This document shows positions 1-64,000 of a stretch of 64,000 nucleotides of DNA, one piece after another. The DNA comes from a virus (taxonomy: Duplodnaviria > Caudoviricetes), in IMG/VR virus record IMGVR_UViG_3300013383_000017, positions 1 through 64,000 of that record; one strand, given 5' to 3'. Under the pieces are notes generated by a model. It worked only from the letters and a program-made list of their open reading frames with translations, ran no database searches and was not told the DNA's origin. A program made the translations under genes and the position numbers. Position 1 is the first letter of the stretch; every line of letters starts with the position of its first letter.

Positions 1-321
1 AGTTTTTTCGGTTAGGGCATACCAATTTGTTTTAAGCATTTTGTTATTGCTATAATTCCCCTTAATTATATAATTACCCTCTAAAAGTTTATTTATGGCG
101 GTTTTTAATTTCTGTTCTGTTAAATACGGGAAGATGGTTAGGATGTTTCTTCTACTTGTAAAAAACCATATATACCCATCTTTTAACATATCTTGATTTT
201 CGGCATTTAATTGATGCCAAAAAAGGAAGTGTTGTAAGATTAAACACTCCTCTAATCCTATCTCTGTCGCTAATTGAACAGAGAAAGAATGTGTGGTGTG
301 GTTTTTTTCGCTCATATTCAT
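1..321 (-). CDS. Phage replication initiator / replisome organizer, N-terminal part (runs off window start)
   Basis: Not in the ORF track. My translation is MNMSEKNHTTHSFSVQLATEIGLEECLILQHFLFWHQLN...DGYIWFFTS...IFPYL...NWYAL, the typical winged-helix N-terminus of phage replication initiators. Confidence 0.7.
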   Translation of the reverse strand, partial: MNMSEKNHTTHSFSVQLATEIGLEECLILQHFLFWHQLNAENQDMLKDGYIWFFTSRRNILTIFPYLTEQKLKTAINKLLEGNYIIKGNYSNNKMLKTNWYALTEKT

Positions 322-324
322 TTT

Positions 325-461
325 AAAAAACAACCCTTTCTTTCGTTGCAGTCCCACTACCTACTACAATTACTCAAAAGGGCGTTAAATTTCTATTTTT
401 AGTCAGTAGCGGTTGACTTTTTCTAACTACAAAGGTAAAAATAAAATTCGATTTATGCAAA
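325..461 (-). promoter_or_regulatory. Bacteroidota-type promoter plus attenuator-like leader for the replication gene
   Basis: -7 box TACCTTTG at 437-430 and TTTGCATAAATCGAA at 461-447. The leader has an AACGCCCTTT...AAAGGGTTGTT stem followed by a T-run just before the ATG. Confidence 0.6.
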
Positions 462-980
462 TTCAAACAACTGGTTTTCGCTATATCTGTCTTTTATTTT
501 CGCAATCTCGGACAAAATGGCCTTAATTATTGCGCTATTGTTCGTCTGCTTGTATATCCCCTCATCGTCGTATTCTCCTTGTATTGGGGATAATCCCAAT
601 ACCGCCTGTTCTATATCTACAAGTGCAGCATAGATAGCATCTCTTTCGTTATAGTACTTACCCTCATATCGTGCACCACGGCAAAAGCCACTTCCACCGC
701 ATTTGCTTAAATCGTATGCAATCCCATAGTCCCACTTGCCCATAGGGTTCTCACAAGTAGATATTATTATTTTGCATCCCCTTACTTCGAGGTCTATTGG
801 AGTGTTAGGTGTAAGGCATACATCGTTGATATTGTACTCATAGGTCTTATACCTAAAAACAACCTCATCTCTGCTATTGTAGTAATGGCTTTTGCAGTAC
901 TCCCACCATTCCTCTTGCGTAAACGCCTTGTTTAGGCACTTGCACACTAAAAATATATCTTTTTCCATCTTTCGTTCCAT
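453..980 (-). CDS. Hypothetical phage protein
   Basis: 175-aa ORF co-oriented with the operon. Confidence 0.7.
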   Translation of the reverse strand: MERKMEKDIFLVCKCLNKAFTQEEWWEYCKSHYYNSRDEVVFRYKTYEYNINDVCLTPNTPIDLEVRGCKIIISTCENPMGKWDYGIAYDLSKCGGSGFCRGARYEGKYYNERDAIYAALVDIEQAVLGLSPIQGEYDDEGIYKQTNNSAIIKAILSEIAKIKDRYSENQLFEFA

Positions 981-1053
981 TGTTCTATTCGTATTATGCC
1001 CTCAAACGGATTTTAAGGCACATAGGACGCGTTTATAATCTTTTTTGGTGTAA

Positions 1054-1419
1054 TTACTCGTCTTTGACTTTCATCGCGGTTTTAGACGGGTTTTTGAACT
1101 TCGGCAATTCTGCAAACATTTTTGCCTTTCCCTTGACCTCCTCTTCGCGATGCTCGTTACCCTTAATCCTAATCTTATTATTGTTCTTTAAGCGATACCA
1201 CATAAAGAACTTTTGATGCTCATTAATCCAAAATTCTCGCTCTTCTTTATCTAACTCCCTAAAAGGGAAAGCATACAACATTGTATGCTCTCTCTTTATT
1301 CCTCTCAATAGGTTCTCACGGAACTTTGGGTTCTTTTGGTATTGGCACAACAATTCATAGAACCTATCGTACCATGGCTGACTTGCTATATATCTTGCTA
1401 CATCTTCGTATGTTCTCAT
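1054..1419 (-). CDS. Hypothetical protein (QPW-DRFY family, also present in part B)
   Basis: N-terminus (YIASQPWYDRFY...F..WY) resembles ORFs 45001-45552 and 44331-44912. Confidence 0.7.
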   Translation of the reverse strand: MRTYEDVARYIASQPWYDRFYELLCQYQKNPKFRENLLRGIKREHTMLYAFPFRELDKEEREFWINEHQKFFMWYRLKNNNKIRIKGNEHREEEVKGKAKMFAELPKFKNPSKTAMKVKDE

Positions 1420-2087
1420 TTGCCAATCATTTTAACTTCACTGACCATATTCACATTCCCCGTTGTTTCATTCGGGATAAGACTGACAACAGGAAAGCGA
1501 CTTGCTCTCGGATTGTCAGACTTTACAAAGGTAACATTTAAGTCGCAAAGAACGCCACTGATGTGCCCATTCTGCTCTAACAAAGCATCGAAAGTATCTC
1601 GGATGTGTGGGATGCTACTCGCTACGGCTTTGGTTTCAAAAGTCCATACGCCGTAAATCTTATCCACCATAGGCAACACTACATTGAGCGTCAGTGTTAC
1701 CTGCCATCCTGTCTTACTCGGATACTTCTTCTCTATTTGCTCCATAAGGTTAGGCGTATCGTTAGTATTGCACTTAACCCTGCGTTGTGCTTTCTCGCTC
1801 CATACCCAAAATTCCTCTCCATCTCCCTCTGCTATCTTCTTACCTGCATTGTCCCTATATACATAGTTCTCCCTGCATACTTGTTCGGGGTCGTCACTCG
1901 GAAAGTACACAAGCAAAGTACTTGCATGCGGATACACCGCTTCAAAGAGTGGCGCATACTTACCCGTCGCCACAAAATAGTCTATACTCTGCGGAAAGCC
2001 CCTATCGCTCTTAATCCCGCACTTTATCTTACCTAATCGAGGAGGTAGCGGACTGACCGCTACTTCCCTTTTAATTCTTCCGTTCAT
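1416..2087 (-). CDS. Gp3-like / recombination-directionality-factor-like protein (probable recombination partner of the exonuclease)
   Basis: PRLGKIKCG..GFPQSIDYFV N-terminal motif; adjacent to the exonuclease. Confidence 0.6.
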   Translation of the reverse strand: MNGRIKREVAVSPLPPRLGKIKCGIKSDRGFPQSIDYFVATGKYAPLFEAVYPHASTLLVYFPSDDPEQVCRENYVYRDNAGKKIAEGDGEEFWVWSEKAQRRVKCNTNDTPNLMEQIEKKYPSKTGWQVTLTLNVVLPMVDKIYGVWTFETKAVASSIPHIRDTFDALLEQNGHISGVLCDLNVTFVKSDNPRASRFPVVSLIPNETTGNVNMVSEVKMIGK

Positions 2088-2093
2088 AAACTA

Positions 2094-3170
2094 CTAAAAT
2101 AGTGTATCGAAATCATCATCTAATGTCGTTTCATCTACTTCTTCTGCGTCTACCTCTGCCCTATGTTGCTTTACAAGGTCTGCAAGATTATAGACTTGTA
2201 CATTGTTGCCTGCATCCGCTTTGAGGTCTATAACTCCACTGATGTTCACTATCTTCCTCTCTTTCTCTTCCTCGCAAGCATACAAAGCCAATATATAAGG
2301 CACTTTTGCTATTGCAGGGTTCTCCGTCTGCTCCTCGAAGTTGTAGGATGGTTGCTTCTTTGCAGTGCCCATCCACTCCTTTGGTGCAATGTTAAATATC
2401 CTCTCAATTGGAGTATCGGGGAAACTCTCATTCCACATTTGGCGATAGATGTCAAGTTGTTGCGCATAACTATCGTAAAAACCCTTTTTACCGCTCTTAA
2501 AGTCGATTATAGCGTCGAGCCTTTGCCCGTACTTCGCTTTCGCTTGTGCGACCTTTTTAGCGTCCTCTCCTGCCTTTTCTACTGCTTCCCTTTCCTTGTC
2601 TATTGGATACTCTCGGATGTTCGCCACGAGGTCTATCATCCCTGCACATCCAAGTGTCGGACTGCATAGGGCAATCTCCACTGCGTATGGACGCACATCG
2701 TAATCCCTCATCCACTTTGCAAATGCTACAATATCTGCCTTTGCTTCCTCTATATGGCTCTCAACAAAGCCGTAAGGTAGTTTCTCCCTCTCTACATATT
2801 TGTCGAGTAAGTCCTTAATCTCATCAAGATTGAGGGTTTGAGCAATTATCAACTTCTCGATAAGAGAGTGTAGGAATGTACCATAGGATGCACGCTCGTT
2901 AGTGTAGTCCTCTGCGGCTTCCTTGCCAAGTCGCATCTTCCACTCTGTGAGTACCTTGTTTTCAGGTGCACACTTGTGGAGAATAGTAGTGACAGACGGG
3001 AAGAACACGGGTTCTCCGTCTGCGTTGAAGAAGTAATAATACCTCTCGCCCTTTGAGTTTAGTTGGTAGAGTTTATACGCTACCTCTTTTAGTTGCGTTG
3101 CGTTGAAGTACAACGCTTTCATCTGCTCGGCAGTCGTGCCGAAAGCAATTTGTAATTGACCTTTTTCCAT
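2094..3170 (-). CDS. PD-(D/E)xK phage exonuclease
   Basis: Motifs PSVTTIL, GTFLH, AVE, AGMIDLV, IIDFKSG, QLDIY; acidic tail. Confidence 0.85.
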   Translation of the reverse strand: MEKGQLQIAFGTTAEQMKALYFNATQLKEVAYKLYQLNSKGERYYYFFNADGEPVFFPSVTTILHKCAPENKVLTEWKMRLGKEAAEDYTNERASYGTFLHSLIEKLIIAQTLNLDEIKDLLDKYVEREKLPYGFVESHIEEAKADIVAFAKWMRDYDVRPYAVEIALCSPTLGCAGMIDLVANIREYPIDKEREAVEKAGEDAKKVAQAKAKYGQRLDAIIDFKSGKKGFYDSYAQQLDIYRQMWNESFPDTPIERIFNIAPKEWMGTAKKQPSYNFEEQTENPAIAKVPYILALYACEEEKERKIVNISGVIDLKADAGNNVQVYNLADLVKQHRAEVDAEEVDETTLDDDFDTLF

Positions 3171-3172
3171 TA

Positions 3173-3433
3173 TTATTTTTTTGAAGTTTCTATTGGACGG
3201 ATGCTAACTACTCTATCGTAATCAGAGTACCAAAATTCTCCTTTGTAGTTAGTACGAGGGATGAACCTATCCCCCTTAATCGTCATAAACTGACATTTGA
3301 GCGGATGCATACACTCTATAACACCGCCGTATGTGGTGTTATCCCACGCGCTCGGTGCTTTCCACTCGTATGCCGTTATCCCTTTTTGTGCAAGAGAAAG
3401 GACTAAACTCTTCGTCATAATTTGCCATTCCAT
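3173..3433 (-). CDS. Hypothetical protein (probable start MEWQ at 3433)
   Basis: AT-rich leader with a promoter directly upstream. Confidence 0.6.
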   Translation of the reverse strand: MEWQIMTKSLVLSLAQKGITAYEWKAPSAWDNTTYGGVIECMHPLKCQFMTIKGDRFIPRTNYKGEFWYSDYDRVVSIRPIETSKK

Positions 3434-3457
3434 AACTTTATATGTTTTTATTTTTTG

Positions 3458-3489
3458 CAAAGGTATGACAAAAATTTGAATTATGCAAA
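3458..3489 (-). promoter_or_regulatory. Promoter TTTGCATAATTCAAA...TACCTTTG
   Basis: Matches the Bacteroidota -33 TTTG / -7 TAnnTTTG consensus. Confidence 0.8.
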
Positions 3490-3497
3490 TAATTTAG

Positions 3498-3588
3498 AAA
3501 AAAACCTCCCATCGTGTCGTGCCGATAGGAGGAAAACATAAAACACTTATATACATTTAAAGATTTTGGAAGAGCATTCACTGCTATT
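3498..3588 (-). ncRNA. Candidate sRNA 3 (~90 nt)
   Basis: -7 box TATCTTTG at 3601-3594; ends in hairpin CCTCCTATCG/CGATGGGAGG plus T7. Confidence 0.6.
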
Positions 3589-3602
3589 CTCAACAAAGAT
3601 AT

Positions 3603-3689
3603 AAAAAATAAAGCAAAGAGCATTCTCTGCTGTTTGCTTTTGTCAGTTAACACATTAATAATCCAATAACCATTTGTATATGAATAGTC
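3603..3689 (-). ncRNA. Candidate sRNA 2 (~87 nt)
   Basis: -7 box TACCTTTG at 3702-3695; ends in hairpin AAAGCAAACAGCA/TGCTCTTTGCTTT plus T-run. Confidence 0.6.
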
Positions 3690-3704
3690 TTTTGCAAAGG
3701 TAAT

Positions 3705-3828
3705 AAAAAACGGAAAAAGTTGCAAGCGAGGCGACTTTCTCCGTTATACCTTTATCATCTCGACAGAGGATTTGAAGATGCGTTAAAAATTTGAATGTTA
3801 TGAAAAAATGTAATTCAATTCAATTTGC
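3705..3828 (-). ncRNA. Candidate sRNA 1 (~125 nt)
   Basis: -7 box TACCTTTG at 3841-3834; ends in hairpin ACGGAGAAAGTCGC/GCAACTTTTTCCGT plus T-run. Confidence 0.6.
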
Positions 3829-4299
3829 TATTGCAAAGGTAAACAAATTATACGAAATTCCAATACCTATGTAAGGTTTTATTTCACCACAATACCCAAT
3901 TCCTACTTGTAAGCCTACCGACATTTTTGGTTTTTCAAACCTTGTAGTGGTTCGATAAATAGTTGTGGGATACACTTCTATACTCTCTAATCGTGGCTCG
4001 TATCCACTGACTACTGCCTTGTAAGTAGTGTCAGCATAAATTTTTATTTCTCGTGGCAAAACTACATAGGTAGTGTCTTTCCGCACTATCGTATCTCTTA
4101 CTGCTACCCACATAGTGTCCACTACTCTGTGCTCGATTTCTACGGGTTTGTAGAGGGTTATAGTATCTCGGACGATAGTTTCCTTTACTTCGGTCTTTAT
4201 CTCCGTTTTAGGCGGTCTAAAATAGGCAAAGAGGGGCAATGCTACCACTGCCCCCAATACCATACCAAAGACTATGTTCTTTATTTCAGTAAAAGACAT
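3820..4299 (-). CDS. Spanin-like lysis accessory membrane protein
   Basis: N-terminal TM segment, VRDTI/DT repeats, C-terminal beta strands (GLQVGIGY..PYIGIGISYNLF); lies in the lysis module. Confidence 0.6.
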   Translation of the reverse strand: MSFTEIKNIVFGMVLGAVVALPLFAYFRPPKTEIKTEVKETIVRDTITLYKPVEIEHRVVDTMWVAVRDTIVRKDTTYVVLPREIKIYADTTYKAVVSGYEPRLESIEVYPTTIYRTTTRFEKPKMSVGLQVGIGYCGEIKPYIGIGISYNLFTFAIAN

Positions 4300-4553
4300 A
4301 TTCCAATCGCTATAAGTATCCCCAAAGCATCAAAGATAGCATCGTGGATAGTTGCCTGCTTCGTCTGCTTCTTAAAGGCTACATCAGTGGCTTCCTTGAA
4401 GAAAGCACAACCAACGGCTACCATTGTCCCTGCAATAGGGAATACACTTGGGTCTGCCAATGCGAAAGTAACTACAATCGCATAACATACGAGGAAGTGA
4501 AGCAATCCATCGACTGCCATGTACTTCCAAATAAGGTTAAAAATCTTTTTCAT
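4281..4553 (-). CDS. Small multi-TM membrane protein (DGLLHF...KE family; VanZ-like or holin candidate)
   Basis: Three hydrophobic segments; close homolog at 42499-42774. Confidence 0.65.
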   Translation of the reverse strand: MKKIFNLIWKYMAVDGLLHFLVCYAIVVTFALADPSVFPIAGTMVAVGCAFFKEATDVAFKKQTKQATIHDAIFDALGILIAIGICLLLK

Positions 4554-4593
4554 ATTTGTATTGATTTTTTAATCCCACCGAATTCGGAGGGTT

Positions 4594-4962
4594 TTATTCG
4601 TAATAATCCCATATTACTTCTTGTGGCAAATTCTCGTCGAAATCCGCGTGGATGAAAGTCTTGCCTATGCCTATCCTCGTGCAATAGTTGTCCAACAAGG
4701 CTCGTATTATCTTGAACCGATTGGCACTGCTCGTGCATTTTATATCCAATGCCGTCCCTCTCGTGTGTGCAGAGTTGCCACTCCTGCCGTGTTTCTTATC
4801 CCATTCTACACTTCTATATGCAGAGTTAATTACAAGCGGTATGCCTGCATCCTCCCTCACTCGGTCAAAGAGTGCCATTGCATCTGCGTCCATATCTTGT
4901 AGACTACACGGAGGGTCGCACCTGCGGAACTCCTTTTCACTAAAATACTTGCTCTTAATCAT
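4594..4962 (-). CDS. Endolysin, peptidase M15A family
   Basis: INSAYRS, SAHTRGTALD and FIHAD zinc-ligand motifs. Confidence 0.9.
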   Translation of the reverse strand: MIKSKYFSEKEFRRCDPPCSLQDMDADAMALFDRVREDAGIPLVINSAYRSVEWDKKHGRSGNSAHTRGTALDIKCTSSANRFKIIRALLDNYCTRIGIGKTFIHADFDENLPQEVIWDYYE

Positions 4963-5552
4963 AGGTTTACATTGTGATAAAAGTCTAATTTAATCTTCGC
5001 AAAAATGGTTTCGATGTTCGTCCTCATCAATCCATTCTCGTGGTCAGAATATACCTCCGTTTCTACCTGCGTGGCTAATAGCGGTATCCACTTCGGGTCA
5101 GTGTAGCAAGATAGTTTCTTCCCCCGATAGGTGAAACAATCGAGTTTGGAATTCCTATCCTCGTGGGCATTGGTGCATAGATTTTTGATTTTTGCTTTCG
5201 TTGCATCTTGGTCTGCAATATGGTTCTCGGTCTTTACCCTTACTATCATCTTTAAGGTGTTTTCAATCCCTAAATCAAACACAAGATTGCTAATCGTCTT
5301 TATCCTCAACTGCGTTTCCACTTTCAACCCCTCTGCGATGTCGTCTAACTTCTCGTTCTGCGACTTTGTTTCAGTGACAAGACTTTCCATCGCTTTTCTC
5401 TGCGTGCTCATTGTGTCGTTTATGACCTTTATAAACCACTTAAAACACGCAACCATAAGCAACGCGGATAGAACCAAGAAAAACCCTGCTGAAACGGCAA
5501 GCATACCGAAATCCGATATGCTATGTGCCGTATTGATTGCGTTGTCTATCAT
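4959..5552 (-). CDS. Holin-like single-TM membrane protein
   Basis: N-terminal TM helix plus coiled coil, directly upstream of the endolysin. Confidence 0.5.
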   Translation of the reverse strand: MIDNAINTAHSISDFGMLAVSAGFFLVLSALLMVACFKWFIKVINDTMSTQRKAMESLVTETKSQNEKLDDIAEGLKVETQLRIKTISNLVFDLGIENTLKMIVRVKTENHIADQDATKAKIKNLCTNAHEDRNSKLDCFTYRGKKLSCYTDPKWIPLLATQVETEVYSDHENGLMRTNIETIFAKIKLDFYHNVNL

Positions 5553-5563
5553 TTCCGTTCCTC

Positions 5564-6232
5564 CTATGCAAGTGTCCAACCCTTTGCAGTGGCGGCGGTC
5601 TTCTGCGCTTCCGTCACCTTTGCAAGATTGGTTTCACCAAGCGTTAGTGTCTTACCCGTTACCTCTTTGAGGTGTGAAAGTATATAATCTATGCTTTCTG
5701 CATCCAAAGGACAATCCGATAGAGTGAGGTCGCAACCAATGTTATCCACTCTCATATAAGATAGTTTTGTGCAATGGGTAAAAGCATTTGCCGCACTTGT
5801 AACCGCTCCAAAGTCTACTGAACCACTTATCGGAAACTGCGTTAGTGCTGTACAACCAAAGCACAAGTTCGTTATATTGGTTACCTTTGATGCGTTCAGT
5901 GATGGTACGGATGTAAGTGCTATGCAGTTGTAAAACATATTACTCATATTCGTTACCGCTTTGGTGTCTATGCTCTCTATGTCAATCAAGTCTTGACAAT
6001 CGTAAAACATAGCCGCACAAGTCGTAAGGGATGCAAAGACAAGTTTAGGAAAATGCGTTGCCGTACTTCCTTTGAATTTCGTTCCATCGGGTAAGGTAGT
6101 CCCCGTAGGGATTGCCTTAATCCTTGTGGCATAGTTTGCCAACACCTCGTCACAAGCCACGCCCTTGCTTGTTATTGCGCTCTTGATGCTTGCTTTTGAA
6201 GTCTTTATGCTTGTTATCTGTTCTTCTACCAT
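5564..6232 (-). CDS. BspA/DUF285-type leucine-rich-repeat protein (tail-associated)
   Basis: DTKAVTNMSNMFYNC-type repeats; AT.KGWTL C-terminus. Confidence 0.75.
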   Translation of the reverse strand: MVEEQITSIKTSKASIKSAITSKGVACDEVLANYATRIKAIPTGTTLPDGTKFKGSTATHFPKLVFASLTTCAAMFYDCQDLIDIESIDTKAVTNMSNMFYNCIALTSVPSLNASKVTNITNLCFGCTALTQFPISGSVDFGAVTSAANAFTHCTKLSYMRVDNIGCDLTLSDCPLDAESIDYILSHLKEVTGKTLTLGETNLAKVTEAQKTAATAKGWTLA

Positions 6233-6236
6233 AGCC

Positions 6237-7196
6237 CTATCCTATTATTTCGTCCAATTGCTCACTTACTGATTGTAGGCTCGTTGTGCCCTTTATCAAA
6301 GTCCCATCTGCCTGCACTTTGATGCAGATTGCATCTTCGTAGTTGTTAGTGTTCTTCACTAACTGACCAAACCACTCCGTACCAATCTTGTGCAGAGTAC
6401 CTGCATAGAGGTCGTTGTAGGTGCAGTGCATCACTTGTGCAGTAGGGATTTTCGATAAGTAGACTTCGAGTTGTGCCTTGTTCGACAAAGTGGTGTCAGT
6501 GAAAGGCACTGGCGTGTAAGAGTACTTGATTGCATCTAACATCTCCACAACCTCATTTGAGGTCTTTTCAAGGAAATAATTGTCTGCACTGAAAGTCACT
6601 TCTCCCGTTGAAGTGTTCACATTCATAGGATAGTGCTTGCTTTCGTTTATGTCCGTCACTATACCGCTCAAAAGAGTGCCCGTACCGATATTAAGAGTGC
6701 CAAAGTATTCGGCTTCGTTGTCGGTCAAGACAATAGGGATTGAGTAGCCATTTGTGGTTTTTATCCCTGCATCTGTTAGTATCTTTACAAAGGCTGTTAT
6801 TGCCGTTTTATTGGCGGCATTTTGACCCGTTGTAAGGGTTATAGGAGCAAAAGCATTGACTGCCTTTGCTTTTGTGTTCACCTCGTTGATTTTTTCATTC
6901 ACATCGGTGGTCTTTGCATACCCCAAAGCCTCAACCTTTCCCTTAATCCAAGTCCATAAAGAGGAAAGTGGGCGTCTGTGATATGTAGTGGTTTCTGTTC
7001 CCCCACTTGTATATTGTGAGATGAAATAGTCGGCATCCACGGGTGCTGCTATTCCCGTACTCAACTTGTTTATAAGCCCGTTCAATCCACTTTCCGTGTT
7101 GTTTACCTTGCCCGTTATCTCCGTTTGTAGGCTCGTTGAAAGTTTCTCCTTGCTAATGCTTTTATCTATTATCGCATCGGGATTTAATTTTGTCAT
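6237..7196 (-). CDS. Tail fibre / adhesin protein
   Basis: Thr/Gly-rich; located in the tail fibre module. Confidence 0.6.
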   Translation of the reverse strand: MTKLNPDAIIDKSISKEKLSTSLQTEITGKVNNTESGLNGLINKLSTGIAAPVDADYFISQYTSGGTETTTYHRRPLSSLWTWIKGKVEALGYAKTTDVNEKINEVNTKAKAVNAFAPITLTTGQNAANKTAITAFVKILTDAGIKTTNGYSIPIVLTDNEAEYFGTLNIGTGTLLSGIVTDINESKHYPMNVNTSTGEVTFSADNYFLEKTSNEVVEMLDAIKYSYTPVPFTDTTLSNKAQLEVYLSKIPTAQVMHCTYNDLYAGTLHKIGTEWFGQLVKNTNNYEDAICIKVQADGTLIKGTTSLQSVSEQLDEIIG

Positions 7197-7213
7197 CTTT
7201 CAGTCCTCCTTAA

Positions 7214-9082
7214 TTAATTGATTAAATCTGCTTCGCAGTATTGTTTAATTTCTCCATTGCTGTTCTTTGCTATTATCCACTCATAGTCAGCACCAAGCGC
7301 AATACTACTACAATCTATCGTGAGTTTCTTCGAGATGTCTGTACCCTTTATACCCGACTTGATTGTTAGGTTCTGCAAAGGTGCACTCGATGATGGTTTC
7401 GTTGCTTGCTCATTAAACAAAAGTTGTACATATCGCACTCCATTGTCCACATGTATATATTGGATGTTATCGAATTGAGCATCCACGATTGTTCCGTTTC
7501 CAAAGGAATTGGAGAAGCAGTTGTTTCCAAAGGAATTGGAGCCGCAGGAGTTTCCAAAGGAATTGGAGAAGCATTCGTTTCCAAAGGAATTGGAGCCGCA
7601 GGAGTTTCCAAAGGAATTGTAGAAGCAGTTGTTTCCAAAGGAATTGGAGCCGCAGGAGTTTCCAAAGGAATTAGAGAAGCAGGAGTTTCCAAAGGAATTG
7701 GAGCTGCAGAAGTTTCCAAAGGAATTAGAGAAGCAGGAGTTTCCAAAGGAATTGGAGAAGCAGTTGTTTCCAAAGGAATTTTTGTAGCAGTTGTTTCCAA
7801 AGGAATTTTTGTAGCAGTCGTTTCCAAAGGAATTGGAGGAGCAGCCTTTTCCAAAGGAATTGTAGTCGCAGTCGTTTCCAAAGGAATTGGAGCTGCAGAA
7901 GTTTCCAAAGGAATTAGAGAAGCAGTCGTTTCCAAAGGAATTGGAGAAGCAGTTGTTTCCAAAGGAATTTTTGTAGCAGTTGTTTCCAAAGGAATTGTAG
8001 AAGCAGTCGTTTCCAAAGGAATTGGAGGAGCAGCCTTTTCCAAAGGAATTGGAGTCGCAGTCGTTTCCAAAGGAATTGGAGCGGCAGTCGTTTCCAAAGG
8101 AATTTTTGTAGCAGGAGTTTCCAAAGGAATTGTTGTAGCATTCGTTTCCAAAGGAATTGTTGTAGCAGGAGTTTCCAAAGGAATTGGAGAAGCATTTTCT
8201 TCCGAAACCCATATCATGGCTGTTTATGCCTATTTTGTTACCATATACTTGGTAATTTGATGCTAAGTAATCTTCCGAAAAAAATGGAATAAAAAATATA
8301 AAATTCAAGGATAACCTACTTATTATATCTTCATCATCTTTTATGAAAGTTTCAAAATTTTCCTTTATGATATTATTGTTAGGAATAGTGGTATATATAT
8401 CATCATCTCCTTTCAATCCTATAACTGATGCATCGTAAGATGTTTCTTGTCCATCTACTAACGAAAAAGTATATGCATAAATGAATGAAGTTGTCTTTTT
8501 CATATTATTCATGTTTGCCGATAGGTGATAAGGCACATCCATCTCATTATCGTAGTAATCTTGCATTTTTTCCCATAAGGGGTCAGTTTCATCTACTGCA
8601 TATATTTTATATTGTATGTTCTTGAAGTCGTAGAAACACTCGTTGTCCCATTCATCTTTCATCCACCAAACAACACCCTTTCCGTTGGTTGTATCTGCCC
8701 AAGCAAAGCGGTTTGTGTCGTTGTCCAAGCAGTATTTCAATTCCCAAGCACTCAACTTGCATCCACTGAAATAGGTGTCCCCTTTGTGTTGTATCGCTTT
8801 GGCATTCTCGTTGAGTACATTCACATCGTCTGCCTTGACAATCACATCAAAGGCGTGCCCTGCACTCCGTGTGTCTGTCTGTACACTTGTAGTCACAAAG
8901 TCAGTTATTCGATACCTCCTGCCTGCAACAAGTTTGCTCCCATCCCTCAACGCTTTGAGGTCGGCATAGGTGATGCTTACCATTGGATTGAGAGCATTCT
9001 GCACTGCCGCTATTTGCTCCTTAACCCAAGTCTTTATTTTCTTTGAAAAGGTCGTTAAACCCGAATTATTTAGATATCCCAT
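7214..9082 (-). CDS. Tail fibre / receptor-binding protein with 9-aa beta-helix repeats
   Basis: 26 NxCxxNSFG repeats; N-terminal ITYADL..L..GRRYRITDF domain typical of Bacteroidota phage fibres. Confidence 0.75.
   Translation of the reverse strand: MGYLNNSGLTTFSKKIKTWVKEQIAAVQNALNPMVSITYADLKALRDGSKLVAGRRYRITDFVTTSVQTDTRSAGHAFDVIVKADDVNVLNENAKAIQHKGDTYFSGCKLSAWELKYCLDNDTNRFAWADTTNGKGVVWWMKDEWDNECFYDFKNIQYKIYAVDETDPLWEKMQDYYDNEMDVPYHLSANMNNMKKTTSFIYAYTFSLVDGQETSYDASVIGLKGDDDIYTTIPNNNIIKENFETFIKDDEDIISRLSLNFIFFIPFFSEDYLASNYQVYGNKIGINSHDMGFGRKCFSNSFGNSCYNNSFGNECYNNSFGNSCYKNSFGNDCRSNSFGNDCDSNSFGKGCSSNSFGNDCFYNSFGNNCYKNSFGNNCFSNSFGNDCFSNSFGNFCSSNSFGNDCDYNSFGKGCSSNSFGNDCYKNSFGNNCYKNSFGNNCFSNSFGNSCFSNSFGNFCSSNSFGNSCFSNSFGNSCGSNSFGNNCFYNSFGNSCGSNSFGNECFSNSFGNSCGSNSFGNNCFSNSFGNGTIVDAQFDNIQYIHVDNGVRYVQLLFNEQATKPSSSAPLQNLTIKSGIKGTDISKKLTIDCSSIALGADYEWIIAKNSNGEIKQYCEADLIN
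7497..8198. repeat. 26 x 27-bp coding tandem repeat
   Basis: Invariant core TTTCCAAAGGAATT every 27 bp from 7497 to 8172. Confidence 0.95.
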
Positions 9083-9085
9083 TTT

Positions 9086-9523
9086 TTATTCCTCCTTTTT
9101 GTCTTTATTATATTCCTCATAGGCATCTTCCCTTTGCTTGTCAGTGAGGTAGAACCCATTGTTTGCTATGTAAGAATTGTAGATAACTTCTTGATACTTG
9201 TGTCTTGCATCGAGTTTAGGCAAGTATGCATCCGCAAAGGCTTTTAAGTCCTCAATAGTTAGCCCTATTTCGTTTGCAAAGTCAGTGACCAAGAATTTGC
9301 CGAATTCCAATCCGCTTGCTTGCTCTCTCTGTGCAAATGCTAATAGTTCCTCCTTGGTTTTGACTGCCCAAAGGAACTCACATCTGCCACTCATAGAGGA
9401 TTGCTTGTAGTGCTTGAAATCCGTGTTCTCGTCAGTCCATACGAGTGTGTCAGTGTCTTTGGATTGAAAACCCTCAATAGGGCTGAAAAAGGCTCTACTG
9501 CCTACTATAAATCTCTTTTCCAT
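9086..9523 (-). CDS. Hypothetical protein, possible minimal nucleotidyltransferase fold
   Basis: IVGSRAF...SKDTD resembles the hGS...DxD motif. Confidence 0.5.
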   Translation of the reverse strand: MEKRFIVGSRAFFSPIEGFQSKDTDTLVWTDENTDFKHYKQSSMSGRCEFLWAVKTKEELLAFAQREQASGLEFGKFLVTDFANEIGLTIEDLKAFADAYLPKLDARHKYQEVIYNSYIANNGFYLTDKQREDAYEEYNKDKKEE

Positions 9524-9524
9524 A

Positions 9525-10310
9525 TTATGCTTCCTCCCATATTTTAGTTATCTCTGCATCGGTGATTGTTGCAGAGGTGTCGAGTTTTTGATCTATAGAT
9601 AAAAACAAATCGCAAATGTCCTTACCAGCCCATTCGCCCCAATAGGAGGGGTTTTTTGCTCTTGTCTTTATTGATGGAAAAAAATATGTAAATGATAATC
9701 CAATACAAGTTTGAACAACAGAAGTAGCTGCAACATAATCTGATACCAATAATAAAGAAGGTGAGTTTATAAACCATGATGAACTCGAAATGCCATCAGA
9801 CATAGGATAATTTGTATATGAATGCCCCGCCATCAATATATATATGCCTTTTTCTGTGATAGTATTAAGGTCAGTATTCTCATTTATTGCCTTTACATTT
9901 GTCCCGACCATTCCAAGTATAGTTTGAATAGATTGGGATAGTTTCGTTTCCGTGACGGCATTGTCGGCAAGTCCACCGCCATACACCTCGTTTATCGCTC
10001 CGACAATCGTCTTTGCAGTGGTCTGCAAGGTCTTGTCTGTGATGTACTGCTTGTTCGCTACATCGTTGAGGATGGCTTGTACCTCAACGGATAACTTGTC
10101 TTCGGTTATCTCACCCTCAAAATTCGCAAGTGCTTCTATGTTCGCCCTCGCTTGTGCTTTCTGTTCCTCTGTGTACTCTTGTGGGTTAATCTCACCCAAA
10201 GCATCCACCATCGCCAAGAGGACAGCCTGCAAGATTGGACCCGTAATCTCTCCGCGTCCGTTCTCCTTAACCTTTTTGGCTATAAGGTCTTTTAGTTGCT
10301 CGTAATTCAT
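9525..10310 (-). CDS. Tail fibre protein with knob-like domain
   Basis: ITGPILQ..L N-terminus, LQTTAKTIVGAINE, and DLNTITEKGIY knob-like segment. Confidence 0.65.
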   Translation of the reverse strand: MNYEQLKDLIAKKVKENGRGEITGPILQAVLLAMVDALGEINPQEYTEEQKAQARANIEALANFEGEITEDKLSVEVQAILNDVANKQYITDKTLQTTAKTIVGAINEVYGGGLADNAVTETKLSQSIQTILGMVGTNVKAINENTDLNTITEKGIYILMAGHSYTNYPMSDGISSSSWFINSPSLLLVSDYVAATSVVQTCIGLSFTYFFPSIKTRAKNPSYWGEWAGKDICDLFLSIDQKLDTSATITDAEITKIWEEA

Positions 10311-10323
10311 AATGCATTATTTT

Positions 10324-11502
10324 TTAATTGTTTATAATTTTTGAAACGGCTACCCCCTTGCCTATTTTCTTTACTACTGAATTGGTTGTGAACTCACATG
10401 CTACCTCTGCCAAGTATCCCTGCTCCTGCCAAGTAGGTGTAATCAAAAACGATGTAGCATCGTATGTCCATTCGTTTGTCACTATCTGTATATGGTCGCT
10501 CAATCGAATGAAACGCATTACATCGCATACCTCTTCGGGTGCAAGGATGTTGAACCTATACCGCTTGTAAGATACTTGACTGATTGGAAACTGATACCCA
10601 CTGCGCTCTGCTACTTCTTCCTCGAACTCATAATCGGGCATACCTATCTCCGCATCAAAGTACATTATATTTTTATATCCATTGGAATAGACGACTGCTC
10701 CTGCATCGAACTCCAAGTCCTCGTCATCCCACCATCTTATCTCCATACACGCACTGCACCACCCAAAATAAGCCGAATACCACTCGTTGTCATCTTCGTC
10801 TACTACCTTTACATACATCTTTGTAGGATGCTTATCTGTTGTGAGTACTACATTTCCGTTATAACAGATGTAATCATAGTCACCTTTGTTAACGATATTG
10901 AATTTCGATATGTCAAGTGTGGTTATCTGCTCATCTGTATCCGCATCAAAGATGCTAACGCTCTCCAATGGCACTGGTGCTTCTACGGCTTTGAAATAAG
11001 TTGCGTTCTCTCCTCCCGTATATTGTAATATATAGATAGTATCCGCGTTCTGCGGTATGGTTATGTATCCGCTCCAAGTCTTTGCTCCAAGAGGTACGGG
11101 ATTGAGTGTTTTAATTACTTCTCCGCTTGTGTTGAGAAAGGCTATGGAAGTACCTTGTATTTGCTCACTCAAACCCGAATAGAATGGCGGTGTAGGTAGG
11201 TTCTCGATATAGATGTACTTCGTGTCCAATCCGTGCATTTCGATACTACCCACGCCCGATTTAGAGGATGCATTCTCTATAAGATTGCCATCTTTGTCCA
11301 AATAGGCATTGTCTATGTAGTCTGCGGTTATCTCCGTCGAGGTCTTTTGTATAGAGGTTGTAGCCTCCCTTTGGATTTGAAAAGGCAATATGCGCTTATT
11401 CGGGGTTAAATAAACATAATCCCGACCAAAAGCATACCATTTTTTCTGCTCTATTTTATCGTCGTAAAAAGGAAGAGGAGAAAAGTTATTTTTGTTACTC
11501 AT
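10324..11502 (-). CDS. Tail / baseplate protein
   Basis: 392 aa, NNFSPLPFY start, tail-module position. Confidence 0.65.
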   Translation of the reverse strand: MSNKNNFSPLPFYDDKIEQKKWYAFGRDYVYLTPNKRILPFQIQREATTSIQKTSTEITADYIDNAYLDKDGNLIENASSKSGVGSIEMHGLDTKYIYIENLPTPPFYSGLSEQIQGTSIAFLNTSGEVIKTLNPVPLGAKTWSGYITIPQNADTIYILQYTGGENATYFKAVEAPVPLESVSIFDADTDEQITTLDISKFNIVNKGDYDYICYNGNVVLTTDKHPTKMYVKVVDEDDNEWYSAYFGWCSACMEIRWWDDEDLEFDAGAVVYSNGYKNIMYFDAEIGMPDYEFEEEVAERSGYQFPISQVSYKRYRFNILAPEEVCDVMRFIRLSDHIQIVTNEWTYDATSFLITPTWQEQGYLAEVACEFTTNSVVKKIGKGVAVSKIINN

Positions 11503-11563
11503 AATTATATTGGTTTAATTGACAAAGAGTAACCCTTTCTCCTTATCGCAAAGGTAGTAATTT

Positions 11564-13729
11564 TTATTTAGGTGTGAAAATTAAATCAATTTCTAACATT
11601 TGAGTATCTAAATTCATTTCCACTTTATCTATCTGCCCATCTCCGATACCTGTATGAATTAACTTATACAAGTCAAAATCAAAGTAAGGGCAAGAGATGC
11701 TCTGCTTCATAGATTTTTTCACTCCGTTGCTCTTCTTTTCCTTGTCGTTCACTTCGATGTTCCACGCCGGCATATCATAGAGGTAGTAGGTTTGTAGGGC
11801 GTAAAAGGACAAAAACCCGTTTTGTAGGACAATATCGTCCGCGATGGTATAGTAAGCCACTTTCCACTTTCCCTCGCTTTCTACGGCACTTAAAAGGGCA
11901 AATCCGTCACTTTGCGCCGCACTCGGATTGAATAGCATATAATCAATATCCGAATTGAAGTCATCTATGGTGATGCTCTCCACATCTCCGCTTTTCACAT
12001 ACTTGCTCTTTATCTCTATCGGGTTGCCCTCAAAGTATGAAGTCGTATCGTCTACCCACTTGAATTCGTATCTTTCGGGTAGTTCGTCCTTGTCATAAGA
12101 TGCAGTGTTCACTCCGAAACTCCAAGCCTTTCCCGTTCTCGGATTGACAAGTTTTGTCAAATCAAGCCCAATTTGAGGGTTTGAAAAATATGCTCCGCCG
12201 TTCATAAAGTAAGATATATGCTCTATCCTCAATCGGTAGTTGTTGCCACTCACCTGCTCTAACCACCAATAGCATCTAAATGCATCTCGGAGCATATCGA
12301 GTATCTTCCTTAATGTAATCTTCGCTTTTTGCGCAGGCTGGCTATACTCTCCTGCCAAGATATTACTCTTTGGTGTCAAGAATAGACTGAACGCCTGCTG
12401 ACTTATTGGATTGTAAGTGTCGTACAAGAATTGGCTATACGCCTTTGTCCCTTTGAAGTCTACCGAATATCCGCTATCCTTTGTAATCTTACTCAATAAA
12501 GTATCTATCACCGACCACAACGGATATGCATCCTTAAATGTGTATTCTTTGCGAATTAATGGTTCGATAGTGCTTGTGTACATATCAAAACTGAACCAAT
12601 ATGAAAGCCTTGTCCAATAGGTCTGCGCAATAGGGTAGTAATCGGGCACACCAGTACTCCCTCCATGTGGCGGTTTAGTGTAATACAAATCGTCTTTATA
12701 GTACCACTCAGTAGGTTCGGAACTAAACTCGTTCCAAATGGTTATCACGTCAAAAGCATACGGAAATACCCTATGGAAATTCCTATTGTTGCTTACCATA
12801 TCTTCGGAAGACAAAGAAGATGAATTGTAAGTCGTACTCCCTATCTTGAAACTCTCTACATCACAAATAAGTCGCCCATAAAAAGCCATATCGTGGATGT
12901 AAAGAATTACATTACCCGTTGCACCAGTACCGCTGACGGGAAGTAAAGTTATATCTGCATCAAGTGGGATATCCCTATTCTGAAATATCGCCCTCCATAA
13001 TACTACCTTATCCGCTTTCCTTACTACCTCTATATACGAACCATAGGACGCTAGTCCTCCCTCTCTGCGCACTTGTATAGTATATGTGCTATCGGAGATG
13101 CTCCATTCAGTTTCACTGCTCGGCTTATCTCCCCATATAGCATTGGGTAACTTTGGGGTCATATCCCCCGAAATCTCCACAATTCGGGCGTTCAATATCT
13201 TTGCAAAGTGGTACTTGTCCGTCAAGTCGCTATCGCTTTCTATCGTTTCACAATCCTGCTCCCAAGTCATCCCTTGAAAGAAACACGATACTTTATCCTC
13301 GCCCATAGCATAGATTTGTATCATACTGCGCTTGTCGAGCGATACGGCCTGCTTGCGTGGTAGTATCTTAATCAAGTCATATTCCTTTTCAACCCCATCA
13401 AGCACCGCACTATATGCATCCTTTGTTTCAAGATTGAGGGTGAAAAGCCTATCGTCTATATTGAACTCGCAATCCGTCTTGTAAAAAGTACCTGTCCAAT
13501 ATAACCCGTAATCCGAATAGATTATAAGATTGAACTTTGTTTCTATATCTGCGTTATACACAAAGTCGAAGTCTTCCCCTACAAAAGTAAACTCCCCCGA
13601 AAGACTTTGACGGAAATACTGCTCATTCGCATCGTGCGACCATTTCATTGTGCAATTATTCCCGAATATAGGATGCGCCGTTATTCGTATTTTTGGAGTT
13701 TGTAAATAAAATCCGTATTTTGGTTTCAT
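11564..13729 (-). CDS. Tail tip / baseplate hub protein
   Basis: 721 aa, immediately downstream of the tape measure gene. Confidence 0.65.
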   Translation of the reverse strand: MKPKYGFYLQTPKIRITAHPIFGNNCTMKWSHDANEQYFRQSLSGEFTFVGEDFDFVYNADIETKFNLIIYSDYGLYWTGTFYKTDCEFNIDDRLFTLNLETKDAYSAVLDGVEKEYDLIKILPRKQAVSLDKRSMIQIYAMGEDKVSCFFQGMTWEQDCETIESDSDLTDKYHFAKILNARIVEISGDMTPKLPNAIWGDKPSSETEWSISDSTYTIQVRREGGLASYGSYIEVVRKADKVVLWRAIFQNRDIPLDADITLLPVSGTGATGNVILYIHDMAFYGRLICDVESFKIGSTTYNSSSLSSEDMVSNNRNFHRVFPYAFDVITIWNEFSSEPTEWYYKDDLYYTKPPHGGSTGVPDYYPIAQTYWTRLSYWFSFDMYTSTIEPLIRKEYTFKDAYPLWSVIDTLLSKITKDSGYSVDFKGTKAYSQFLYDTYNPISQQAFSLFLTPKSNILAGEYSQPAQKAKITLRKILDMLRDAFRCYWWLEQVSGNNYRLRIEHISYFMNGGAYFSNPQIGLDLTKLVNPRTGKAWSFGVNTASYDKDELPERYEFKWVDDTTSYFEGNPIEIKSKYVKSGDVESITIDDFNSDIDYMLFNPSAAQSDGFALLSAVESEGKWKVAYYTIADDIVLQNGFLSFYALQTYYLYDMPAWNIEVNDKEKKSNGVKKSMKQSISCPYFDFDLYKLIHTGIGDGQIDKVEMNLDTQMLEIDLIFTPK

Positions 13730-13732
13730 AGC

Positions 13733-16699
13733 CTAACTTATTATTTTCTTTGTGTTCTTGTAATATATTATCGTCTTTCCGCCCGATGTAAGCACTTTCT
13801 GCCCACCCTGCTCTACTAACTCGCTTACACCCTTTTCGAGTTTACGCAAGTCTGCTCCTTGTGGCACAATATCGCTACCCACAAAAGCATTGCCGTACAA
13901 ATTCTCGAAAGTGCCGTGATTTAACGAAGAAATGATGTCGGATACCTTACTAACGCCGTACTTGCGTACATTGCGCTTGTTGATTACTCCAATCATCTCT
14001 CCTCTTTCAACCCTGCGTCTTGTCCCATCGGGTTTTACTCCGAAATCTATGTCGTGCCCACTTGCGTGCGAACCACCATAATCCAAGTACTCACTCATAC
14101 CCTCTCCGTAACTCTCGCTTTGCATCTTTGTGAGTTGTACCGCCTTTATCTTTGCTGCTGCAAATGAACCCCACATAGCCGCCGTTGCCGCTACTGCTAA
14201 TGGAATACCCAATACTCCTTTCGTGCCCTCTGCTTTCCATATACTCGCCGTTGCGGTTACAAGACTGCTTATCTGTTGTGCAGTGTCTGCGGCTTCCTGC
14301 ACCTTTTGTAACTCTAATACATCTTGTGCGGCTTTCTTTGCAATCTTATGCTTCTCCTCGTACTCCTTTCGTGCATATTCCACATTGTTAGCGTATCCGT
14401 TTGCCCTTGCTTCGAGTTCATAGTCAAGTGCACTCTTTGCTGCATCCTGCTCGGCTTGTGCCGCTTCTTCCGCTATTTCTGCCATCTTTATTCGCGTTTC
14501 AATCCATTCGTTCATATACTTGAACGACTGATTAAAGTACCTCTCCATAGTGCGCCACTTTCGGTCTGCCGTTTTATCTTCTTCGTCCGTTGGGTCGGTC
14601 GCATTGGTAGACTTACTCCTCAACGCATTCAACCTCTCCATTATCTTGTTGTACTCGTCAATCGTCAGCGTACCGCTTTCAGTAAGCAATCGGAGGTAAT
14701 CCTCCCAATACTGAATGTCGGATGCAAGTAACTTGTTGTTAGTTTCCTGCTTAATGGTTTCAATATCCTCACCTGCCTTTCTGCGCTCTTCCATCTCGGC
14801 ATAGATAGCACTATTCCTAACGGCTTTCTCCTGCTCTACCTGCTTCTTAATTAAAGACACATCCTCCTCTGCAATATATTCATCTTCAACCGCTACGGGT
14901 TCGGTTTTAAGTAACTCTTCGCGCTCGGCCTTGTATTTAGATGTAGTATTGCCCATTATTGCTTCTATATAGGCTAACTGCGTTTCTATTTGCTTCTTAT
15001 CTTTCGCATCGGCGGTCTTCTGCTTCTCCAAGAGTTCGGCGCGAATGTCCTCGTATTGCTTCATCTCCTTTTTGTAGGATAGTTGCAACTGCGCAAGTTG
15101 TTTGGTTAGCCCGTCTTCCATAGCATCGATAACGGACTGCCACATATCGAAGTAATAGTCCTTTATTTCATCCTTTCCGTTTCCACTGCCACTGCCACTG
15201 CCATTGCCTAATAAGCCTGTGATATCAATCAATTTAAGTAATTCGTCCCGCTGTGTGATAAGAGTTTCTATATCCGATATATTTTTTTGGATAGCTTTAA
15301 ATGTCGTAACATCTTCGCGTCCTTTGCGTGTTGGTTTACTTGTTGATATAGCATATTTAATTTTTTCTGGTTGGTCTTTTAGATTTTCATAAATTTCACC
15401 CCATGTGCTACCATAAAAATACCAACCAAAATAATTTGGGCTTGTCTTAAAAATTTGTCTATTCTGCTCTTCTTTCTCAACAATCTTTGCTTCCGTTTCC
15501 TCTATCTTTTTAAGATATGCCTTTGCTCGTGCTCGTTTGACGATACTATCGGTAAGGAGGTCATAATTTGCCTTCGCATCTCCAAGTAGTATTTTTTCTT
15601 TTTCGATATTCGCAAAATATGATGGATATAGACTTTGCAACGCTATTGCTGCGTTCAATCTATCGTTATATACGCGATTTATATCCGTTGCGATTTCATA
15701 CAATGCCCTTAATTTCGCTGTTTCTTGTGCGGCGGCTTGTGCGGCACTAACATCAGCCTTTGCCAACTCTTCCTCCAAGTCGATAGTTTTTGTCAGTATC
15801 TCGTTGTACTTCTCCTGCTCTTTGCTCTTTTTGGAAAGATGGCGGAGCACAAAAGGTAGAACCGTCAAAAGCAGCACTAAACCCGATTGCCAAGAAAAGA
15901 TAGACTTGGTAAGCAACTTTGTTACAGAAAGGTTCTTATTCTTTGCCATTTCTGCTTTGAGTGCGGCGGCTTTCTCTGCTTCTCCTGCGGCTTCTGCGGC
16001 TGCAATTTGCTTCAATGTTTCAACTCTTAAAGACTTCACATTTCCGATGTAATCCATAAGAATAGGGATGTTGTTCGATATGGCTATCGCAAAGGTCGCT
16101 GGGCTATTGGCAAGTGCTGGCAACTCTCGGATTACCTGCGTTGTAGCGATATTCAATCCCGAAATGGCTTTTGAATAGTTACCTACCTGCAACTGATACT
16201 TACCCGTTGCTTGTTGCATCATATTCATCCTCTCATACATCTCTTTGAGTTGCTCGACCATTTTCTTTCCTGCATCGGTGTTTTCCCTTTCGGCTTGCGT
16301 CATATTGTTCACAAGTGTTTTGAGGGTGTTGTATTGGGCTTGCAAGCGGTCATACGACCCCTCTCTTGTGCGCTCTAACTCGGTAGAGAGTTGTAGTACC
16401 CTATTGCGCTCTCTATTGCTCTTGTTGAGGGCTTGTATTGCTTCGTCATAGAGGTCCACATCTACTTCAAGGCTTTTGTAAATCTCGCGAAGTTTGTCTA
16501 ATTGGTCTATTTGTGGTTTTACATTTGTTCCACTGCCTGCGGTCTTGATTTGCCCTCCAAGACTGGCAATCTCTTTCTTCATCTCCTCGATAGATGCCTG
16601 CGTCTGCGCTTGCAACTGCTTGATTTGGTTTATCCACGCATCAAAACCCTCTCGTACATCGGGGCTGACTATGTCACTATATTTTATTGGGTTTTCCAT
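13733..16699 (-). CDS. Tape measure protein
   Basis: 988 aa, coiled-coil and Ala-rich, QLQVGNY motif, hydrophobic segments. Confidence 0.85.
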   Translation of the reverse strand: MENPIKYSDIVSPDVREGFDAWINQIKQLQAQTQASIEEMKKEIASLGGQIKTAGSGTNVKPQIDQLDKLREIYKSLEVDVDLYDEAIQALNKSNRERNRVLQLSTELERTREGSYDRLQAQYNTLKTLVNNMTQAERENTDAGKKMVEQLKEMYERMNMMQQATGKYQLQVGNYSKAISGLNIATTQVIRELPALANSPATFAIAISNNIPILMDYIGNVKSLRVETLKQIAAAEAAGEAEKAAALKAEMAKNKNLSVTKLLTKSIFSWQSGLVLLLTVLPFVLRHLSKKSKEQEKYNEILTKTIDLEEELAKADVSAAQAAAQETAKLRALYEIATDINRVYNDRLNAAIALQSLYPSYFANIEKEKILLGDAKANYDLLTDSIVKRARAKAYLKKIEETEAKIVEKEEQNRQIFKTSPNYFGWYFYGSTWGEIYENLKDQPEKIKYAISTSKPTRKGREDVTTFKAIQKNISDIETLITQRDELLKLIDITGLLGNGSGSGSGNGKDEIKDYYFDMWQSVIDAMEDGLTKQLAQLQLSYKKEMKQYEDIRAELLEKQKTADAKDKKQIETQLAYIEAIMGNTTSKYKAEREELLKTEPVAVEDEYIAEEDVSLIKKQVEQEKAVRNSAIYAEMEERRKAGEDIETIKQETNNKLLASDIQYWEDYLRLLTESGTLTIDEYNKIMERLNALRSKSTNATDPTDEEDKTADRKWRTMERYFNQSFKYMNEWIETRIKMAEIAEEAAQAEQDAAKSALDYELEARANGYANNVEYARKEYEEKHKIAKKAAQDVLELQKVQEAADTAQQISSLVTATASIWKAEGTKGVLGIPLAVAATAAMWGSFAAAKIKAVQLTKMQSESYGEGMSEYLDYGGSHASGHDIDFGVKPDGTRRRVERGEMIGVINKRNVRKYGVSKVSDIISSLNHGTFENLYGNAFVGSDIVPQGADLRKLEKGVSELVEQGGQKVLTSGGKTIIYYKNTKKIIS

Positions 16700-16700
16700 A

Positions 16701-17456
16701 TTATTTCCTCCTTATTCGGTCTAATTCCTTATTTATTGCTTCTAATCGCTCGTAAGCGGAGTAATACTCCATTATTGTGTAGTCTTTGGCTTTACCACCA
16801 AACTCCTTACTGATTGCCAAGCACATCTGCTCAAACTGCTTGTCGAACTGCAATTCGGCACTCTCACTCCCCTCGAATATCATTGGCTTGTATCCTATCG
16901 TCAAGAGTTCGGATAACTTCTTTATCTCGTCCTCGTGCGAACAATCGTTCACTATCTCGTCCACCTGCAACAAAGCGCGTTTGCGTGCATAGTCTAAAAG
17001 GTTCTTATTTTCGCCCTCAAACACTTTGGGGAAGTAATCCCTCAACTCGTCGTCTAATTGCTCTCTAATAGCCCTTTCTGCGTCTGCAAGGGCTATCTCT
17101 TTCTCCCCTATTACGAGTTCATACAACTTCTTCACTCCACTATCGCTGAAATCCTCCCATTTCTTCCCATCTACCGAATGGACGAAGTACATAAAGGCAA
17201 CATGGCGAATATCCTGCTCTTGAAGTATCGTTACAAGGTTGTGACGCATATTCATCAATTCTTGCTTTGCTTTGTTTACATCGAAATCAATTAACTTCAT
17301 AATCATCCCTATGTGCTCATCTACATCCGCTATGCTATCCCCAATCCCACTCGCTACAAGCATATACTTGCTATACTTGTGAAATCGACTTATAGACATA
17401 TCCTCTATGCTATCATAGAAGACGAACTTGTGTTTATTTATCTTTATCTCTCTCAT
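16701..17456 (-). CDS. Tail assembly chaperone-like protein (probable start MREIK at 17456)
   Basis: Directly upstream of the TMP gene; start overlaps the previous stop. Confidence 0.55.
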   Translation of the reverse strand: MREIKINKHKFVFYDSIEDMSISRFHKYSKYMLVASGIGDSIADVDEHIGMIMKLIDFDVNKAKQELMNMRHNLVTILQEQDIRHVAFMYFVHSVDGKKWEDFSDSGVKKLYELVIGEKEIALADAERAIREQLDDELRDYFPKVFEGENKNLLDYARKRALLQVDEIVNDCSHEDEIKKLSELLTIGYKPMIFEGSESAELQFDKQFEQMCLAISKEFGGKAKDYTIMEYYSAYERLEAINKELDRIRRK

Positions 17457-17698
17457 AGTACGGAACTGAATATCGGTATGAATAAAAAGTAAAGTGGAGC
17501 ACCGAACAATACCAACACTCCACACACACCCAAAGCAAGCCAAAAGCCACGGCAAAACGCACAACTGAACAACTTATAGAAGAAGTCATTTGGAGCGTGT
17601 GCCTGCAAAAACGAGAAAATACCCCATTTTTCACCTAATGCTTGTAGAAATTTTACAAAAAGTGCCACTAAAAGCACAAAACACACGAATGTAATCAT
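17453..17698 (-). CDS. Small membrane protein (CxxC..FW, DUF1360-like)
   Basis: Hydrophobic; LFSCAFCRGFW motif. Confidence 0.55.
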   Translation of the reverse strand: MITFVCFVLLVALFVKFLQALGEKWGIFSFLQAHAPNDFFYKLFSCAFCRGFWLALGVCGVLVLFGAPLYFLFIPIFSSVL

Positions 17699-18369
17699 AT
17701 CAAATCAACATCAAAATCAAGATTGTAATCCTTATCGTACGCACCTTTTAGGTATCTCGCAAGCCTATCTACATTGAAATCAAGATTGTAATCATCGTTG
17801 TAATCCCCAAATAAAGACTTCAAACACGGCACATTCACCCTCAAATCCCCATCTATCCTCAATCCTGCGTATGGATGCATAAGAAATTGGTTCTCCTTAT
17901 GGTCATAGTCGTACCCTTTGAACACATTTTGTGGTTGCTCATAAATATTCCCAAGAGTGTATGTAACCCCCTTTAAGTGATACTCCCCTAAAACGGCTAT
18001 TATTTGCTCCTTTACGGCTTCTCTGTTGCGTGTAGCGGTCGAAGATGATACCTCGTCCACCTTAAACCAAAACACCACTGAAAACGGACTTTTTAGCACA
18101 CTCGCGCTCTTCTCCCATATCGTCTGTGGGTCGCGCAAATAAAAGAAACAAAAATTGCCAAGTTCCGCACACGGCATTACTTGTATGTACCTGCCCTTTC
18201 GGGTATATACATTGGCGGATGTAAAGGCTTTCCCGTCTTTGCGCTCTACGAGTGTTTCTGTTAGTCCGAAGATGTTGTCTAACCATCCTATGTTCTGCGC
18301 AAGCCTTATCTGTATCTGCGCTATCGCCGCATCGAATAAACGGCTATCTTCTTTTATAAATACTTTCAT
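17695..18369 (-). CDS. Tail completion / terminator-like protein
   Basis: Module position; duplicated C-terminal G.Y..DYNLDF motif. Confidence 0.55.
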   Translation of the reverse strand: MKVFIKEDSRLFDAAIAQIQIRLAQNIGWLDNIFGLTETLVERKDGKAFTSANVYTRKGRYIQVMPCAELGNFCFFYLRDPQTIWEKSASVLKSPFSVVFWFKVDEVSSSTATRNREAVKEQIIAVLGEYHLKGVTYTLGNIYEQPQNVFKGYDYDHKENQFLMHPYAGLRIDGDLRVNVPCLKSLFGDYNDDYNLDFNVDRLARYLKGAYDKDYNLDFDVDLI

Positions 18370-18860
18370 AATCGATTTTTTAATTCGTTTACCATATACG
18401 GCTGTATGTAATTATCTAATATCGTTGCCCACCGCTCGTCCATAAGCCCGAAGTTCCTCCATCCATACTTATCCATTATCCTTTGTGCATAGTTCGTTGT
18501 CCCCTCTACTGACATCGTTTCCTCATCGAACTGCATCCCTAACTCCAAATGAAACTTCCCATTGATGTACAAGTTCGGTGCGTCCAAGTTTGCCCTTTCC
18601 GTCTGCGATGGATAAGTGAGTTCGGCTTTCCACTGCTTGTATCTCCTCGCACTATCGATATTCTTAAAGTACCCTCCACTTGATTGCAAGTCTTCGGAAT
18701 AATAAGGGCGTAAATCCTCACCACTTGACGCCTTGCCCGAAAAGAGTTGCTCCCTCTGCTCTTGCAAGATTTCTTGCTCACAAGACTGCGCCCCCTCTCG
18801 GATAATCCCGTCAAGATTTTCTAAATACTCCGTTACACCCGTTAATAATTCCTCGATCAT
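18366..18860 (-). CDS. Neck / tail-completion protein
   Basis: Module position; PNLYINGKF motif. Confidence 0.55.
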   Translation of the reverse strand: MIEELLTGVTEYLENLDGIIREGAQSCEQEILQEQREQLFSGKASSGEDLRPYYSEDLQSSGGYFKNIDSARRYKQWKAELTYPSQTERANLDAPNLYINGKFHLELGMQFDEETMSVEGTTNYAQRIMDKYGWRNFGLMDERWATILDNYIQPYMVNELKNRL

Positions 18861-20143
18861 TATATCGACCCTATTCTAATTCCTCCATTCTTACAACTCA
18901 AACAAAGTGGGTCAAGCCCCTTTGTATCTATACTCAACGCCTTGAAAGCCCTATCTAATTGTCCTTTCAATCCGCGTATCCCTTGTCCGTTCCCCTCACT
19001 CTCAAATAGAATATCGTTCCTATCTGCGTTGAATTGCACTCGGTTCACCTCTACTTCGGGGTTCATAGCAAGCGACTTTAAGGCTTGATTGGCTACTTGC
19101 AACTGAATAACACTCGCAAAATCACCTCTCATAGCAATCAAAGTGTCCGTAAGGTCACATCCCATCGAAAACTGCATATTCAATCCATAGTTGTCACTCG
19201 GAGTGTAGATGTTCTTTTGTATATCCCACAACCTGCCATCCCAATCACTCCCGTTGATGTAGAAAGGCGACAACTGAACCCACTTGCCCATTGCTCGGTA
19301 GACATTCAAATCCCCCTTGTTGCAACTGCCACACGGCTCTCTGCTCCAATCCCTACCGAAATTAATGCTCTCCATATAATCGGGCAACTCTGCTTGCGAA
19401 TATACCAAGTACCAACTACCTCCCGAATTGAGGTCGTGGCTATAATACGGCAAGTAAGTTTCGGGCAAATCGAACCATTGGTAAGTCCCGTGAGTGGAAG
19501 TGTAGTTCATTTCTTTTACCCATATAGGCTCACTCCTCGATGAATGGAATAAATACAACTTCACTTTTCCGATGTTCCCTACGAACTGCATCCCAATCCG
19601 CTCTAACTTCATCGTTGCTCCATTGGCACGGATAGGAGTTATCTCAAACCCTACTAACCTACCATTGTTCGGAGTGCGTGCGGTTATCCTCCCTGTGCCG
19701 TCAAAAAGCGTCCTGCGGTCAAGTATGTTCTTCGTTTCAAGCCCTACTACCTTTTCCGTCATAAACCTCTGTACGACGGCTTTTATGCCACTATCGGTGA
19801 GTTTAGATAGGTACTCGGTAAGTGCGTGGTACAACTCCCAATAATCGGCGTCTAACACGCTTCGCCCTTGATTGTCATCCGCAACTGAACGATACAAGTC
19901 CTCCCCATATACCACAATATCACCCTTTGAGTAAGTCTTTGTCAGTTCGTACTCCGAATAGGCATAGTCTTTCGGCATTATCCCTTTCATAGCCCGTAAG
20001 GTAAGTAGCGGATGCGCTTCTTGAAAGTATAACCCACTATCCGATTGAGTGAGTTCCTCTCCTATCGTATATTCTTTGGCACGGGATTGCTCCCATCCAA
20101 CCACGCCACGAAAGGCGTTTACTATTTCTTTTATCCTTATCAT
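18860..20143 (-). CDS. Head-tail connector / structural protein
   Basis: 427 aa, directly after the major capsid gene. Confidence 0.6.
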   Translation of the reverse strand: MIRIKEIVNAFRGVVGWEQSRAKEYTIGEELTQSDSGLYFQEAHPLLTLRAMKGIMPKDYAYSEYELTKTYSKGDIVVYGEDLYRSVADDNQGRSVLDADYWELYHALTEYLSKLTDSGIKAVVQRFMTEKVVGLETKNILDRRTLFDGTGRITARTPNNGRLVGFEITPIRANGATMKLERIGMQFVGNIGKVKLYLFHSSRSEPIWVKEMNYTSTHGTYQWFDLPETYLPYYSHDLNSGGSWYLVYSQAELPDYMESINFGRDWSREPCGSCNKGDLNVYRAMGKWVQLSPFYINGSDWDGRLWDIQKNIYTPSDNYGLNMQFSMGCDLTDTLIAMRGDFASVIQLQVANQALKSLAMNPEVEVNRVQFNADRNDILFESEGNGQGIRGLKGQLDRAFKALSIDTKGLDPLCLSCKNGGIRIGSI

Positions 20144-20157
20144 ATTCCAAAGTTACT

Positions 20158-20204
20158 AAAAAAGGAGAAAGCAATCCCCTTTTCGGTTCATACTTTCTCC
20201 CTTT
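20158..20204 (-). terminator. Terminator after the capsid gene, abutting a TAACTTTG promoter box (20155-20148)
   Basis: GGAGAAAG...CTTTCTCC stem with T-run. Confidence 0.55.
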
Positions 20205-20232
20205 GAAAGACTATTTTAATTTGTCCCTACAA

Positions 20233-21345
20233 CTACGGAGTAACAGTTATAGCCTTTGTAGGAACAGGGTTGCTATCAGTGTTAGCAATAACTACCTGTG
20301 GAGTGTAGTCTGTACCCTTTGTTACCTGCGCCTTTATGATTGGAGATGCAAGAGTTTCTGCGTCAGAGTTGTATGCCACGATGAACGCTACATCTACACT
20401 GAACCCATAGTATTCTTTTACATCGCAAACCATATCTGCGGTAGCGGCTCCCGAAATCTTACTCTGGTCACCCACTTCCTCATAGTAGTGCAAGCCTACT
20501 GGGATGTCAATATAAGGCATATTGATTACACTCCATTCGTGTGTGCCACTCTTCGCTCCGCGTGCGGCTGCTCTATCGTAACGATATAGCATATCTACAC
20601 TTCCCTCTTCTACTGCATAGAAAGTAGCGTACTGACCCGTTGCATTGGCAAGACGATTGGTGAAGTGGAATTCCTTATTCTCGAATTCAAGTGTCTTGTC
20701 CACCTCGTTGTAAGTGCCAAGTTCTTGAAGTTTGCCAAGAATAGACTTCACACCTGCGTTTCCGATGATGTTCACCTTGCCATAGAAGTCGTTTGCTTCC
20801 ATCATTGGCTCGATGTCACCAAGTATGTTCTCACGAGAACCGAAAGGAACGCCGATAGTGTCTGCTGTCTTTGAGTAAAGCAAAGTGTCGGCAAATACCT
20901 TTGTCTTTGCGGCTTCAAGTGCGGCAATAGCGGCACTATCAAGTGCAGCACCAAGTGCGCGTGCAGACTTCTTGAACTTCGCCATAAAGTCCTTTTCATA
21001 GTCAATATCGTTGTTAGAATACTGACCCGGCACCATAGTGAAACCTACTGCATAGGTTACGAAACTTACATCCACAAGTGCAGAAGTATTCTCCGCATCT
21101 GCAATAGTACAAGTGCGTGCGTTGCTTACACTGACGGTTCCGTCATAGTTGATAACGGGCACTTGAAGTGTCTTACCTGCGCCGTTTCTTGCTTCCTCTC
21201 TCATTCTCTCCGAAAGAAGAGGTGCTCTCTCGCTCTGAACTCGGAAGAAGTTCAAAGCACCATAATCGCTTAAACGATTTTCGTTTTTGTCAAGGTTAGT
21301 GTCTTTGACCCTAATCGCTTGAATTTTAGTTGCTACTAATGTCAT
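20233..21345 (-). CDS. Major capsid protein
   Basis: 370 aa after the scaffold gene; sequence (YGAL, TIADAENTS, ANDFYG, HEW, YGFSVDVAF) resembles the B40-8/B124-14-type major head protein as I recall it. Confidence 0.85.
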   Translation of the reverse strand: MTLVATKIQAIRVKDTNLDKNENRLSDYGALNFFRVQSERAPLLSERMREEARNGAGKTLQVPVINYDGTVSVSNARTCTIADAENTSALVDVSFVTYAVGFTMVPGQYSNNDIDYEKDFMAKFKKSARALGAALDSAAIAALEAAKTKVFADTLLYSKTADTIGVPFGSRENILGDIEPMMEANDFYGKVNIIGNAGVKSILGKLQELGTYNEVDKTLEFENKEFHFTNRLANATGQYATFYAVEEGSVDMLYRYDRAAARGAKSGTHEWSVINMPYIDIPVGLHYYEEVGDQSKISGAATADMVCDVKEYYGFSVDVAFIVAYNSDAETLASPIIKAQVTKGTDYTPQVVIANTDSNPVPTKAITVTP

Positions 21346-21406
21346 AGTTTAGAACTTTTATTTTGTTTGATACTTTTAGACTTCCCCTTTGTCCGTTACT
21401 AAAAAA

Positions 21407-22270
21407 TTATCTTGTAGGAAGTTCGGAAATCTTGTTCTCTCTCCAATACTTGTCAAGTTCTTTTTGGAAAGCACTCGAACCCTTTACTAATCCTTTGGCA
21501 AGGAGTTCGGATGTAATCGCTTCCATTGCTTCCTCTTGCGTGCTTGCGGTTAGCACTTTCTCCTTTTGTGGAGTGGTCGTGCCCGTTCCCGTCTTTGTCT
21601 TCTCTGCCAATATACCATAGTTAGACAATTCTTTTACAAGAAGTTCTTTCGCGGTATATGGGTTGAGTTTGTTTTCGGGATTGTTCAGTGGTGAACCATT
21701 CTCGTCGTGGAAGATAAGTACTTCCTTTCCGTTTCTTTCCTCGTATTTAGGATTTAGTCCCTTAACGCGCTTTACGGCTTGTTCTACGAGTGTATTCACG
21801 GCAACCTCATTCAGTCCCTCTTTGTATTTCAAACCCGATTTAGCCACCTCAAAATCGTTGCTAATGCGGTAATTGAGGAGTTTCTTCTCACTCTCGCCCT
21901 CCAAAGCCTTATATTTGGTTTGTAGGTCGTTGAACTGCTCTTTGGTAGTCTTCAATTCGGCTCGTGTGGTTTCAAGTTCTTCACTTGTCCCCTCGCCTTT
22001 CTTCGACTTCAATTCGGCAATCTCGTTCTCGTACTTCGACTTCATTGCATCTATCGCGCGTGGTAGATAGTCGTAAGTCTTTTCCGCTCCGTTTCTTGGT
22101 ACTCCCGAATGCTCCTCGATGGATGCATCTAACTGACGATAGTGTTCACCGAACTTAACTCGGAACTGCTCGTTCTCATCATTCTGCGACAAAGTGACGA
22201 TTGCGCCAATCTGCTCTTCACTCAATCCTTTGAGTGCTTCGTTTGCGGTAATAATCTCTTGTGTCAGCAT
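21407..22270 (-). CDS. Capsid scaffolding protein
   Basis: Charged coiled coil, GTGT linker, position before the MCP gene. Confidence 0.75.
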   Translation of the reverse strand: MLTQEIITANEALKGLSEEQIGAIVTLSQNDENEQFRVKFGEHYRQLDASIEEHSGVPRNGAEKTYDYLPRAIDAMKSKYENEIAELKSKKGEGTSEELETTRAELKTTKEQFNDLQTKYKALEGESEKKLLNYRISNDFEVAKSGLKYKEGLNEVAVNTLVEQAVKRVKGLNPKYEERNGKEVLIFHDENGSPLNNPENKLNPYTAKELLVKELSNYGILAEKTKTGTGTTTPQKEKVLTASTQEEAMEAITSELLAKGLVKGSSAFQKELDKYWRENKISELPTR

Positions 22271-22272
22271 AC

Positions 22273-22623
22273 TTACTTCTTTTTAATCGGTGTTGGAGTA
22301 GGTGCTTTGTACTTCTTCTCGTACTCGGCTCTTACTTCGGCTTCTATCTCTTTACGCATCCTTTCTTCGGGCGTTTCAACTACTCTTTCGGTGTTGTACT
22401 TCCCTTCGGGATGGAATAGGATGTTGATTGTGTATCCCTGCAACTCTAAATTGCGCTTCACACTATCGAACATCTTTGGCGTGGTCTTAATCACCTCTTG
22501 TCGGCTAATCTTCTGCCCATTGTGAGGATTATAAGTCACTCGCTCAATCGTGTAGTGTACATATCCCTCCTCACCTTTCGGAAGTTGATATGTCGCTCTC
22601 GTTAACTTTGCGTTCTCTCGCAT
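22273..22623 (-). CDS. Hypothetical head-module protein
   Basis: Lies between portal and scaffold genes. Confidence 0.65.
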   Translation of the reverse strand: MRENAKLTRATYQLPKGEEGYVHYTIERVTYNPHNGQKISRQEVIKTTPKMFDSVKRNLELQGYTINILFHPEGKYNTERVVETPEERMRKEIEAEVRAEYEKKYKAPTPTPIKKK

Positions 22624-24304
22624 ACTCTAAAATTGTGTTATATATGGTTTCTATCTTGCTCTCGTAACTAACATCTGCTCCGAAATCCAAGATATTTGTA
22701 TTTTCCCGCTCAAATCTACGAATAAATCCGCTAAAATCGTTCTTCAAGATTACTTCTTCTGCGGAAATAAGGTGATTGAGGTATAGATTTAGCACTTCAT
22801 TCTTCTTCAAGTGTCTATATGGCTCTAATTCCGATAGGATTTTCATCCTCTGCAACTGCATAGGGTTGTGCCTATACTCGGTCTCAATCAACTGCGTGCG
22901 CAAGGCATCTAACTCCGTGTCGCTCGCTCCTCCCTCTTTGGCTTTGTTGTACCTGTCTTGTAGTACTTCGGGCGTAAGAGTGTAGAACTCCGTACCATAG
23001 TTGATATTCGCGCTGATGAAATTATCTCCGTACCTCAATATGCAGATAGTAGTATCTACCCACTTCTGTGCTTCCTCAAAGCCTTTCTTTATCCTATTGA
23101 GTACATTGTCTTTGCTTTCATAGGATGCATCCACCTGCTTGTCGTTGATAGACGCTTCGTTGATGATAGTGCTATCCACACCCACACACGATGCTATGAT
23201 ACTATTCTTCAACCTTTCCAAGTCCTCTACATTGTAGTCAAGGCTCTGTTTGTCGATAGAAAGCATTTGTATAGGGTTGCGCATATCGGGTAGTCCGTCC
23301 TTTGGTACGGGCACTTCGATATATGTTCCTGCTCCTGCAAGCGACTTCTTGCTCTTACATAACGGACAAGGAATTGGATTGCCGGCAACATCGAGTTTCA
23401 TAGTGCCGTCAGGCTTCTGCAAGTGTCCGTGATAACAGATATTCCCCTCTGCGTCTGTATAGTCGCACTCTTCCTCGTATCCCGAATAGATAGGGAACGA
23501 CCCGTATAAATCAAGATGCTTTTTAGATAGTACCCTAAATAGGTAGTAGTCCAAGTTTGCAAGTTCCTTACTCAAAGGAGACTTCTTTATATCCGGATTG
23601 GTGATGCTCAAAGGCTCGTTCCAAAAGAACCTTGTAGGGCAAAAGCCTAACCCGTGTGCAGAAGAAGAAAGTAACTTAATTACATCCGTGTCACGAACCT
23701 CGTATGTGCGATAGGCAAGCTCGTCAATAGCCACGATAGTATCCTTTGTACTGCGGAAGATAAGCCACTCCATCGCACCATTCATAGGATTGACGCTATA
23801 AGACACTACATTCGCTATCGGAACGGGATAGAAGTATGGTGCAGTCCTGCCCTCTTGTGGCTCTTGTGGCATATCTACTACCAAGATGCAGTTTATCTCT
23901 GTCTTGAAGTAATCCCACATCTTACTACTCCATACATCGGGTTCTCCAAGTACAAGAGTACGATAACGCTCCCAGTCAGCTCTTGCATCCGCGCTCTTGA
24001 ACTGATAATCAATAGCGGGATTGCGCCCCTCAAATACCTTTGACAACTTTGTGAAGATGCCATCGGTAATCGCATTGGTAGGGATAGGGAACTTTAAGTT
24101 GTTCAAGCAATTTAGATACTTGTCGTTAGGTAACATCGACTGCAAATAGAGTTTGAAGTCGTTGTATGGACGGCCTACCACTGCTGATAGGTTAGTATCT
24201 GCGTGGAACTTAATCCGCTCTTGTTGCTTTAAGGCTTCATTTATCTGCGGTCTTTTGCTTGACTGCCTTAACTCCGCTTGTATTTGATTTAGTAGTAAAG
24301 CCAT
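22571..24304 (-). CDS. Portal protein
   Basis: ~577 aa, upstream of scaffold/MCP; probable start MALLL. Confidence 0.75.
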   Translation of the reverse strand: MALLLNQIQAELRQSSKRPQINEALKQQERIKFHADTNLSAVVGRPYNDFKLYLQSMLPNDKYLNCLNNLKFPIPTNAITDGIFTKLSKVFEGRNPAIDYQFKSADARADWERYRTLVLGEPDVWSSKMWDYFKTEINCILVVDMPQEPQEGRTAPYFYPVPIANVVSYSVNPMNGAMEWLIFRSTKDTIVAIDELAYRTYEVRDTDVIKLLSSSAHGLGFCPTRFFWNEPLSITNPDIKKSPLSKELANLDYYLFRVLSKKHLDLYGSFPIYSGYEEECDYTDAEGNICYHGHLQKPDGTMKLDVAGNPIPCPLCKSKKSLAGAGTYIEVPVPKDGLPDMRNPIQMLSIDKQSLDYNVEDLERLKNSIIASCVGVDSTIINEASINDKQVDASYESKDNVLNRIKKGFEEAQKWVDTTICILRYGDNFISANINYGTEFYTLTPEVLQDRYNKAKEGGASDTELDALRTQLIETEYRHNPMQLQRMKILSELEPYRHLKKNEVLNLYLNHLISAEEVILKNDFSGFIRRFERENTNILDFGADVSYESKIETIYNTILEYARERKVNESDISTSER

Positions 24305-24449
24305 TCTTCGTCCATTCAAAGTTAGTATCCGTTACCCTCCACACGCAATTTGGAAGTCGCATTATCCGCTCTGCGTGCTCTATCTCGAAGAACTCTGCGG
24401 CACTACCCCCAATAGGAGTAAGTGCCACCAAAGTTTTCTTCGCACCCAT
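24237..24449 (-). CDS. Small conserved hypothetical protein
   Basis: FEIEHAERIMR motif; lies in the structural operon. Confidence 0.6.
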   Translation of the reverse strand: MGAKKTLVALTPIGGSAAEFFEIEHAERIMRLPNCVWRVTDTNFEWTKNGFTTKSNTSGVKAVKQKTADK

Positions 24450-25060
24450 TATAGGTCAGTTACTGAAAATTCAGTTGTTACTATCTCCAATCCGTCCGAA
24501 TAGTTCGGTGCAAAGGAGAACTGCAATGCGTTGTTGTCGGGTTCCTGCAATCCTCCGTGTATCTTATCCCCTACAAAGAGGGCTTGTATTGGAAGAGGAT
24601 AGTAGTTATCTCCGTCCTTGATTGCTTCTACCTGCCCATCCGCGTTGATAGGATACACTCCCAAAGACGCCTCACACATCAACTCTTTGAGGGCTACAAT
24701 AGCTTCCTGCGACCACTCGCGAAGTGCAAAGGTCATATTGGTAGGGTTTGAACCTACAATCTTCTCTACACCGCCCAAAGTGTCGTTTCCTCCTCCGAAA
24801 GTGATAGCATCTCCACCATCTTGTGTAGGTGCTTCTACGAATGGAGTTACGGCAATCTTTGTTCCGTCAGTAGCGGCAGTGAACTTCTGCCAAGTAGCCA
24901 GTTTGGTGATGTCGTTTGTCTTGTCGAACTTGTTTTTAGTCGTACCATCAGAATAGATACGTACAAATGCAAGTTTCTGAATTTGCCCGAAACTCTGCTT
25001 GCAAGTTACTTTTGGGATGTCAGGCAAAGCGGCCGAAGTAGTACATGAACATACTCTCAT
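24449..25060 (-). CDS. Major tail (tube) protein
   Basis: C.C...C..SFGQIQKLAF.R and FGGGN.TLGG motifs, resembling a B40-8-type major structural protein as I recall it. Confidence 0.65.
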   Translation of the reverse strand: MRVCSCTTSAALPDIPKVTCKQSFGQIQKLAFVRIYSDGTTKNKFDKTNDITKLATWQKFTAATDGTKIAVTPFVEAPTQDGGDAITFGGGNDTLGGVEKIVGSNPTNMTFALREWSQEAIVALKELMCEASLGVYPINADGQVEAIKDGDNYYPLPIQALFVGDKIHGGLQEPDNNALQFSFAPNYSDGLEIVTTEFSVTDL

Positions 25061-25113
25061 AATTCTATAATGTTAAAAGGTTTATAAATCGGGCTTACCC
25101 TTTGCCTACACCA

Positions 25114-25168
25114 CAAAGATAAAAAACTTATTTTTCTTTTGCAAATCCAATAAAATTTTGTATCTTTG
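25114..25168. promoter_or_regulatory. Divergent overlapping Bacteroidota promoters
   Basis: TATCTTTG on the minus strand (25121-25114) and on the plus strand (25161-25168), sharing a central TTTGCAAA. Confidence 0.75.
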
Positions 25169-25171
25169 TAG

Positions 25172-25665
25172 GTAGAGAAAGCGATGAATGGCGAATGTTC
25201 AAGTGATTTGTTAAGCCATACATAGAAAGCGATTTCGGGGCGTTGTTTTCTCTATATCTTTTCATGCCATCTTCCCCGAAGTCGTTTTCTTTTTACATAG
25301 TTGACGGAGTTAAGAGTGCGTTTCGCTTACACATTGGCACTATAATCCCAAAGCAAGTGAAACCCCTACGATTACGTTGTAGGCAACATACTTCGAGTTG
25401 ACGAAGTGAAGCAACGTCCACAAACTGACGACTTCGACAATTGACAATAGAAGATATAGCCAACAAGAGGTATGAATAACGTAAGACGTACGTTGTAATG
25501 AGAAAGGGACGGAGTGATGCACCCATACCGCAAGACTGGGATAACGCTCATCGGGGAAAAAAGTTTAACAACGCCCGCCATACAAACTGAATTGATTTTC
25601 TCTCTTGTATGTGAATGTATCTTTTATACTGGTCAAAGGATATAAAGGGCTTGAACACCCTATAA
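25172..25665 (+). ncRNA. Attenuator-like leader plus ~370-nt structured non-coding RNA candidate
   Basis: No credible ORF; alternative stems at 25174-25294 and many hairpins downstream. Confidence 0.5.
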
Positions 25666-25678
25666 TTTGTAGATTTTA

Positions 25679-25816
25679 ATGGTAACAGACAAACAAGTAC
25701 TCGATGAATTTAAGTTCTTCCTCTCAAAGTTGAAGTACGAAGAACTCGTGACCTTTTGGAAACTCCTACACACCCCTCGTATAGTGGACGCCGTTAAATC
25801 TGCCTTGAAGATATGA
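25679..25816 (+). CDS. Small hypothetical protein (45 aa, MVTDKQVLDEF...)
   Basis: Not in the ORF track; its stop overlaps the RNase H start (ATGA). Confidence 0.55.
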   Translation: MVTDKQVLDEFKFFLSKLKYEELVTFWKLLHTPRIVDAVKSALKI

Positions 25817-26229
25817 AATATACAATCTATACCGATGGCGGCTATTACCTGCGCTACGATGTCGGAGCCTTTGCCTATGTCATCCTCGACGAAGAGGGTA
25901 AAGTAGTGGCCTGCTCCTCGTCGAAAATCCAAAACGAAACAAGCAATCGCGCCGAACTCCTTGCAATCATCTACGCCATAGCACAACTCCCAATAGGAGT
26001 AGATGCTATCATCTATACCGATAGTAGATATTGCACCCTCGTCTGCAATAGCACAAAGCAATACACCCTCAATGCCGACCTCATCGAACTCTACCACAAT
26101 GTCGTCAACGCTCAAAGGGCAAACATAACTATAAAGAAAATCAAAGGTCACAGCGGCAACAAATGGAACGAAAAATGCGATGAAATGTGTACCCGTAACA
26201 TAAACGAACAACTACCATTCAAGAGATGA
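25813..26229 (+). CDS. rnhA: Ribonuclease HI
   Basis: YTDGG, TSNRAEL.A, YTDSRY and KGHSG..WNE.CD motifs. Confidence 0.92.
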   Translation: MKYTIYTDGGYYLRYDVGAFAYVILDEEGKVVACSSSKIQNETSNRAELLAIIYAIAQLPIGVDAIIYTDSRYCTLVCNSTKQYTLNADLIELYHNVVNAQRANITIKKIKGHSGNKWNEKCDEMCTRNINEQLPFKR

Positions 26230-26666
26230 AAGTATTAATCAAAAAACTCTCTCCTTTGGCTCAAATCCCAAAGAAAACCTACAAAGACGACTTCTGCTAC
26301 GATGTCGTCGCTACATCCGAAGAAGAAATAGCACCAAATGTGTGGAAATACGGCATCGGTCTTGCGTTCCAAATCGTACGACCTCACCCAAGTATCTACA
26401 ACCTCGCAATAGACTTCCGCCCTCGCTCCTCCGTATGGAAAACAGGGATGGTACTCTCTAACTGCGTCGGCACAATAGACGAACCCTATCGCGGCGAAGT
26501 ATCTGCCGTATTCTACCACCTCAATACCTCTCTGCCTCGATACAAAGTAGGCGACAAAATCGGCCAACTCAAACTCGGCATCACTACCCCTATCGAATGG
26601 CAAGAAACTGACACCCTCGACCAAACAGAACGCGGCGACAAAGGCTACGGCTCAACTGGCAAATAA
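26226..26666 (+). CDS. dut: dUTPase (trimeric)
   Basis: RPRSS, GTIDEPYRGE, GDKIGQ and RGDKGYGSTG motifs. Confidence 0.95.
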   Translation: MKVLIKKLSPLAQIPKKTYKDDFCYDVVATSEEEIAPNVWKYGIGLAFQIVRPHPSIYNLAIDFRPRSSVWKTGMVLSNCVGTIDEPYRGEVSAVFYHLNTSLPRYKVGDKIGQLKLGITTPIEWQETDTLDQTERGDKGYGSTGK

Positions 26667-26734
26667 GCCACTTATAACAGAAAATTTGTATCTTGTATCG
26701 CCAAAGGTCTAAACCCCTCTAAAAACGCCTAAAA

Positions 26735-26881
26735 ATGACAGACAATAAAGTACTCGAATACTGCAAACGATGCCACTTCCGCGAAAGACGCATCTGCAAA
26801 ACAACTCACCAATTTGAACACTTCTGCCTGCAAGCAAACGAATTCCATAAATTTATATCTCAATGTCCCCTAAAAAAGTAA
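26735..26881 (+). CDS. Small Cys-rich hypothetical protein (48 aa)
   Basis: MTDNKVLEYCKRCH...; not in the ORF track. Confidence 0.45.
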   Translation: MTDNKVLEYCKRCHFRERRICKTTHQFEHFCLQANEFHKFISQCPLKK

Positions 26882-27111
26882 TCAAACCCGTAATCACCGC
26901 AGTTAGAGATGCAAAAGGAAACAACATCCTCCGCAAACCTATCCTCAAACTGCACTACCACCCCGATACAATCAAAACAAATATCGACGCGCTCATAGAC
27001 AACGCGCCCGACCAACAAGCACTCTTCCTACTCGAAGATATAAAAACATTAACCGCGTGGGCACTCGCTCACCTAAACCTCAAAAACCCAAATGAAACAA
27101 AAATTGACTAA
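26863..27111 (+). CDS. Hypothetical protein
   Basis: Overlapping operon arrangement. Confidence 0.55.
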   Translation: MSPKKVIKPVITAVRDAKGNNILRKPILKLHYHPDTIKTNIDALIDNAPDQQALFLLEDIKTLTAWALAHLNLKNPNETKID

Positions 27112-27349
27112 ACTCGACCTCGACCAAGTACTCAACTACTTCCCCGTCTCTATCCTTTGGACTATTTGGCTCATCTCCTCCATAGTCCTACTCTGTACCC
27201 ACACCATCCCCCTACTCGTGGCTCTACTACCACTGCTCATCCCCCTCTCCGTGGGTCTCTCTATCCTCCTCATTATGGAACTCGCTAACCTAATTACCCT
27301 AATAACTAAACGCAAATCGGAAAAACTTAACGAAAAAGGGACTTCCTAA
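27092..27349 (+). CDS. Membrane protein (2 TM)
   Basis: Long hydrophobic stretches and a basic C-terminus. Confidence 0.6.
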   Translation: MKQKLTKLDLDQVLNYFPVSILWTIWLISSIVLLCTHTIPLLVALLPLLIPLSVGLSILLIMELANLITLITKRKSEKLNEKGTS

Positions 27350-27364
27350 CAGAAGCCCCCTTTT
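27333..27364. terminator. Bidirectional terminator between convergent genes
   Basis: AAAAAGGGGACTTC...GAAGCCCCCTTTT. Confidence 0.75.
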
Positions 27365-28887
27365 CAATTCCCCCTGCGAATGCCCCTCGGCCGAAATACT
27401 CCACCACTATACCCCCTCGTCGCATTCTTGCAATTCACCTCTTTCCCAATTATACTACTCAATACATCCGGTACATCGTCATGCGCATTCGCCTTGAAGT
27501 GCCGCACAAATCCACTCAACTCCTTGTACGCTTTCGGCCACCTGTCCTTCCAGCCCATAGGAAAAACTATCTGGCTCATTACCTGCCCGGCACTATTCAA
27601 TATCCTCGCCTCCTTGTTCCCCTCACTGAAATACAACTCTATCTTCGCCCTCACCTTCTTCGCTATACTCAACCCGAACTGCTCCCCTCCTGCGTTCCGC
27701 TCACACCATACCACTTGACTGCCCTGCATGTTTATCTGCTGCGGTATCATTATACTCGTCTCCTCTACCCCCGCATCACTCAAATAAATATCCGTCACTA
27801 ATATGAATACCACTGGCTCAAACCTCCGCGTCTGCTCGTTGTATGTCGTGCTCTTGCTCCTATACACATCGTAACATATACTACAAGTGTCATCCCCTCC
27901 CCTACCCGCTACATCAATGCAACACCCCTTGCGAATACATACACCATACTCGCCCTTGTCTACGTACTCCTTGAACTCACCATACAACCTGCTGTCCTCA
28001 CTGAACGGATGCCCTTGATACAAACACTCAAATACATACGGATCCGCCCTCTTCTTCATCATCAAACTCTCAATGCTACTATGGCTCGGAAAGATAGCCT
28101 CCCCCTCCTCCCTTGGGTCTAACTCCGTCGGCCCCCCTACCTTTATCGCAGGGAAATTGACATACGCCCATCTCTCCCCTAAATCCTCTAAATCTGACCA
28201 CCTCTTCACCTCTACTACCCCCTCACTCGCTATTATCCGCCCTATCAAATCATCCTCGTTCCACCTCGTGAAGACCATCAACTGCTGACCCCAATCCTGC
28301 AACCTACTCAATACTACACTCGTGTACCACCTCCACGCCTTGTTCCTCACTATCGGACTACTCGCCTCGTTGTAATCCTTGTACATATCGTCCATTATCA
28401 TTACATCCACCTTCCTACCCGTCAACGAACTCCCTCGCCCTACTACCCTCAATCCCCCTCCATCATACCCAACTACCTGCGTCTCATCCGCATTGCAACG
28501 CCACTCCCGGTCTATCCTCCCATCACTTATCCTACTGCCCGGAAATACCGCCATGTACGCATCACTCCGCATCTTCCTCTGTACATCCTCGTTGAACGTC
28601 CTCGCTAAATCCGTGTTGTAACTCCCTATCACTATGTTCTTCTCTGGCTTTATCCCCATCAAAAAACTCGGCAACCCCCTACTACTGCACTCACTCTTCC
28701 CCGTCTGCGGACTTGCACTAATTATCAACTTCTTAATCCCACCATGCGCGAACTTGTCCACTATCCGGTACAAACTCCGATGATAACTCGTCATCTCTAA
28801 ACTTGGGTTCAAATACCTCATATACACCCCGAAGTCCCTCTGCGCCATATACCGCACCATCAACTCCGGCGTCATCTCATCTATCAT
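27364..28887 (-). CDS. terL: Terminase large subunit (phage A)
   Basis: SPQTGKS Walker A, GSSLTG..VDVMIMDD Walker B, TRW.EDD, and CIDVAG / HDDVPD nuclease motifs. Confidence 0.92.
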   Translation of the reverse strand: MIDEMTPELMVRYMAQRDFGVYMRYLNPSLEMTSYHRSLYRIVDKFAHGGIKKLIISASPQTGKSECSSRGLPSFLMGIKPEKNIVIGSYNTDLARTFNEDVQRKMRSDAYMAVFPGSRISDGRIDREWRCNADETQVVGYDGGGLRVVGRGSSLTGRKVDVMIMDDMYKDYNEASSPIVRNKAWRWYTSVVLSRLQDWGQQLMVFTRWNEDDLIGRIIASEGVVEVKRWSDLEDLGERWAYVNFPAIKVGGPTELDPREEGEAIFPSHSSIESLMMKKRADPYVFECLYQGHPFSEDSRLYGEFKEYVDKGEYGVCIRKGCCIDVAGRGGDDTCSICYDVYRSKSTTYNEQTRRFEPVVFILVTDIYLSDAGVEETSIMIPQQINMQGSQVVWCERNAGGEQFGLSIAKKVRAKIELYFSEGNKEARILNSAGQVMSQIVFPMGWKDRWPKAYKELSGFVRHFKANAHDDVPDVLSSIIGKEVNCKNATRGYSGGVFRPRGIRRGN

Positions 28888-29420
28888 TCTCCCCCCTCCC
28901 TGAACTTCGCATCCTGCATCTCCCCTACTATCCTCCTCATATCCTCCTCACTCAAATTCCCGAAATTGTACTGGTTGACTACCTGCTTCCGCTTGTCTAC
29001 CCTCCCTATCGCCCCTATCAACCGCATCCGCTGCATCCCTATCCGCAACAACGTGTCCAAATACCGCGGGTCTCCACTCTGCGGCCTGCTCGCAAAACAC
29101 TCATCTATCTCATCCATACTCAACCCCCTCGCCATTAACGCCGCATACTCCATAGGCTTTAATACCCGCTTGCTGCTCTCATAGTCCCTCATCACTACCT
29201 CCTCTAAATTGTCTATCCGCATTATCTCCCGACTTACCATGTCATCTATCGCACCTATGTTCGCACGCTTCCACTCATCTAACAAATCCCCTTTCAACTG
29301 ACTTACAAAACTCCTTGCTACCCCAACCTCTCTCCCTATATCCGCATGTAACCCCCCATTCACTATCCCCTCCGCCATCTCTATCCTCCTCTCTTCCGCT
29401 TCTTTACTCTTTTGTCCCAT
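28884..29420 (-). CDS. terS: Terminase small subunit (putative)
   Basis: HTH (IGREVGVARSFVS), GDPRYL motif, directly upstream of terL. Confidence 0.7.
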   Translation of the reverse strand: MGQKSKEAEERRIEMAEGIVNGGLHADIGREVGVARSFVSQLKGDLLDEWKRANIGAIDDMVSREIMRIDNLEEVVMRDYESSKRVLKPMEYAALMARGLSMDEIDECFASRPQSGDPRYLDTLLRIGMQRMRLIGAIGRVDKRKQVVNQYNFGNLSEEDMRRIVGEMQDAKFREGGE

Positions 29421-29961
29421 TTTTCTTCCTCCTTTTTTTCCCAAAGTTACTACTTTTTCCCTAATTTCCCATTTTAGTACCGCGCACTTTGTGGAGAACT
29501 TCCTTTCCTATTTTTAGTACCGCGCATTTTGGGCGGACTAACTCCCCCTCCCCCTCTCCTCTCATATAGGGGGGGGTCTAAAATGCAGCCCCCTTATAGC
29601 CAAACGGCTACCCTGCCGCGACTGGAACAAAAACCACGCTCTCCGACTACTTACATTTTTGCCCCTCCTGTCACGCCCCTATCAAACACAATAGTGCCCC
29701 TTTTTGTACACTCTTGCACCAAAAACACCCAAAAAGCGACTTTTTGTAAGTACTTAAAAGTGTTTCCCCCGTGTTTTCGGAGACCAAACCACGAAAAATG
29801 CGACTTTTTGTAAGTTTTATAGCCACAACTACGGCTCTTTGCACTGTTCTTTTTGTCAGCTTGCAGTGGGTGGTTTTGCGCCCCCCTTTCTGAGGGCTAA
29901 AAAGCAAAAAAAACGGGCTTGCAGGCTTGTGGGAGCGTGATTAAGTAATTCGCGATAAACG

Positions 29962-30089
29962 AAGTAACCCCATACAAAAGAGCATCATACAAGTAACCCC
30001 ACAAAAGAGCATCAAACAAAGAGCATCACACAAAAGAGCATCACACAAAGAGCATCGCCACTCAATGAATGAGCATCAAGTAAAAGCAT
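29962..30089. repeat. Cluster of AAAGAGCATC direct repeats
   Basis: Five full copies (29977, 30004, 30018, 30033, 30047), GAGCATC at 30071, and two copies of AAGTAACCCC. Confidence 0.9.
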
Positions 30090-30232
30090 AATTCCAATCA
30101 TAATTACAATTGCATATAAAGCTTTAATTAATATGAGAGTTCTATTTGTTTTTTCAGCCCTTTATTCAAAGCCTTTATTATCAAAGCATTAAGAAAGCGG
30201 ATGTAAAAAAGTTGAAAAAAAGTTAAAACATA

Positions 30233-30328
30233 TTTGCATAATTCAAATATTTGCCCTACCTTTGTTCCCAGATGAAGCAAACAAGCCCGCTTGCAAGTGG
30301 CTTTGAAAAAGTTAAAAATAATGTTATG
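30233..30328 (+). promoter_or_regulatory. Early promoter/leader cassette, copy 1
   Basis: TTTGCATAATTCAAA..TACCTTTG plus leader hairpin AAGCCCGCTTGCAAGTGGCTT. Confidence 0.8.
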
Positions 30329-30568
30329 AAGTACAAAGCGAATTTCTTTTTTTATGGGATCGGGTTTTTGATCCCTATTGAGGGCAATAATAAAGCTCAA
30401 TTGAAGAGCTATTTATTGCAGACAATAAGGGGATTTTTAACCCCAAATTCGTCCTCGTCTTATTGGATAAAGGACGAAAAAGGAAACGAAGAAATCGGAT
30501 ATATATCGATGTCCAAAAAAGGGCATTTTACTTATGCCACATTACAACCCTTTAATATAAACCATTAA
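30326..30568 (+). CDS. Early hypothetical protein (start MKYK)
   Basis: Follows the promoter cassette. Confidence 0.65.
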   Translation: MKYKANFFFYGIGFLIPIEGNNKAQLKSYLLQTIRGFLTPNSSSSYWIKDEKGNEEIGYISMSKKGHFTYATLQPFNINH

Positions 30569-30581
30569 AAATCAAATAGTT

Positions 30582-30887
30582 ATGAAAACATTGAACAAAA
30601 ACACAAAAAAAGCACAACAGTATATTAATGCCTATAACCATAGCACATTACACTACCTTGAAGACTGCTATAAATCTTATAGCAATGATAAAAAAATTGC
30701 TTACATTAAATGTTATCAAGAATTCTTAAAAGTCTATTGGGCTCATGTTTGGGAACACCCATACTCTATGGGGGTTAGAATACTTTCTTTTAATACCTTT
30801 GGTTTTACGTGTGCTTGGCACACTGAGGATGGGCTACGCGTTGAAACTCCGGCTAATAGCTACCTAATACCAGATGTTACAGACTAA
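30582..30887 (+). CDS. Early hypothetical protein
   Basis: 101 aa, AT-rich initiation region, followed by a terminator. Confidence 0.7.
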   Translation: MKTLNKNTKKAQQYINAYNHSTLHYLEDCYKSYSNDKKIAYIKCYQEFLKVYWAHVWEHPYSMGVRILSFNTFGFTCAWHTEDGLRVETPANSYLIPDVTD

Positions 30888-30920
30888 AAAAAAAGCCACT
30901 CTCTCTGAGTGGTTTTTTTT
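30887..30920 (+). terminator. Intrinsic terminator
   Basis: A-run, GCCACTC...GAGTGGT stem, T-run. Confidence 0.8.
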
Positions 30921-31217
30921 GTTTTAGCCCCCTTTTATTTTTTTCAACCCTTTGTGCCTTTTATGCTCTATGCCTTACAAGCCACAAAAACCCGTCTTAA
31001 ATCGATTTATAAGCCTTTGCGGTACTCTTATACCTTTTAGGCTTTTTATCCCTTTATTCGGGCGTTTTTGAGCCTTTGGACTTTTACCCCCCCTCGTACA
31101 TGTTATGCGTATGTGCTATTATACCAGACGCTCAATGTAATGGGTGAATTTTTACCCTCCATAAATTTTTAATTTGCAGTGACTTAAAATTAATGTGACA
31201 GAAATTTTTAGTTTTTT

Positions 31218-31314
31218 TTTGCATAATTCAAATTTTTGCCCTACCTTTGTTCTCAGATAAAGCAAATAAGCCCGCTTACAAGTGGCTTTGAACAGTTAAA
31301 ATTTTAATGTTATG
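31218..31314 (+). promoter_or_regulatory. Early promoter/leader cassette, copy 2
   Basis: Near-identical to 30233-30328. Confidence 0.8.
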
Positions 31315-31488
31315 AAAAAAAATGGAAATGAAATGAGTTTATTTTTGTCCGATTTCGATAAAAGAAATGGATCACAACTTGAACAAGCCATCACAGAAGC
31401 CCACACCATTTATATAAATGGTAGTGGATTTTGGAGTTGTATCCGCATTTTGGCAGACTCCGGCAAATGCATAAAAGTTGTAAGATAG
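31312..31488 (+). CDS. Early hypothetical protein (58 aa, MKKNGNEM...)
   Basis: Not in the ORF track; starts at the cassette ATG. Confidence 0.55.
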   Translation: MKKNGNEMSLFLSDFDKRNGSQLEQAITEAHTIYINGSGFWSCIRILADSGKCIKVVR

Positions 31489-31553
31489 TATTTTTTTAAC
31501 CCTTTAAGGTGGGCGGTAAAACCTTAAAAATCAATATTAATCGTTTAATAGTT

Positions 31554-31865
31554 ATGAAAAAAAGAAAATTATTAGAAAGTGTATACGATATCGCTTTCAA
31601 AGATTATCCAGAACTGGAATATCGGGCATTGGAAATATATTATATGTTACATCGCGGGAATGTTTCCCGCATGAGCATCAATAGCTTCGCGGAAGACTTC
31701 ATTGAAGATTACTACGGAAGCTCTTATGATGAATATATAAGTGAATACCGATGGATCGAGCCTACAGACACGGAGATTAAGGCCAAAAAAGCGCTTGAAT
31801 TTGGTGAAATAGTCCAAGTTCGGGGTTGCTATTTTTCTAAATTAAGATTAAAAAACTTAAATTAA
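31554..31865 (+). CDS. Early hypothetical protein (start MKKRK)
   Basis: AT-rich initiation region; terminator-like hairpin at ~31888-31922. Confidence 0.65.
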   Translation: MKKRKLLESVYDIAFKDYPELEYRALEIYYMLHRGNVSRMSINSFAEDFIEDYYGSSYDEYISEYRWIEPTDTEIKAKKALEFGEIVQVRGCYFSKLRLKNLN

Positions 31866-32207
31866 GAAATAGTAATGAGAAAGAATTAAAGGGGTTATAA
31901 TATTTAATCCCTTTTTCTTTTCCTCGTGTAATCGATTTTAAGGCACTTTTAAGGCACTTATACTACCTTTATGGTATTGGACTACCTTTGCTCTTTTTAC
32001 GAGCGTTTTAGAAGGGTTTTTGTGGGTCGGTATGTTTGCAGTAGCACTGCAAGTTCTGACAGCTCCACGCGTGCACATGCACACACGCACCACACGCGCG
32101 CTCATACACCACCCCACCGCCGTGAATTTTTAGCCCGTGGATTTTTAAGAAGAAAGGGATACACCCAATAGGATGCATCCCTCCGTGAATTTTCAGTCCG
32201 TGAATTT

Positions 32208-32495
32208 TCAGAATGGTAGGTCGTCTTTGCCCTCGTCTGCCTTTGCTATTTGTGCAGTTGGTGAATTTTTGACATGTTCAGGGTCGCTCCACTCGTCGGG
32301 CTTTAAGTCTGCAATATAGATAGCCTTTTTGGCTTCTTTATCCCATATCGTTATCGTATGCGTTGCCCCGAATTTGGACGGCTCCCGCAACTCGGATACA
32401 CTGATATACACGCCTTTCAATCCTTGGTTGGTTGTTTGTACTAACTCTTTGGGAATACTACTTAATCTCAAAAATCCTTTTAATCTCTGTGACAT
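32208..32495 (-). CDS. Putative single-stranded DNA-binding protein
   Basis: Acidic DDLPF C-terminus; small beta-rich core. Confidence 0.55.
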   Translation of the reverse strand: MSQRLKGFLRLSSIPKELVQTTNQGLKGVYISVSELREPSKFGATHTITIWDKEAKKAIYIADLKPDEWSDPEHVKNSPTAQIAKADEGKDDLPF

Positions 32496-32516
32496 AAATT
32501 TTTAGTTTTTAATGGT

Positions 32517-32798
32517 TTATGAATTTTTAGTTTTGTTTTCTTTTTCGTTGATGACCGAAAATAATTGCATAAATTTTGCTCTCTTTTCGGGATGATGGAC
32601 TAAAAAAGCGGCTACTACTGGTAGTAATATCAGCTCTATTTCCGACCTCTGCTCAATTGCTATATATACACTTGATGCAATCTCATTTCCCATCCCTTTG
32701 AGACTTAAAGTTATATCTTCTTCCCCTTTTGCAATTATAAATGCCCTTTCGCATTCATTTACTAATTGGTCTGTCAATTCTTCAATTTTATTTTTCAT
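32517..32798 (-). CDS. Hypothetical protein
   Basis: Operon arrangement. Confidence 0.6.
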   Translation of the reverse strand: MKNKIEELTDQLVNECERAFIIAKGEEDITLSLKGMGNEIASSVYIAIEQRSEIELILLPVVAAFLVHHPEKRAKFMQLFSVINEKENKTKNS

Positions 32799-33510
32799 AC
32801 TCTTTTATCCTTGCGACCGCTCTATTGTAGTGGTCTTTGTTCAACTCGTAACCTATGTAATTTCTCTTCTCTAAAATGCACGCCACCGCGGTTGTTCCAC
32901 TGCCCATGCAATTATCTAATACTACTCCGTCAGGCTTCGTGTACATCCGCACTAACATCCGTATCAGTTCAAGCGGCTTCTGCGTTGCTACTACCTGCGT
33001 GCGCTCCTTTGGGATATTGAGGATGCTCGTTGGAAACCCTCGCCGTGGTTGCCTTTCAGTCTTTCTGACATGCGCGAATGTTACTCCATTCCTACACTCT
33101 ATTCGCTTCGCTTCCACCCTCTCTATTCCACTATCGTAATAATGTGGATTTTTATCCCCAAATACACAAATGCTCTCGTGCTTATTGATGGGCTTCGTGT
33201 GTGCGAGGAAGAAATCCGTGCCGTTGTTCTTCGCCCAAATCAACTCGTATCTAAACCACTTCGGGTTACTGCTTATCAGTTCGCCAAGATACGCACCCGA
33301 TGCAAACAAAATCACATTTCCTCCCTTTACAAGCACCCTCTTCCACTGCTTCCACAACTCCGATAGGTCTATTTGGTTATCCCATCTGTTGTTTTTGCAC
33401 CTATTTACAGCTCTACTCGGTAGGTCACAAATGATTGTATCTATACATCCGTCGGGTAGGCCTTTCAAACCCTCTAAACAATCCTCGTTATATATCTGAT
33501 TTACTAACAT
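32788..33510 (-). CDS. DNA methyltransferase, N6/N4 (beta) family, with atypical catalytic motif
   Basis: IYNEDCLEG, ICDLPS (normally DLPY/DPPY), TQKP, LDNCMGSGTT. Confidence 0.85.
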   Translation of the reverse strand: MLVNQIYNEDCLEGLKGLPDGCIDTIICDLPSRAVNRCKNNRWDNQIDLSELWKQWKRVLVKGGNVILFASGAYLGELISSNPKWFRYELIWAKNNGTDFFLAHTKPINKHESICVFGDKNPHYYDSGIERVEAKRIECRNGVTFAHVRKTERQPRRGFPTSILNIPKERTQVVATQKPLELIRMLVRMYTKPDGVVLDNCMGSGTTAVACILEKRNYIGYELNKDHYNRAVARIKEYEK

Positions 33511-33952
33511 ATTTTCCTCGTATCTTTTTGAAGATTAAATACATAACTTTCCCATATTCGTCCATAAATCGGATGCCCGTAACTACATTATCCACCATAT
33601 CCACCGAAATTTTTATTTGGTTGTCTTTGTAGCGATAGTTCAGTGCCATTACCGCCTGTCTTAACCCGTCTGCAAAGAGTTTTGCGTCGTCTTCGCTAAA
33701 TACCACATTTAGATACCTGCTTACCGCGTTGTGTATCTCTATAACCTTTCTATGCGGTGTCATTGCGTTGTTAATGCTATGTAAGATATATTCTCCCATC
33801 TTGTCTTTTATTCCTCCTATGATGTCATTTATATCCTTGTCGAGCAATCCGCGTATCTCCTCGCTAATCTCCATCTCCTCTGTCGTTGCCCTGCGTGGTA
33901 GATTTTTGACTGCATCCGATATCCTCCGTCTGCGTCGTACTTTATGCTCCAT
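33488..33952 (-). CDS. Hypothetical protein
   Basis: Operon arrangement. Confidence 0.6.
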   Translation of the reverse strand: MEHKVRRRRRISDAVKNLPRRATTEEMEISEEIRGLLDKDINDIIGGIKDKMGEYILHSINNAMTPHRKVIEIHNAVSRYLNVVFSEDDAKLFADGLRQAVMALNYRYKDNQIKISVDMVDNVVTGIRFMDEYGKVMYLIFKKIRGKYVSKSDI

Positions 33953-34223
33953 TCTTCTTTTTCTCCCTCGCTCTCCTTTGGTATTCCCTCACCTTGTCGG
34001 GGTTGTTCTTAACCCATTCGCGCTGATACTCTCGCAACTCGTCTGCTTTCGCTCTGTGTTGCTCTTGTACCTTTTCTTTGTTCTTCTCGTACCACTTCTT
34101 TTGATACTCTTTCACCTTTTCGGGGTTCTTCTTCGCCCATTTAATAGCACGAGCACTCACTTCTTTTTTGTGCCTCTCCCGATAAATTCGGGCATACTCT
34201 TTTGCTTTCTCTTTCGTTACCAT
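33942..34223 (-). CDS. Basic helical-repeat protein
   Basis: WAKKNPEKVKEYQK repeats. Confidence 0.6.
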   Translation of the reverse strand: MVTKEKAKEYARIYRERHKKEVSARAIKWAKKNPEKVKEYQKKWYEKNKEKVQEQHRAKADELREYQREWVKNNPDKVREYQRRAREKKKNGA

Positions 34224-34531
34224 TTTTTTTGTTCTTCTTGTATTCTAATACCCTTTGCTCGGTTCTTCTCATACCACCTCTTTTGATACTCTTTCACCTT
34301 TTCGGGGTTCTTCTTTGCCCATTCGCGTTGATATGCATTCCGCTCATCGCGATGCATCTCCTGATGCTTTTTTAGGTACGCTCTCCGTTGCTCTTTCTGC
34401 TCCTCTGTCATCCTCTCCCTGCGGCGTCGCTCGACATCCCTCCAATACTCTCTGTATCCATCGGGGTCGTTGGTCTTCCACTCTTCGCGGTATTGACGCA
34501 TGTATTCCTTTATGTATTCTTTTCTATTCAT
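34217..34531 (-). CDS. Basic helical-repeat protein (paralog)
   Basis: Same repeat as 33942-34223. Confidence 0.6.
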   Translation of the reverse strand: MNRKEYIKEYMRQYREEWKTNDPDGYREYWRDVERRRRERMTEEQKEQRRAYLKKHQEMHRDERNAYQREWAKKNPEKVKEYQKRWYEKNRAKGIRIQEEQKKW

Positions 34532-35376
34532 TTTTTTTTAATCCTAAAATAATCTCTCATAAACTCTTCGGGCGTCTGCTCTAATGGAAACATCCCGGTT
34601 GTCTTCTTAATATAGTCCTCCGAATTTTTACAAAACAACTCGGAATACATTAAATTCCAAGCATTGCGCTTGAACACATCTTCGGATATCTTTCCCCCCC
34701 TATTGTCATAGTACCTTTGTATCCTCTTTATAACTAAATTGAGTAATTGTGGGTACTGCTTCCATTGTTCTATCTGCTTTGTCTGACTTGCAAGCGGACA
34801 TCCGATGCATCCCAATCGTCTTTCGGGATGGAACTTCCCCTGCTCGTCATAATAGACGGGTGCACACTTTATTCCTCGCTCCTCGATAAACTCCGCCACA
34901 TCCTCCAAAGTCCAATCCAATATAGGGTAATATGCCCTTACTTTGGGCTTTCCTTTCATCTTCTTGTATATCCTGCACTCTTCGGGTTCGTGATATCGCT
35001 TTGCTCTTGCTGTACTTTCATCTGCTCTCACTCCCATTATTGCACGAGGTAAAATTGGATACTCTTTTAACACTCCACAGCAAAACCGCCTAAACCTTGA
35101 CGGCTTTCCGCGCTTCTCTATTAACTGCAAAAAAGTCTGTTCGGGGCGTCTAATCTCCACTCCCATATCCTTGCAGTGCTTTATAGTACCTATGGGGTCT
35201 ATCGTGGTCATCTTGTAGATAGCGCGGTAGTTGATGCCTGCCATCTTCGCTAACTCCAAGCACACATCACTATCCTTGCCGCCCGAATAGGCTACCTCGA
35301 TTGGTCCATCCTCCGTCGGAATGGCTTGCAGTAGCCGTATGGCTCTATCTACTTTCTTTTTCAACCTCTCTGTCAT
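34528..35376 (-). CDS. PAPS-reductase-family (PP-loop, Fe-S) protein
   Basis: AYSGGKDS, RFCC..LKE, GVRADES..R, PILDW and RLGCIGCP motifs; start MTERL. Confidence 0.85.
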   Translation of the reverse strand: MTERLKKKVDRAIRLLQAIPTEDGPIEVAYSGGKDSDVCLELAKMAGINYRAIYKMTTIDPIGTIKHCKDMGVEIRRPEQTFLQLIEKRGKPSRFRRFCCGVLKEYPILPRAIMGVRADESTARAKRYHEPEECRIYKKMKGKPKVRAYYPILDWTLEDVAEFIEERGIKCAPVYYDEQGKFHPERRLGCIGCPLASQTKQIEQWKQYPQLLNLVIKRIQRYYDNRGGKISEDVFKRNAWNLMYSELFCKNSEDYIKKTTGMFPLEQTPEEFMRDYFRIKKK

Positions 35377-35816
35377 AACAATACAACCAATATGATTACC
35401 AATGCCAAGTGTAATGCTACGGATAATTGAATGCTCTCGTGGATTGCCCTCTTTTTGTTCTCCCCTACTAAATCGTCCGCCCAATGCTCGGTATAGAAGT
35501 GACGATAATTTTTACCCCTATGTAAGCAAGCGTGTAAAAGGCTCGGCAAACCCACTATAAGCAAGTAGAACCACCCAAGTATCAGCGACTGCTTATAATG
35601 CCCTATTTCGTGCCTTTCTGTGACGCAAGATAGGTCTTTAAAGACATTGAACTCGCAGAAGATAAATTCCCCTAACGATACACTGCCGCGCATCAGTTCT
35701 GAATAGTATATCTTCTTCCCATCCACATACTTCGTCGTGTCGGGTCTTAATATCACCCACAACAACGCCCCTAATAGCGTCTGTGGAAGTGTCCAAAGAA
35801 TTTTTATTATTTTCAT
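35373..35816 (-). CDS. Membrane-associated HExxH protein
   Basis: HEIGH..QS.ILG..Y motif; homolog at 42125-42520. Confidence 0.7.
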   Translation of the reverse strand: MKIIKILWTLPQTLLGALLWVILRPDTTKYVDGKKIYYSELMRGSVSLGEFIFCEFNVFKDLSCVTERHEIGHYKQSLILGWFYLLIVGLPSLLHACLHRGKNYRHFYTEHWADDLVGENKKRAIHESIQLSVALHLALVIILVVLL

Positions 35817-36028
35817 ATCTCTTTTTCGTATGTCAGTCCTATCGTTGGGATGCTATCCTTTCGCATCCGCAGATACATCCTGCCCGTCAAAACAAATGCT
35901 ATCCTCTCTAACAGATTTCCTCGATAGCGAAGGGTAAATCCGTCTTTTTCTTTCCTTATGGGGACATTCCCACTCGTCCCCGTGCAATCGCTAAAATATA
36001 CTATTTTCATCTTCCAATTAATTTCCAA
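35813..36028 (-). CDS. Hypothetical protein
   Basis: Operon arrangement. Confidence 0.5.
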   Translation of the reverse strand: MEINWKMKIVYFSDCTGTSGNVPIRKEKDGFTLRYRGNLLERIAFVLTGRMYLRMRKDSIPTIGLTYEKEI

Positions 36029-36654
36029 TAATTATTTAATTCAATCCTAAATACCTCGCTCTTGTAGTATCCGCAACTCTCCCTTTCGGGACATCTCCCT
36101 CGATAGATGCAGTTCGGCACCATCATTGCTCCCATATCGGGGTCTTGCTCGGTTATTGCTTTCTTGACCAGCGTCCAAGCCTGCCGCGTTTCGGGACTTG
36201 CGCAACTACAAAGTCGCTTCCTGCTTATGTTTATAAGCGTTTGAGCGTTGACATAAAAGTCCTGCTCGTTGCGCTCTCCCTGCAACATAAAGTCCCTTGC
36301 CCTCCAATCCAAATACTGCTCTGCATCCGCTTTCAGTATCTGCATCACCTTTTCCGTCTGCTTCGCCACTGCCTTGTTCCTATCCTCTCTCTGCGAATGG
36401 ATGAACGGAAGTGTATGCTCGTGCCTTAACAAGTGCACACCTACCCACTGACGCAAATTTTTGAAACTTATCCGATACTCAACTAACTTTATTTGTGAGT
36501 GCTCCGCAAAAAGGGACATCCGCTTCCATTCGGCGGATGGCTCTTTCTTTATTGGCTCTTTCCCTGCCGTTCTTCTCGCGGCATTCAAAGCCCTATTCCA
36601 CGAGGTCTCCTGTATAACCTCTACTGACAACTGCTTTTCCATTGCCCTTGACAA
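36007..36654 (-). CDS. thyX: FAD-dependent thymidylate synthase
   Basis: AEHS, HLLRH....HSQR, NAQ.LI..SRKRLC..A..E and PNCIYRG.CPE motifs. Confidence 0.8.
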   Translation of the reverse strand: MSRAMEKQLSVEVIQETSWNRALNAARRTAGKEPIKKEPSAEWKRMSLFAEHSQIKLVEYRISFKNLRQWVGVHLLRHEHTLPFIHSQREDRNKAVAKQTEKVMQILKADAEQYLDWRARDFMLQGERNEQDFYVNAQTLINISRKRLCSCASPETRQAWTLVKKAITEQDPDMGAMMVPNCIYRGRCPERESCGYYKSEVFRIELNNYWKLIGR

Positions 36655-36781
36655 ATCTTTTTATAGGCTTCGGGTGCTGTTATCCAATCCCCCTTAAATT
36701 CCCTAAACTTCGCACATAAGTGCAAGTATCGGTTACCACCGCGCAGTCGCTTCCACTGCAAGTATTTGCACCCGTAACACC

Positions 36782-37222
36782 TCATTTCCTATGTGGTATT
36801 GTTACATCCATATCACCACGCCTAAAACGCGGAGCAATTATCCTTATATCTCCACCATTCTCTAACCAATCTATAATTTTCTGACCAACTCCAAAACCTA
36901 TCCCCATAGATGTTCCCGTCGATAGACAATCAAAAGCGACTTTCATCTTTTCTTGTAGGGTATTATCCTTGTAAAACCCAACCAATACGCTCACACTTTC
37001 ATCGCTATCATAGTCGAATATGCCGTTCTTAACACCAATGCAGAAAACATCATTTCCACTCCTGTAAAAAGCACTATATTCGGCATCTTGGTATAGATAT
37101 ATAAAATACTCCTCCGTGCCCTTTAACTCATCGGGTTCATGATAACTTGAAACCCAACCATTCTGCGCTACTGCTGTCATCCCGACCAACAAAGCGACCA
37201 TTATTGCCATTATCTTTTTCAT
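36782..37222 (-). CDS. Secreted protein (Sec signal peptide)
   Basis: MKKIMAIMVALLVGMTAVA|Q. Confidence 0.75.
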   Translation of the reverse strand: MKKIMAIMVALLVGMTAVAQNGWVSSYHEPDELKGTEEYFIYLYQDAEYSAFYRSGNDVFCIGVKNGIFDYDSDESVSVLVGFYKDNTLQEKMKVAFDCLSTGTSMGIGFGVGQKIIDWLENGGDIRIIAPRFRRGDMDVTIPHRK

Positions 37223-37236
37223 ATCTTTTTTTTTAA

Positions 37237-37353
37237 TCCGCTATGGTAGGACTTGAACCTACATCCCTCGCAAATGCGTGCCTGCTTAAAATTTAACTTC
37301 ACTTAAAATTCCCACGCACTCCAAGTGTTCATACCAATTATACCACATAGCGG
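37237..37353 (-). ncRNA. tRNA-like RNA with expanded anticodon arm
   Basis: Acceptor stem CCGCTAT/ATAGCGG, D-arm with TGG, T-arm GTAGG-TTCAAGT-CCTAC; ~60-nt insert in place of the anticodon arm. Confidence 0.7.
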
Positions 37354-37358
37354 ATATG

Positions 37359-37646
37359 TTATTTAATCATTCCACTATCGCATACAACTACATTCCCCAT
37401 TATTACATCCCATATCGGGATTACATTGTAATTCTGAGCAATCATCGTGGCGGTAGTATTGATTTCCGCGCCATTCAGTTTGCCCTCATCATCGATTACC
37501 ATCAAACGATTATTGTCGTTCAACGATAAAATATCTATTACACGGCATCCGATATGCTCGTATAACTCTTCCAAAGAAAAATCAGTGCCGTTCTTTGGAT
37601 TGATTTCTACCACTGCACCTGTGGTCTTGTATAAAAATGCTTTCAT
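37359..37646 (-). CDS. DUF3846-like protein
   Basis: LEEL...IG, MVIDDEGKL, N..AT and I.GNVV motifs. Confidence 0.7.
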   Translation of the reverse strand: MKAFLYKTTGAVVEINPKNGTDFSLEELYEHIGCRVIDILSLNDNNRLMVIDDEGKLNGAEINTTATMIAQNYNVIPIWDVIMGNVVVCDSGMIK

Positions 37647-37755
37647 TTTTTTTTATTAATATTTTAAAAAGGGCGTTGTGAGTATTCCAAGACTTATTCC
37701 CCACAAAGAGTTGTCCAAAATCACCTCTTGCACTCTCTTCCGACCGCCTTTTATG

Positions 37756-38034
37756 TTACCGGGTTTTGCGCCATGCGTGCCAATGCATGGCTCCATCCCT
37801 CGAAAAGTAAGTCTCCCTCTCCCAATTCATTCCTCCCTTTTCCGGAACGAATGCATCAACCTGCACCCTGCCTCTCTCTGCCCGGTCTGAACACCCGTTT
37901 TTCCGCATGCAGTCCCGGACAAACTGCATTGCAGTTTCGAGAGAGAAGTGGTCGAAGTCTCCCTCGAACCACCCCTCTCTAAAAAACATATTTCCTTGGG
38001 TAAAGAACATTACCCAAACCCTCATTGTATTCAT
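37756..38034 (-). CDS. Hypothetical protein (start MNTMR)
   Basis: First ORF after a long structured leader. Confidence 0.55.
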   Translation of the reverse strand: MNTMRVWVMFFTQGNMFFREGWFEGDFDHFSLETAMQFVRDCMRKNGCSDRAERGRVQVDAFVPEKGGMNWERETYFSRDGAMHWHAWRKTR

Positions 38035-38467
38035 ATTTCCTCCTTTTTTAATGGTTATTAAATTGCCGTCTTTCCGTGCTGCCAAATACACTAACTCTCT
38101 TCTCCACTTTGGTAATGCATCTCTCCCTTGTGGTGCAGCAAGTTTTTATTAAGAGTTCTTGCAACTCTTTATCTTTCTTAAAAATGTCTGTCTTTCCAGA
38201 CTGCCAAATGCACAAACCATCTTGTCCGCTCTGATAATGCATCTCTTTCTCACGGCGCAGCCCCTTGTCACCCTTCATGAGCACTGGGATAACTTTAAGG
38301 TTATCATTCTACCTTTTTTTAGATGGTGAGGTTTCCATCACACGACTATTTCAAGTCGTCTCCAAGATTACACATGCTATTGGGTATTTATAGCACCTTG
38401 ACCTCTCGGAGTATATTTTTCAGGATTTCAATCCGTCATTTTTCAGACTTCCGCGTTGTTTGTATTG

Positions 38468-38499
38468 CAAAGGTATAACGAATATTTGAATTATGCAAA
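38468..38499 (-). promoter_or_regulatory. Promoter TTTGCATAATTCAAA...TACCTTTG
   Basis: Same motif as the promoters at 3458, 30233 and 31218. Confidence 0.8.
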
Positions 38500-38504
38500 T
38501 ATTT

Positions 38505-38918
38505 TTAGAAAAAATTATACTCTTTTTTTAACTTTTTTATCGTGACATCATTCTTCTCCTTGATTTTCATACCCTTACGAGTTGGTGCGTGCTCCCATAA
38601 ATTATGACAACTTATACACAACATATTCGTATTTCGTGGGTCGTGTGCCATTTCGGGGTGCGCCCCCCTCGTTAAAATATGGCTAACATTAAATGCAGAC
38701 GGCCAATATAACGGCTTTCCACACTCCTCGCAGATATGCGGCTTGTGCTCTATTACCCATTTGTAAAACTTCGCATTGCCCTCCGCGTTATTCTTGCCAA
38801 AAAGCCGTTTCTGCACGCTTATCCGCAACTCGTGGCTCATTGGTAGTCTTTCGTCTATAAGTGGCTCATAGCCCCTCTTTTGGGCGTATAAATACTCCTC
38901 GTCAGTCGTTAATAGCAT
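38505..38918 (-). CDS. HNH / NinG-like nuclease
   Basis: CEECG, SHI, N..MLC.SCH motifs. Confidence 0.7.
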   Translation of the reverse strand: MLLTTDEEYLYAQKRGYEPLIDERLPMSHELRISVQKRLFGKNNAEGNAKFYKWVIEHKPHICEECGKPLYWPSAFNVSHILTRGAHPEMAHDPRNTNMLCISCHNLWEHAPTRKGMKIKEKNDVTIKKLKKEYNFF

Positions 38919-39327
38919 CGTTGATTATCGTATAATAATTTTCAGCCCCATATCTCTGTACCCAAGCAATCGCTTCAACCGCTTCCGCAGTGTCTAATTC
39001 TTCCCACTCCCTCACCCTTACTTTCCACTTCCCCTCCTCTCTTATCTCCTCGCAGAAGACAGGGCACTCCCTCCGTATCTTGTCGTATACTCCCTGCTCC
39101 GTCAAGTCCTCTCCGTTCTCGTACATTGCCCTCTGCATCTCCTGCAAGACATACCCGAAAAAATAGGCTTTCATCTTCTTGCTCGGCTCCTTGCTCTGTA
39201 TCTCCGCTCGCAGAATTATATTGCAGTTGGGATGCAGTTTGCAGAACTCCTCTAACTCTGCCCACCGCATCCCTAACTCTCCCTTACTGTCTATCTTGCC
39301 CCATAGGGTCTTCTTTCGCACTCTCAT
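38902..39327 (-). CDS. NinB-like recombination accessory protein
   Basis: S.KMKAYFFGYV motif; adjacent to the NinG-like gene. Confidence 0.5.
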   Translation of the reverse strand: MRVRKKTLWGKIDSKGELGMRWAELEEFCKLHPNCNIILRAEIQSKEPSKKMKAYFFGYVLQEMQRAMYENGEDLTEQGVYDKIRRECPVFCEEIREEGKWKVRVREWEELDTAEAVEAIAWVQRYGAENYYTIINDAIND

Positions 39328-39487
39328 TCAATATCTCCTTTATCTTCTCTCGCATTCGCAGTGCTTGCGCGAATGTTTCAAAGTAATTCCCACTTTTCTT
39401 CAACTCTCTCTCCCAAGATAGATTATCACTGCTACTCTCTATCTCTCCGAATACATTTAGCCAATATATCTTTTTATCTTCTGCCAT
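39284..39487 (-). CDS. Hypothetical protein
   Basis: GNYFET..QA motif common in phage small proteins. Confidence 0.6.
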   Translation of the reverse strand: MAEDKKIYWLNVFGEIESSSDNLSWERELKKSGNYFETFAQALRMREKIKEILNESAKEDPMGQDRQ

Positions 39488-39732
39488 AGTGTTTCCTCCT
39501 TTTTCTTTTCGGGGATGTAATAGGTCGCAAATCTGACTATCTTACCCGTCTTTTTTGATTTCATCGTCTTGAATTCCGTTACTACCTCGATACCCTCCTC
39601 CCTCAACGCCTTTCGTACTCTCGATATTACCGCAGTGTGGTTGCCTATGCCGTAATCGAATAACATATTTAATTGCGTTAGCGTCTTGCCCTCTAATAGG
39701 GCTTGTTTGGTTATTTCGTTTTGATTTTCCAT
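39457..39732 (-). CDS. Winged-HTH DNA-binding protein
   Basis: LL.GK.LT.L...YGI...A.ISR.R and K.RFATY motifs. Confidence 0.6.
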   Translation of the reverse strand: MENQNEITKQALLEGKTLTQLNMLFDYGIGNHTAVISRVRKALREEGIEVVTEFKTMKSKKTGKIVRFATYYIPEKKKEETLWQKIKRYIG

Positions 39733-39736
39733 TGTG

Positions 39737-40147
39737 TTATATTTTAATGTTATCTGCTTTTTCCGCAATTCCATTGCACCTCATAAGATGTTGCAATTCG
39801 TGGAGGTAATGTATAGGTAACTCTTCTCCATACATATCGTAATTAACATAAATCCCATCATCATATACCATAAGACTAAAATAATTATAATAACCCTCTA
39901 TTGCATATTCCCACTCACAATCAATGTTAGATGGGTGCTTATAGCCAGCCTTGGCTAACACATCCTTTGTTAGTGGTATGCCATAACATGGGTAATCTTT
40001 GTCGTCAAACTCCCACGGGTCGCCCTCGTTGCCCTCAAAGTTAGCGTAACAATAATTCTCTCCCACCATTTCTATCTGCATCGGAAATCCGTGCTCGTCC
40101 ATTATCCAATCCCCTACCATAAGGGATGCACATTTAATCTCGTTCAT
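39737..40147 (-). CDS. YopX-like hypothetical protein
   Basis: LMVGDW...IPLT...YLHELQ. Confidence 0.65.
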   Translation of the reverse strand: MNEIKCASLMVGDWIMDEHGFPMQIEMVGENYCYANFEGNEGDPWEFDDKDYPCYGIPLTKDVLAKAGYKHPSNIDCEWEYAIEGYYNYFSLMVYDDGIYVNYDMYGEELPIHYLHELQHLMRCNGIAEKADNIKI

Positions 40148-40539
40148 ATCCTAAACCAATTTGCTAAATCGTTATACCCCATTACTCTTAATATATTCTG
40201 CAATTCGTGTACGGATGCAAAAGTTGCTACCTCATTACTGCCATGCCACATATTATCGATAGATGAGAAAATAACATAAATGTCCGCATTGAGTTCTTTT
40301 TTGATGAAAATTGGTTCACTACATGTCCAATAATCAATACACTTAATTAAATTCTTATCTAATATATCAGGAGTAACAACTATTTTACCGACTTTCTCGA
40401 TAGGGACATCCTCGATAGCATTTATTGTTTCTATCGCTATGTAATTTTTATTTATTCCCTCGACCTTTCCGTATAGATAATTAGATGTCATTGTTTCAAA
40501 TTCCACCCAATCTCCTACCATCAACTCAGTTATTTTCAT
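40144..40539 (-). CDS. YopX-like hypothetical protein (tandem paralog)
   Basis: LMVGDW...SVHELQN. Confidence 0.65.
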   Translation of the reverse strand: MKITELMVGDWVEFETMTSNYLYGKVEGINKNYIAIETINAIEDVPIEKVGKIVVTPDILDKNLIKCIDYWTCSEPIFIKKELNADIYVIFSSIDNMWHGSNEVATFASVHELQNILRVMGYNDLANWFRI

Positions 40540-40621
40540 CTGTTATCTTCTGTATTTCCTGTTCATAGCACCAATCTTGCAGTGTGCCAACCATTAACCC
40601 ACCTTGCCTTATTTTCATTTC

Positions 40622-40891
40622 TTAACCCTCCGAATTCGGTGTGTTTAACCTCTCATATTTTAGTTCATCTATCTCTCCATCCCAAACCTTTCCATCTTTT
40701 GTTTCAATATTATCATCTTCGTTGTAATGCCAACAATTGGGGCAATACCACTTACCACCTCTTTCTGTCCAATCAGAGTTCTCTGCATTAAACTTTGCTC
40801 CATCTTTATCCGAAGTCCAATACTCATCGTTAAGTATTTCTCCACAACAATCACATCTCATATTGAAGAAGTATTCTCTTATTATTCCCAT
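40622..40891 (-). CDS. Zinc-ribbon protein
   Basis: CDCCG...W...YCPNC. Confidence 0.65.
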   Translation of the reverse strand: MGIIREYFFNMRCDCCGEILNDEYWTSDKDGAKFNAENSDWTERGGKWYCPNCWHYNEDDNIETKDGKVWDGEIDELKYERLNTPNSEG

Positions 40892-40956
40892 ATCCCTATT
40901 TCTTTAATTCTTCGATAAGTGCATCGGCTAATTTTATAGCACCTCTTGCAGTAGTG

Positions 40957-41175
40957 TTATAATTTTAATTCTATATATGGTAAGCCATCCAAACCCTTAT
41001 ATTCTTTTGCATCTTCAGACCAGTCTACTTCTTCCTTTATCATATCAATTAGATAATCCTTGTCATATCTTGCTATAAGTTGCATTATTACATCTCGTAA
41101 TTCTGCATTGGTTAAATCTTGTGCTCGGACATGGTCAATGATAAGAGTACCATTTATAATGCTTGTTATTTTCAT
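40957..41175 (-). CDS. Hypothetical protein
   Basis: Operon arrangement. Confidence 0.55.
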   Translation of the reverse strand: MKITSIINGTLIIDHVRAQDLTNAELRDVIMQLIARYDKDYLIDMIKEEVDWSEDAKEYKGLDGLPYIELKL

Positions 41176-41354
41176 AATATGCTATCTATCCTTTCTTTAA
41201 TGTCATCGACTATAAAATCTTCCAAATCATTTGCAAAGTCACGCAAATACTCATCTATAAAACCTAAATCCTGCGAACTACTATCAATAAACTTTTCATA
41301 TATTGCATCCGAATACTTATCTATAAGCCTATCTTTTGCACTCCAATTACCCAT
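41172..41354 (-). CDS. Small acidic hypothetical protein
   Basis: Operon arrangement. Confidence 0.5.
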   Translation of the reverse strand: MGNWSAKDRLIDKYSDAIYEKFIDSSSQDLGFIDEYLRDFANDLEDFIVDDIKERIDSIL

Positions 41355-41356
41355 AT

Positions 41357-41731
41357 TTATTCCTCCCATTCGACTTTAATTGGGACTATATAATCTAGAC
41401 CCACTAACATATAATTCGATGCAACTTCTTTTGTGGGGTATATCTCACTATCTGCAATGATGTATTTACCTTTTCTATCTCTATACATATTCACCCACCC
41501 CTCGTGCTTTTCGGGGGCGAAGAATAAATCTAAAGAACTACTCTCTTCAGCATAATATGCCCCATTTGGGTAATAACTCTGTATATATTCCTTTCCCCCA
41601 TTATCAATTAAAGCTATTACTGGAAGATAATTTTTTGCATCCGTGCAAATTATTCTTGCACTTTTACCATCTCTCGTCACGACTTTGCGTGACGGATTGG
41701 CTAAATACTCTTTTAAGTTAAATTGTTTCAT
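41357..41731 (-). CDS. Conserved Bacteroidota phage protein (VVTRDG..ARIICTD family)
   Basis: Recognisable N-terminal motif; last CpG-containing gene before the composition switch. Confidence 0.75.
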   Translation of the reverse strand: MKQFNLKEYLANPSRKVVTRDGKSARIICTDAKNYLPVIALIDNGGKEYIQSYYPNGAYYAEESSSLDLFFAPEKHEGWVNMYRDRKGKYIIADSEIYPTKEVASNYMLVGLDYIVPIKVEWEE

Positions 41732-41734
41732 ATC

Positions 41735-42109
41735 TTATTTTAATTTTATAACTACTCTACTGAAAAAAAGTTTACTTTTATATGTGTAAGAGCAATAACC
41801 AGAGTTAAGACTTACAATCCACATATTAGATGTATCATATTCTGATGAAGATCCATACCAATCTTGAAGTAAATCTCCATTATGTTTTTTAAGAATATCA
41901 TTAATTTCCTCTTTTTGAAGATATATTTGGAGTAATTCTTTTTTTGTAGCAATCTGTATATTATTCTTTTTTGCATGAATTATATAGTCATGATAAGACA
42001 TTTTTGAGACTTGCTTTTTAAGTAGTATTCTATCAATTAACGGAATATAAACTCCTTGTTGTTCTTCAATCCATTGAGGGGCAATTATTTCTTTAAGATT
42101 TTTATTCAT
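41735..42109 (-). CDS. Hypothetical protein (DUF1566-like C-terminus)
   Basis: WY.SSSEY...W.V motif. Confidence 0.6.
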   Translation of the reverse strand: MNKNLKEIIAPQWIEEQQGVYIPLIDRILLKKQVSKMSYHDYIIHAKKNNIQIATKKELLQIYLQKEEINDILKKHNGDLLQDWYGSSSEYDTSNMWIVSLNSGYCSYTYKSKLFFSRVVIKLK

Positions 42110-42124
42110 AGACTTATATTATTA

Positions 42125-42520
42125 CTATTCTTTAAAGTATTTATCTGAGAGATTGTTAGCCCACTTTTCAGTATAGAAATGATAATAATCACCTTCTTTG
42201 TGGAATGCAGCATGTATAATTGAAGGAATGCCAATGATGAATAAATACAAAGGTCCTAATATCTTACTTTGTATAGTATGTCCAAATTCATGTTTAATAA
42301 TTCTTTTTTTATATTTGGCATATATTTCTTTATAATATATATCACCTATAAAGATAAAATTACCAATAGTAACTCCTCCTTTCATCCAATAACAATAAGA
42401 CACTATTACACCTTGAACTTTTTGTACTGCCATTTTAGGCATTAAAATATATAGCAATCCCCCAATTATTTCTTGGGGAAGTTGCCATATAATTAGTATT
42501 ATGCTTTTAATAATAGACAT
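42125..42520 (-). CDS. Membrane-associated HExxH protein
   Basis: HEFGH.IQS.ILGPLY motif. Confidence 0.7.
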   Translation of the reverse strand: MSIIKSIILIIWQLPQEIIGGLLYILMPKMAVQKVQGVIVSYCYWMKGGVTIGNFIFIGDIYYKEIYAKYKKRIIKHEFGHTIQSKILGPLYLFIIGIPSIIHAAFHKEGDYYHFYTEKWANNLSDKYFKE

Positions 42521-42774
42521 ACTACAATACCAATTAAAATACCTAAAACATTAAATATTACATTATGAACAGTAGCCTTTTTATCTTGATGTTTAAAGGT
42601 AATATCATAACCCTCTTTAAAAGCAGCACAAAATACTGCTACCATAGTACCAGCAATAGGAAACACTGCTGTATCAATTAATGCAAATGTTATAATGATT
42701 GCATAACATACTAAAAAATGCAGCAATCCATCCACTGCTACATATTGTTTAATTTTACTAAAAAATTTTTTCAT
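42499..42774 (-). CDS. Small multi-TM membrane protein (DGLLHF family)
   Basis: Homolog of 4281-4553. Confidence 0.7.
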   Translation of the reverse strand: MKKFFSKIKQYVAVDGLLHFLVCYAIIITFALIDTAVFPIAGTMVAVFCAAFKEGYDITFKHQDKKATVHNVIFNVLGILIGIVVCLLLKA

Positions 42775-42801
42775 ATTATATCATAATAATTATTTAAAAA
42801 T

Positions 42802-43452
42802 TTAACATAAATATCCTATAATTCTAATATCATCATAAGAAGGAAATAAAGTATCAACTATAATATTATCTATTAAATAATAAATAGAAGATATAAAATT
42901 ATCTACTATTAAGTAATCCTCAAGATAATCTTCTTTTACTTCTTTTAAATATTCTATTTCTTCTTTATCTATATCTATTGGTTTTTCTGTTTCTATATTT
43001 AATTTACTAGCCATTTCAGATAGTATTTTATATATAGAATCATATAGATAAGTTAATTTGTAGTATTCTTTACTATTATCATCATATTGCTCTTTTATTT
43101 TATTTCTTTCTTTATTTAATTCTTCTAAAGTGCAATATGAAGAGTAGTATCCTTCTTCTTCTGGTAGTATTACTTTTGCTTCTTCTGATATATCTTTTGG
43201 AAATCCTTTATTACTAAAAGAACTATTTCTAAATAAATCTCTTATTATACCTTGAATATAAAAAGAGTCTGTTTTCTTTAATTTTATATCAGAAGTTGTA
43301 ATATCTGGTGGTATTACTTCTGATATCCATTTTTTCTTTTCTTCATCATAATATGATGTGCTTTTTTCAATATAAGAACTAAAGGTTTTTACGAGATTCC
43401 ATTTACCTTTTTTATCCTTATATTCAATAACATAATGTAAATAAGTACTCAT
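42802..43452 (-). CDS. Hypothetical protein
   Basis: 216 aa; GFPKD.S and SY.TL.EL motifs. Confidence 0.7.
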   Translation of the reverse strand: MSTYLHYVIEYKDKKGKWNLVKTFSSYIEKSTSYYDEEKKKWISEVIPPDITTSDIKLKKTDSFYIQGIIRDLFRNSSFSNKGFPKDISEEAKVILPEEEGYYSSYCTLEELNKERNKIKEQYDDNSKEYYKLTYLYDSIYKILSEMASKLNIETEKPIDIDKEEIEYLKEVKEDYLEDYLIVDNFISSIYYLIDNIIVDTLFPSYDDIRIIGYLC

Positions 43453-43481
43453 TTTTTATTATTTTTATTGTTTATAATTAG

Positions 43482-43566
43482 TGCTCCCAGTGAGACTCGA
43501 ACTCACACGACCATTTCTGATCAAGGGATTTTAAGTCCCTCTTGGCTTCCATTTCAACATGAGAGC
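43482..43566 (-). tRNA. tRNA-Leu (anticodon TAA)
   Basis: GCTCTCA/TGGGAGC acceptor, AGGGA-CTTAAAA-TCCCT anticodon arm, long variable arm, GTTCGAGT T-loop. Confidence 0.9.
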
Positions 43567-43578
43567 AAGATAAGAAGT

Positions 43579-44019
43579 TTATATATTATTAAAACTTCTT
43601 ATTTCTATAAGTAGATTAGTGTTATCTACTTTTAAAAATTCATATATTATAGTATTATTTTTATTTGATAACCACTCTAAATCTGTGTTTTTATCACCGG
43701 GTATTGTATTACCCCACATTATATTTTCACTATCTATTAATAATAGTGCAGCAGTTGTAGTATGGTCTACACTATTATTATGTTTGTAATACTTTTTAAT
43801 AAAAGTATAGACACTATCATCTGCTACTACTGTTTGTATTTTTAGATAGTTAAGTGCAAATATTGTAGTATTTTCATCTGATGGATACATTATTATATTA
43901 CCATCTTGAATACAATATAAACAAAGAGTGTCTTCTGTATATTCAGCACCCCAACCTTCTTGTGCTTTTCCTATATATATAGATAGAAAAAGTAGTATTA
44001 TTGTTATTATCTTTTTCAT
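43579..44019 (-). CDS. Secreted protein (signal peptide)
   Basis: MKKIITIILLFLSIYIGKA|Q. Confidence 0.65.
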   Translation of the reverse strand: MKKIITIILLFLSIYIGKAQEGWGAEYTEDTLCLYCIQDGNIIMYPSDENTTIFALNYLKIQTVVADDSVYTFIKKYYKHNNSVDHTTTAALLLIDSENIMWGNTIPGDKNTDLEWLSNKNNTIIYEFLKVDNTNLLIEIRSFNNI

Positions 44020-44023
44020 TGTA

Positions 44024-44212
44024 CTAATGTTTTAATTTTGTAATTAGTAATAATATAGGTGAAGATAAAAATAATAAGATATGAGCAAAAACTTTACCTA
44101 TCTTAGGACTATTATACTTTAATGCTGTTTTATTAATAGTAGCAGTAATAATATCAATATTAGTATTGTATATTATAAGACAAATAATAAGATATGTATA
44201 TAAAAGTATCAT
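44024..44212 (-). CDS. Small membrane protein
   Basis: Two hydrophobic segments. Confidence 0.5.
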   Translation of the reverse strand: MILLYTYLIICLIIYNTNIDIITATINKTALKYNSPKIGKVFAHILLFLSSPILLLITKLKH

Positions 44213-44330
44213 TTTGATATTTTTTTAAAAGTTTCCTTACTATTTAGTTTTTCATAGATTAAGATAGGATATATTACAACCAACAAGAACAGAAATATAT
44301 AATAGTAAGGAAACTTAGATATGTATAATA

Positions 44331-44912
44331 CTAAAGAAGTATGCTGGCTTCTTTAATTAGATTATGAAAAGTAAAAGAAAACTGTTTTGCTGTTTTATAA
44401 TCTGGAAAAGACAGCCCATTATAATCTGTATTATTTATATCTGTTTTAATATTAATAATATCATTTTCATAAATTATTTTGTAATTATTCACAGCAGAAT
44501 CTGGTTCTATCCAAGATTCTCTTAGATTCATAAGTTTCATATATGCAATAAATGCCTTGCATAGTTCTTCAGACATTATATTTGCATCTGATAATCCTAA
44601 TTTATAGTTAGAATGCACCTTACGAATATCACAAAACTCAGTAATATAATATTTATCCACTCCTGCTTTTCTCTCACAGTATTCTTCCCAAGATTTTGGT
44701 CTTTCATTGGATTCATACCATTTAATATATTCTTTATTTCTTTTACCCCACACATCATAACCTTGTGGTGTATCCTTAAAAATAAATGCATTTAAAATAA
44801 AACCATTATCATAGTGCAGAACCTCAGCACCATATTTACAATAATTCTCATAAAATTCATTTTTCCATGATTGGTTATCCAACCAATTTAAGATTTGTTT
44901 TTTTGTTATCAT
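44331..44912 (-). CDS. Hypothetical protein (start MITKK), paralog of 45001-45552
   Basis: Shared QIL.W....W..F, KSW.E.C, AY..L..LR..W and YNGLSFP motifs. Confidence 0.7.
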   Translation of the reverse strand: MITKKQILNWLDNQSWKNEFYENYCKYGAEVLHYDNGFILNAFIFKDTPQGYDVWGKRNKEYIKWYESNERPKSWEEYCERKAGVDKYYITEFCDIRKVHSNYKLGLSDANIMSEELCKAFIAYMKLMNLRESWIEPDSAVNNYKIIYENDIINIKTDINNTDYNGLSFPDYKTAKQFSFTFHNLIKEASILL

Positions 44913-45000
44913 AATTATATTAAATAAGTAGTATTTTAAGTTTAATATAAAAATATTTATATAGTAAGAGTTTATATTACTCTTACTATAAAATATTTTA

Positions 45001-45552
45001 TTATAAAATAGACTTGGCTTCATCAAGAAGTTCTTCAAAGGTCTTAATAAAGTCACGAGCCATAGTGACAGATGGAAAAGATAATCCATTATAAGTAGCA
45101 GTGGTGAACTTCAAATCATCAAAGCCATTTATAATAGTATATGAGTTATTTTTACATATTATTTTGTAAGACATTACTCTCTTTTCATCTTTAACCCAGT
45201 CATTCCTTAAACAAAGTAATTGTAAGTAAGCAGACAATGCTTTATTATCTACACAATTATTTTCTGGGTATTTATCGCAAAGTTCTGTCCAAGATTTTAC
45301 TCTATCTACAGAGTTTTTATTATACCATGTGATAAATTGATTATTTTTATCTTCCCATTCTAAAGGAGAATGGTATTCATGGTCCAACTCTATTTCTTCA
45401 TTAGTAGCATCATCCCAATTAAATGCACTTCTAATGAAGTTATCATTATATTCTAGAGTAGTTATATTACCTATTCTAGAAATAAGATAGTAAAATCTGT
45501 CTTTCCATGGTTGTATATCAACCCAATGTAGTATTTGTTCCTTTGTTTTCAT
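45001..45552 (-). CDS. Hypothetical protein, paralog of 44331-44912
   Basis: Same shared motifs as 44331-44912. Confidence 0.7.
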   Translation of the reverse strand: MKTKEQILHWVDIQPWKDRFYYLISRIGNITTLEYNDNFIRSAFNWDDATNEEIELDHEYHSPLEWEDKNNQFITWYNKNSVDRVKSWTELCDKYPENNCVDNKALSAYLQLLCLRNDWVKDEKRVMSYKIICKNNSYTIINGFDDLKFTTATYNGLSFPSVTMARDFIKTFEELLDEAKSIL

Positions 45553-45553
45553 A

Positions 45554-45982
45554 CTATATATATTTAAATTCTATATCTATAGTACAACTAAAAATAAATG
45601 ATTTATTACTATTTTTATGTTTTAATTCTTTATCTGAAGAGGGCAAAAGAGTTATATTTTTATCTCTATTTTGAGATTTTTTGTAACCCTTTTTAGGTGT
45701 TAAAAATGATTGAGATTTGATAGTCATCTCTAACCCCTTAGGTAGCAATACATTAGGTTCAGTTTTCTCTCTATTCCAAGAGTAACTACCATCAGTATTT
45801 TCTTTAATAATATGCATAAATAGTAATGCTCTTTTAATAGCAACTATTTTATGAGTATTATTAATACCACATTCTTTACATTCTTTAACCCACTTAATAG
45901 TAGTTTTATTATTACCACTATTCTTCATTCTTCTATTAATCTGGGTTAGGAATAGAAGAATGTTTTTTTCATTTTCTGTCAT
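45554..45982 (-). CDS. Hypothetical basic protein
   Basis: Probable start MTEN. Confidence 0.55.
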   Translation of the reverse strand: MTENEKNILLFLTQINRRMKNSGNNKTTIKWVKECKECGINNTHKIVAIKRALLFMHIIKENTDGSYSWNREKTEPNVLLPKGLEMTIKSQSFLTPKKGYKKSQNRDKNITLLPSSDKELKHKNSNKSFIFSCTIDIEFKYI

Positions 45983-46370
45983 ATTTATTTTACTTATCTT
46001 TACTGAAAGCATAACTACTGAGAGCATTAGTTGGTGCTGTCAGTATTAATGAGTCTTCAAAAGAAAATCTTAGTACTTTTATCTTTCATTACCTTACCTT
46101 TTCTGATGAAAAAATCTCTCGGAAATAGAGAGAAAAAGAAAAAGAAAGTAACCAAAGAATAAAGAAAAAGAAGAGATTAATTATTATTATTATTTCTTTT
46201 TAAGATACAAGAGGAAGAACTATATTTATAACCCCTTTTTCCCCCTCCTATAAAGAAAGAAATATATAAAGAAAGAAAGAGGGTTCCCCCTTTTTCCCCT
46301 AATTTCTCTTTTTTTCTCTTAGAGTAGTATTATTTTCTCTACTCTAAAGTAGTATTATTGCTCTTATTAA

Positions 46371-46401
46371 TAAAGGGGCAGGATTTCTCCTGCCCCTTTA
46401 A
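46371..46401. terminator. Intrinsic terminator
   Basis: TAAAGGGGCAGGA/TCCTGCCCCTTTA perfect stem. Confidence 0.8.
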
Positions 46402-46638
46402 TTATTCTTGGAAGAGGGCATCCAGTTCCTCTGAATGCCACTCTTCCTTTCTGCAATAGCCCGTGTAGAGGACCTTATATCCTCTCTCACGGGCTACCCA
46501 CCAACTGCACTCTTTCTCAAACGAGAAGAGTGCAGCCTCTCTCACTTCGGAGAGAACCTCTTTGAAGTCCTCCCCAGATATACAGCACTCCTGCTGTATA
46601 CCATCGCGGGAAAATCCCGCTATGTAAAATTCATTCAT
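46402..46638 (-). CDS. Hypothetical protein (GC-rich)
   Basis: Flanked by hairpins at 46371 and 46658. Confidence 0.6.
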   Translation of the reverse strand: MNEFYIAGFSRDGIQQECCISGEDFKEVLSEVREAALFSFEKECSWWVARERGYKVLYTGYCRKEEWHSEELDALFQE

Positions 46639-46706
46639 ATATAATCACTTAAAATTAAAAGCAGGGATAAATATATCCCTGCTATTATAAACAAACATTG
46701 GTGAGG

Positions 46707-47069
46707 TTAAACCTCACCAATGACATCATTATCTTCTGCGACCTTGCGCAGCAGATAAAAGTTGCCCTGAGGGCTTGATATACCCTCAAAGCATAAAGTA
46801 CCTTCAGCAAAGGCACTTTCCGCACCTTTGCTGAGAATCTGCTCTGCGGCATATGCCGAGCAAAAGCCCAGCACATTGCCACAGACATCTAGGCAAACCA
46901 CCTTGCGCAGTGGCTTGCCTTCAAACAGGACGGCACTTCCGTCCTTGTCGTGATAGACTGGGTACTCTACTTCCCCAGTCTCGTTCCTCCGTGAGAAGAA
47001 CTTAAATCTCACGGAAGATGTCTTCGCAGCCTCCTTGAGGCCTTGAAGAGATAGCAATTTGCTTGCCAT
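46707..47069 (-). CDS. Hypothetical protein (GC-rich; start MASK)
   Basis: AT-rich initiation region before the ATG at 47069. Confidence 0.6.
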   Translation of the reverse strand: MASKLLSLQGLKEAAKTSSVRFKFFSRRNETGEVEYPVYHDKDGSAVLFEGKPLRKVVCLDVCGNVLGFCSAYAAEQILSKGAESAFAEGTLCFEGISSPQGNFYLLRKVAEDNDVIGEV

Positions 47070-47221
47070 GGTACAATAAATTAAATTATCCACAGGGGAG
47101 GGTTCGGATAGTGAATATTCCACTTCCACAAATAAAACAAAAATAAAAAAAAAAATAAAAAAAAATTAAAAATTTTAAAATTAAGATTAGATTAAGTACC
47201 TTTTAATATTTCATTAATACT

Positions 47222-47253
47222 ATTGCATATGTCATTTTTTTTACTTATATTTG
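47222..47253 (+). promoter_or_regulatory. Host-type promoter
   Basis: TTGCATATGTCATTTTTTTTACTTATATTTG; near-identical copy at ~51202-51234. Confidence 0.75.
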
Positions 47254-47259
47254 CCCTGT

Positions 47260-47553
47260 AAGTTTGAGTTACACAGACTTTATCCCCCTAGGACCAATCC
47301 GCAAGATGAATGGCTAGGGGCTTACAGGGGCGGTCGTTTAATTAATAGACATAGTGAGGACCCCTGACACAAACCGACTATATAAGTATAAGCAATAGTG
47401 ACCCACAGTGTAACTGTGAAAGTCTGAGAGGGAAATGGGTCCATTGGGGCAGAAGCTGAAAAGTTTAAACCGCCTATTGTGAAAGCTAATAGTTAGTCCA
47501 GCAGGTGACTGTATGGTGAGCTAGGTAAAACTGGCTAGGGGATTACTGTATCT
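47260..47553 (+). ncRNA. ~290-nt structured non-coding RNA candidate
   Basis: GC-rich, ORF-free; closing stem ATCCCCCTAG/CTAGGGGAT and internal stems GGCGGT/ACCGCC, GACCCA/TGGGTC, CACAGT/ACTGTG. Confidence 0.55.
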
Positions 47554-47568
47554 AAAAATTAATGAAAT

Positions 47569-48012
47569 ATGAAATATTTTGAATTAGAAGAATTTATAAA
47601 AAGTGATACTGCTAAAAAATACAGTATAGATAATACACCAAGTAAACTAGTTGAGGGGCATATTGTGCAATTAGTTGAAGGGTTGTTAGATCCTATGAGA
47701 GATGCTTGGGCTGATTTTTGTAGAAGAAAGGGTTATATAAGATGTGGTATTAAAGTAACTAGTGGTTATAGATGTCCTACTTTAAATAGTAAGGTGGGGG
47801 GTAAAAGTAATAGTGCTCATTTAACAGGATATGCTGCAGACTTAGTACCTTTGAATGGGGAAACTGAAGTATTTATTTGGTATATACAAAAGTGGTTAAA
47901 AAACAATAATATTATGTTTGATCAGTGTATAGATGAACATAATAAGTGGTTACATATTGCTCTAAAAAATAATAAAGAAGAGCAAAGAAGACAGATTTTT
48001 AAAATTAGATAA
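47569..48012 (+). CDS. Endolysin, peptidase M15A family
   Basis: TSGYRCPTLN..VGG...SAH..GYAAD and WLHI motifs. Confidence 0.9.
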   Translation: MKYFELEEFIKSDTAKKYSIDNTPSKLVEGHIVQLVEGLLDPMRDAWADFCRRKGYIRCGIKVTSGYRCPTLNSKVGGKSNSAHLTGYAADLVPLNGETEVFIWYIQKWLKNNNIMFDQCIDEHNKWLHIALKNNKEEQRRQIFKIR

Positions 48013-48013
48013 T

Positions 48014-48907
48014 ATGACTATTAATGAGATAGCAACAAGGTTAGAAAGGGATAAATGTTTAAGAAAACAAGGTAGAAGTACTGTGGCTAAAAGGTTACAT
48101 TGTTCTGTAGAAGAGGTAGACAAAGCTAGAAAAATATTAAAAAATAACAATAGACCCAAAATACTAATATTTGATATAGAAACTGCTCCTATGAGGGCTT
48201 ATGTTTGGGGAAGATGGAATCAAAATGTATCATTAAGTGAAACTATTTCAGAGTGGTTTATGTTGTGCTGGAGTGCTAAGTGGTTAGGAAGGGATGATGT
48301 CATTAGTGAGAAACTAACAGCTGAGGAAGCTTTAAGAGAAGATGATTGTAGAATTACAATGTCTTTATGGGAACTAATTAATGAAGCTGATATTGTTGTT
48401 GCCTATAATGGTAAAAAAGCTGATATAAAATGGATGAATACTAGATTTATAGTACATAGCATACCACCTCCTTCTTCCTATATAGTTATTGACCCTTGTG
48501 AAGTAGCAAGAAAAGTATTTGGTTTTTCTTCAAATAAACTAGATGCTTTAGCTGGCTATTTTAATATAGAGCATAAAATGGAAACCAACTTTGAATTATG
48601 GGATAAAGCACTAAGAGGAAGTCAAGAAGCTTTGGATTATATGTCTTTATATTGTGGAAAAGATGTTGAAATATTGGAGAAAGTATATTTAAAATTAAGA
48701 CCTTGGGATAAGAAACATTTTAATTATTCTTCTTTTATTAATGAGGACTGCTGCCCTATTTGTGGTGGTACAATTGAAAAAATAGAAAAGAAATATATTA
48801 CTTCTTCTAGTATATTCTCCCTTTATAGATGTAAATCTTGTGGTGCTATATCTAGGGGTAATAAAGGTTCTAAAAGTAATAGTAGTATTAAAATTTGTAG
48901 TCATTAA
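48014..48907 (+). CDS. DEDD / RNase H-like 3'-5' exonuclease with C-terminal zinc ribbon
   Basis: ILIFDIET, AYNG..AD, YC..DV, CPICG...RCKSCG motifs. Confidence 0.85.
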   Translation: MTINEIATRLERDKCLRKQGRSTVAKRLHCSVEEVDKARKILKNNNRPKILIFDIETAPMRAYVWGRWNQNVSLSETISEWFMLCWSAKWLGRDDVISEKLTAEEALREDDCRITMSLWELINEADIVVAYNGKKADIKWMNTRFIVHSIPPPSSYIVIDPCEVARKVFGFSSNKLDALAGYFNIEHKMETNFELWDKALRGSQEALDYMSLYCGKDVEILEKVYLKLRPWDKKHFNYSSFINEDCCPICGGTIEKIEKKYITSSSIFSLYRCKSCGAISRGNKGSKSNSSIKICSH

Positions 48908-48919
48908 TAATAGTGTAAT

Positions 48920-51187
48920 ATGGGAAAGAAAGTAAATAATAATTCAATGTGGGGAAATCTAACATTAGAACAAAAAAAGGAATTGTTTAATATTTACACT
49001 AAAAACGGTTTTAGTGATATAGATAATATAATTAGTGACTTTAATAAAAACCATAAAATTAATGAAAAGTTCAAAGAGCTACTCCCTACTATTACAAATA
49101 AAGATACTATAATAACATCAATTCCTTACAGAAAGGGGGGACCATTAAATAAAAATAAGGAAGCTAAAGAAGTAGCAGAAGGTAAATCTTATGATAATTA
49201 TTCTTGGGATGATTTTTTAAAAGACCTTAATTTAGATGTAAGAAAAGAAACTTGGAAGGAACAAAATTTTGATGGTTATAGTGATGAGGATTTAAGATAT
49301 CTATATGATAAATTAGGAGATGCTGGTTGGGATCCTGCTGTTGTTTCATATGCTATAAGGTCAGAATCTGGTTATAATCCCTATGTTCAAAATGAGAATG
49401 GTTCTTCAGCAATTGGGTTGGGGCAATTTACTAAAGGTACAATATATGATTTCTTAGGTAAAGATGTTGATACTATATATCAGTCTTATCTAGATAAAAG
49501 CAGGGATGTTAAAACTATTATAGATGAAACTATTAATTACTATAAGTATCTTCATGATAGGCTAAAAACAGAACCTGATAATATGGGTTATGGTAGATTG
49601 AAAGTTAATTTATTTGCTAAAAATGCATCACTTGATGCTACTTTACCAGATAATACATATGAAAAATCTCTAACTCAAGAGCAAAAAAAATATATAAAAA
49701 AGGGTACTGATACATATAGAACTTTAGCTAAGTATTATGATGATGAATATAATAAGTATCGTGGTGTCCCTACTAATAAAAAGGAAGATGGGGGTACTAT
49801 AGATACTACAGATTATAATAAGCTTTCTGCAATTTCAAAAGCTTATAATTTTGTTTTACAAGAAGAAAATAATAAGTTTAATATTTTTGGGAGTGGTTAT
49901 AATCCTATAAATAAAAAGTGGTATCCACATAAAAGTTTTGAAGGTGGGACACCAACTGTGGGGTATGGTACTAAATTAGGTACTGGAAGTAAATGGGCTA
50001 AAATAGCAGAGCTACAAGGTTTTCTTACAAATGAACAAGCAGAAAAAGCTGCTTATGACCAAGTTGTAGAGCATTATAATAATGCTAGGGATAGTGTAAA
50101 TAAAGCTTATGGTGATGGTACCTTTGATGCCCTAGATCCAACAATTCAGTTCTTATTGTCAGACTTTGATTATACAGGTACTGGAATAGAAAAATTCCCT
50201 AAATTCTTTAATGCCGCTGTTAAGGGAGATGTTAAAAAGATGTTAGAGCAGTATAAAAGATACTCAAAAGGAAAACCATTAGGAAGAAACAAAGAAGTAG
50301 AAAAGATACTATTACAATTTAAGGAGAGGGCAGAAAGAAAAAAAAGGGTAGAAAATATGGAATCTCCAATTTCTGATTTCTCTGTTAAATTAAATTATAA
50401 AGATAATAATCCAGATGCTCCTGTATTTAGAAGAGGGGGTCATTTGAAACCACTTACTAATAATTATAAGTTAAATGGTAGCAATGCTAATTATATAACA
50501 AATAATTACAGTGTTGCTAATAATAAAGTTACTTCTGATAATAAATTATCTTATACAGAAAATTATGAATTCCCACTTTCTGATTATAGTACTTCTGTAG
50601 GCTATGATGACTTTTTTACCTATTTTTCTGATTATCTTGCTTCTAATGTAGAGAACAGTAAAAATAGTGAAAGAGGTGGCTGGCATTCTGGGACTAAAAC
50701 TTGGACACCACATCCTTCCCCAGAAGGAGGAGAGCCTACTATAGGCTTTGGTTTAAAGATGTATGATGGTACACCCCAACAAATTTTATATAAAAAGCAA
50801 GGCTTTTTAACGGAAAAACAAGAAGAAACAATAAGAAAGGAAATCACATTTGCAAAATATAAAGATGCAAGAAATGCATTTAATAATATAAATAATGATG
50901 CAGATGCCTTTGATAAACTAAGTGATGAAGCTAAAGTGTTTGTAACAGACTATCAATATCAAACTAATAGTGGTGTACAGGGTTTTCCAAAACTTATGAG
51001 TGCTTTATATAGAGGTGATTATGATACTGCCTTTAATGAATATCATGTTTTTTATAAAAAAGATACTGGAGAAAAAGATAAAGATGGTAATATTATATAT
51101 GAAACACTCCCAGACTATCATAGAGATAAAATACATAGATACTTTTTAGAAAGATTTAAAAATGGCTCTTATAAATTTTTTAAATAA
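48920..51187 (+). CDS. Multi-domain muralytic virion protein (one transglycosylase-like and two lysozyme-like domains)
   Basis: RSESGYNP...SAIGLGQF; two H.S.EGG.PT.G.G domains with FPK motifs. Confidence 0.7.
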   Translation: MGKKVNNNSMWGNLTLEQKKELFNIYTKNGFSDIDNIISDFNKNHKINEKFKELLPTITNKDTIITSIPYRKGGPLNKNKEAKEVAEGKSYDNYSWDDFLKDLNLDVRKETWKEQNFDGYSDEDLRYLYDKLGDAGWDPAVVSYAIRSESGYNPYVQNENGSSAIGLGQFTKGTIYDFLGKDVDTIYQSYLDKSRDVKTIIDETINYYKYLHDRLKTEPDNMGYGRLKVNLFAKNASLDATLPDNTYEKSLTQEQKKYIKKGTDTYRTLAKYYDDEYNKYRGVPTNKKEDGGTIDTTDYNKLSAISKAYNFVLQEENNKFNIFGSGYNPINKKWYPHKSFEGGTPTVGYGTKLGTGSKWAKIAELQGFLTNEQAEKAAYDQVVEHYNNARDSVNKAYGDGTFDALDPTIQFLLSDFDYTGTGIEKFPKFFNAAVKGDVKKMLEQYKRYSKGKPLGRNKEVEKILLQFKERAERKKRVENMESPISDFSVKLNYKDNNPDAPVFRRGGHLKPLTNNYKLNGSNANYITNNYSVANNKVTSDNKLSYTENYEFPLSDYSTSVGYDDFFTYFSDYLASNVENSKNSERGGWHSGTKTWTPHPSPEGGEPTIGFGLKMYDGTPQQILYKKQGFLTEKQEETIRKEITFAKYKDARNAFNNINNDADAFDKLSDEAKVFVTDYQYQTNSGVQGFPKLMSALYRGDYDTAFNEYHVFYKKDTGEKDKDGNIIYETLPDYHRDKIHRYFLERFKNGSYKFFK

Positions 51188-51257
51188 TTTTTATAAAAAA
51201 TATTTGGAAATGTCATTTTTTTTACTTATCTTTGCATTAACTTAATAATTAAGGTAT

Positions 51258-51491
51258 ATGAAAAATAAAAAAATGTTAATAATAATTATTGCTGTTATAG
51301 CACTAGTAACTACACTTGGTATGATAAAAGTAATGCCATTTTATACTTCTTTAGTAGGACTTGCTACTTTTATAATTGGACTTATTTGTGGTTATCATTT
51401 AAGCAAGACAATAAAAGAAAAGGAAGTTATTATTGGTGCACCTTCAGAAATTAGGAAGGTTAAAAGAGCAAAGAAAGTAGCTAGTAAATAA
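51258..51491 (+). CDS. Small 2-TM membrane protein
   Basis: Hydrophobic N-terminal half and basic tail. Confidence 0.6.
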   Translation: MKNKKMLIIIIAVIALVTTLGMIKVMPFYTSLVGLATFIIGLICGYHLSKTIKEKEVIIGAPSEIRKVKRAKKVASK

Positions 51492-51492
51492 T

Positions 51493-52056
51493 ATGGATAA
51501 GAAGATTATAGTAGAACTTTTAGAAAAGGATTTCTATAATACAGAAACATATAATTATAAAAGATGTAATGGGAAAAATGGGGTGGATGCTCAGTTTAAT
51601 ATAAATAGTCATCATACTGTAGATGAAAAGTTTACTACTGTTAGTGTTAAGCATCCTTACCCCTCCCAATATCAATATATAGAGTTATATTATAGAAAAA
51701 AAGATAAAGAAAAAAATGGCTGGTTATTATCCCCAGATAATAATAACTCTTCGTATATATTTGTATGGGTTGATAAAATGAATGGTACGAATAGTTTGGA
51801 TAATATTAAAAAAGCTGAGTATCTTCTAATTACTAGGGAGAAATTAATAGAATGTATATTAACAAGTGGGTTATCAGAAAAAATATTACTCTCTTTAGTT
51901 AATATATGGAAAGAAAGTGATAGGGGAGGTCTTATTAAGTTTGATGGTATTTCATTTATATGCTCTCATAGGGGTAATAAATGTTCTATTGGATTATTAG
52001 TAGATAGATATAATTTAAAGAGATTTTCTTGTTTTCATAAATATTATATAAAATAA
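51493..52056 (+). CDS. Possible PD-(D/E)xK nuclease-fold protein
   Basis: GVD...VDEK...IE...GW pattern. Confidence 0.5.
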   Translation: MDKKIIVELLEKDFYNTETYNYKRCNGKNGVDAQFNINSHHTVDEKFTTVSVKHPYPSQYQYIELYYRKKDKEKNGWLLSPDNNNSSYIFVWVDKMNGTNSLDNIKKAEYLLITREKLIECILTSGLSEKILLSLVNIWKESDRGGLIKFDGISFICSHRGNKCSIGLLVDRYNLKRFSCFHKYYIK

Positions 52057-52132
52057 ATTGTTTCACCCTAGAGCATTGGGCTATATAAGGTTCGATTCCT
52101 TACTAGGGACTAATAATAAAAATAAATTATAA

Positions 52133-52321
52133 ATGAGAGAAGATTATAATAATATACCGGTTTACTATTGTAAACATTGTATGTCTTTGGGGGTAAAAGA
52201 AATGATTGGTACTGAAGGCTATTGTATAAACTGTGGTTCTACAGACATAGAGTATGTTGATTTTGATGAATATAAAAGTTTATACAAAATAAGATTTGGA
52301 AAAGAATTAACTAATAAATAA
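52133..52321 (+). CDS. Small zinc-finger protein (crAss-type)
   Basis: YN..PV.YCKHC.SL...YC..CGSTDI. Confidence 0.7.
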   Translation: MREDYNNIPVYYCKHCMSLGVKEMIGTEGYCINCGSTDIEYVDFDEYKSLYKIRFGKELTNK

Positions 52322-52329
52322 TTATAATT

Positions 52330-52602
52330 ATGGAAGAAAGAGTAGATATTCCAGAACTGGAGCAATTAAACAATCTCGATGTTAATTTCTCTAAAGAAGA
52401 TTTTGAGAAATTGGAAGCACAAAATAAAGAACTAATGAATCTTATAAAGTCCCTTGATGCAGAGAGATATTTTAAGAGAATGGACTACTTATTTGAAGTA
52501 GTTAAAAATGCTAAAGAATTTGATGTTCCCTTTATAGAAAGGGTTGTAGCAGAAATAGAAATGGCTTTATATCAAGAGCCAACAACTAAAAAAGAAGAAT
52601 AA
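52330..52602 (+). CDS. crAss-like hypothetical protein
   Basis: FKRMDYLF.VV motif. Confidence 0.65.
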   Translation: MEERVDIPELEQLNNLDVNFSKEDFEKLEAQNKELMNLIKSLDAERYFKRMDYLFEVVKNAKEFDVPFIERVVAEIEMALYQEPTTKKEE

Positions 52603-52605
52603 TAC

Positions 52606-53043
52606 ATGGTTAGAATAGATAAAGCAATACAAGTTCCCTGTAAGCTTTCTAGTAACTTCTTTCATGTTTGGCTAACTTTTTTTGCTCCTATACATAAAAT
52701 AACACCGGGTGTTATGAGAATAGCAGCAGAATTATTAAAATATCATTATATTTTAAGTAAGAATATATTAGATAATAAGATACTAAATAACTATCTATTT
52801 ACAAGCGAAGACATTAGAAATAAAATAGTAGAAACTTGTGGTATATCTTTATCTAACTATCATGTAAGCATTAATAAATTAAAGCAGAATAATTTTATAA
52901 CAGAAGAGGGTATTAATCCTAAATATATTCCTCCTATAAGGGAAGAAGATAATAAAATAAATGTTCTGTTTATGTTTGAGATACTAGATTTAAAAGATAG
53001 TGAAAGAAATTTACAAGAAAGTAGCACAGAAACTAAATCTTAG
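52606..53043 (+). CDS. crAss-like putative DNA-binding protein
   Basis: Winged-HTH-like C-terminal half, INPKYIP. Confidence 0.6.
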   Translation: MVRIDKAIQVPCKLSSNFFHVWLTFFAPIHKITPGVMRIAAELLKYHYILSKNILDNKILNNYLFTSEDIRNKIVETCGISLSNYHVSINKLKQNNFITEEGINPKYIPPIREEDNKINVLFMFEILDLKDSERNLQESSTETKS

Positions 53044-53272
53044 TGAAAAAGATGTAAAAGATGCTTATGTGTCTTTTTGGGGAATTATAAAAGAAAAAAT
53101 AGAGAGTCTTCCTTTTGATGAAGATTTGTCAGAGGAAGACTTTGATAAATTAGTTACTAGTTTTAATATACCATCTTTAGGTAAGTTATTTTGTACTTAT
53201 GATAAGTATATTAAACATAAGAATCATTTAAAATATTTAAGTAATATATATGCTAAAAATAAAGAAAGTTAA
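53000..53272 (+). CDS. HU/IHF-like protein
   Basis: VAQKLNLS..DV...FNIPSLGKL. Confidence 0.6.
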   Translation: MKEIYKKVAQKLNLSEKDVKDAYVSFWGIIKEKIESLPFDEDLSEEDFDKLVTSFNIPSLGKLFCTYDKYIKHKNHLKYLSNIYAKNKES

Positions 53273-53654
53273 ACCACTGCTTAATCATATTATTACAACT
53301 GCTAATATTTATAGTAATAAAATTGATGAGTTGTCTACAGAGGGTCAAGAAAGTGGTGAATTTAAAGAATATCAGACAGTTGTTGCTGTAGGTCCCAATG
53401 TTAGTAATGTTAAAGTAGGTGATGTTGTAGTTATTAGTGGACAGGCTTATGCTAGACCAGTACATAAACAAAAAGAGGATAGTGTAACAGGATTGATGAA
53501 TAGTGACTCTGTACAATATATGGTCCAATTTCCTATTTTATATATTAATGATGTACCTCATTTGTTCCTTTATGACAGAGATGTTGAATTTGTTCTAGAA
53601 GATTATGAAGAAACAGATGATACTATTACAGAAGAAAAAGTAGAAATAATTTAA
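53250..53654 (+). CDS. GroES-like protein
   Basis: KPLLNHII, VVAVGP.V..VKVGD.V, L..RDV motifs. Confidence 0.65.
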   Translation: MLKIKKVKPLLNHIITTANIYSNKIDELSTEGQESGEFKEYQTVVAVGPNVSNVKVGDVVVISGQAYARPVHKQKEDSVTGLMNSDSVQYMVQFPILYINDVPHLFLYDRDVEFVLEDYEETDDTITEEKVEII

Positions 53655-53692
53655 ATATAGCCCTCTTTATTAAGAGGGTTTTCTTGTTTATT

Positions 53693-54241
53693 ATGAAGTT
53701 ATTAAAATATGAGAATTACCAAGTATTACCTACAGAAGAAGCTTTTTTAGTCAAAGGTATAAAGGAACTATATAAAGCTGATAAGACAAAAAATAAAGAT
53801 AATTTTATGCAGCAACTTAGTTATATCTATTTTATGGCAGACCCAAGAAGTCCTTATAATGAATATCCAGAAGAAGAGAAGTTTAACTACCTAATTCAGT
53901 ATGAGGGTTTTCCTAAAAATTTTAAAGTAACAAAGAATTTAGAAGATGCTATTATAGATTATAAAAGATTAACTACTACAGCATCTATGAAATTATTAGA
54001 CTCTATGAGAATAGCAATATCAAAGATTAGTTACTTTCTTGAGAATGTGGATTTATTTGAAACAGATGATAAAGGAAGACCTAAGTATAGTGCTGATAGA
54101 ATAGCTGCAATGACTGATAAAGTTCCTAATTTAGCGAAGAAACTAATTGAAACTGAGAAGATTGTAGATTCTGAAATATTAGAGGTAGGTAGAGCCAGAG
54201 GAGGTAATGAAAATAAAAAATTATTTGAAGATGGAGTATAA
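53693..54241 (+). CDS. Conserved crAss-like packaging-region protein (terS candidate)
   Basis: YIYFMADPRS.Y, D.KGRP.Y and RARG motifs; upstream of terL. Confidence 0.6.
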   Translation: MKLLKYENYQVLPTEEAFLVKGIKELYKADKTKNKDNFMQQLSYIYFMADPRSPYNEYPEEEKFNYLIQYEGFPKNFKVTKNLEDAIIDYKRLTTTASMKLLDSMRIAISKISYFLENVDLFETDDKGRPKYSADRIAAMTDKVPNLAKKLIETEKIVDSEILEVGRARGGNENKKLFEDGV

Positions 54242-54566
54242 AGAGATAATAAACGAAATAATAGATGGATTAAATTTCTATAATAGAGATTACAATGGTA
54301 CTTTCATTTCTAATACAGTAATAGAATCTTCTAAAGGACCATATAAATGTTTTAAGGATATACACTTTTCTTTATATCATAAGTATTTAAGTAATAATAC
54401 TGTTGTGTTTGAAATAAATTATATGGCTAAAGAAATAGATGGAAGTATAGATAGAGATTTGAAAAATGTTAAAAATCTAATATGCTCGGAGGTATTTAAA
54501 ATTATTAGTAATAAGGAAGAGTTACAAAGATATGGAATTAAACAAAATACAAACACCTTTAGATGA
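54231..54566 (+). CDS. Hypothetical protein
   Basis: Overlaps both neighbours in the operon. Confidence 0.55.
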   Translation: MEYKEIINEIIDGLNFYNRDYNGTFISNTVIESSKGPYKCFKDIHFSLYHKYLSNNTVVFEINYMAKEIDGSIDRDLKNVKNLICSEVFKIISNKEELQRYGIKQNTNTFR

Positions 54567-56805
54567 TTTACATATCGAGAATTATTCAAGAGAAATACAA
54601 GATCAGTTTTGGGAATTCTTTAATTCTGTTCCTTTTATTAAGAATTTAACATCTATAGACAGAAAAAGAGCCTGTGAATTACCAAGAGATAGTAGTGGTA
54701 AAATAATAATAGATATTACAAACCCACATATCTTAGAAGATGTAGATTATTTTAGACAGACAGCAATACATTATCAAAAAACTGGAAAGTTTACTGACTT
54801 AAAACCTAATGGTAATAAAAATAGTGATTATTATAAGTGGGTTACAGAAGAGGTAAGAAGATGTAGGGATGGTTATGTAAGAGAAAGTGATGGGGAGTGG
54901 GTAACAGGAGATTACTATTTCTTCCTAAATTATTGCCCAATGCTTATATCTGTTACAGATGATAGTGGTAAAGGGAAAAAGAAAAATAAAGCAAAGAGAA
55001 TAGTTGACTTTCCAAGATTTTGGGAAGGGCACTATTGGATAACACATTATCTTTATAAGGCTAGACAGGAGGGTCATCATGCTGGGGAATTGTCAAGTAG
55101 AGGTCGTGGTAAGACTTATTTAGGTGCTGCTTTTTTAACTAAGAGATTTATATTAGGGGAATCAAAAGATGTTAATAGGGAAGTACAATGTGTAGTGACT
55201 GCCTATGAAAGAAAATTTATTAGTGGTGCTAATCAGATATTGGATATATTTAAAAAGAATATAGATTTTCTAGCAACAAATACAGAGTTTCCATCTAAGA
55301 AGTTAGTTAACTCTATGCAGGGACTACAATGGGTAATGGGATACAAAGACCTTGATACTGATGCTAATAAAGGTACATTAAATTCTGTAATAGGTATAAC
55401 ATCAAAAGATGATGAATCAAAACTAAGAGGTTCTAGAGGTGTTCTCTACTTGATCGAGGAGGCCGGGACCTTCCCTAGACTTCTTAATCTTTATTCTAAC
55501 ATTAGACCTAGTGTTGAAGATGGGGATAATGTCTTTGGTCAAATATTCTTTTATGGTACTGCTGGTGATGAGTCTTCAGATTTTGCTGCAATGCAAGAAA
55601 TGATGTACAATCCTAGAGGATATAATATACTATCATTATCAAATGTTTATGATAAGGAAGGTCAAGGTAGGAAAGAATTTACTTTCTTTTTTCCGGGTTA
55701 TATTAATATGGCTAATTGCTATGATGAAAATGGTAATTCAGATGTAACCAGAGCACTTTTAAATATCCTTATAGATAGATATACTGTAAAGTACAACTCT
55801 TCTGATGTAAATGCAGTAACAAAAAGAATTGCAGAAATACCTATTACTCCACAAGAAGCTATTGTTAGAACTACAGGAAATTATTTTCCTGTAACTGAAT
55901 TAAATGCAAGACTTAATCAAATAGATAATAACCAAAGATTCTATGATGATGTTCTTATAGGAACTTTAGTTTCTGATGGAGAAGGGGTGAAATTTGTTCC
56001 CACTACTGATACACCAATTAGAGATTTCCCTACTAAAGATAATAAGCAGTTAGGAGCTATAGAATTTTATGAATTACCAGTTAAAGATAGTTCAGGTAAA
56101 CCAACTTATGGTAGATATATAATAGGGCATGACCCTGTAGATGATGATTCTTCAGACACTATGTCTTTAACTTCTACTTTTGTTTTTGATTTATTTACAG
56201 ACCAAATAGTAGCAGAATATACAGGTAGGCAACCTTTAGCTAATGATAACTTTGAGATTGTTAGGAAGTTATGTATTTTCTATAATGCAAAGTGTTTGTT
56301 TGAATCTAATAAGAAAGGTTTATATTCTTATTTTGAAATGATGCATTGTTCTTATCTGCTTGCTGATACCCCAGAATATCTAAAAGAAAGAAGTCTAGTA
56401 GCTTCTATTGGTGTAGGAAATAAAGGAAAAGGTGTTTCTGCCACTCTCCCTATTAATAACTATGCTAATTCCCTTATTAGGGATTGGATGTTAAAACCTA
56501 TAGTAAGTCAGACAAAAGTGACAGAAGAAAAAGATGGGGTAATGATAGAAAATGTTGTTGAAACATCTACTTTTAATCTTTATAATATAAGAAATAGAGC
56601 ACTTATTAAAGAAGCTATACTATTTAACGCTAATGGTAACTTTGATAGAATAAGGGCACTTGGTATGGTGATGCTATATAGAGAAGAATATTTGATACTG
56701 TATGGTGGAGATTCTAAGTCTGCTATATCTAGTAGATTTTTATCTCAAGATAATGATTTAGGAGATGACCCATTTTTTAATTCTTTATATAGACAGTCTG
56801 ATTAA
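54532..56805 (+). CDS. terL: Terminase large subunit (crAss-like)
   Basis: 757 aa; TG.YYFFLNY, SRGRGKT, LIEEAG, GTAG, IGHDPVD and GNFDR motifs. Confidence 0.92.
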   Translation: MELNKIQTPLDDLHIENYSREIQDQFWEFFNSVPFIKNLTSIDRKRACELPRDSSGKIIIDITNPHILEDVDYFRQTAIHYQKTGKFTDLKPNGNKNSDYYKWVTEEVRRCRDGYVRESDGEWVTGDYYFFLNYCPMLISVTDDSGKGKKKNKAKRIVDFPRFWEGHYWITHYLYKARQEGHHAGELSSRGRGKTYLGAAFLTKRFILGESKDVNREVQCVVTAYERKFISGANQILDIFKKNIDFLATNTEFPSKKLVNSMQGLQWVMGYKDLDTDANKGTLNSVIGITSKDDESKLRGSRGVLYLIEEAGTFPRLLNLYSNIRPSVEDGDNVFGQIFFYGTAGDESSDFAAMQEMMYNPRGYNILSLSNVYDKEGQGRKEFTFFFPGYINMANCYDENGNSDVTRALLNILIDRYTVKYNSSDVNAVTKRIAEIPITPQEAIVRTTGNYFPVTELNARLNQIDNNQRFYDDVLIGTLVSDGEGVKFVPTTDTPIRDFPTKDNKQLGAIEFYELPVKDSSGKPTYGRYIIGHDPVDDDSSDTMSLTSTFVFDLFTDQIVAEYTGRQPLANDNFEIVRKLCIFYNAKCLFESNKKGLYSYFEMMHCSYLLADTPEYLKERSLVASIGVGNKGKGVSATLPINNYANSLIRDWMLKPIVSQTKVTEEKDGVMIENVVETSTFNLYNIRNRALIKEAILFNANGNFDRIRALGMVMLYREEYLILYGGDSKSAISSRFLSQDNDLGDDPFFNSLYRQSD

Positions 56806-56913
56806 ATTTAAAATTTGATTAAGCAACAATTAATAATACATTTATGCTATTGTATAAATGTATTATTTTTTGTATATTTGCTTACTATAGTAGATTAAAG
56901 AAGTAAATATATT

Positions 56914-59241
56914 ATGCAATTCGATATATCAGAATTGGGTGGCAGTTTCCCTAAACAATTACTGCCCTTTAGTCAAAAAGGAAGTAAATGGAGAGCACAA
57001 TGTGTTTACTGGGGAGCAAGTAGAAATATAATGACTTCTTCTCCTATAAGAAGGTCTGTAGCACACAAACAAATAAACTATGACCTCTTAAATGGTAAAC
57101 TACACATGGAAGATTTAAGTCTGATACTTAATCCTTTCAATATGCAAGGTGCTTTTATTCCTAAAGCAATACAACACTTTCCTATAATGAATACTAAGAT
57201 ACAGATACTTAGGGGTGAGGAAGGTAAAAGGGTTTTTGACTATAGTGTAATTATAACTAATCCCAACTCAGTTTCAGAAATAGAAAGGAACAAAATGGAA
57301 GAGTATAAAAGGAGATTAGCAGAATTAATACAAACATCACAAGAACAAGGTGTTGACCAACAAAGAGTTCAAGAACTCTCTGATTACATGAATTATAAAT
57401 GGAAAGATATAAGGGAAGTAAAAGCAAATGCCTTTATTAATCATTATTGGAAAGAACAGAATTTTGGATTAAAGTTTAATAATGGTTTTGTAGATGCTTT
57501 GACAGTAGGAGAAGAAATTTATCAATGTACTGTAGTACAAGGAGAACCAACTCTTATAAAGTTAAATCCTAGAAAAGTAAGAATCTATCAATCTGGTTTC
57601 TCCAATAGAATAGAAGATGCCGATATGATAGTGATAGAAGATTATTGGTCACCCGGCAGAGTAATTGATACATACTGTGATATTCTTAAAAAAGAAGATA
57701 TAAAAAGAATAGAGGAATTACAATGCAGTGTTCATTTTGGGGGTAGTAAAGAGAATGTTGATGAAAGGTTAGGTTTTTATAAAACAGACACACCACTTAC
57801 ACCACAAGATTTATTTACTACTGATACTGATACTTACAATGGATTACCTTATGATATAAATGGTAATGTTAGAGTTTGTCAAGTTTTCTGGAAATCAAAA
57901 AGAAAGATAAAGAAAGTAAAGTCTTATGATCCTATGACTGGAGAAGAGATTTTTAATCTTTATGATGAAGACTATATTTGTAATAAAGATATGGGTGAAA
58001 CAGAAACTACTATGTGGATAAACCAAGCTTTTCAAGGTACTATGGTTGGAGAAAATATCTTTTTAGATTTAGGCCCTTGTCCTATTCAATTTAATAGAGT
58101 TAGTAATCCTTCAAAATGCCATTTTGGTATAATAGGCTCTATATATAATCTTAATGATGACAAGCCTTTTTCTCTTGTAGATATTATGAAGCCTTATAAC
58201 TATATGTATGATGTTATATACGATAGATTAAATGGTTTAATTGCAAGAAATCATGGTAAAGTTATTAGACTAGACTTAGCAAAGGTACCAGATAAATGGA
58301 ATATAGATAAATGGCTTACTATTTTAAAAACAGCTGGTATAGCAGTAGAAGATTCTTTTAAAGAAGGTAATAAGGGTCTTGCAACAGGTAAATTAGCTGG
58401 TTCTTTAAATAATGCTAGTTCTGGTGTTGTTGATGCAGAGTTAGGACAATCTATTCAGCAGCATATCTCTATTCTTGAGTATTTAAAGAATGAAATGGGA
58501 GAAGTAGCAGGCATATCAAGACAGAGAGAGGGTCAGATATCTCAAACAGAAACTGTGGGAGGTGTAGAGAGAGCTACATTACAATCTTCTCACATCACAG
58601 AGTGGCTATTTATGACTCATGATGATGTCAAGAAAAGAGTGGTAGAATGTTTTTTAGAGATATGTAAGATAGCATCAAAAGGTAGAAATATTAAGTTTCA
58701 ATACATTACTCCAGAACAGGCACAAATGGTTGTTGATATTGATGGGGATGAATTTTCTGAAAGTGACTATGGTTTAGTTGTGAATAATTCTCTTAATACA
58801 CAAGAACTTAAAGCAAATCTCCCTATGATAATACAAGCTGGTTTACAAAGTCAAGCATTGTCATTCTCTTCTGCTATGAAGATATGGAGTGCTAATTCTG
58901 TGGTTGAAAAGCAAAGAATGATAGAAGCTGATGAGAAGAGAATCAGAGAGCAACAACAACAAGCACAGCAGCAGCAACTAGAGTCACAACAACAAATTGC
59001 TCAAATGCAGCAACAGTTGGAAGAAGCAAAACTAGAGCAGGCAGATTTATTAAATAAGAGGGATAATGATACTAAAGTTCTAATTGCTACTATAAATGCT
59101 CAATCTCATTCTTATGAAAATGATAAAGAGAGACTAGAGGAATCAAAAAGGCAATTTGATGCTAAACTTTCTTTAGACAAAGAAAAGTTTTCTTTTGATA
59201 AGGAGATAGCTAATAAAAGAGTGAATCAAAAGAAAAAATGA
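56914..59241 (+). CDS. Portal protein (crAss-like)
   Basis: 775 aa; P.Q.LPF..K, NYDL.NG, AGISRQREG.I...ETVGGVERA..QSS motifs; Q-rich tail. Confidence 0.88.
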   Translation: MQFDISELGGSFPKQLLPFSQKGSKWRAQCVYWGASRNIMTSSPIRRSVAHKQINYDLLNGKLHMEDLSLILNPFNMQGAFIPKAIQHFPIMNTKIQILRGEEGKRVFDYSVIITNPNSVSEIERNKMEEYKRRLAELIQTSQEQGVDQQRVQELSDYMNYKWKDIREVKANAFINHYWKEQNFGLKFNNGFVDALTVGEEIYQCTVVQGEPTLIKLNPRKVRIYQSGFSNRIEDADMIVIEDYWSPGRVIDTYCDILKKEDIKRIEELQCSVHFGGSKENVDERLGFYKTDTPLTPQDLFTTDTDTYNGLPYDINGNVRVCQVFWKSKRKIKKVKSYDPMTGEEIFNLYDEDYICNKDMGETETTMWINQAFQGTMVGENIFLDLGPCPIQFNRVSNPSKCHFGIIGSIYNLNDDKPFSLVDIMKPYNYMYDVIYDRLNGLIARNHGKVIRLDLAKVPDKWNIDKWLTILKTAGIAVEDSFKEGNKGLATGKLAGSLNNASSGVVDAELGQSIQQHISILEYLKNEMGEVAGISRQREGQISQTETVGGVERATLQSSHITEWLFMTHDDVKKRVVECFLEICKIASKGRNIKFQYITPEQAQMVVDIDGDEFSESDYGLVVNNSLNTQELKANLPMIIQAGLQSQALSFSSAMKIWSANSVVEKQRMIEADEKRIREQQQQAQQQQLESQQQIAQMQQQLEEAKLEQADLLNKRDNDTKVLIATINAQSHSYENDKERLEESKRQFDAKLSLDKEKFSFDKEIANKRVNQKKK

Positions 59242-59316
59242 TTAAAATAAAACCTAATAAAAAATATAATAAATATAGGGGTAGGAAACTATCCCTATGT
59301 TATTAAATTCATTATT

Positions 59317-59934
59317 ATGAAAATTAAAACAGGGATTGAAATAGTATCTATGCTTTTTATTTTATTCTTTATTGTGGGAAGTATTATTCAAAATAAAGAG
59401 CTAAAAGAGGCAAGAGAAAAAATAGAGATTCTAAATAGAAATTATTTTACATTAGAAAAAGAATATAATAATGCCTTAAATCAAAATTCTTTATACATTT
59501 TTACTATTGATAACCTAAGAAACTCTAATGATTCCATTATTATGGAATTAGAGAAGACAAGAAAACAATTAAAAATTAAAGATAAAGATATAAAAGAACT
59601 AGGCTATTTACTATCACAAGCTAATAAAAAGGATACTATATTTTTAAAAGATACTATTTTTAGAGAGAAAGTAGTTGTGGATACTGTTATTACTGATTCT
59701 ACATGGTATAAAACAAATATACATCTAGAATATCCTAATATAATACAATTGGAACAATCTTTTATTAGTGAAAAAGAATTATTTTTTTACAAACATACAG
59801 AAATAATAAACCCTTCTAAATGCTGGTTTATAAATTTATTTAAGAAAAAAAGGGATACAATGGAAGTAGTAGTGGAAGAAAAGAATCCTTATATAAAAAA
59901 TAAAAAACAAAAATTTATACATATAATACAATGA
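59317..59934 (+). CDS. Spanin-like lysis protein
   Basis: N-terminal TM, coiled coil, DTIF..DT repeats, NPY. Confidence 0.6.
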   Translation: MKIKTGIEIVSMLFILFFIVGSIIQNKELKEAREKIEILNRNYFTLEKEYNNALNQNSLYIFTIDNLRNSNDSIIMELEKTRKQLKIKDKDIKELGYLLSQANKKDTIFLKDTIFREKVVVDTVITDSTWYKTNIHLEYPNIIQLEQSFISEKELFFYKHTEIINPSKCWFINLFKKKRDTMEVVVEEKNPYIKNKKQKFIHIIQ

Positions 59935-60263
59935 TTGAGCCTTTATCTACACTACTAATCACTGCTGGTACTTCTTGTATTACTGGTTTTACTACTTGGT
60001 TTTTCTCTAGGAGAAAATATAATCAAGAAGTTGCAGGTGATAATATAAAAAATCTTCAAGAATCTTTAGATTTTTATATTAAATTATCAGATGATAATAA
60101 TAAAAGATTGGGAGAGATTCTTGAAAGAAATAACCAATTAGAGAAACAGATAATTGAAGTTAAAAAGGAAAATTTTGATTTGAAAGAACTTATGAATGAT
60201 CAAATACTTCAAATAGAAACCCTTACAAAACAGGTTAATTTACTAATACAAAAAAACAAATAA
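59931..60263 (+). CDS. Holin-like TM plus coiled-coil protein
   Basis: TM followed by W.F.RRKY..EV. Confidence 0.55.
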   Translation: MIEPLSTLLITAGTSCITGFTTWFFSRRKYNQEVAGDNIKNLQESLDFYIKLSDDNNKRLGEILERNNQLEKQIIEVKKENFDLKELMNDQILQIETLTKQVNLLIQKNK

Positions 60264-60265
60264 TT

Positions 60266-60364
60266 ATGGGAAAGAAAAAAACAGGAAGAGCAAAACCTAT
60301 GGTTGGGAAAGCAGGAGTACCCAAAAAGGATACTGGAAACTCAAAAAGGGGAAAATGCAAATAA
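60266..60364 (+). CDS. 32-aa basic peptide
   Basis: MGKKKTGRAKPMVGKAGVPKKDTGNSKRGKCK, with an AT-rich initiation region; not in the ORF track. Confidence 0.5.
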   Translation: MGKKKTGRAKPMVGKAGVPKKDTGNSKRGKCK

Positions 60365-60767
60365 TAGATTATTATATAAAGTATTTTTAATTTCTATTAA
60401 ATATTCCCCATTACTACTGATTGTTCTCAGTCTTACAAATACAATACATGGTTATTTTAATTTGACTATATGTATATGTAATTATATTGGTGGTATATCT
60501 ATTATTCTGCTTTTAATATTATATCTATCTTCTTTGGTATTTAAATTTTGTAAATACTATAAAATGGCACTTTTTTATCTATTAATTAATTGGGCTATTA
60601 ATATTATAGATTGTTATATTGGAATACCTATATCTGATTTTAGATATTTGGAATTGCAGCTGTTTGTTTTTGGTACTTTTTTAATTTTAATGTTAATTAG
60701 TTATGTTAGAAATCATAAAGAAACTCTTACTGCAAATAGTAAAAGACATAGATACAGGCAACTCTAA
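60303..60767 (+). CDS. 4-TM membrane protein (start uncertain)
   Basis: Hydrophobic; FKFC.Y motif. Confidence 0.6.
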   Translation: MGKQEYPKRILETQKGENANNRLLYKVFLISIKYSPLLLIVLSLTNTIHGYFNLTICICNYIGGISIILLLILYLSSLVFKFCKYYKMALFYLLINWAINIIDCYIGIPISDFRYLELQLFVFGTFLILMLISYVRNHKETLTANSKRHRYRQL

Positions 60768-60978
60768 CCTTACAGAAGAAGAACAAATAAAAGCAATACA
60801 AGAAATTAAAAACTTTACAAGGAAAGACATAGGTTTAAGTAAAAGCCAAGCATGTTCTTTTTTAAATATCAGTAGGGCTAAATTTGATAATTTAGTAAAG
60901 AATGGCAAGTTACCTAAAGGAAAGAAAGTGCTTGGTTTTAAAGAACTTAGATGGTATAAAAAAGATTTAAAATTATGA
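60703..60978 (+). CDS. HTH (AlpA/excisionase-like) protein
   Basis: SK.QAC.FL.ISRA.FD..V..G.LP.G...W. Confidence 0.7.
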   Translation: MLEIIKKLLLQIVKDIDTGNSNLTEEEQIKAIQEIKNFTRKDIGLSKSQACSFLNISRAKFDNLVKNGKLPKGKKVLGFKELRWYKKDLKL

Positions 60979-61469
60979 TTACTATAGAAGAGCAAATCAG
61001 AAAAATAATAAAATCTTCTTTACCTCCTAAAGATGAAAGTGTTATATGGTTAGATGTTTCTAACCCAAGTAAGCCACTATTAAAGTATTATGATTTTGGT
61101 GAGTGGGTACCTATGTCAACTACAGATGTTGAAGTAGCAGGTATTAAAGATGAGATTAAAAATCTAAAGAAAGAAGTAGATACAAAATGTAGTGGTATAA
61201 AAATATATAATGTAGACGAAAAAGAGTTAATATCTGAAAGTATAGGAGATGTTGTAACTATTAAAGTAGGTAAGATTCCTATAGAAAAAATAGATGGTTT
61301 AGAAGAGAAATTGTCTAGTCTTTCTTCTGGTATAGAAGGTATTAAAATAATAAAACATGATAATGTTACTATGCTTCCTATAGATAAAAATAAAAATGCT
61401 AATATTCAATTAGGGAATTCTTTATCTATTGACACTAATACATTAAATCTTGTTTGGGAAGAAAATTAA
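60975..61469 (+). CDS. Tail-fibre-associated protein
   Basis: PP....IWLD...LKY...GEW motif. Confidence 0.55.
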   Translation: MITIEEQIRKIIKSSLPPKDESVIWLDVSNPSKPLLKYYDFGEWVPMSTTDVEVAGIKDEIKNLKKEVDTKCSGIKIYNVDEKELISESIGDVVTIKVGKIPIEKIDGLEEKLSSLSSGIEGIKIIKHDNVTMLPIDKNKNANIQLGNSLSIDTNTLNLVWEEN

Positions 61470-61492
61470 CTTATTAATTTATATTAAATTAT

Positions 61493-62740
61493 ATGGCAAA
61501 CACAAAATTAAAATTTAGAAAATTGGCAGCCGCCCCTACATCTGGGATGACTGCAGGAGAGGTGATTTTCTGTACAGGTGACCATACTATCTATGTGGCT
61601 ACCAGCGATACAGCAAAGCAGGCTTTTTATGGTGGAAATGTAAAAAATGTTACTTCCACCGATGGTAAGCTAATCTTCTCCTTTATGGATGGAACGAAGA
61701 ATTTGGAAGTTGACTTTAGTGATATGAACTCCACCCTTGCAACACTTACTAATTCTGTTAGTGACTTACAGGGAAGAGTTGACATTCTGGTAGGAAATCA
61801 ATTGGTTGAGGGTAAGGATATTCATTTTACTACTGGGGAAGAAGCTACTGTAGATAATCCACAGAATGCTATAAATGTATCACTTGATAAGGATATTACT
61901 GTTATGGGTGTTACCGTGGGTAATCTTACTAATGGTAGTAAACTTTTAAAAGGTAAATCTCTTTCTGAAATACTTCAGCAGATATTGATGAAGACAATTG
62001 ATGCAAAGGTGGGTGCATATCCATCTGTCACACTAACTGCAACAGGTATAAGCAATGGCCAAAGAGTTGAAGTTGGTGCTAATGTTACTGCTACACTTTC
62101 TTATACTTATATTGATGGTAAGTTTGTGGGAGCAGAAAGTGCTTACTCTTATAATCAAGTAGCTGGATGTACAAAGGGGGCAGTCAAGTACTATTGTAAT
62201 GGTTCAGAGATTACTTCTCCTCACAAGCCGTCTCTTACTGAAGATGCTTTCCAGTACAAATGTACGGCAGCATATAGTGCAAGTACTAATACTCCAAAGA
62301 AAAATGATGGAACAAATTCTGCTGTAAAGATAGCAGCAGGAACTGCAACATCAAATATTATAACCATTTATGCGAGGTATCCTATCTATACTAATGGCGT
62401 TACTTCGTCTATATCAGATACCACTGCTCCTACTGTAACTGCAACGGCTGATAGCACAAAATTACCTCTTGTGGATAATGGAACTCAATTCGGAGTTGCT
62501 TTTGCAGCTATGACTACTTCTACTGGTTATCGTCTTTTACTCCACGATGGAAAGAAGATAACATCAGCAAAGGCTTTAAATGGTCTTACTGGTAAGTATG
62601 ATATTGATGTTACTTCAAAGTTTGTTAAAGGTTCTTCAGTTTCAAAAGCAGTGGGGACCGGTTCTTCTACTTATAATGTATGGGAATACAAAGCAACAGA
62701 AGGCGCTAATAGAGTGGTTTTTACAATTGGTAATGAATAG
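61493..62740 (+). CDS. Tail fibre / spike protein
   Basis: Thr/Gly-rich, beta-structured, higher GC than flanks. Confidence 0.65.
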   Translation: MANTKLKFRKLAAAPTSGMTAGEVIFCTGDHTIYVATSDTAKQAFYGGNVKNVTSTDGKLIFSFMDGTKNLEVDFSDMNSTLATLTNSVSDLQGRVDILVGNQLVEGKDIHFTTGEEATVDNPQNAINVSLDKDITVMGVTVGNLTNGSKLLKGKSLSEILQQILMKTIDAKVGAYPSVTLTATGISNGQRVEVGANVTATLSYTYIDGKFVGAESAYSYNQVAGCTKGAVKYYCNGSEITSPHKPSLTEDAFQYKCTAAYSASTNTPKKNDGTNSAVKIAAGTATSNIITIYARYPIYTNGVTSSISDTTAPTVTATADSTKLPLVDNGTQFGVAFAAMTTSTGYRLLLHDGKKITSAKALNGLTGKYDIDVTSKFVKGSSVSKAVGTGSSTYNVWEYKATEGANRVVFTIGNE

Positions 62741-62751
62741 GAGGAAAAATT

Positions 62752-64000
62752 ATGGGAAAGAAATTTAATGGAAATATTAAGCTTGCATCTGCAATAAATA
62801 GAACAGGTGCTCAACCTCTTGATGATAGTGTTGTTGTTGCAACAGTTGCGGATTTATATAATAGTTTTGGTGCTACTGCTTACGAAGGTATGATGGTATG
62901 TGTCCTCGCCGACCATAATATTTATGTCTTGACAGATGTATCTAAAGTAAGTACAGCAGCCGGATGGAAAAAGATTGGTGATGCATCAAGTGACATATCT
63001 GGTGCAATTGCTGCCCTTGATGTTACTTCAAATAAAAGTGCTTCTGTTGCTGGTATAGCAGTAACTGTTAATCAGACAGATGGTAAAGTACAAAAACCAG
63101 TTGTAGAAGTCACTGCAGGTAGTGTAGCAAGTGGCAATGCAAATGTAGTAACGGGCGGTGCAGTATATACTGCAATTAATAATGCATTAGGAAGTGTCTA
63201 TAAGGTTAAGGGAAGTTATTCTACCCTTGATGCTCTTGAAGATGGTGTAGCCGAAGCAAATAGAAAGGAGGGTGATGTTTATAACATTGAGCAGGGGTTC
63301 ACTCTTGCTAATAAGAAATATCCAGCAGGAACTAATGTTGTGTGGGTTGCAGAGCAGACTATCGGGCAGCTGGTGACCGCAGCACATTGGGATGCTCTTG
63401 GTGGAACGATAGACCTTTCTAATTTTGCCACTGCAGCACAGGGAAAATTGGCTGATACTGCTATGCAGGGTGCTTCTGGTGATAGTTACATATCAGCCGT
63501 AGCTGGTGGTACTGCAGGCAAGACAGTCACAGTTACTGCCAATGTAACAAAGATGGCTGATGTTAAGACTGGTACTGTCGCACTTGCCGATGCTGCTGAT
63601 GTTAAGTCTTATGTTGATACAAAGGCATCAGCTGCAGCATCTGCTGGTGTTACTTCTTTAGGAGGAAAAACTGGTGCTATATCAGTAGACTCTGGGAAGA
63701 CCACACTTGGAGATGTCAATTTCACTATCAGTGATGATAAAAAACTAACTGGTTCAGTTGCTGGTATCAAGTCAGCAGCAGGAAAAGAAGCAAGTGATTT
63801 TGCAACTGCTGCACAAGGAGCAAAGGCTGATAGTGCAGTGCAGTCTGTTACAGGAAGTGGTTGTGTGAAGGTTGTAAAAGATGATGCTTTTACTAATGGT
63901 GCTATTGTTTCTGTTACCACAAAAGATATAAAAACAGCAACAGAGAGAGATGATGGTCTTGTAATTGCATCAGATGTGCAAAGTTATGTTAGCACCTCTA
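62752..64000 (+). CDS. Tail fibre protein (partial, runs off window end)
   Basis: MGKKFNGN...PLDD, YEGMMV.V, YKVKGS, GDVYN, WDALGG, ATAAQG.AD motifs. Confidence 0.75.
   Translation, partial: MGKKFNGNIKLASAINRTGAQPLDDSVVVATVADLYNSFGATAYEGMMVCVLADHNIYVLTDVSKVSTAAGWKKIGDASSDISGAIAALDVTSNKSASVAGIAVTVNQTDGKVQKPVVEVTAGSVASGNANVVTGGAVYTAINNALGSVYKVKGSYSTLDALEDGVAEANRKEGDVYNIEQGFTLANKKYPAGTNVVWVAEQTIGQLVTAAHWDALGGTIDLSNFATAAQGKLADTAMQGASGDSYISAVAGGTAGKTVTVTANVTKMADVKTGTVALADAADVKSYVDTKASAAASAGVTSLGGKTGAISVDSGKTTLGDVNFTISDDKKLTGSVAGIKSAAGKEASDFATAAQGAKADSAVQSVTGSGCVKVVKDDAFTNGAIVSVTTKDIKTATERDDGLVIASDVQSYVSTS

Follow-up and report, generated by a model that had tools for sequence, protein, structure and literature searches.

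In a phage of gut Bacteroidota, the 386-nt intergenic gap (3434-3819, minus strand) that separates the late/lysis module from the early genes holds an array of promoters and terminators. With moderate confidence and from the sequence, we interpret it as two or three clustered, autonomous genes for small non-coding RNAs, or "RNA morons," at the late/early junction. Its members are probably sRNA genes in the style of FopS and GibS. The phage is ~46 kb in size, the searched record is 142 kb, and the window, the whole stretch of DNA analyzed, covers 64 kb. The features discussed below are collected in Table 1.

Table 1. Promoters, terminators, predicted RNAs, neighboring genes, and candidate targets of the array
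Feature	Coordinates	Strand	Description
P1 -7 box	3834..3841	-	TACCTTTG (extended TACCTTTGCAA); predicted start ~3829
P2 -7 box	3695..3702	-	TACCTTTG(CAA); predicted start ~3690
P3 -7 box	3594..3601	-	TATCTTTG, weaker; predicted start ~3589; no good -33
P4 promoter	3453..3489	-	Full early-type promoter with -33 TTTGCA, conserved spacer, and TACCTTTG (3465-3458); predicted to drive early operon
T1	3703..3745	-	12-bp stem (3745-3709), 13-nt loop, then U-run; -15.7 kcal/mol
T2	3602..3640	-	Two-tier hairpin (3640-3610), GAGAA loop, U-run to 3603; -12.8 kcal/mol
T3	3498..3532	-	10-bp GC-rich stem (3532-3505), 8-nt loop, seven U (3504-3498); -17.1 kcal/mol
Predicted RNA1	3703..3829	-	~127 nt; body 3747-3826 antisense to early-island leaders; fold z=-3.0
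Predicted RNA2	3602..3690	-	~88 nt; UAUUCAUAU close to 5' end
Predicted RNA3	3498..3589	-	~92 nt; 5' mini-hairpin AGCA-GUGAA-UGCU, a partial copy of the T2 apex
g31312 (58 aa) leader and start	31270..31340	+	Early island; candidate RNA1 target
g30326 (80 aa) leader and start	30285..30350	+	Early island; second candidate RNA1 target
M15 endolysin	4594-4962		Upstream of DUF6808 gene
DUF6808 gene	3820..4299	-	Last gene of lysis/late module; PF20647 (E=4.5e-23) and phrog_26448
First early gene (86 aa)	3173..3433	-	Synteny kept in relatives
PD-(D/E)XK exonuclease	2094-3170	-	Follows first early gene; synteny kept in relatives
Gp3-like gene	1416-2087	-	Early operon; synteny kept in relatives

Metagenomic relatives of the locus, retrieved via DUF6808 and exonuclease homologues, show the same order of a DUF6808 lysis gene, a gap with an array, and an early recombination/replication operon, with a DnaB gene a few kilobases further on. 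Their arrays comprise one to five units and lie on either strand; in two relatives (L144 and L150), the interlocked units number four or five and occupy the strand opposite to both flanking operons. Contig ERZ808292 NODE-33 derives from the phage analyzed here itself. In another (L146), an IS605/TnpB element is inserted at the same spot as the array. A blastn search of the locus against INPHARED phages returned only one unrelated-labeled 4.6-kb record, which covers the lysis genes and not the array, and two scans of 185,000 species genomes found no prophage relatives.

The -7 element of Bacteroidota sigma-ABfr promoters is TAnnTTTG, refined to TAHHTTTG, and transcription starts ~5 nt after its G (PMC6847099). 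Predicted start sites were placed by this spacing, with the G at -5. All four minus-strand boxes named in a preliminary description of this DNA are present, three as TACCTTTG and that of P3 as TATCTTTG, and each has residues other than G at both variable positions. Of the extended 11-mer TACCTTTGCAA, the 64-kb window has exactly four copies, three of them on one strand within 387 nt. P4 belongs to a family of five copies with an invariant core, the others being at 38465, 138791, 31215, and 30231. The -33 element, TTTG ~20 nt upstream, is much less evident in F. johnsoniae promoters (PMC6847099); here, P4 has TTTGCA at the family position, P2 has CTTGCA, P1 has ATTG, and P3 has none. The P1 box, which is embedded in the final codons of the DUF6808 gene, reads TAACTTTG or TATCTTTG in relatives with co-oriented arrays and is absent from relatives with inverted arrays.

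The three intrinsic terminators also fold as had been claimed. Each combines a stable hairpin with 6 to 7 U, and the opposite strand lacks a U-run. The proposed interlocking of the first two with the next promoter was borne out as well: T1 and T2 end 6 to 8 nt upstream of the following -7 box, and the T1 loop places CTTGCA (3726-3721) at the -33 position of P2, where the promoter family of this phage has TTTGCA. Since the terminator U-run would abut the next -7 box and the terminator apex would supply the next -33 element, one ~43-bp module could end one RNA and start the next. Such interlocked terminator-promoter pairs are rare, with a rule-based scan finding five in the 142-kb record, two of them at the array, and the clustering of these elements here exceeds chance.

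The terminator-promoter module is conserved and covarying, with 98% of cells paired and compensatory changes at 8 of 10 pairs (0/500 shuffles); the module scan was rule-based, and MAFFT aligned the two hairpin geometries inconsistently. In one relative (L142), the homologue of the T2-P3 module retains the AGCAGAGAATG apex and the TATCTTTG box. Among the closest relatives, identity is 89 to 100% for the modules, 86 to 94% for the flanking genes, and 63 to 94% (median, ~75%) for the bodies, which differ mostly by indels and diverge faster than the flanking genes. The preliminary description had looked to related phages for conserved scaffolds with variable guides and unit number, and what is found there is conserved scaffolds, fast-changing bodies, a varying number of units, and even inversion of the whole array. 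An iteron or origin reading of the repeated hairpins was rejected, as they covary instead of holding a fixed sequence. When the hairpin motif CTGTCGGGAGATAC, common to the relatives, was scanned through viral contigs, matches outside the known relatives had no AT-rich hairpin context in common and are probably due to chance. The same scan returned one unrelated sequence that recurs on many contigs.

The predicted folds have a FopS/GibS-type layout, in which a single-stranded 5' seed is followed by the terminator hairpin, and the anti-start triplet lies 5 to 30 nt from the predicted 5' end. In L125, a near-identical phage, the RNA3 body carries a 4-nt deletion. The units do look like the compact, autonomous cassettes of promoter, short body, and terminator that had been described, with the caveats that P1 lies in coding sequence and that P3 is without a good -33 element. 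Because P1 sits inside the last DUF6808 codons, RNA1 could equally be the 3' untranslated region of the late operon.

The complement of the RNA bodies had been said to read like translation initiation regions, and this is true of RNA1 and of 19 bodies as a class. In a PWM test for start regions, these 19 bodies gave an antisense sum of 90.5, against 17.6 ± 16 in shuffles (0/500), and a sense-strand sum of -32.9 versus -24, with no start-region signal. The antisense signal is strand-specific and survives dinucleotide shuffling. The density of start-like matches in the arrays is 7.9 per kb on the antisense strand and 0.5 per kb on the sense strand; on the non-coding strand of these phages, it is 0.2 to 0.85 per kb. 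Such matches are common anyway on the A-rich coding strand of the genome, which is the antisense strand of inverted arrays. Considered unit by unit, the start-likeness of the complement reaches significance for RNA1 alone (p<0.002); RNA2 has a borderline value (PWM score 5.0, p about 0.09), and the RNA3 value falls short of significance (p=0.21). UCAUAA resembles the anticodon loop of initiator tRNA, a similarity dismissed as the trivial complement of a start context.

The core of RNA1 (3786..3808, minus strand) is complementary at 22 of 23 nt to 31298-31320, corresponding to start positions -14 to +9 (E about 1e-4; 0/300 shuffles; 0/400 in an early-island start-window test), which upholds the previously noted match to this early-gene start, together with a partial match near 30311-30330. 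Extended RNA1 duplexes reach -31.4 kcal/mol (with 31270-31340) and -30.5 kcal/mol (with 30285-30350), against a null of -15.6 ± 3.3 (0/500). Furthermore, the early cassette can be aligned over its full length, down to a degenerate TACCTTTA box, with the plus strand at 3747-3812; the start-codon core is 22/23 identical and the flanks are at ~50 to 65%. Most simply, this match would be an inverted partial duplication of the duplicated early promoter-leader cassette, which bears on its origin and is not proof of function.

Complementarity to a start region above a composition-matched null was found for RNA1 only. For RNA2 (84/300) and RNA3 (225/300), complementarity in the 142-kb record is no better than in AT-matched shuffles, and neither has a target above shuffles in the related phages, so the expectation of targets beyond AT-matched shuffles held for RNA1 against the phage's own early-gene starts and failed for the other two. 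The core 18-mers of RNA2 and RNA3 gave only unrelated coding-region matches. RNAduplex comparison of the bodies with 225 crude start windows of the record, a set that misses open reading frames (ORFs) of <60 aa and with them the RNA1 target, yielded nothing above shuffles. Own-genome searches, in which the start of the first early gene was masked for L150 and L153, gave no significant target for 21 of 22 unit bodies, and searches of unit bodies against all related phages were mostly not significant. Unit F2 of L144 matches 13 perfect nt across the start of L144's own first early gene (0/300), and its L150 orthologue matches 10 nt (p=0.03). Unit C3 of a relative matches 22/25 nt across the start of the window gene g30582 (0/400, four early-island start windows), better than it matches its own orthologue (~10 nt). 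A proposed homology of the window's post-stop segment to that of 75%-identity relatives was dropped, the two having only TTTTCAT in common.

Taking these observations together, we infer that the array is transcribed into discrete RNAs that function by base pairing. Host RNA polymerase with sigma-ABfr would initiate ~5 nt past each TAnnTTTG box, and transcription would end 60 to 130 nt on, at a tetraloop-capped intrinsic terminator. Each RNA would then consist of a mostly unstructured, U-rich 5' segment followed by the terminator hairpin, as in GibS and FopS. The 5' segments would typically carry (U)UUCAU(A/U), and pairing of this segment across an A-rich, Shine-Dalgarno-less start would block initiation. 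RNA1, whether transcribed from P1 or formed by the end of the late lysis transcript, would be an inverted copy of the early-island leader and start and probably represses those small early genes, and any targets of RNA2 and RNA3 may belong to the host or to other phages. Body indels between near-identical phages also fit relaxed constraint, and the RNA1 similarity could be a decaying inverted duplicate of the early cassette.

It is conceivable, if doubtful, that the terminator-promoter module is a portable scaffold that captures pieces of 5' leaders in antisense by local duplication or inversion, which would make the locus a fast-evolving multi-guide silencing array that blocks translation starts. 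Its constant module and swappable guides would then follow a CRISPR-like logic. We are just as hesitant about the leader sources this would imply (the phage's own early genes, related competing phages, and the host) and about the corresponding uses in temporal shut-off and in warfare between related phages. The better fit of unit C3 to an early gene of this phage than to its own orthologue is a hint in this direction. The "guide-swappable battery" of the preliminary description is supported only in part, as far as the scaffold/body pattern and the RNA1 complementarity go, and not for targets of RNA2 and RNA3.

Alternatively, the gap could be pure punctuation, a possibility that we consider real yet rather unlikely. 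A terminator stack would insulate the early operon from late read-through, the promoters would have been duplicated along with it, the bodies would be functionless spacers, and the RNA1 similarity would be a relic of an inverted early cassette. The array does sit exactly on the late/early boundary, its modules clearly duplicate as units, its bodies change fast and by indels, RNA2 and RNA3 have no targets above shuffles, and the alignment of the RNA1 region extends over the whole early cassette, degenerate box included. However, the arrays of L144 and L150 oppose both flanking operons and so cannot be mere punctuation of those operons, and five tandem units exceed what insulation needs. The strand-specific anti-start signal, which survives dinucleotide shuffling, also speaks against punctuation, and the contrast between the RNA1 core and its flanks argues against uniform decay.

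The RNAs may also be real and act otherwise, although we regard this as improbable: they might mimic host sRNAs, provide primers or R-loops for a nearby replication origin, or serve as decoys for a host defense or RNA-binding protein (e.g., RbpB). The neighbor of the array is the recombination/replication module, and in relatives DnaB lies a few kilobases further; most bodies have no identifiable target, and FopS-class sRNAs bind RbpB (PMC11697453). On the other hand, the sequence points to no specific protein site, terminator and promoter function accounts for the conserved parts, and the cumulative GC-skew profile has no turning point around 3.5 kb. Base pairing is a better fit to the anti-start signal and to the three start-region matches.

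Still less probable, in our view, is an antitermination or attenuation leader of the early operon, in which polymerase from P2 or P3 would stop at T2 or T3 unless modified by a phage factor. The precedent is lambda pR'-tR', where a promoter and a short terminated transcript (6S) lie upstream of an operon and Q acts. The promoters and short terminated transcripts predicted in the window are likewise directly upstream of, and co-oriented with, the operon. Yet the L144 and L150 arrays are inverted relative to the early operon, so that co-orientation does not extend to all members, no Q-, N-, or put-like element was identified, and the full-consensus P4 after the last terminator makes the upstream promoters unnecessary.

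Finally, we give very little credence to protein coding, whether by a mechanically called 95-aa TTG ORF (3438-3725, minus strand; 59 aa in its ATG form) or by plus-strand mini-ORFs of ~7 to 27 aa: the 95-codon frame, open in a stretch of AT-rich DNA, remains so in L125 despite two indels (net -3), but ~17 residues are frameshifted there, the frame runs across units, two terminators, and three promoter boxes, no homologue turned up among 5.8 billion proteins, and no PHROG matches it. Conserved mini-ORFs at the plus-strand ATGs would have spoken against antisense RNAs; their length and frame are not conserved, no promoter faces that way, and one of 24 aa is cut to 4 aa in L125 by a 1-nt insertion (read by hand).

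If the small RNA genes are expressed, Bacteroidota phages carry clusters of FopS/GibS-style sRNAs that block start codons, with an unusual economy of design, a single ~43-bp element serving as terminator and promoter at once. RNA1 and the early-island leaders offer a concrete, testable case of trans-antisense control of phage early genes. With a constant scaffold, variable bodies, and changing copy number and orientation, the locus is also a natural system in which to follow the origin of sRNA specificities, and the module could serve as a compact part in Bacteroides synthetic biology. The regulatory RNAs of Bacteroidota phages are almost unstudied, even as such phages shape the most abundant human gut bacteria.

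Several known systems share parts of this design. Phage morons are promoter-gene-terminator insertions between modules; like them, the array units are self-contained transcription units located where two modules meet, and their presence varies from relative to relative, but their cargo is non-coding and they share terminator and promoter DNA. P22 sar, lambda OOP, and P1/P7 c4 are short phage RNAs that time or silence the expression of a phage gene by pairing with its start region. Both sar and OOP are cis-antisense RNAs, made from the strand opposite their target, whereas RNA1 would act in trans, 27 kb away, and is one of several unlike units. To our knowledge, none of the sar, OOP, and c4 systems forms arrays.

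By analogy only, type II-C CRISPR loci with repeat-embedded promoters in Flavobacterium (PMC10309648) also alternate a promoter-bearing repeat with variable "guide" segments. The array differs in that its modules have diverged with compensatory changes, every unit has a terminator, body length varies between 27 and 160 nt, and there are no neighboring cas genes. A CRISPR array was rejected, the modules not being near-identical, body lengths being uneven, and the neighbors being lysis and recombination genes. Sibling sRNA clusters such as LhrC1-4, Qrr, and OmrA/B share with the array adjacent sRNA genes, an own promoter and terminator for each, and an origin by duplication; siblings keep a common seed and body (PMC4211561), whereas the array keeps the scaffold and has unrelated bodies.

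The closest relatives in design are GibS and FopS, which pair beside start codons and block translation in B. thetaiotaomicron, with one FopS copy in a phage (PMC11697453), and the earlier label of an "undescribed system" was therefore too strong. No match to the FopS covariance model (RF04319; 56-bit threshold), which takes in the R1' seed, lies in the array, the best score in the record being ≤14.5 bits and elsewhere, and cmscan against Rfam (E≤5 or E≤1) matched no family in the window locus or its relatives. The common ground is a sigma-ABfr promoter, a short RNA with a 5' seed and a Rho-independent terminator, pairing at the start codon of mRNAs that lack a Shine-Dalgarno sequence, and multiple copies, features that for the array are read from its sequence. 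FopS paralogues, however, share one seed and are scattered on the chromosome, whereas the seeds of the array differ and its units are tandem and interlocked. The GibS/FopS target is a SusC transporter, whereas at least one candidate target of the array is an early gene of the phage itself.

The 386-nt gap that follows the lysis module contains, on the minus strand, four -7 boxes of the form TAnnTTTG (P1 to P4) and three intrinsic terminators (T1 to T3), in the order P1-T1-P2-T2-P3-T3-P4, so that three small RNAs (RNA1, RNA2, and RNA3) are predicted. Re-checking and folding of the sequence returned all seven elements at the positions assigned in the preliminary description. The 11-mer TACCTTTGCAA is common to the three best boxes, and three of its four exact copies in the window fall within 387 nt on one strand. 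T1 and T2 stop 6 to 8 nt ahead of the next -7 box, and CTTGCA in the T1 loop occupies the exact position of the promoter family's -33 TTTGCA, bearing out the proposal that a terminator fills the spacer of the next promoter. P3 has no -33 element. A rule-based scan of the 142-kb record found only five such interlocked pairs, and the array supplies two of these. P4 is one copy in a family of five promoters whose -33/spacer/-7 core does not vary; the family also drives the early island at 30.2-31.9 kb, which runs in the opposite orientation. Conservation of the spacer points to a recent duplication or to a regulator site that the early promoters have in common. In addition, a 16-nt direct repeat, AGCAG(A/T)GAATGCTCTT, connects the T2 apex with the RNA3 5' end, which is evidence for unit origin through partial tandem duplication. 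Another strong terminator, interlocked with a TAACTTTG/TAAATTTG box, lies inside the structural module and is kept in three phages (the window and related contigs G001, ~31260, and G002, ~9963); it is the same terminator-promoter design in single copy.

Features of the array locus and of the surrounding virus record
Feature	Position	Strand	Remark
Array gap	3434-3819		Minus-strand genes on both sides
DUF6808 gene	3820-4299	minus	Last lysis-module gene, upstream of gap
M15 endolysin gene	4594-4962	minus	Lysis module, upstream of gap
95-aa ORF	3438-3725	minus	TTG start; crosses two terminators and three boxes
RNA1 body	3747-3826		
16-nt direct repeat	3569-3584, 3614-3629	minus	
Five-copy promoter family	3453-3503, 38465-38514, 31215-31249, 30231-30264 (window); 138791-138850 (record)		Core TTTGCATAATTCAAAT-N-TT...TACCTTTG
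Structural-module terminator-box pair	20155-20210	minus	
Rfam tRNA call	37238-37352	minus	35.3 bits, above gathering threshold; no ARAGORN call there
tRNA-Leu(TAA)	43481-43566		Sole ARAGORN tRNA

The window covers 64 kb from the start of a virus record of 141,886 bp, which is bipartite by GC content. A ~42% GC phage that carries the array occupies ~137-141.9 kb and 1-40.7 kb; GC drops to ~27% near 40.7 kb and returns to ~42% near 136.5 kb, and the intervening block of ~96 kb is crAss-like. As the 42% GC phage (~46 kb) exists by itself, nearly identical per base, on a 46.6-kb metagenome contig (L125; ERZ808292 NODE-33), the record is probably a joined assembly of two phages, one siphovirus-like and one crAss-like.

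Through DUF6808 and exonuclease homologues we reached ~10 distinct related phages; scans of 185,000 species genomes turned up none of them in prophage form. The gene order endolysin, DUF6808, gap, small gene (86 aa in the window), PD-(D/E)XK exonuclease, Gp3-like gene is kept, the last three being on the minus strand in the window, and the gap holds an array of like kind with different contents. There are 1-2 units in L014 and L127 (DUF6808 identity ~75%), 2-3 in L126, L015, L128, and L146 (67-76%), and three consecutive interlocked units in L142 (~50%). In L144 and L150 (~50%), 4-5 interlocked units run on the opposite strand to the two flanking operons, and one further, co-oriented unit lies beside the early promoter; L147, L148, and L149, with lower identity, have short gaps and no array. 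This change of orientation speaks for units that are autonomous genes, and against their being punctuation for the neighboring operons or part of a leader. In L146, an IS605-family TnpB (Cas12f-like) element (1276-2436) sits directly after DUF6808, at the array head. In G002, five tandem GCGTCCAG followed by two ATGTCCAG (44129-44075, minus reading) adjoin a C-run at the contig end and are likely a packaging or terminus signal.

Aligned modules, each a terminator plus the next promoter, share a 6-7-bp lower stem, usually a 1-base internal loop per side, a 4-bp upper stem, and a GNGA(A) loop, followed by 6-7 T, one purine, TAHHTTTG, and YAG. Across 11 hairpins, including T2, 98% of cells are paired and compensatory changes occur in 8 of 10 pairs, a score reached by 0/500 shuffles. 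Several modules carry an apical GTTGTGA whose TTG lies 23 nt ahead of the TA, at the -33 position of the next promoter, which explains conservation of the apex. The T2-P3 homologue in L142 shares the AGCAGAGAATG apex and TATCTTTG box and differs in the lower stem. Among the closest relatives, modules are 89-100% identical, flanking genes 86-94%, and bodies, which differ mainly by indels, 63-94% (median ~75%); a constant scaffold with a variable body, as had been predicted, is what we see. The array is a real, conserved locus that evolves as cassettes.

Do the bodies resemble antisense copies of translation starts? Using 87 gene starts from these phages, we built a position weight matrix (PWM) of the start region; it has the A-rich, A(-3) context that PMC6847099 reports in Bacteroidota. 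We applied it to 19 non-redundant bodies, leaving out boxes and hairpins. On the complementary strand the summed best score was 90.5, versus 17.6 ± 16 for dinucleotide shuffles (0/500); on the sense strand it was -32.9 versus -24. Per kb of array there are 7.9 start-like matches antisense and 0.5 sense, the genome background being 0.2-0.85 per kb on the non-coding strand and 4-5 per kb on the coding strand. The signal is strong for co-oriented arrays and less telling for inverted ones, because the antisense strand of the latter is the coding-type strand. The predicted 5' end is 5-30 nt away from the anti-start triplet, which sits ahead of the terminator. Taken singly, the window's bodies differ: RNA1 alone is significantly start-like in antisense (p<0.002), RNA2 is borderline (p=0.09), and RNA3 does not reach significance (p=0.21).

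RNA1 is complementary at 22 of 23 nt to 31298-31320, spanning -14 to +9 of the early-island gene g31312 (BLAST E ~1e-4; 0/300 shuffles as good), the early-gene match originally noticed. Its whole body forms predicted extended duplexes with the two early-island leaders, of -31.4 kcal/mol with 31270-31340 and -30.5 kcal/mol with 30285-30350, values that 0/500 shuffles (-15.6 ± 3.3 kcal/mol) reach. The plus strand at 3747-3812 aligns with an early cassette (degenerate TACCTTTA box, leader, ATG), so RNA1 most simply arose as an inverted partial duplicate of it; the core over the start is far better preserved than the flanks (~50-65%), which favors maintenance over uniform decay, short of proof. 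None of the four early-island proteins matches a PHROG. P1 lies inside the final DUF6808 codons, so RNA1 may be just the 3' UTR of the late operon.

In the record, neither RNA2 (84/300) nor RNA3 (225/300) has a match that exceeds shuffles; neither has an above-shuffle match in relatives, nor an exact 18-mer target match in IMG/VR. Most relatives' units have no target in their own genome. In one exception, L144 unit F2, a perfect 13-nt match covers the start of the first early gene in the same phage (0/300; 10 nt in the L150 orthologue, p=0.03). Another, L015 unit C3, matches 22 of 25 nt across the start of the window phage's g30582 (0/400 when set against the start windows of the four early-island genes, p=0.07 when set against all phage DNA), and only ~10 nt in its own orthologue, which is 38% identical. 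The body of L144 unit F3 resembles an early-island leader (G001 40240-40263) in sense orientation over 24 nt (p ~0.02, uncorrected for multiple tests), which may reflect leader fragments entering arrays in either orientation or AT-rich chance.

Our best reading, evenly poised between right and wrong, is that the array would be a cluster of autonomous start-blocking sRNA genes, with RNA1 aimed at the early-island leaders of its own phage. The main rival, that the bodies are functionless spacers between duplicated terminator-promoter modules, seems unlikely, though it deserves serious weight. We doubt still more the wider claim of a guide-swappable silencing battery. An antitermination leader and another RNA function are minor alternatives, as is protein coding, which is unlikely: no relative of the 95-aa ORF turned up among 5.8 billion proteins, nor did a PHROG match it, a 4-nt deletion and 1-nt insertion in L125 change ~17 of its residues, and the plus-strand ATGs do not open conserved mini-ORFs (the first gives 24 aa in the window and 4 aa in L125, and by-hand reading shows frame and length varying among relatives).

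No Rfam family matches the window locus or the relatives' arrays, and the model for FopS (RF04319), an sRNA of Bacteroides thetaiotaomicron, gives no score in the array, so the units are not FopS members. They nevertheless resemble FopS and GibS, another sRNA of that species, in their predicted sigma-ABfr promoter, 5' seed, and terminator hairpin, as well as in predicted pairing at start codons; the seeds of GibS and FopS lie in the 5' segment ahead of the terminator, matching the triplet position in array units (PMC11697453).

Follow-up and report, generated by a model that had tools for sequence, protein, structure and literature searches.

A small, apparently undescribed family of tRNA-like RNAs with a long hairpin at the anticodon-arm site in gut Bacteroidales phages

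The stretch of viral DNA analysed here (the window, 64,000 nt) belongs to a 142-kb IMG/VR record made of two dissimilar parts. The first ~42 kb, with a GC content of ~43%, encode a terminase, a portal and a head protein of a siphovirus of the Bacteroides B40-8 kind (portal ~47-51% identical), while the rest, with ~28% GC, is crAss-like; the step in GC content lies near position 41,700. Three other contigs, of 32.9, 37.7 and 46.6 kb (L066, L004 and L067), carry an element identical to the one described below, so that the siphovirus part may exist on its own, and the 142-kb record may be an assembly chimera or a recombinant. The sole standard tRNA of the record, an ordinary type II tRNA-Leu(UAA), is encoded in the crAss-like part at 43481-43566 (-). 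Elsewhere in the window, at 11564-16699 (-), two ORFs of 988 and 721 aa share a reading frame, with only TAG, a GCT codon and ATG between them. They would merge into ~1,715 aa if TAG were a sense codon, an arrangement that could represent read-through or simple adjacency.

The element under study is a tRNA-like gene of 115 nt (37238-37352 (-); type W in the following) that occupies a 136-nt gap between two co-directional genes and has the same sense as both. The upstream gene encodes a DUF3846 protein (phrog_18340; 37359-37646 (-)), with 6 nt between the end of its stop codon and the RNA. The downstream gene (36782-37222 (-)), with its ATG 15 nt after the RNA, encodes a protein of 146 aa without any family match, the N-terminus of which looks like a signal peptide; the neighbouring proteins also lack an informative family. 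None of the ORFs of at least 50 aa overlaps the element, which shows no visible signals of its own and sits among co-directional early/accessory genes.

The Rfam tRNA model (RF00005) matches the element from end to end (model positions 1-71) with 35.3 bits, above the cut-off of 29 bits for this family, and with E-values of 5e-5 in the 3 kb searched and 6e-7 in the whole 141,886-bp record. At the site of the anticodon arm, the model expects 11 nt, and the element holds 53. No family of Rfam 15 other than tRNA covers it, and ARAGORN in its default mode makes no call at 37238-37352. The minimum free energy fold of type W reaches -33.8 kcal/mol (z = -2.7 against shuffles) and agrees with the architecture described next, and our own covariance model, R1, scores type W at 106 bits.

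According to RF00005 and R1, the whole RNA extends from C1 to the discriminator G (37238-37352 (-)), and the CCA end is not encoded. The 5' strand of the acceptor stem, CGCUAUG (37346-37352 (-)), pairs with CAUAGCG at 37239-37245, which together with the discriminator G forms the 3' end of the RNA (37238-37245 (-)) and is backed by RF00005 and by covariation. The acceptor 5' strand is followed by U8-G9 and the D region GUAUAAUUGGUAUGAAC (37327-37345 (-)), which in the family alignment A2 is near-invariant in sequence and weak in its stem. Next comes the 5' strand of a long arm (37313-37325 (-)), composed of a constant basal part, CUUG, and a variable helix, GAGUGCGUG; it pairs with the 3' strand at 37267-37280 (-), which reads CACGCAUUU, a bulged G (37271) and CGAG. 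The fold, RNAalifold and covariation all support this arm, which comprises 9 bp of GAGUGCGUG/CACGCAUUU and, across the single bulged G, 4 bp of CUUG/CGAG located where a tRNA has its anticodon stem, giving 13 bp. Its strands enclose an A/U-rich loop of 32 nt, GGAAUUUUAAGUGAAGUUAAAUUUUAAGCAGG (37281-37312 (-)), which includes a conserved motif of 16 nt, GUGAAGUUAAAUUUUA (37287-37302 (-)). The variable loop GGAU and the T arm GUAGG-UUCAAGU-CCUAC (37246-37266 (-)), also recognised by RF00005, complete the molecule.

A reading of this DNA made from its letters alone (the sequence-only reading) had described a tRNA scaffold with intact acceptor, D and T arms, in which the anticodon arm is replaced by a long stem and a 32-nt loop. 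The scaffold itself is confirmed, both by the Rfam score and by the recurrence of the same architecture in relatives with compensatory changes. As for the arms, the description is right for the acceptor and the T arm and fails for the D arm, of which only 2-3 of the 4 canonical pairs form. As for the replacement, the loop is as described, and the stem is longer, with its 13 bp and bulged G. In the Rfam alignment, the D-region bases U8, A14, G18 and G19 keep the tRNA register, although the canonical D stem is paired in just 54% of the family cells and RNAalifold prefers a different small hairpin in this region. Since the D region never varies, there is no covariation for or against the D stem, and since the canonical stem is poor, the tRNA-like elbow may not form.

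The D-arm sequence is the same as that of bacterial tRNA-Gly(UCC), tRNA-Pro(CGG) and tRNA-Trp(CCA), and the pair C1-G72, invariant in the family, is shared with the retrieved tRNA-Pro sequences. The discriminator is G, C or A depending on the type, and pairs 2-71 to 7-66 vary freely, so no single amino-acid identity set is conserved. The 3-70 pair is either C-G or U-A, without any G3-U70. Positions -1 and 73 can pair in 6 of the 7 sequences (G:C in most T1, C:G in W and T2), and the acceptor stem may therefore be 8 bp long; the G-1:C73 of T1 recalls bacterial tRNA-His, which we treat as a lead only. A separate observation concerns the bacterial tRNA-Gly(UCC), which is identical in seven bins with H07xxx names (L110, L115, L116, L117, L123, L127 and L128) labelled as Bacteroidaceae, Segatella, Phocaeicola, Selenomonadaceae or "bacterium". 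An eighth bin (L095, with a Coriobacteriaceae label) holds the same tRNA with one flank difference, and the remaining tRNAs of the "Phocaeicola" bin look GC-rich. The H07xxx bins may share contaminating or mis-binned contigs.

The family to which the element belongs consists of seven distinct sequences of three types (W, T1 and T2), distributed over about ten phage contigs. Type W is represented by the present copy and three identical ones, on four independent contigs in all, type T1 by five variants, and type T2 by one sequence, with a shorter arm and a variant loop motif. Relatives G001 and G002, whose portals are 79% identical to that of the W phage, carry tRNA-model matches of 111 nt. A single tandem pair, formed by T1 (111 nt) and then T2 (102 nt), 9 nt apart, is present, in G002 (L024 1389-1613 (-), corresponding to IMGVR_UViG_3300029718_000012 7260-7481). 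The metagenome copies were recovered with a degenerate pattern for the shared D-arm core. All members have in common UGGUAUAAU(U)GGUAU, CUUGG, GC(G/A)AG(A/G)GAUG and the T loop, and the types are set apart by their acceptor and T stems and by the upper helix of the arm. A constant scaffold bearing a variable loop, as had been predicted, is consequently not what the family exhibits: the scaffold core and the 16-nt loop motif are constant, and variation is found in the helix of the arm and in the stems of the acceptor and the T arm.

Exact-pattern scans of viral contigs (with the D arm, the 3' core and the loop motif) returned only the contigs already found. No family member was detected in the GTDB species genomes, in 50,697 deposited phage genomes, or in five cultured relatives and five more distant uncultured ones. 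The same was true, at E <= 1e-8, of 151 genomes from one bacterial family, the one that includes a genome labelled Phocaeicola massiliensis, a bin whose label looks doubtful. Full-text literature searches found no description of the family, which is small, apparently undescribed, and carried by gut Bacteroidales phages. Other tRNA-model matches were seen on unrelated phage contigs (L075 11637-11762 (-), L085 3808-3932 (+), L092 12396-12551 (+) and L074 4146-4217 (-)), for which Rfam names tRNA alone. This set shows inserts of 50-85 nt just 5' of the anticodon, two of them starting with GCAGAGG, and includes one 68-nt tRNA-like gene in which the anticodon arm is only CUUG-AGGG-CAAG.

The proposed structure (acceptor stem, long arm and T arm) was scored on alignment A2, which contains the seven sequences. 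In total, 92% of the cells are paired and ten pairs have changed on both sides, figures to be read as thin statistics since only three lineages and seven distinct sequences contribute to them. None of 500 shuffles reaches the observed value, and the structure slid by 1-3 columns pairs 35-47%. In the acceptor stem, 98% of the cells are paired and 4 of the 7 pairs exhibit double compensatory changes. The long-arm helix is 100% paired across the family, with 4 covarying pairs; the upper part of W is GAGUGCGUG/CACGCAUUU, while T1 has GGUAUC/GAUACU and T2 has GAAG/UUUC. The 5-bp T stem is likewise 100% paired, with 2 covarying pairs, and encloses the loops UUCAAGU, UUCAAAU or UUCGAGU; within T1, a double change from U-A to G-C keeps its pairing. 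RNAalifold recovers the same helices unprompted. The recurrent G-U pairs of the arm would be A-C on the opposite strand, which indicates that the structure belongs to the gene-sense transcript. Moreover, among the T1 variants the element is 92-99% identical, compared with 70-93% for the flanks (300 nt upstream and 200 nt downstream). The alignments demonstrate an element that is more conserved than the neighbouring coding DNA, with helices that are evidently under constraint.

Conservation extends to the large loop. The motif GUGAAGUUAAAUUUUA is identical in W and in the T1 copy of contig L064, even though the arm helices below it are unrelated in sequence, and T2 has CAGGUUUAAUUGUA at the positions aligned to it. 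Substitutions among T1 variants fall mostly in this loop, sparing a core. Pairing inside the loop is weak and not common to the types. The repeat of AAUUUUAAG reported earlier for the loop of type W is indeed there, the second copy being specific to W and the relatives having one. The loop also holds the heptads U-UAA-A and U-UUU-A, like the anticodon loops of tRNA-Leu(UAA) and tRNA-Lys(UUU), a likeness to U-rich anticodon loops that may be due to chance in an A/U-rich sequence. The loop (AAUU(U/G)UA) might form a pseudoknot with the D region (UAUAAUU), a candidate paired in 86% of the cells, with 6 of its 7 pairs never varying.

It had also been suggested that the loop might act as an antisense guide. 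The target search gave no support to this idea: neither the motif nor its complement is enriched across the 64,000-nt window (at or below the shuffle expectation), the motif has no conserved match in three bacterial genomes, and no antisense target was found in either. It is not repeated outside the elements in any of the loci compared. Three further candidates were discarded. An anticodon-like hairpin at the tip (7-nt loop GUUAAAU) has 3-5 weak pairs, suffers an uncompensated U-to-C change and is absent in T2. A Bacteroides-type promoter in the insert (the TAnnTTTG-like TAAATTTT) lacks, on visual inspection, a -33 element at the appropriate distance. Finally, an insert derived from a repeated or mobile element is at odds with the lack of further copies in the 142-kb record.

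The gene order around the element is informative about its mobility. Contig L064 presents an HNH gene, three small genes, T1, a 54-aa ORF and DUF3846, while the W phage presents an HNH gene, small genes, DUF3846 and W, so the element keeps to the same accessory region, on the opposite side of DUF3846. A constant protein partner was sought and rejected: DUF3846 is near the element in the W phage, in L064 and in G002, G001 and L069 have no DUF3846 close by, and the 54-aa ORF has no homologue in the W phage. Contig L069, of 96.6 kb and from a metagenome, is crAss-like, is related to the corresponding part of the present record, and has 19 ordinary tRNAs in an array (5770-8795 (-)). About 3 kb from this array, on the opposite strand, it encodes T1 together with the 54-aa ORF (11935-12230 (+)). 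As this module is 92% identical to the siphovirus copy of L064 and lies within unrelated flanks, it has evidently moved between phage types, here the siphovirus lineage and a crAss-like phage.

A canonical anticodon arm, with a 5-bp stem and a 7-nt loop holding U33 and a purine at position 37, is not present in this RNA. Because a long hairpin takes its place, the RNA cannot read codons. The sequence-only reading was therefore correct in that the element cannot decode in the normal way, given that 53 nt replace 11 and that the models proposed by ARAGORN differ by type and break across the family. It was equally correct in discarding a group I intron, since the extra sequence amounts to ~30-44 nt, compared with the ~200 nt or more of a group I intron with its core, and a search of 36000-39000 against Rfam with E up to 10 brought up no intron family. 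ARAGORN, which had been put forward as a check, is silent by default and, when introns are allowed, produces type-dependent and conflicting models. For W it proposes Leu(UAA), with an intron of 22 nt and an extra arm of 23 nt; for T1, Ile(GAU) or Thr(GGU), the intron of 41 nt following position 32; and for T2, Thr(UGU), with an intron of 21 nt. A role in stop-codon recoding, as a suppressor tRNA, was also rejected, the coding density under code 11 being normal.

These models raise the alternative of a true tRNA gene with a short intron of a kind undescribed in bacteria or phages, which would decode after the removal of ~41 nt (as Ile GAU or Thr GGU in T1). The T1 reading UCGCU-U/41 nt/UGAUAC-UGCGA does yield a 7-nt loop in which both U33 and A37 are present, the putative anticodon loop can pair with the beginning (5') of the insert, as in anticodon-intron helices, and the phage tRNA-like genes of unrelated contigs mentioned above hold inserts of 50-85 nt at about the same position. 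Nevertheless, the putative anticodon stem is paired in 71% of the cells, all departures are breaks, and it fails in W and T2, the W copy needing a different and strained ARAGORN model. The substitutions that break this stem are neutral or improving in the long-arm model. Similarly, near-identical T1 genes would differ in their anticodon, GAU versus GGU, with the body otherwise the same, a change that the long-arm model accommodates without harm, as U-A to U-G. The most conserved part of the gene would, in addition, fall inside the intron. Enumerating by hand the ways of splitting the T1 insert on the CUUG/CGAG stem gave none that retains a 7-nt loop having both U33 and a purine at position 37. 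The length of the insert is insufficient for a group I intron, and no Rfam intron family matches it. In the folds and the consensus, the helix is uninterrupted apart from one bulge of 1 nt, unlike a bulge-helix-bulge motif with its two 3-nt bulges 4 bp apart; moreover, the splicing endonuclease is not known from bacteria. We regard the intron as highly unlikely and take the family as a whole to be non-decoding, on the grounds that the putative anticodon stem breaks, T1 offers no valid split on the CUUG/CGAG stem, and neither a group I intron nor a bulge-helix-bulge is present.

The explanation that we prefer, with roughly even chances of being right, is that the element encodes a tRNA mimic of Bacteroidales phages, maintained by selection and unable to decode, which is cut from an operon transcript and presents a conserved loop. 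The RNA would be transcribed within an early polycistronic operon, cut at its 5' end by RNase P and at its 3' end by RNase Z or exonucleases, and supplied with CCA after processing, none being encoded. The mimic would owe its stability to the tRNA-like acceptor/T-arm half and the elbow, and its long arm would display the A/U-rich loop to a partner off the ribosome. This explanation has to accommodate a poor canonical D stem and the fact that no protein gene is constantly adjacent. A very different origin, a decaying pseudo-tRNA with a random insertion kept by chance, would account for the unusable anticodon loop, the weak D stem and the type-dependent discriminator. However, double changes keep the helices in three lineages, the element is more conserved than the flanking coding DNA, it is identical in four independent contigs, and it has undergone tandem duplication and transfer between phage types. 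The compensatory changes and the conservation above that of the flanking coding DNA largely refute decay, the outcome against which the sequence-only reading had set its proposal, and leave it scarcely credible. Alternatively, the element might be a processing signal only, a tRNA-shaped punctuation mark at which RNase P and RNase Z cut the early transcript, the excised RNA having no task. Its tight fit between co-directional ORFs (6 and 15 nt), the acceptor/T half recognised by both enzymes being the best-kept structure, and the differences in neighbouring genes among phages are all in keeping with this proposal. It leaves unexplained, by contrast, the conserved 16-nt loop motif, the compensatory upkeep of a long arm dispensable to RNase P and RNase Z, the tandem T1-T2 pair, and the transfer into a phage whose 19 tRNAs offer ready cut sites. 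A processing role for RNase P and RNase Z is thus plausible, as it fits the operon position although not the conserved loop, but a signal that does nothing else is unlikely.

Regarding what the tRNA mimic might do, we favour, with low confidence and as speculation, a decoy or sponge for a factor that binds anticodon loops. This preference is based on the participation of phage tRNAs against tRNA-cleaving defences and on the resemblance of the loop heptads to anticodon loops. The partner could be a protein, of the host or of the phage, that acts on the anticodon loops of tRNAs, for instance a defence nuclease that cleaves tRNAs or an enzyme that modifies them, and the RNA would serve in a phage-host conflict over tRNAs. 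A multi-turnover nuclease, on the other hand, is not easily titrated. A still more specific version postulates a natural "tRNA scaffold", a mobile accessory RNA in which the tRNA body serves only for processing and stability and the loop imitates tRNA-Leu(UAA) or tRNA-Lys(UUU) to neutralise a Bacteroidales tRNA-directed nuclease or another anticodon-loop binder; stated in these full terms, it is quite unlikely.

Several known RNAs offer points of comparison with the mimic. Phage T4 encodes species 1 (rnaC) and species 2 (rnaD), non-decoding RNAs of ~120-140 nt with tRNA-like ends that pass through the tRNA-processing machinery and have no known function. Compared by description only, they resemble the present element in being phage-encoded, of similar size, with tRNA-like ends and non-decoding. 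They differ in that rnaC and rnaD lie in a tRNA gene cluster, whereas the present element stands alone among small accessory genes, and in that its insert is specifically a long helix replacing the anticodon arm. The tRNA-like domain of tmRNA shares the acceptor and T arms, a degenerate D region and a long helix at the anticodon-arm site, but the G3-U70 pair, the tag reading frame and the pseudoknots of tmRNA are missing here. ARAGORN reports no tmRNA, and the sole Rfam tmRNA match in the region has 7.2 bits and lies elsewhere (38662-38746 (+)). Y RNAs of the YrlA type contain a permuted tRNA-like module that ends in a Ro-binding stem rather than in an acceptor stem. In contrast, the covarying terminal helix of the present element is the acceptor stem, and the Rfam matches include no Y RNA family.

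To our knowledge, all the established cases of phage tRNA genes in conflict with tRNA-cleaving defences are working tRNAs. Phage tRNAs have been found to take part against such defences (PMC10264068), and a tRNA-Lys variant of phage T5 acts against PARIS (PMC11464382). These defence-escaping tRNAs are, like the present RNA, tRNA-shaped accessory genes, and their anticodon-loop sequence is variable and selected (PMC10264068, PMC11464382). Nevertheless, they replace the host tRNAs that have been cleaved, whereas the present RNA could at most bind or distract. A comparable design exists in engineered form: the tRNA-scaffold chimeras of Ponchon and Dardel replace the anticodon stem-loop with a structured RNA, and the tRNA body is processed and protects it from degradation (PMC3401473). 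Those chimeras are artificial, and the element described here would be a candidate natural counterpart.

Standard annotation misses genes of this kind, given that ARAGORN is silent in its default mode and Rfam labels the element as a plain tRNA. As the family is small and restricted to uncultured phages, its present value is that of a defined, testable candidate. Its significance lies in the fact that the element is under selection and has crossed between phages that are not related to each other and whose hosts are a dominant group of gut bacteria. A conserved, non-decoding, tRNA-shaped RNA points to another RNA-only kind of accessory gene, and, if its loop did neutralise a nuclease, it would represent an RNA-only anti-defence gene common to siphoviruses and crAss-like phages.
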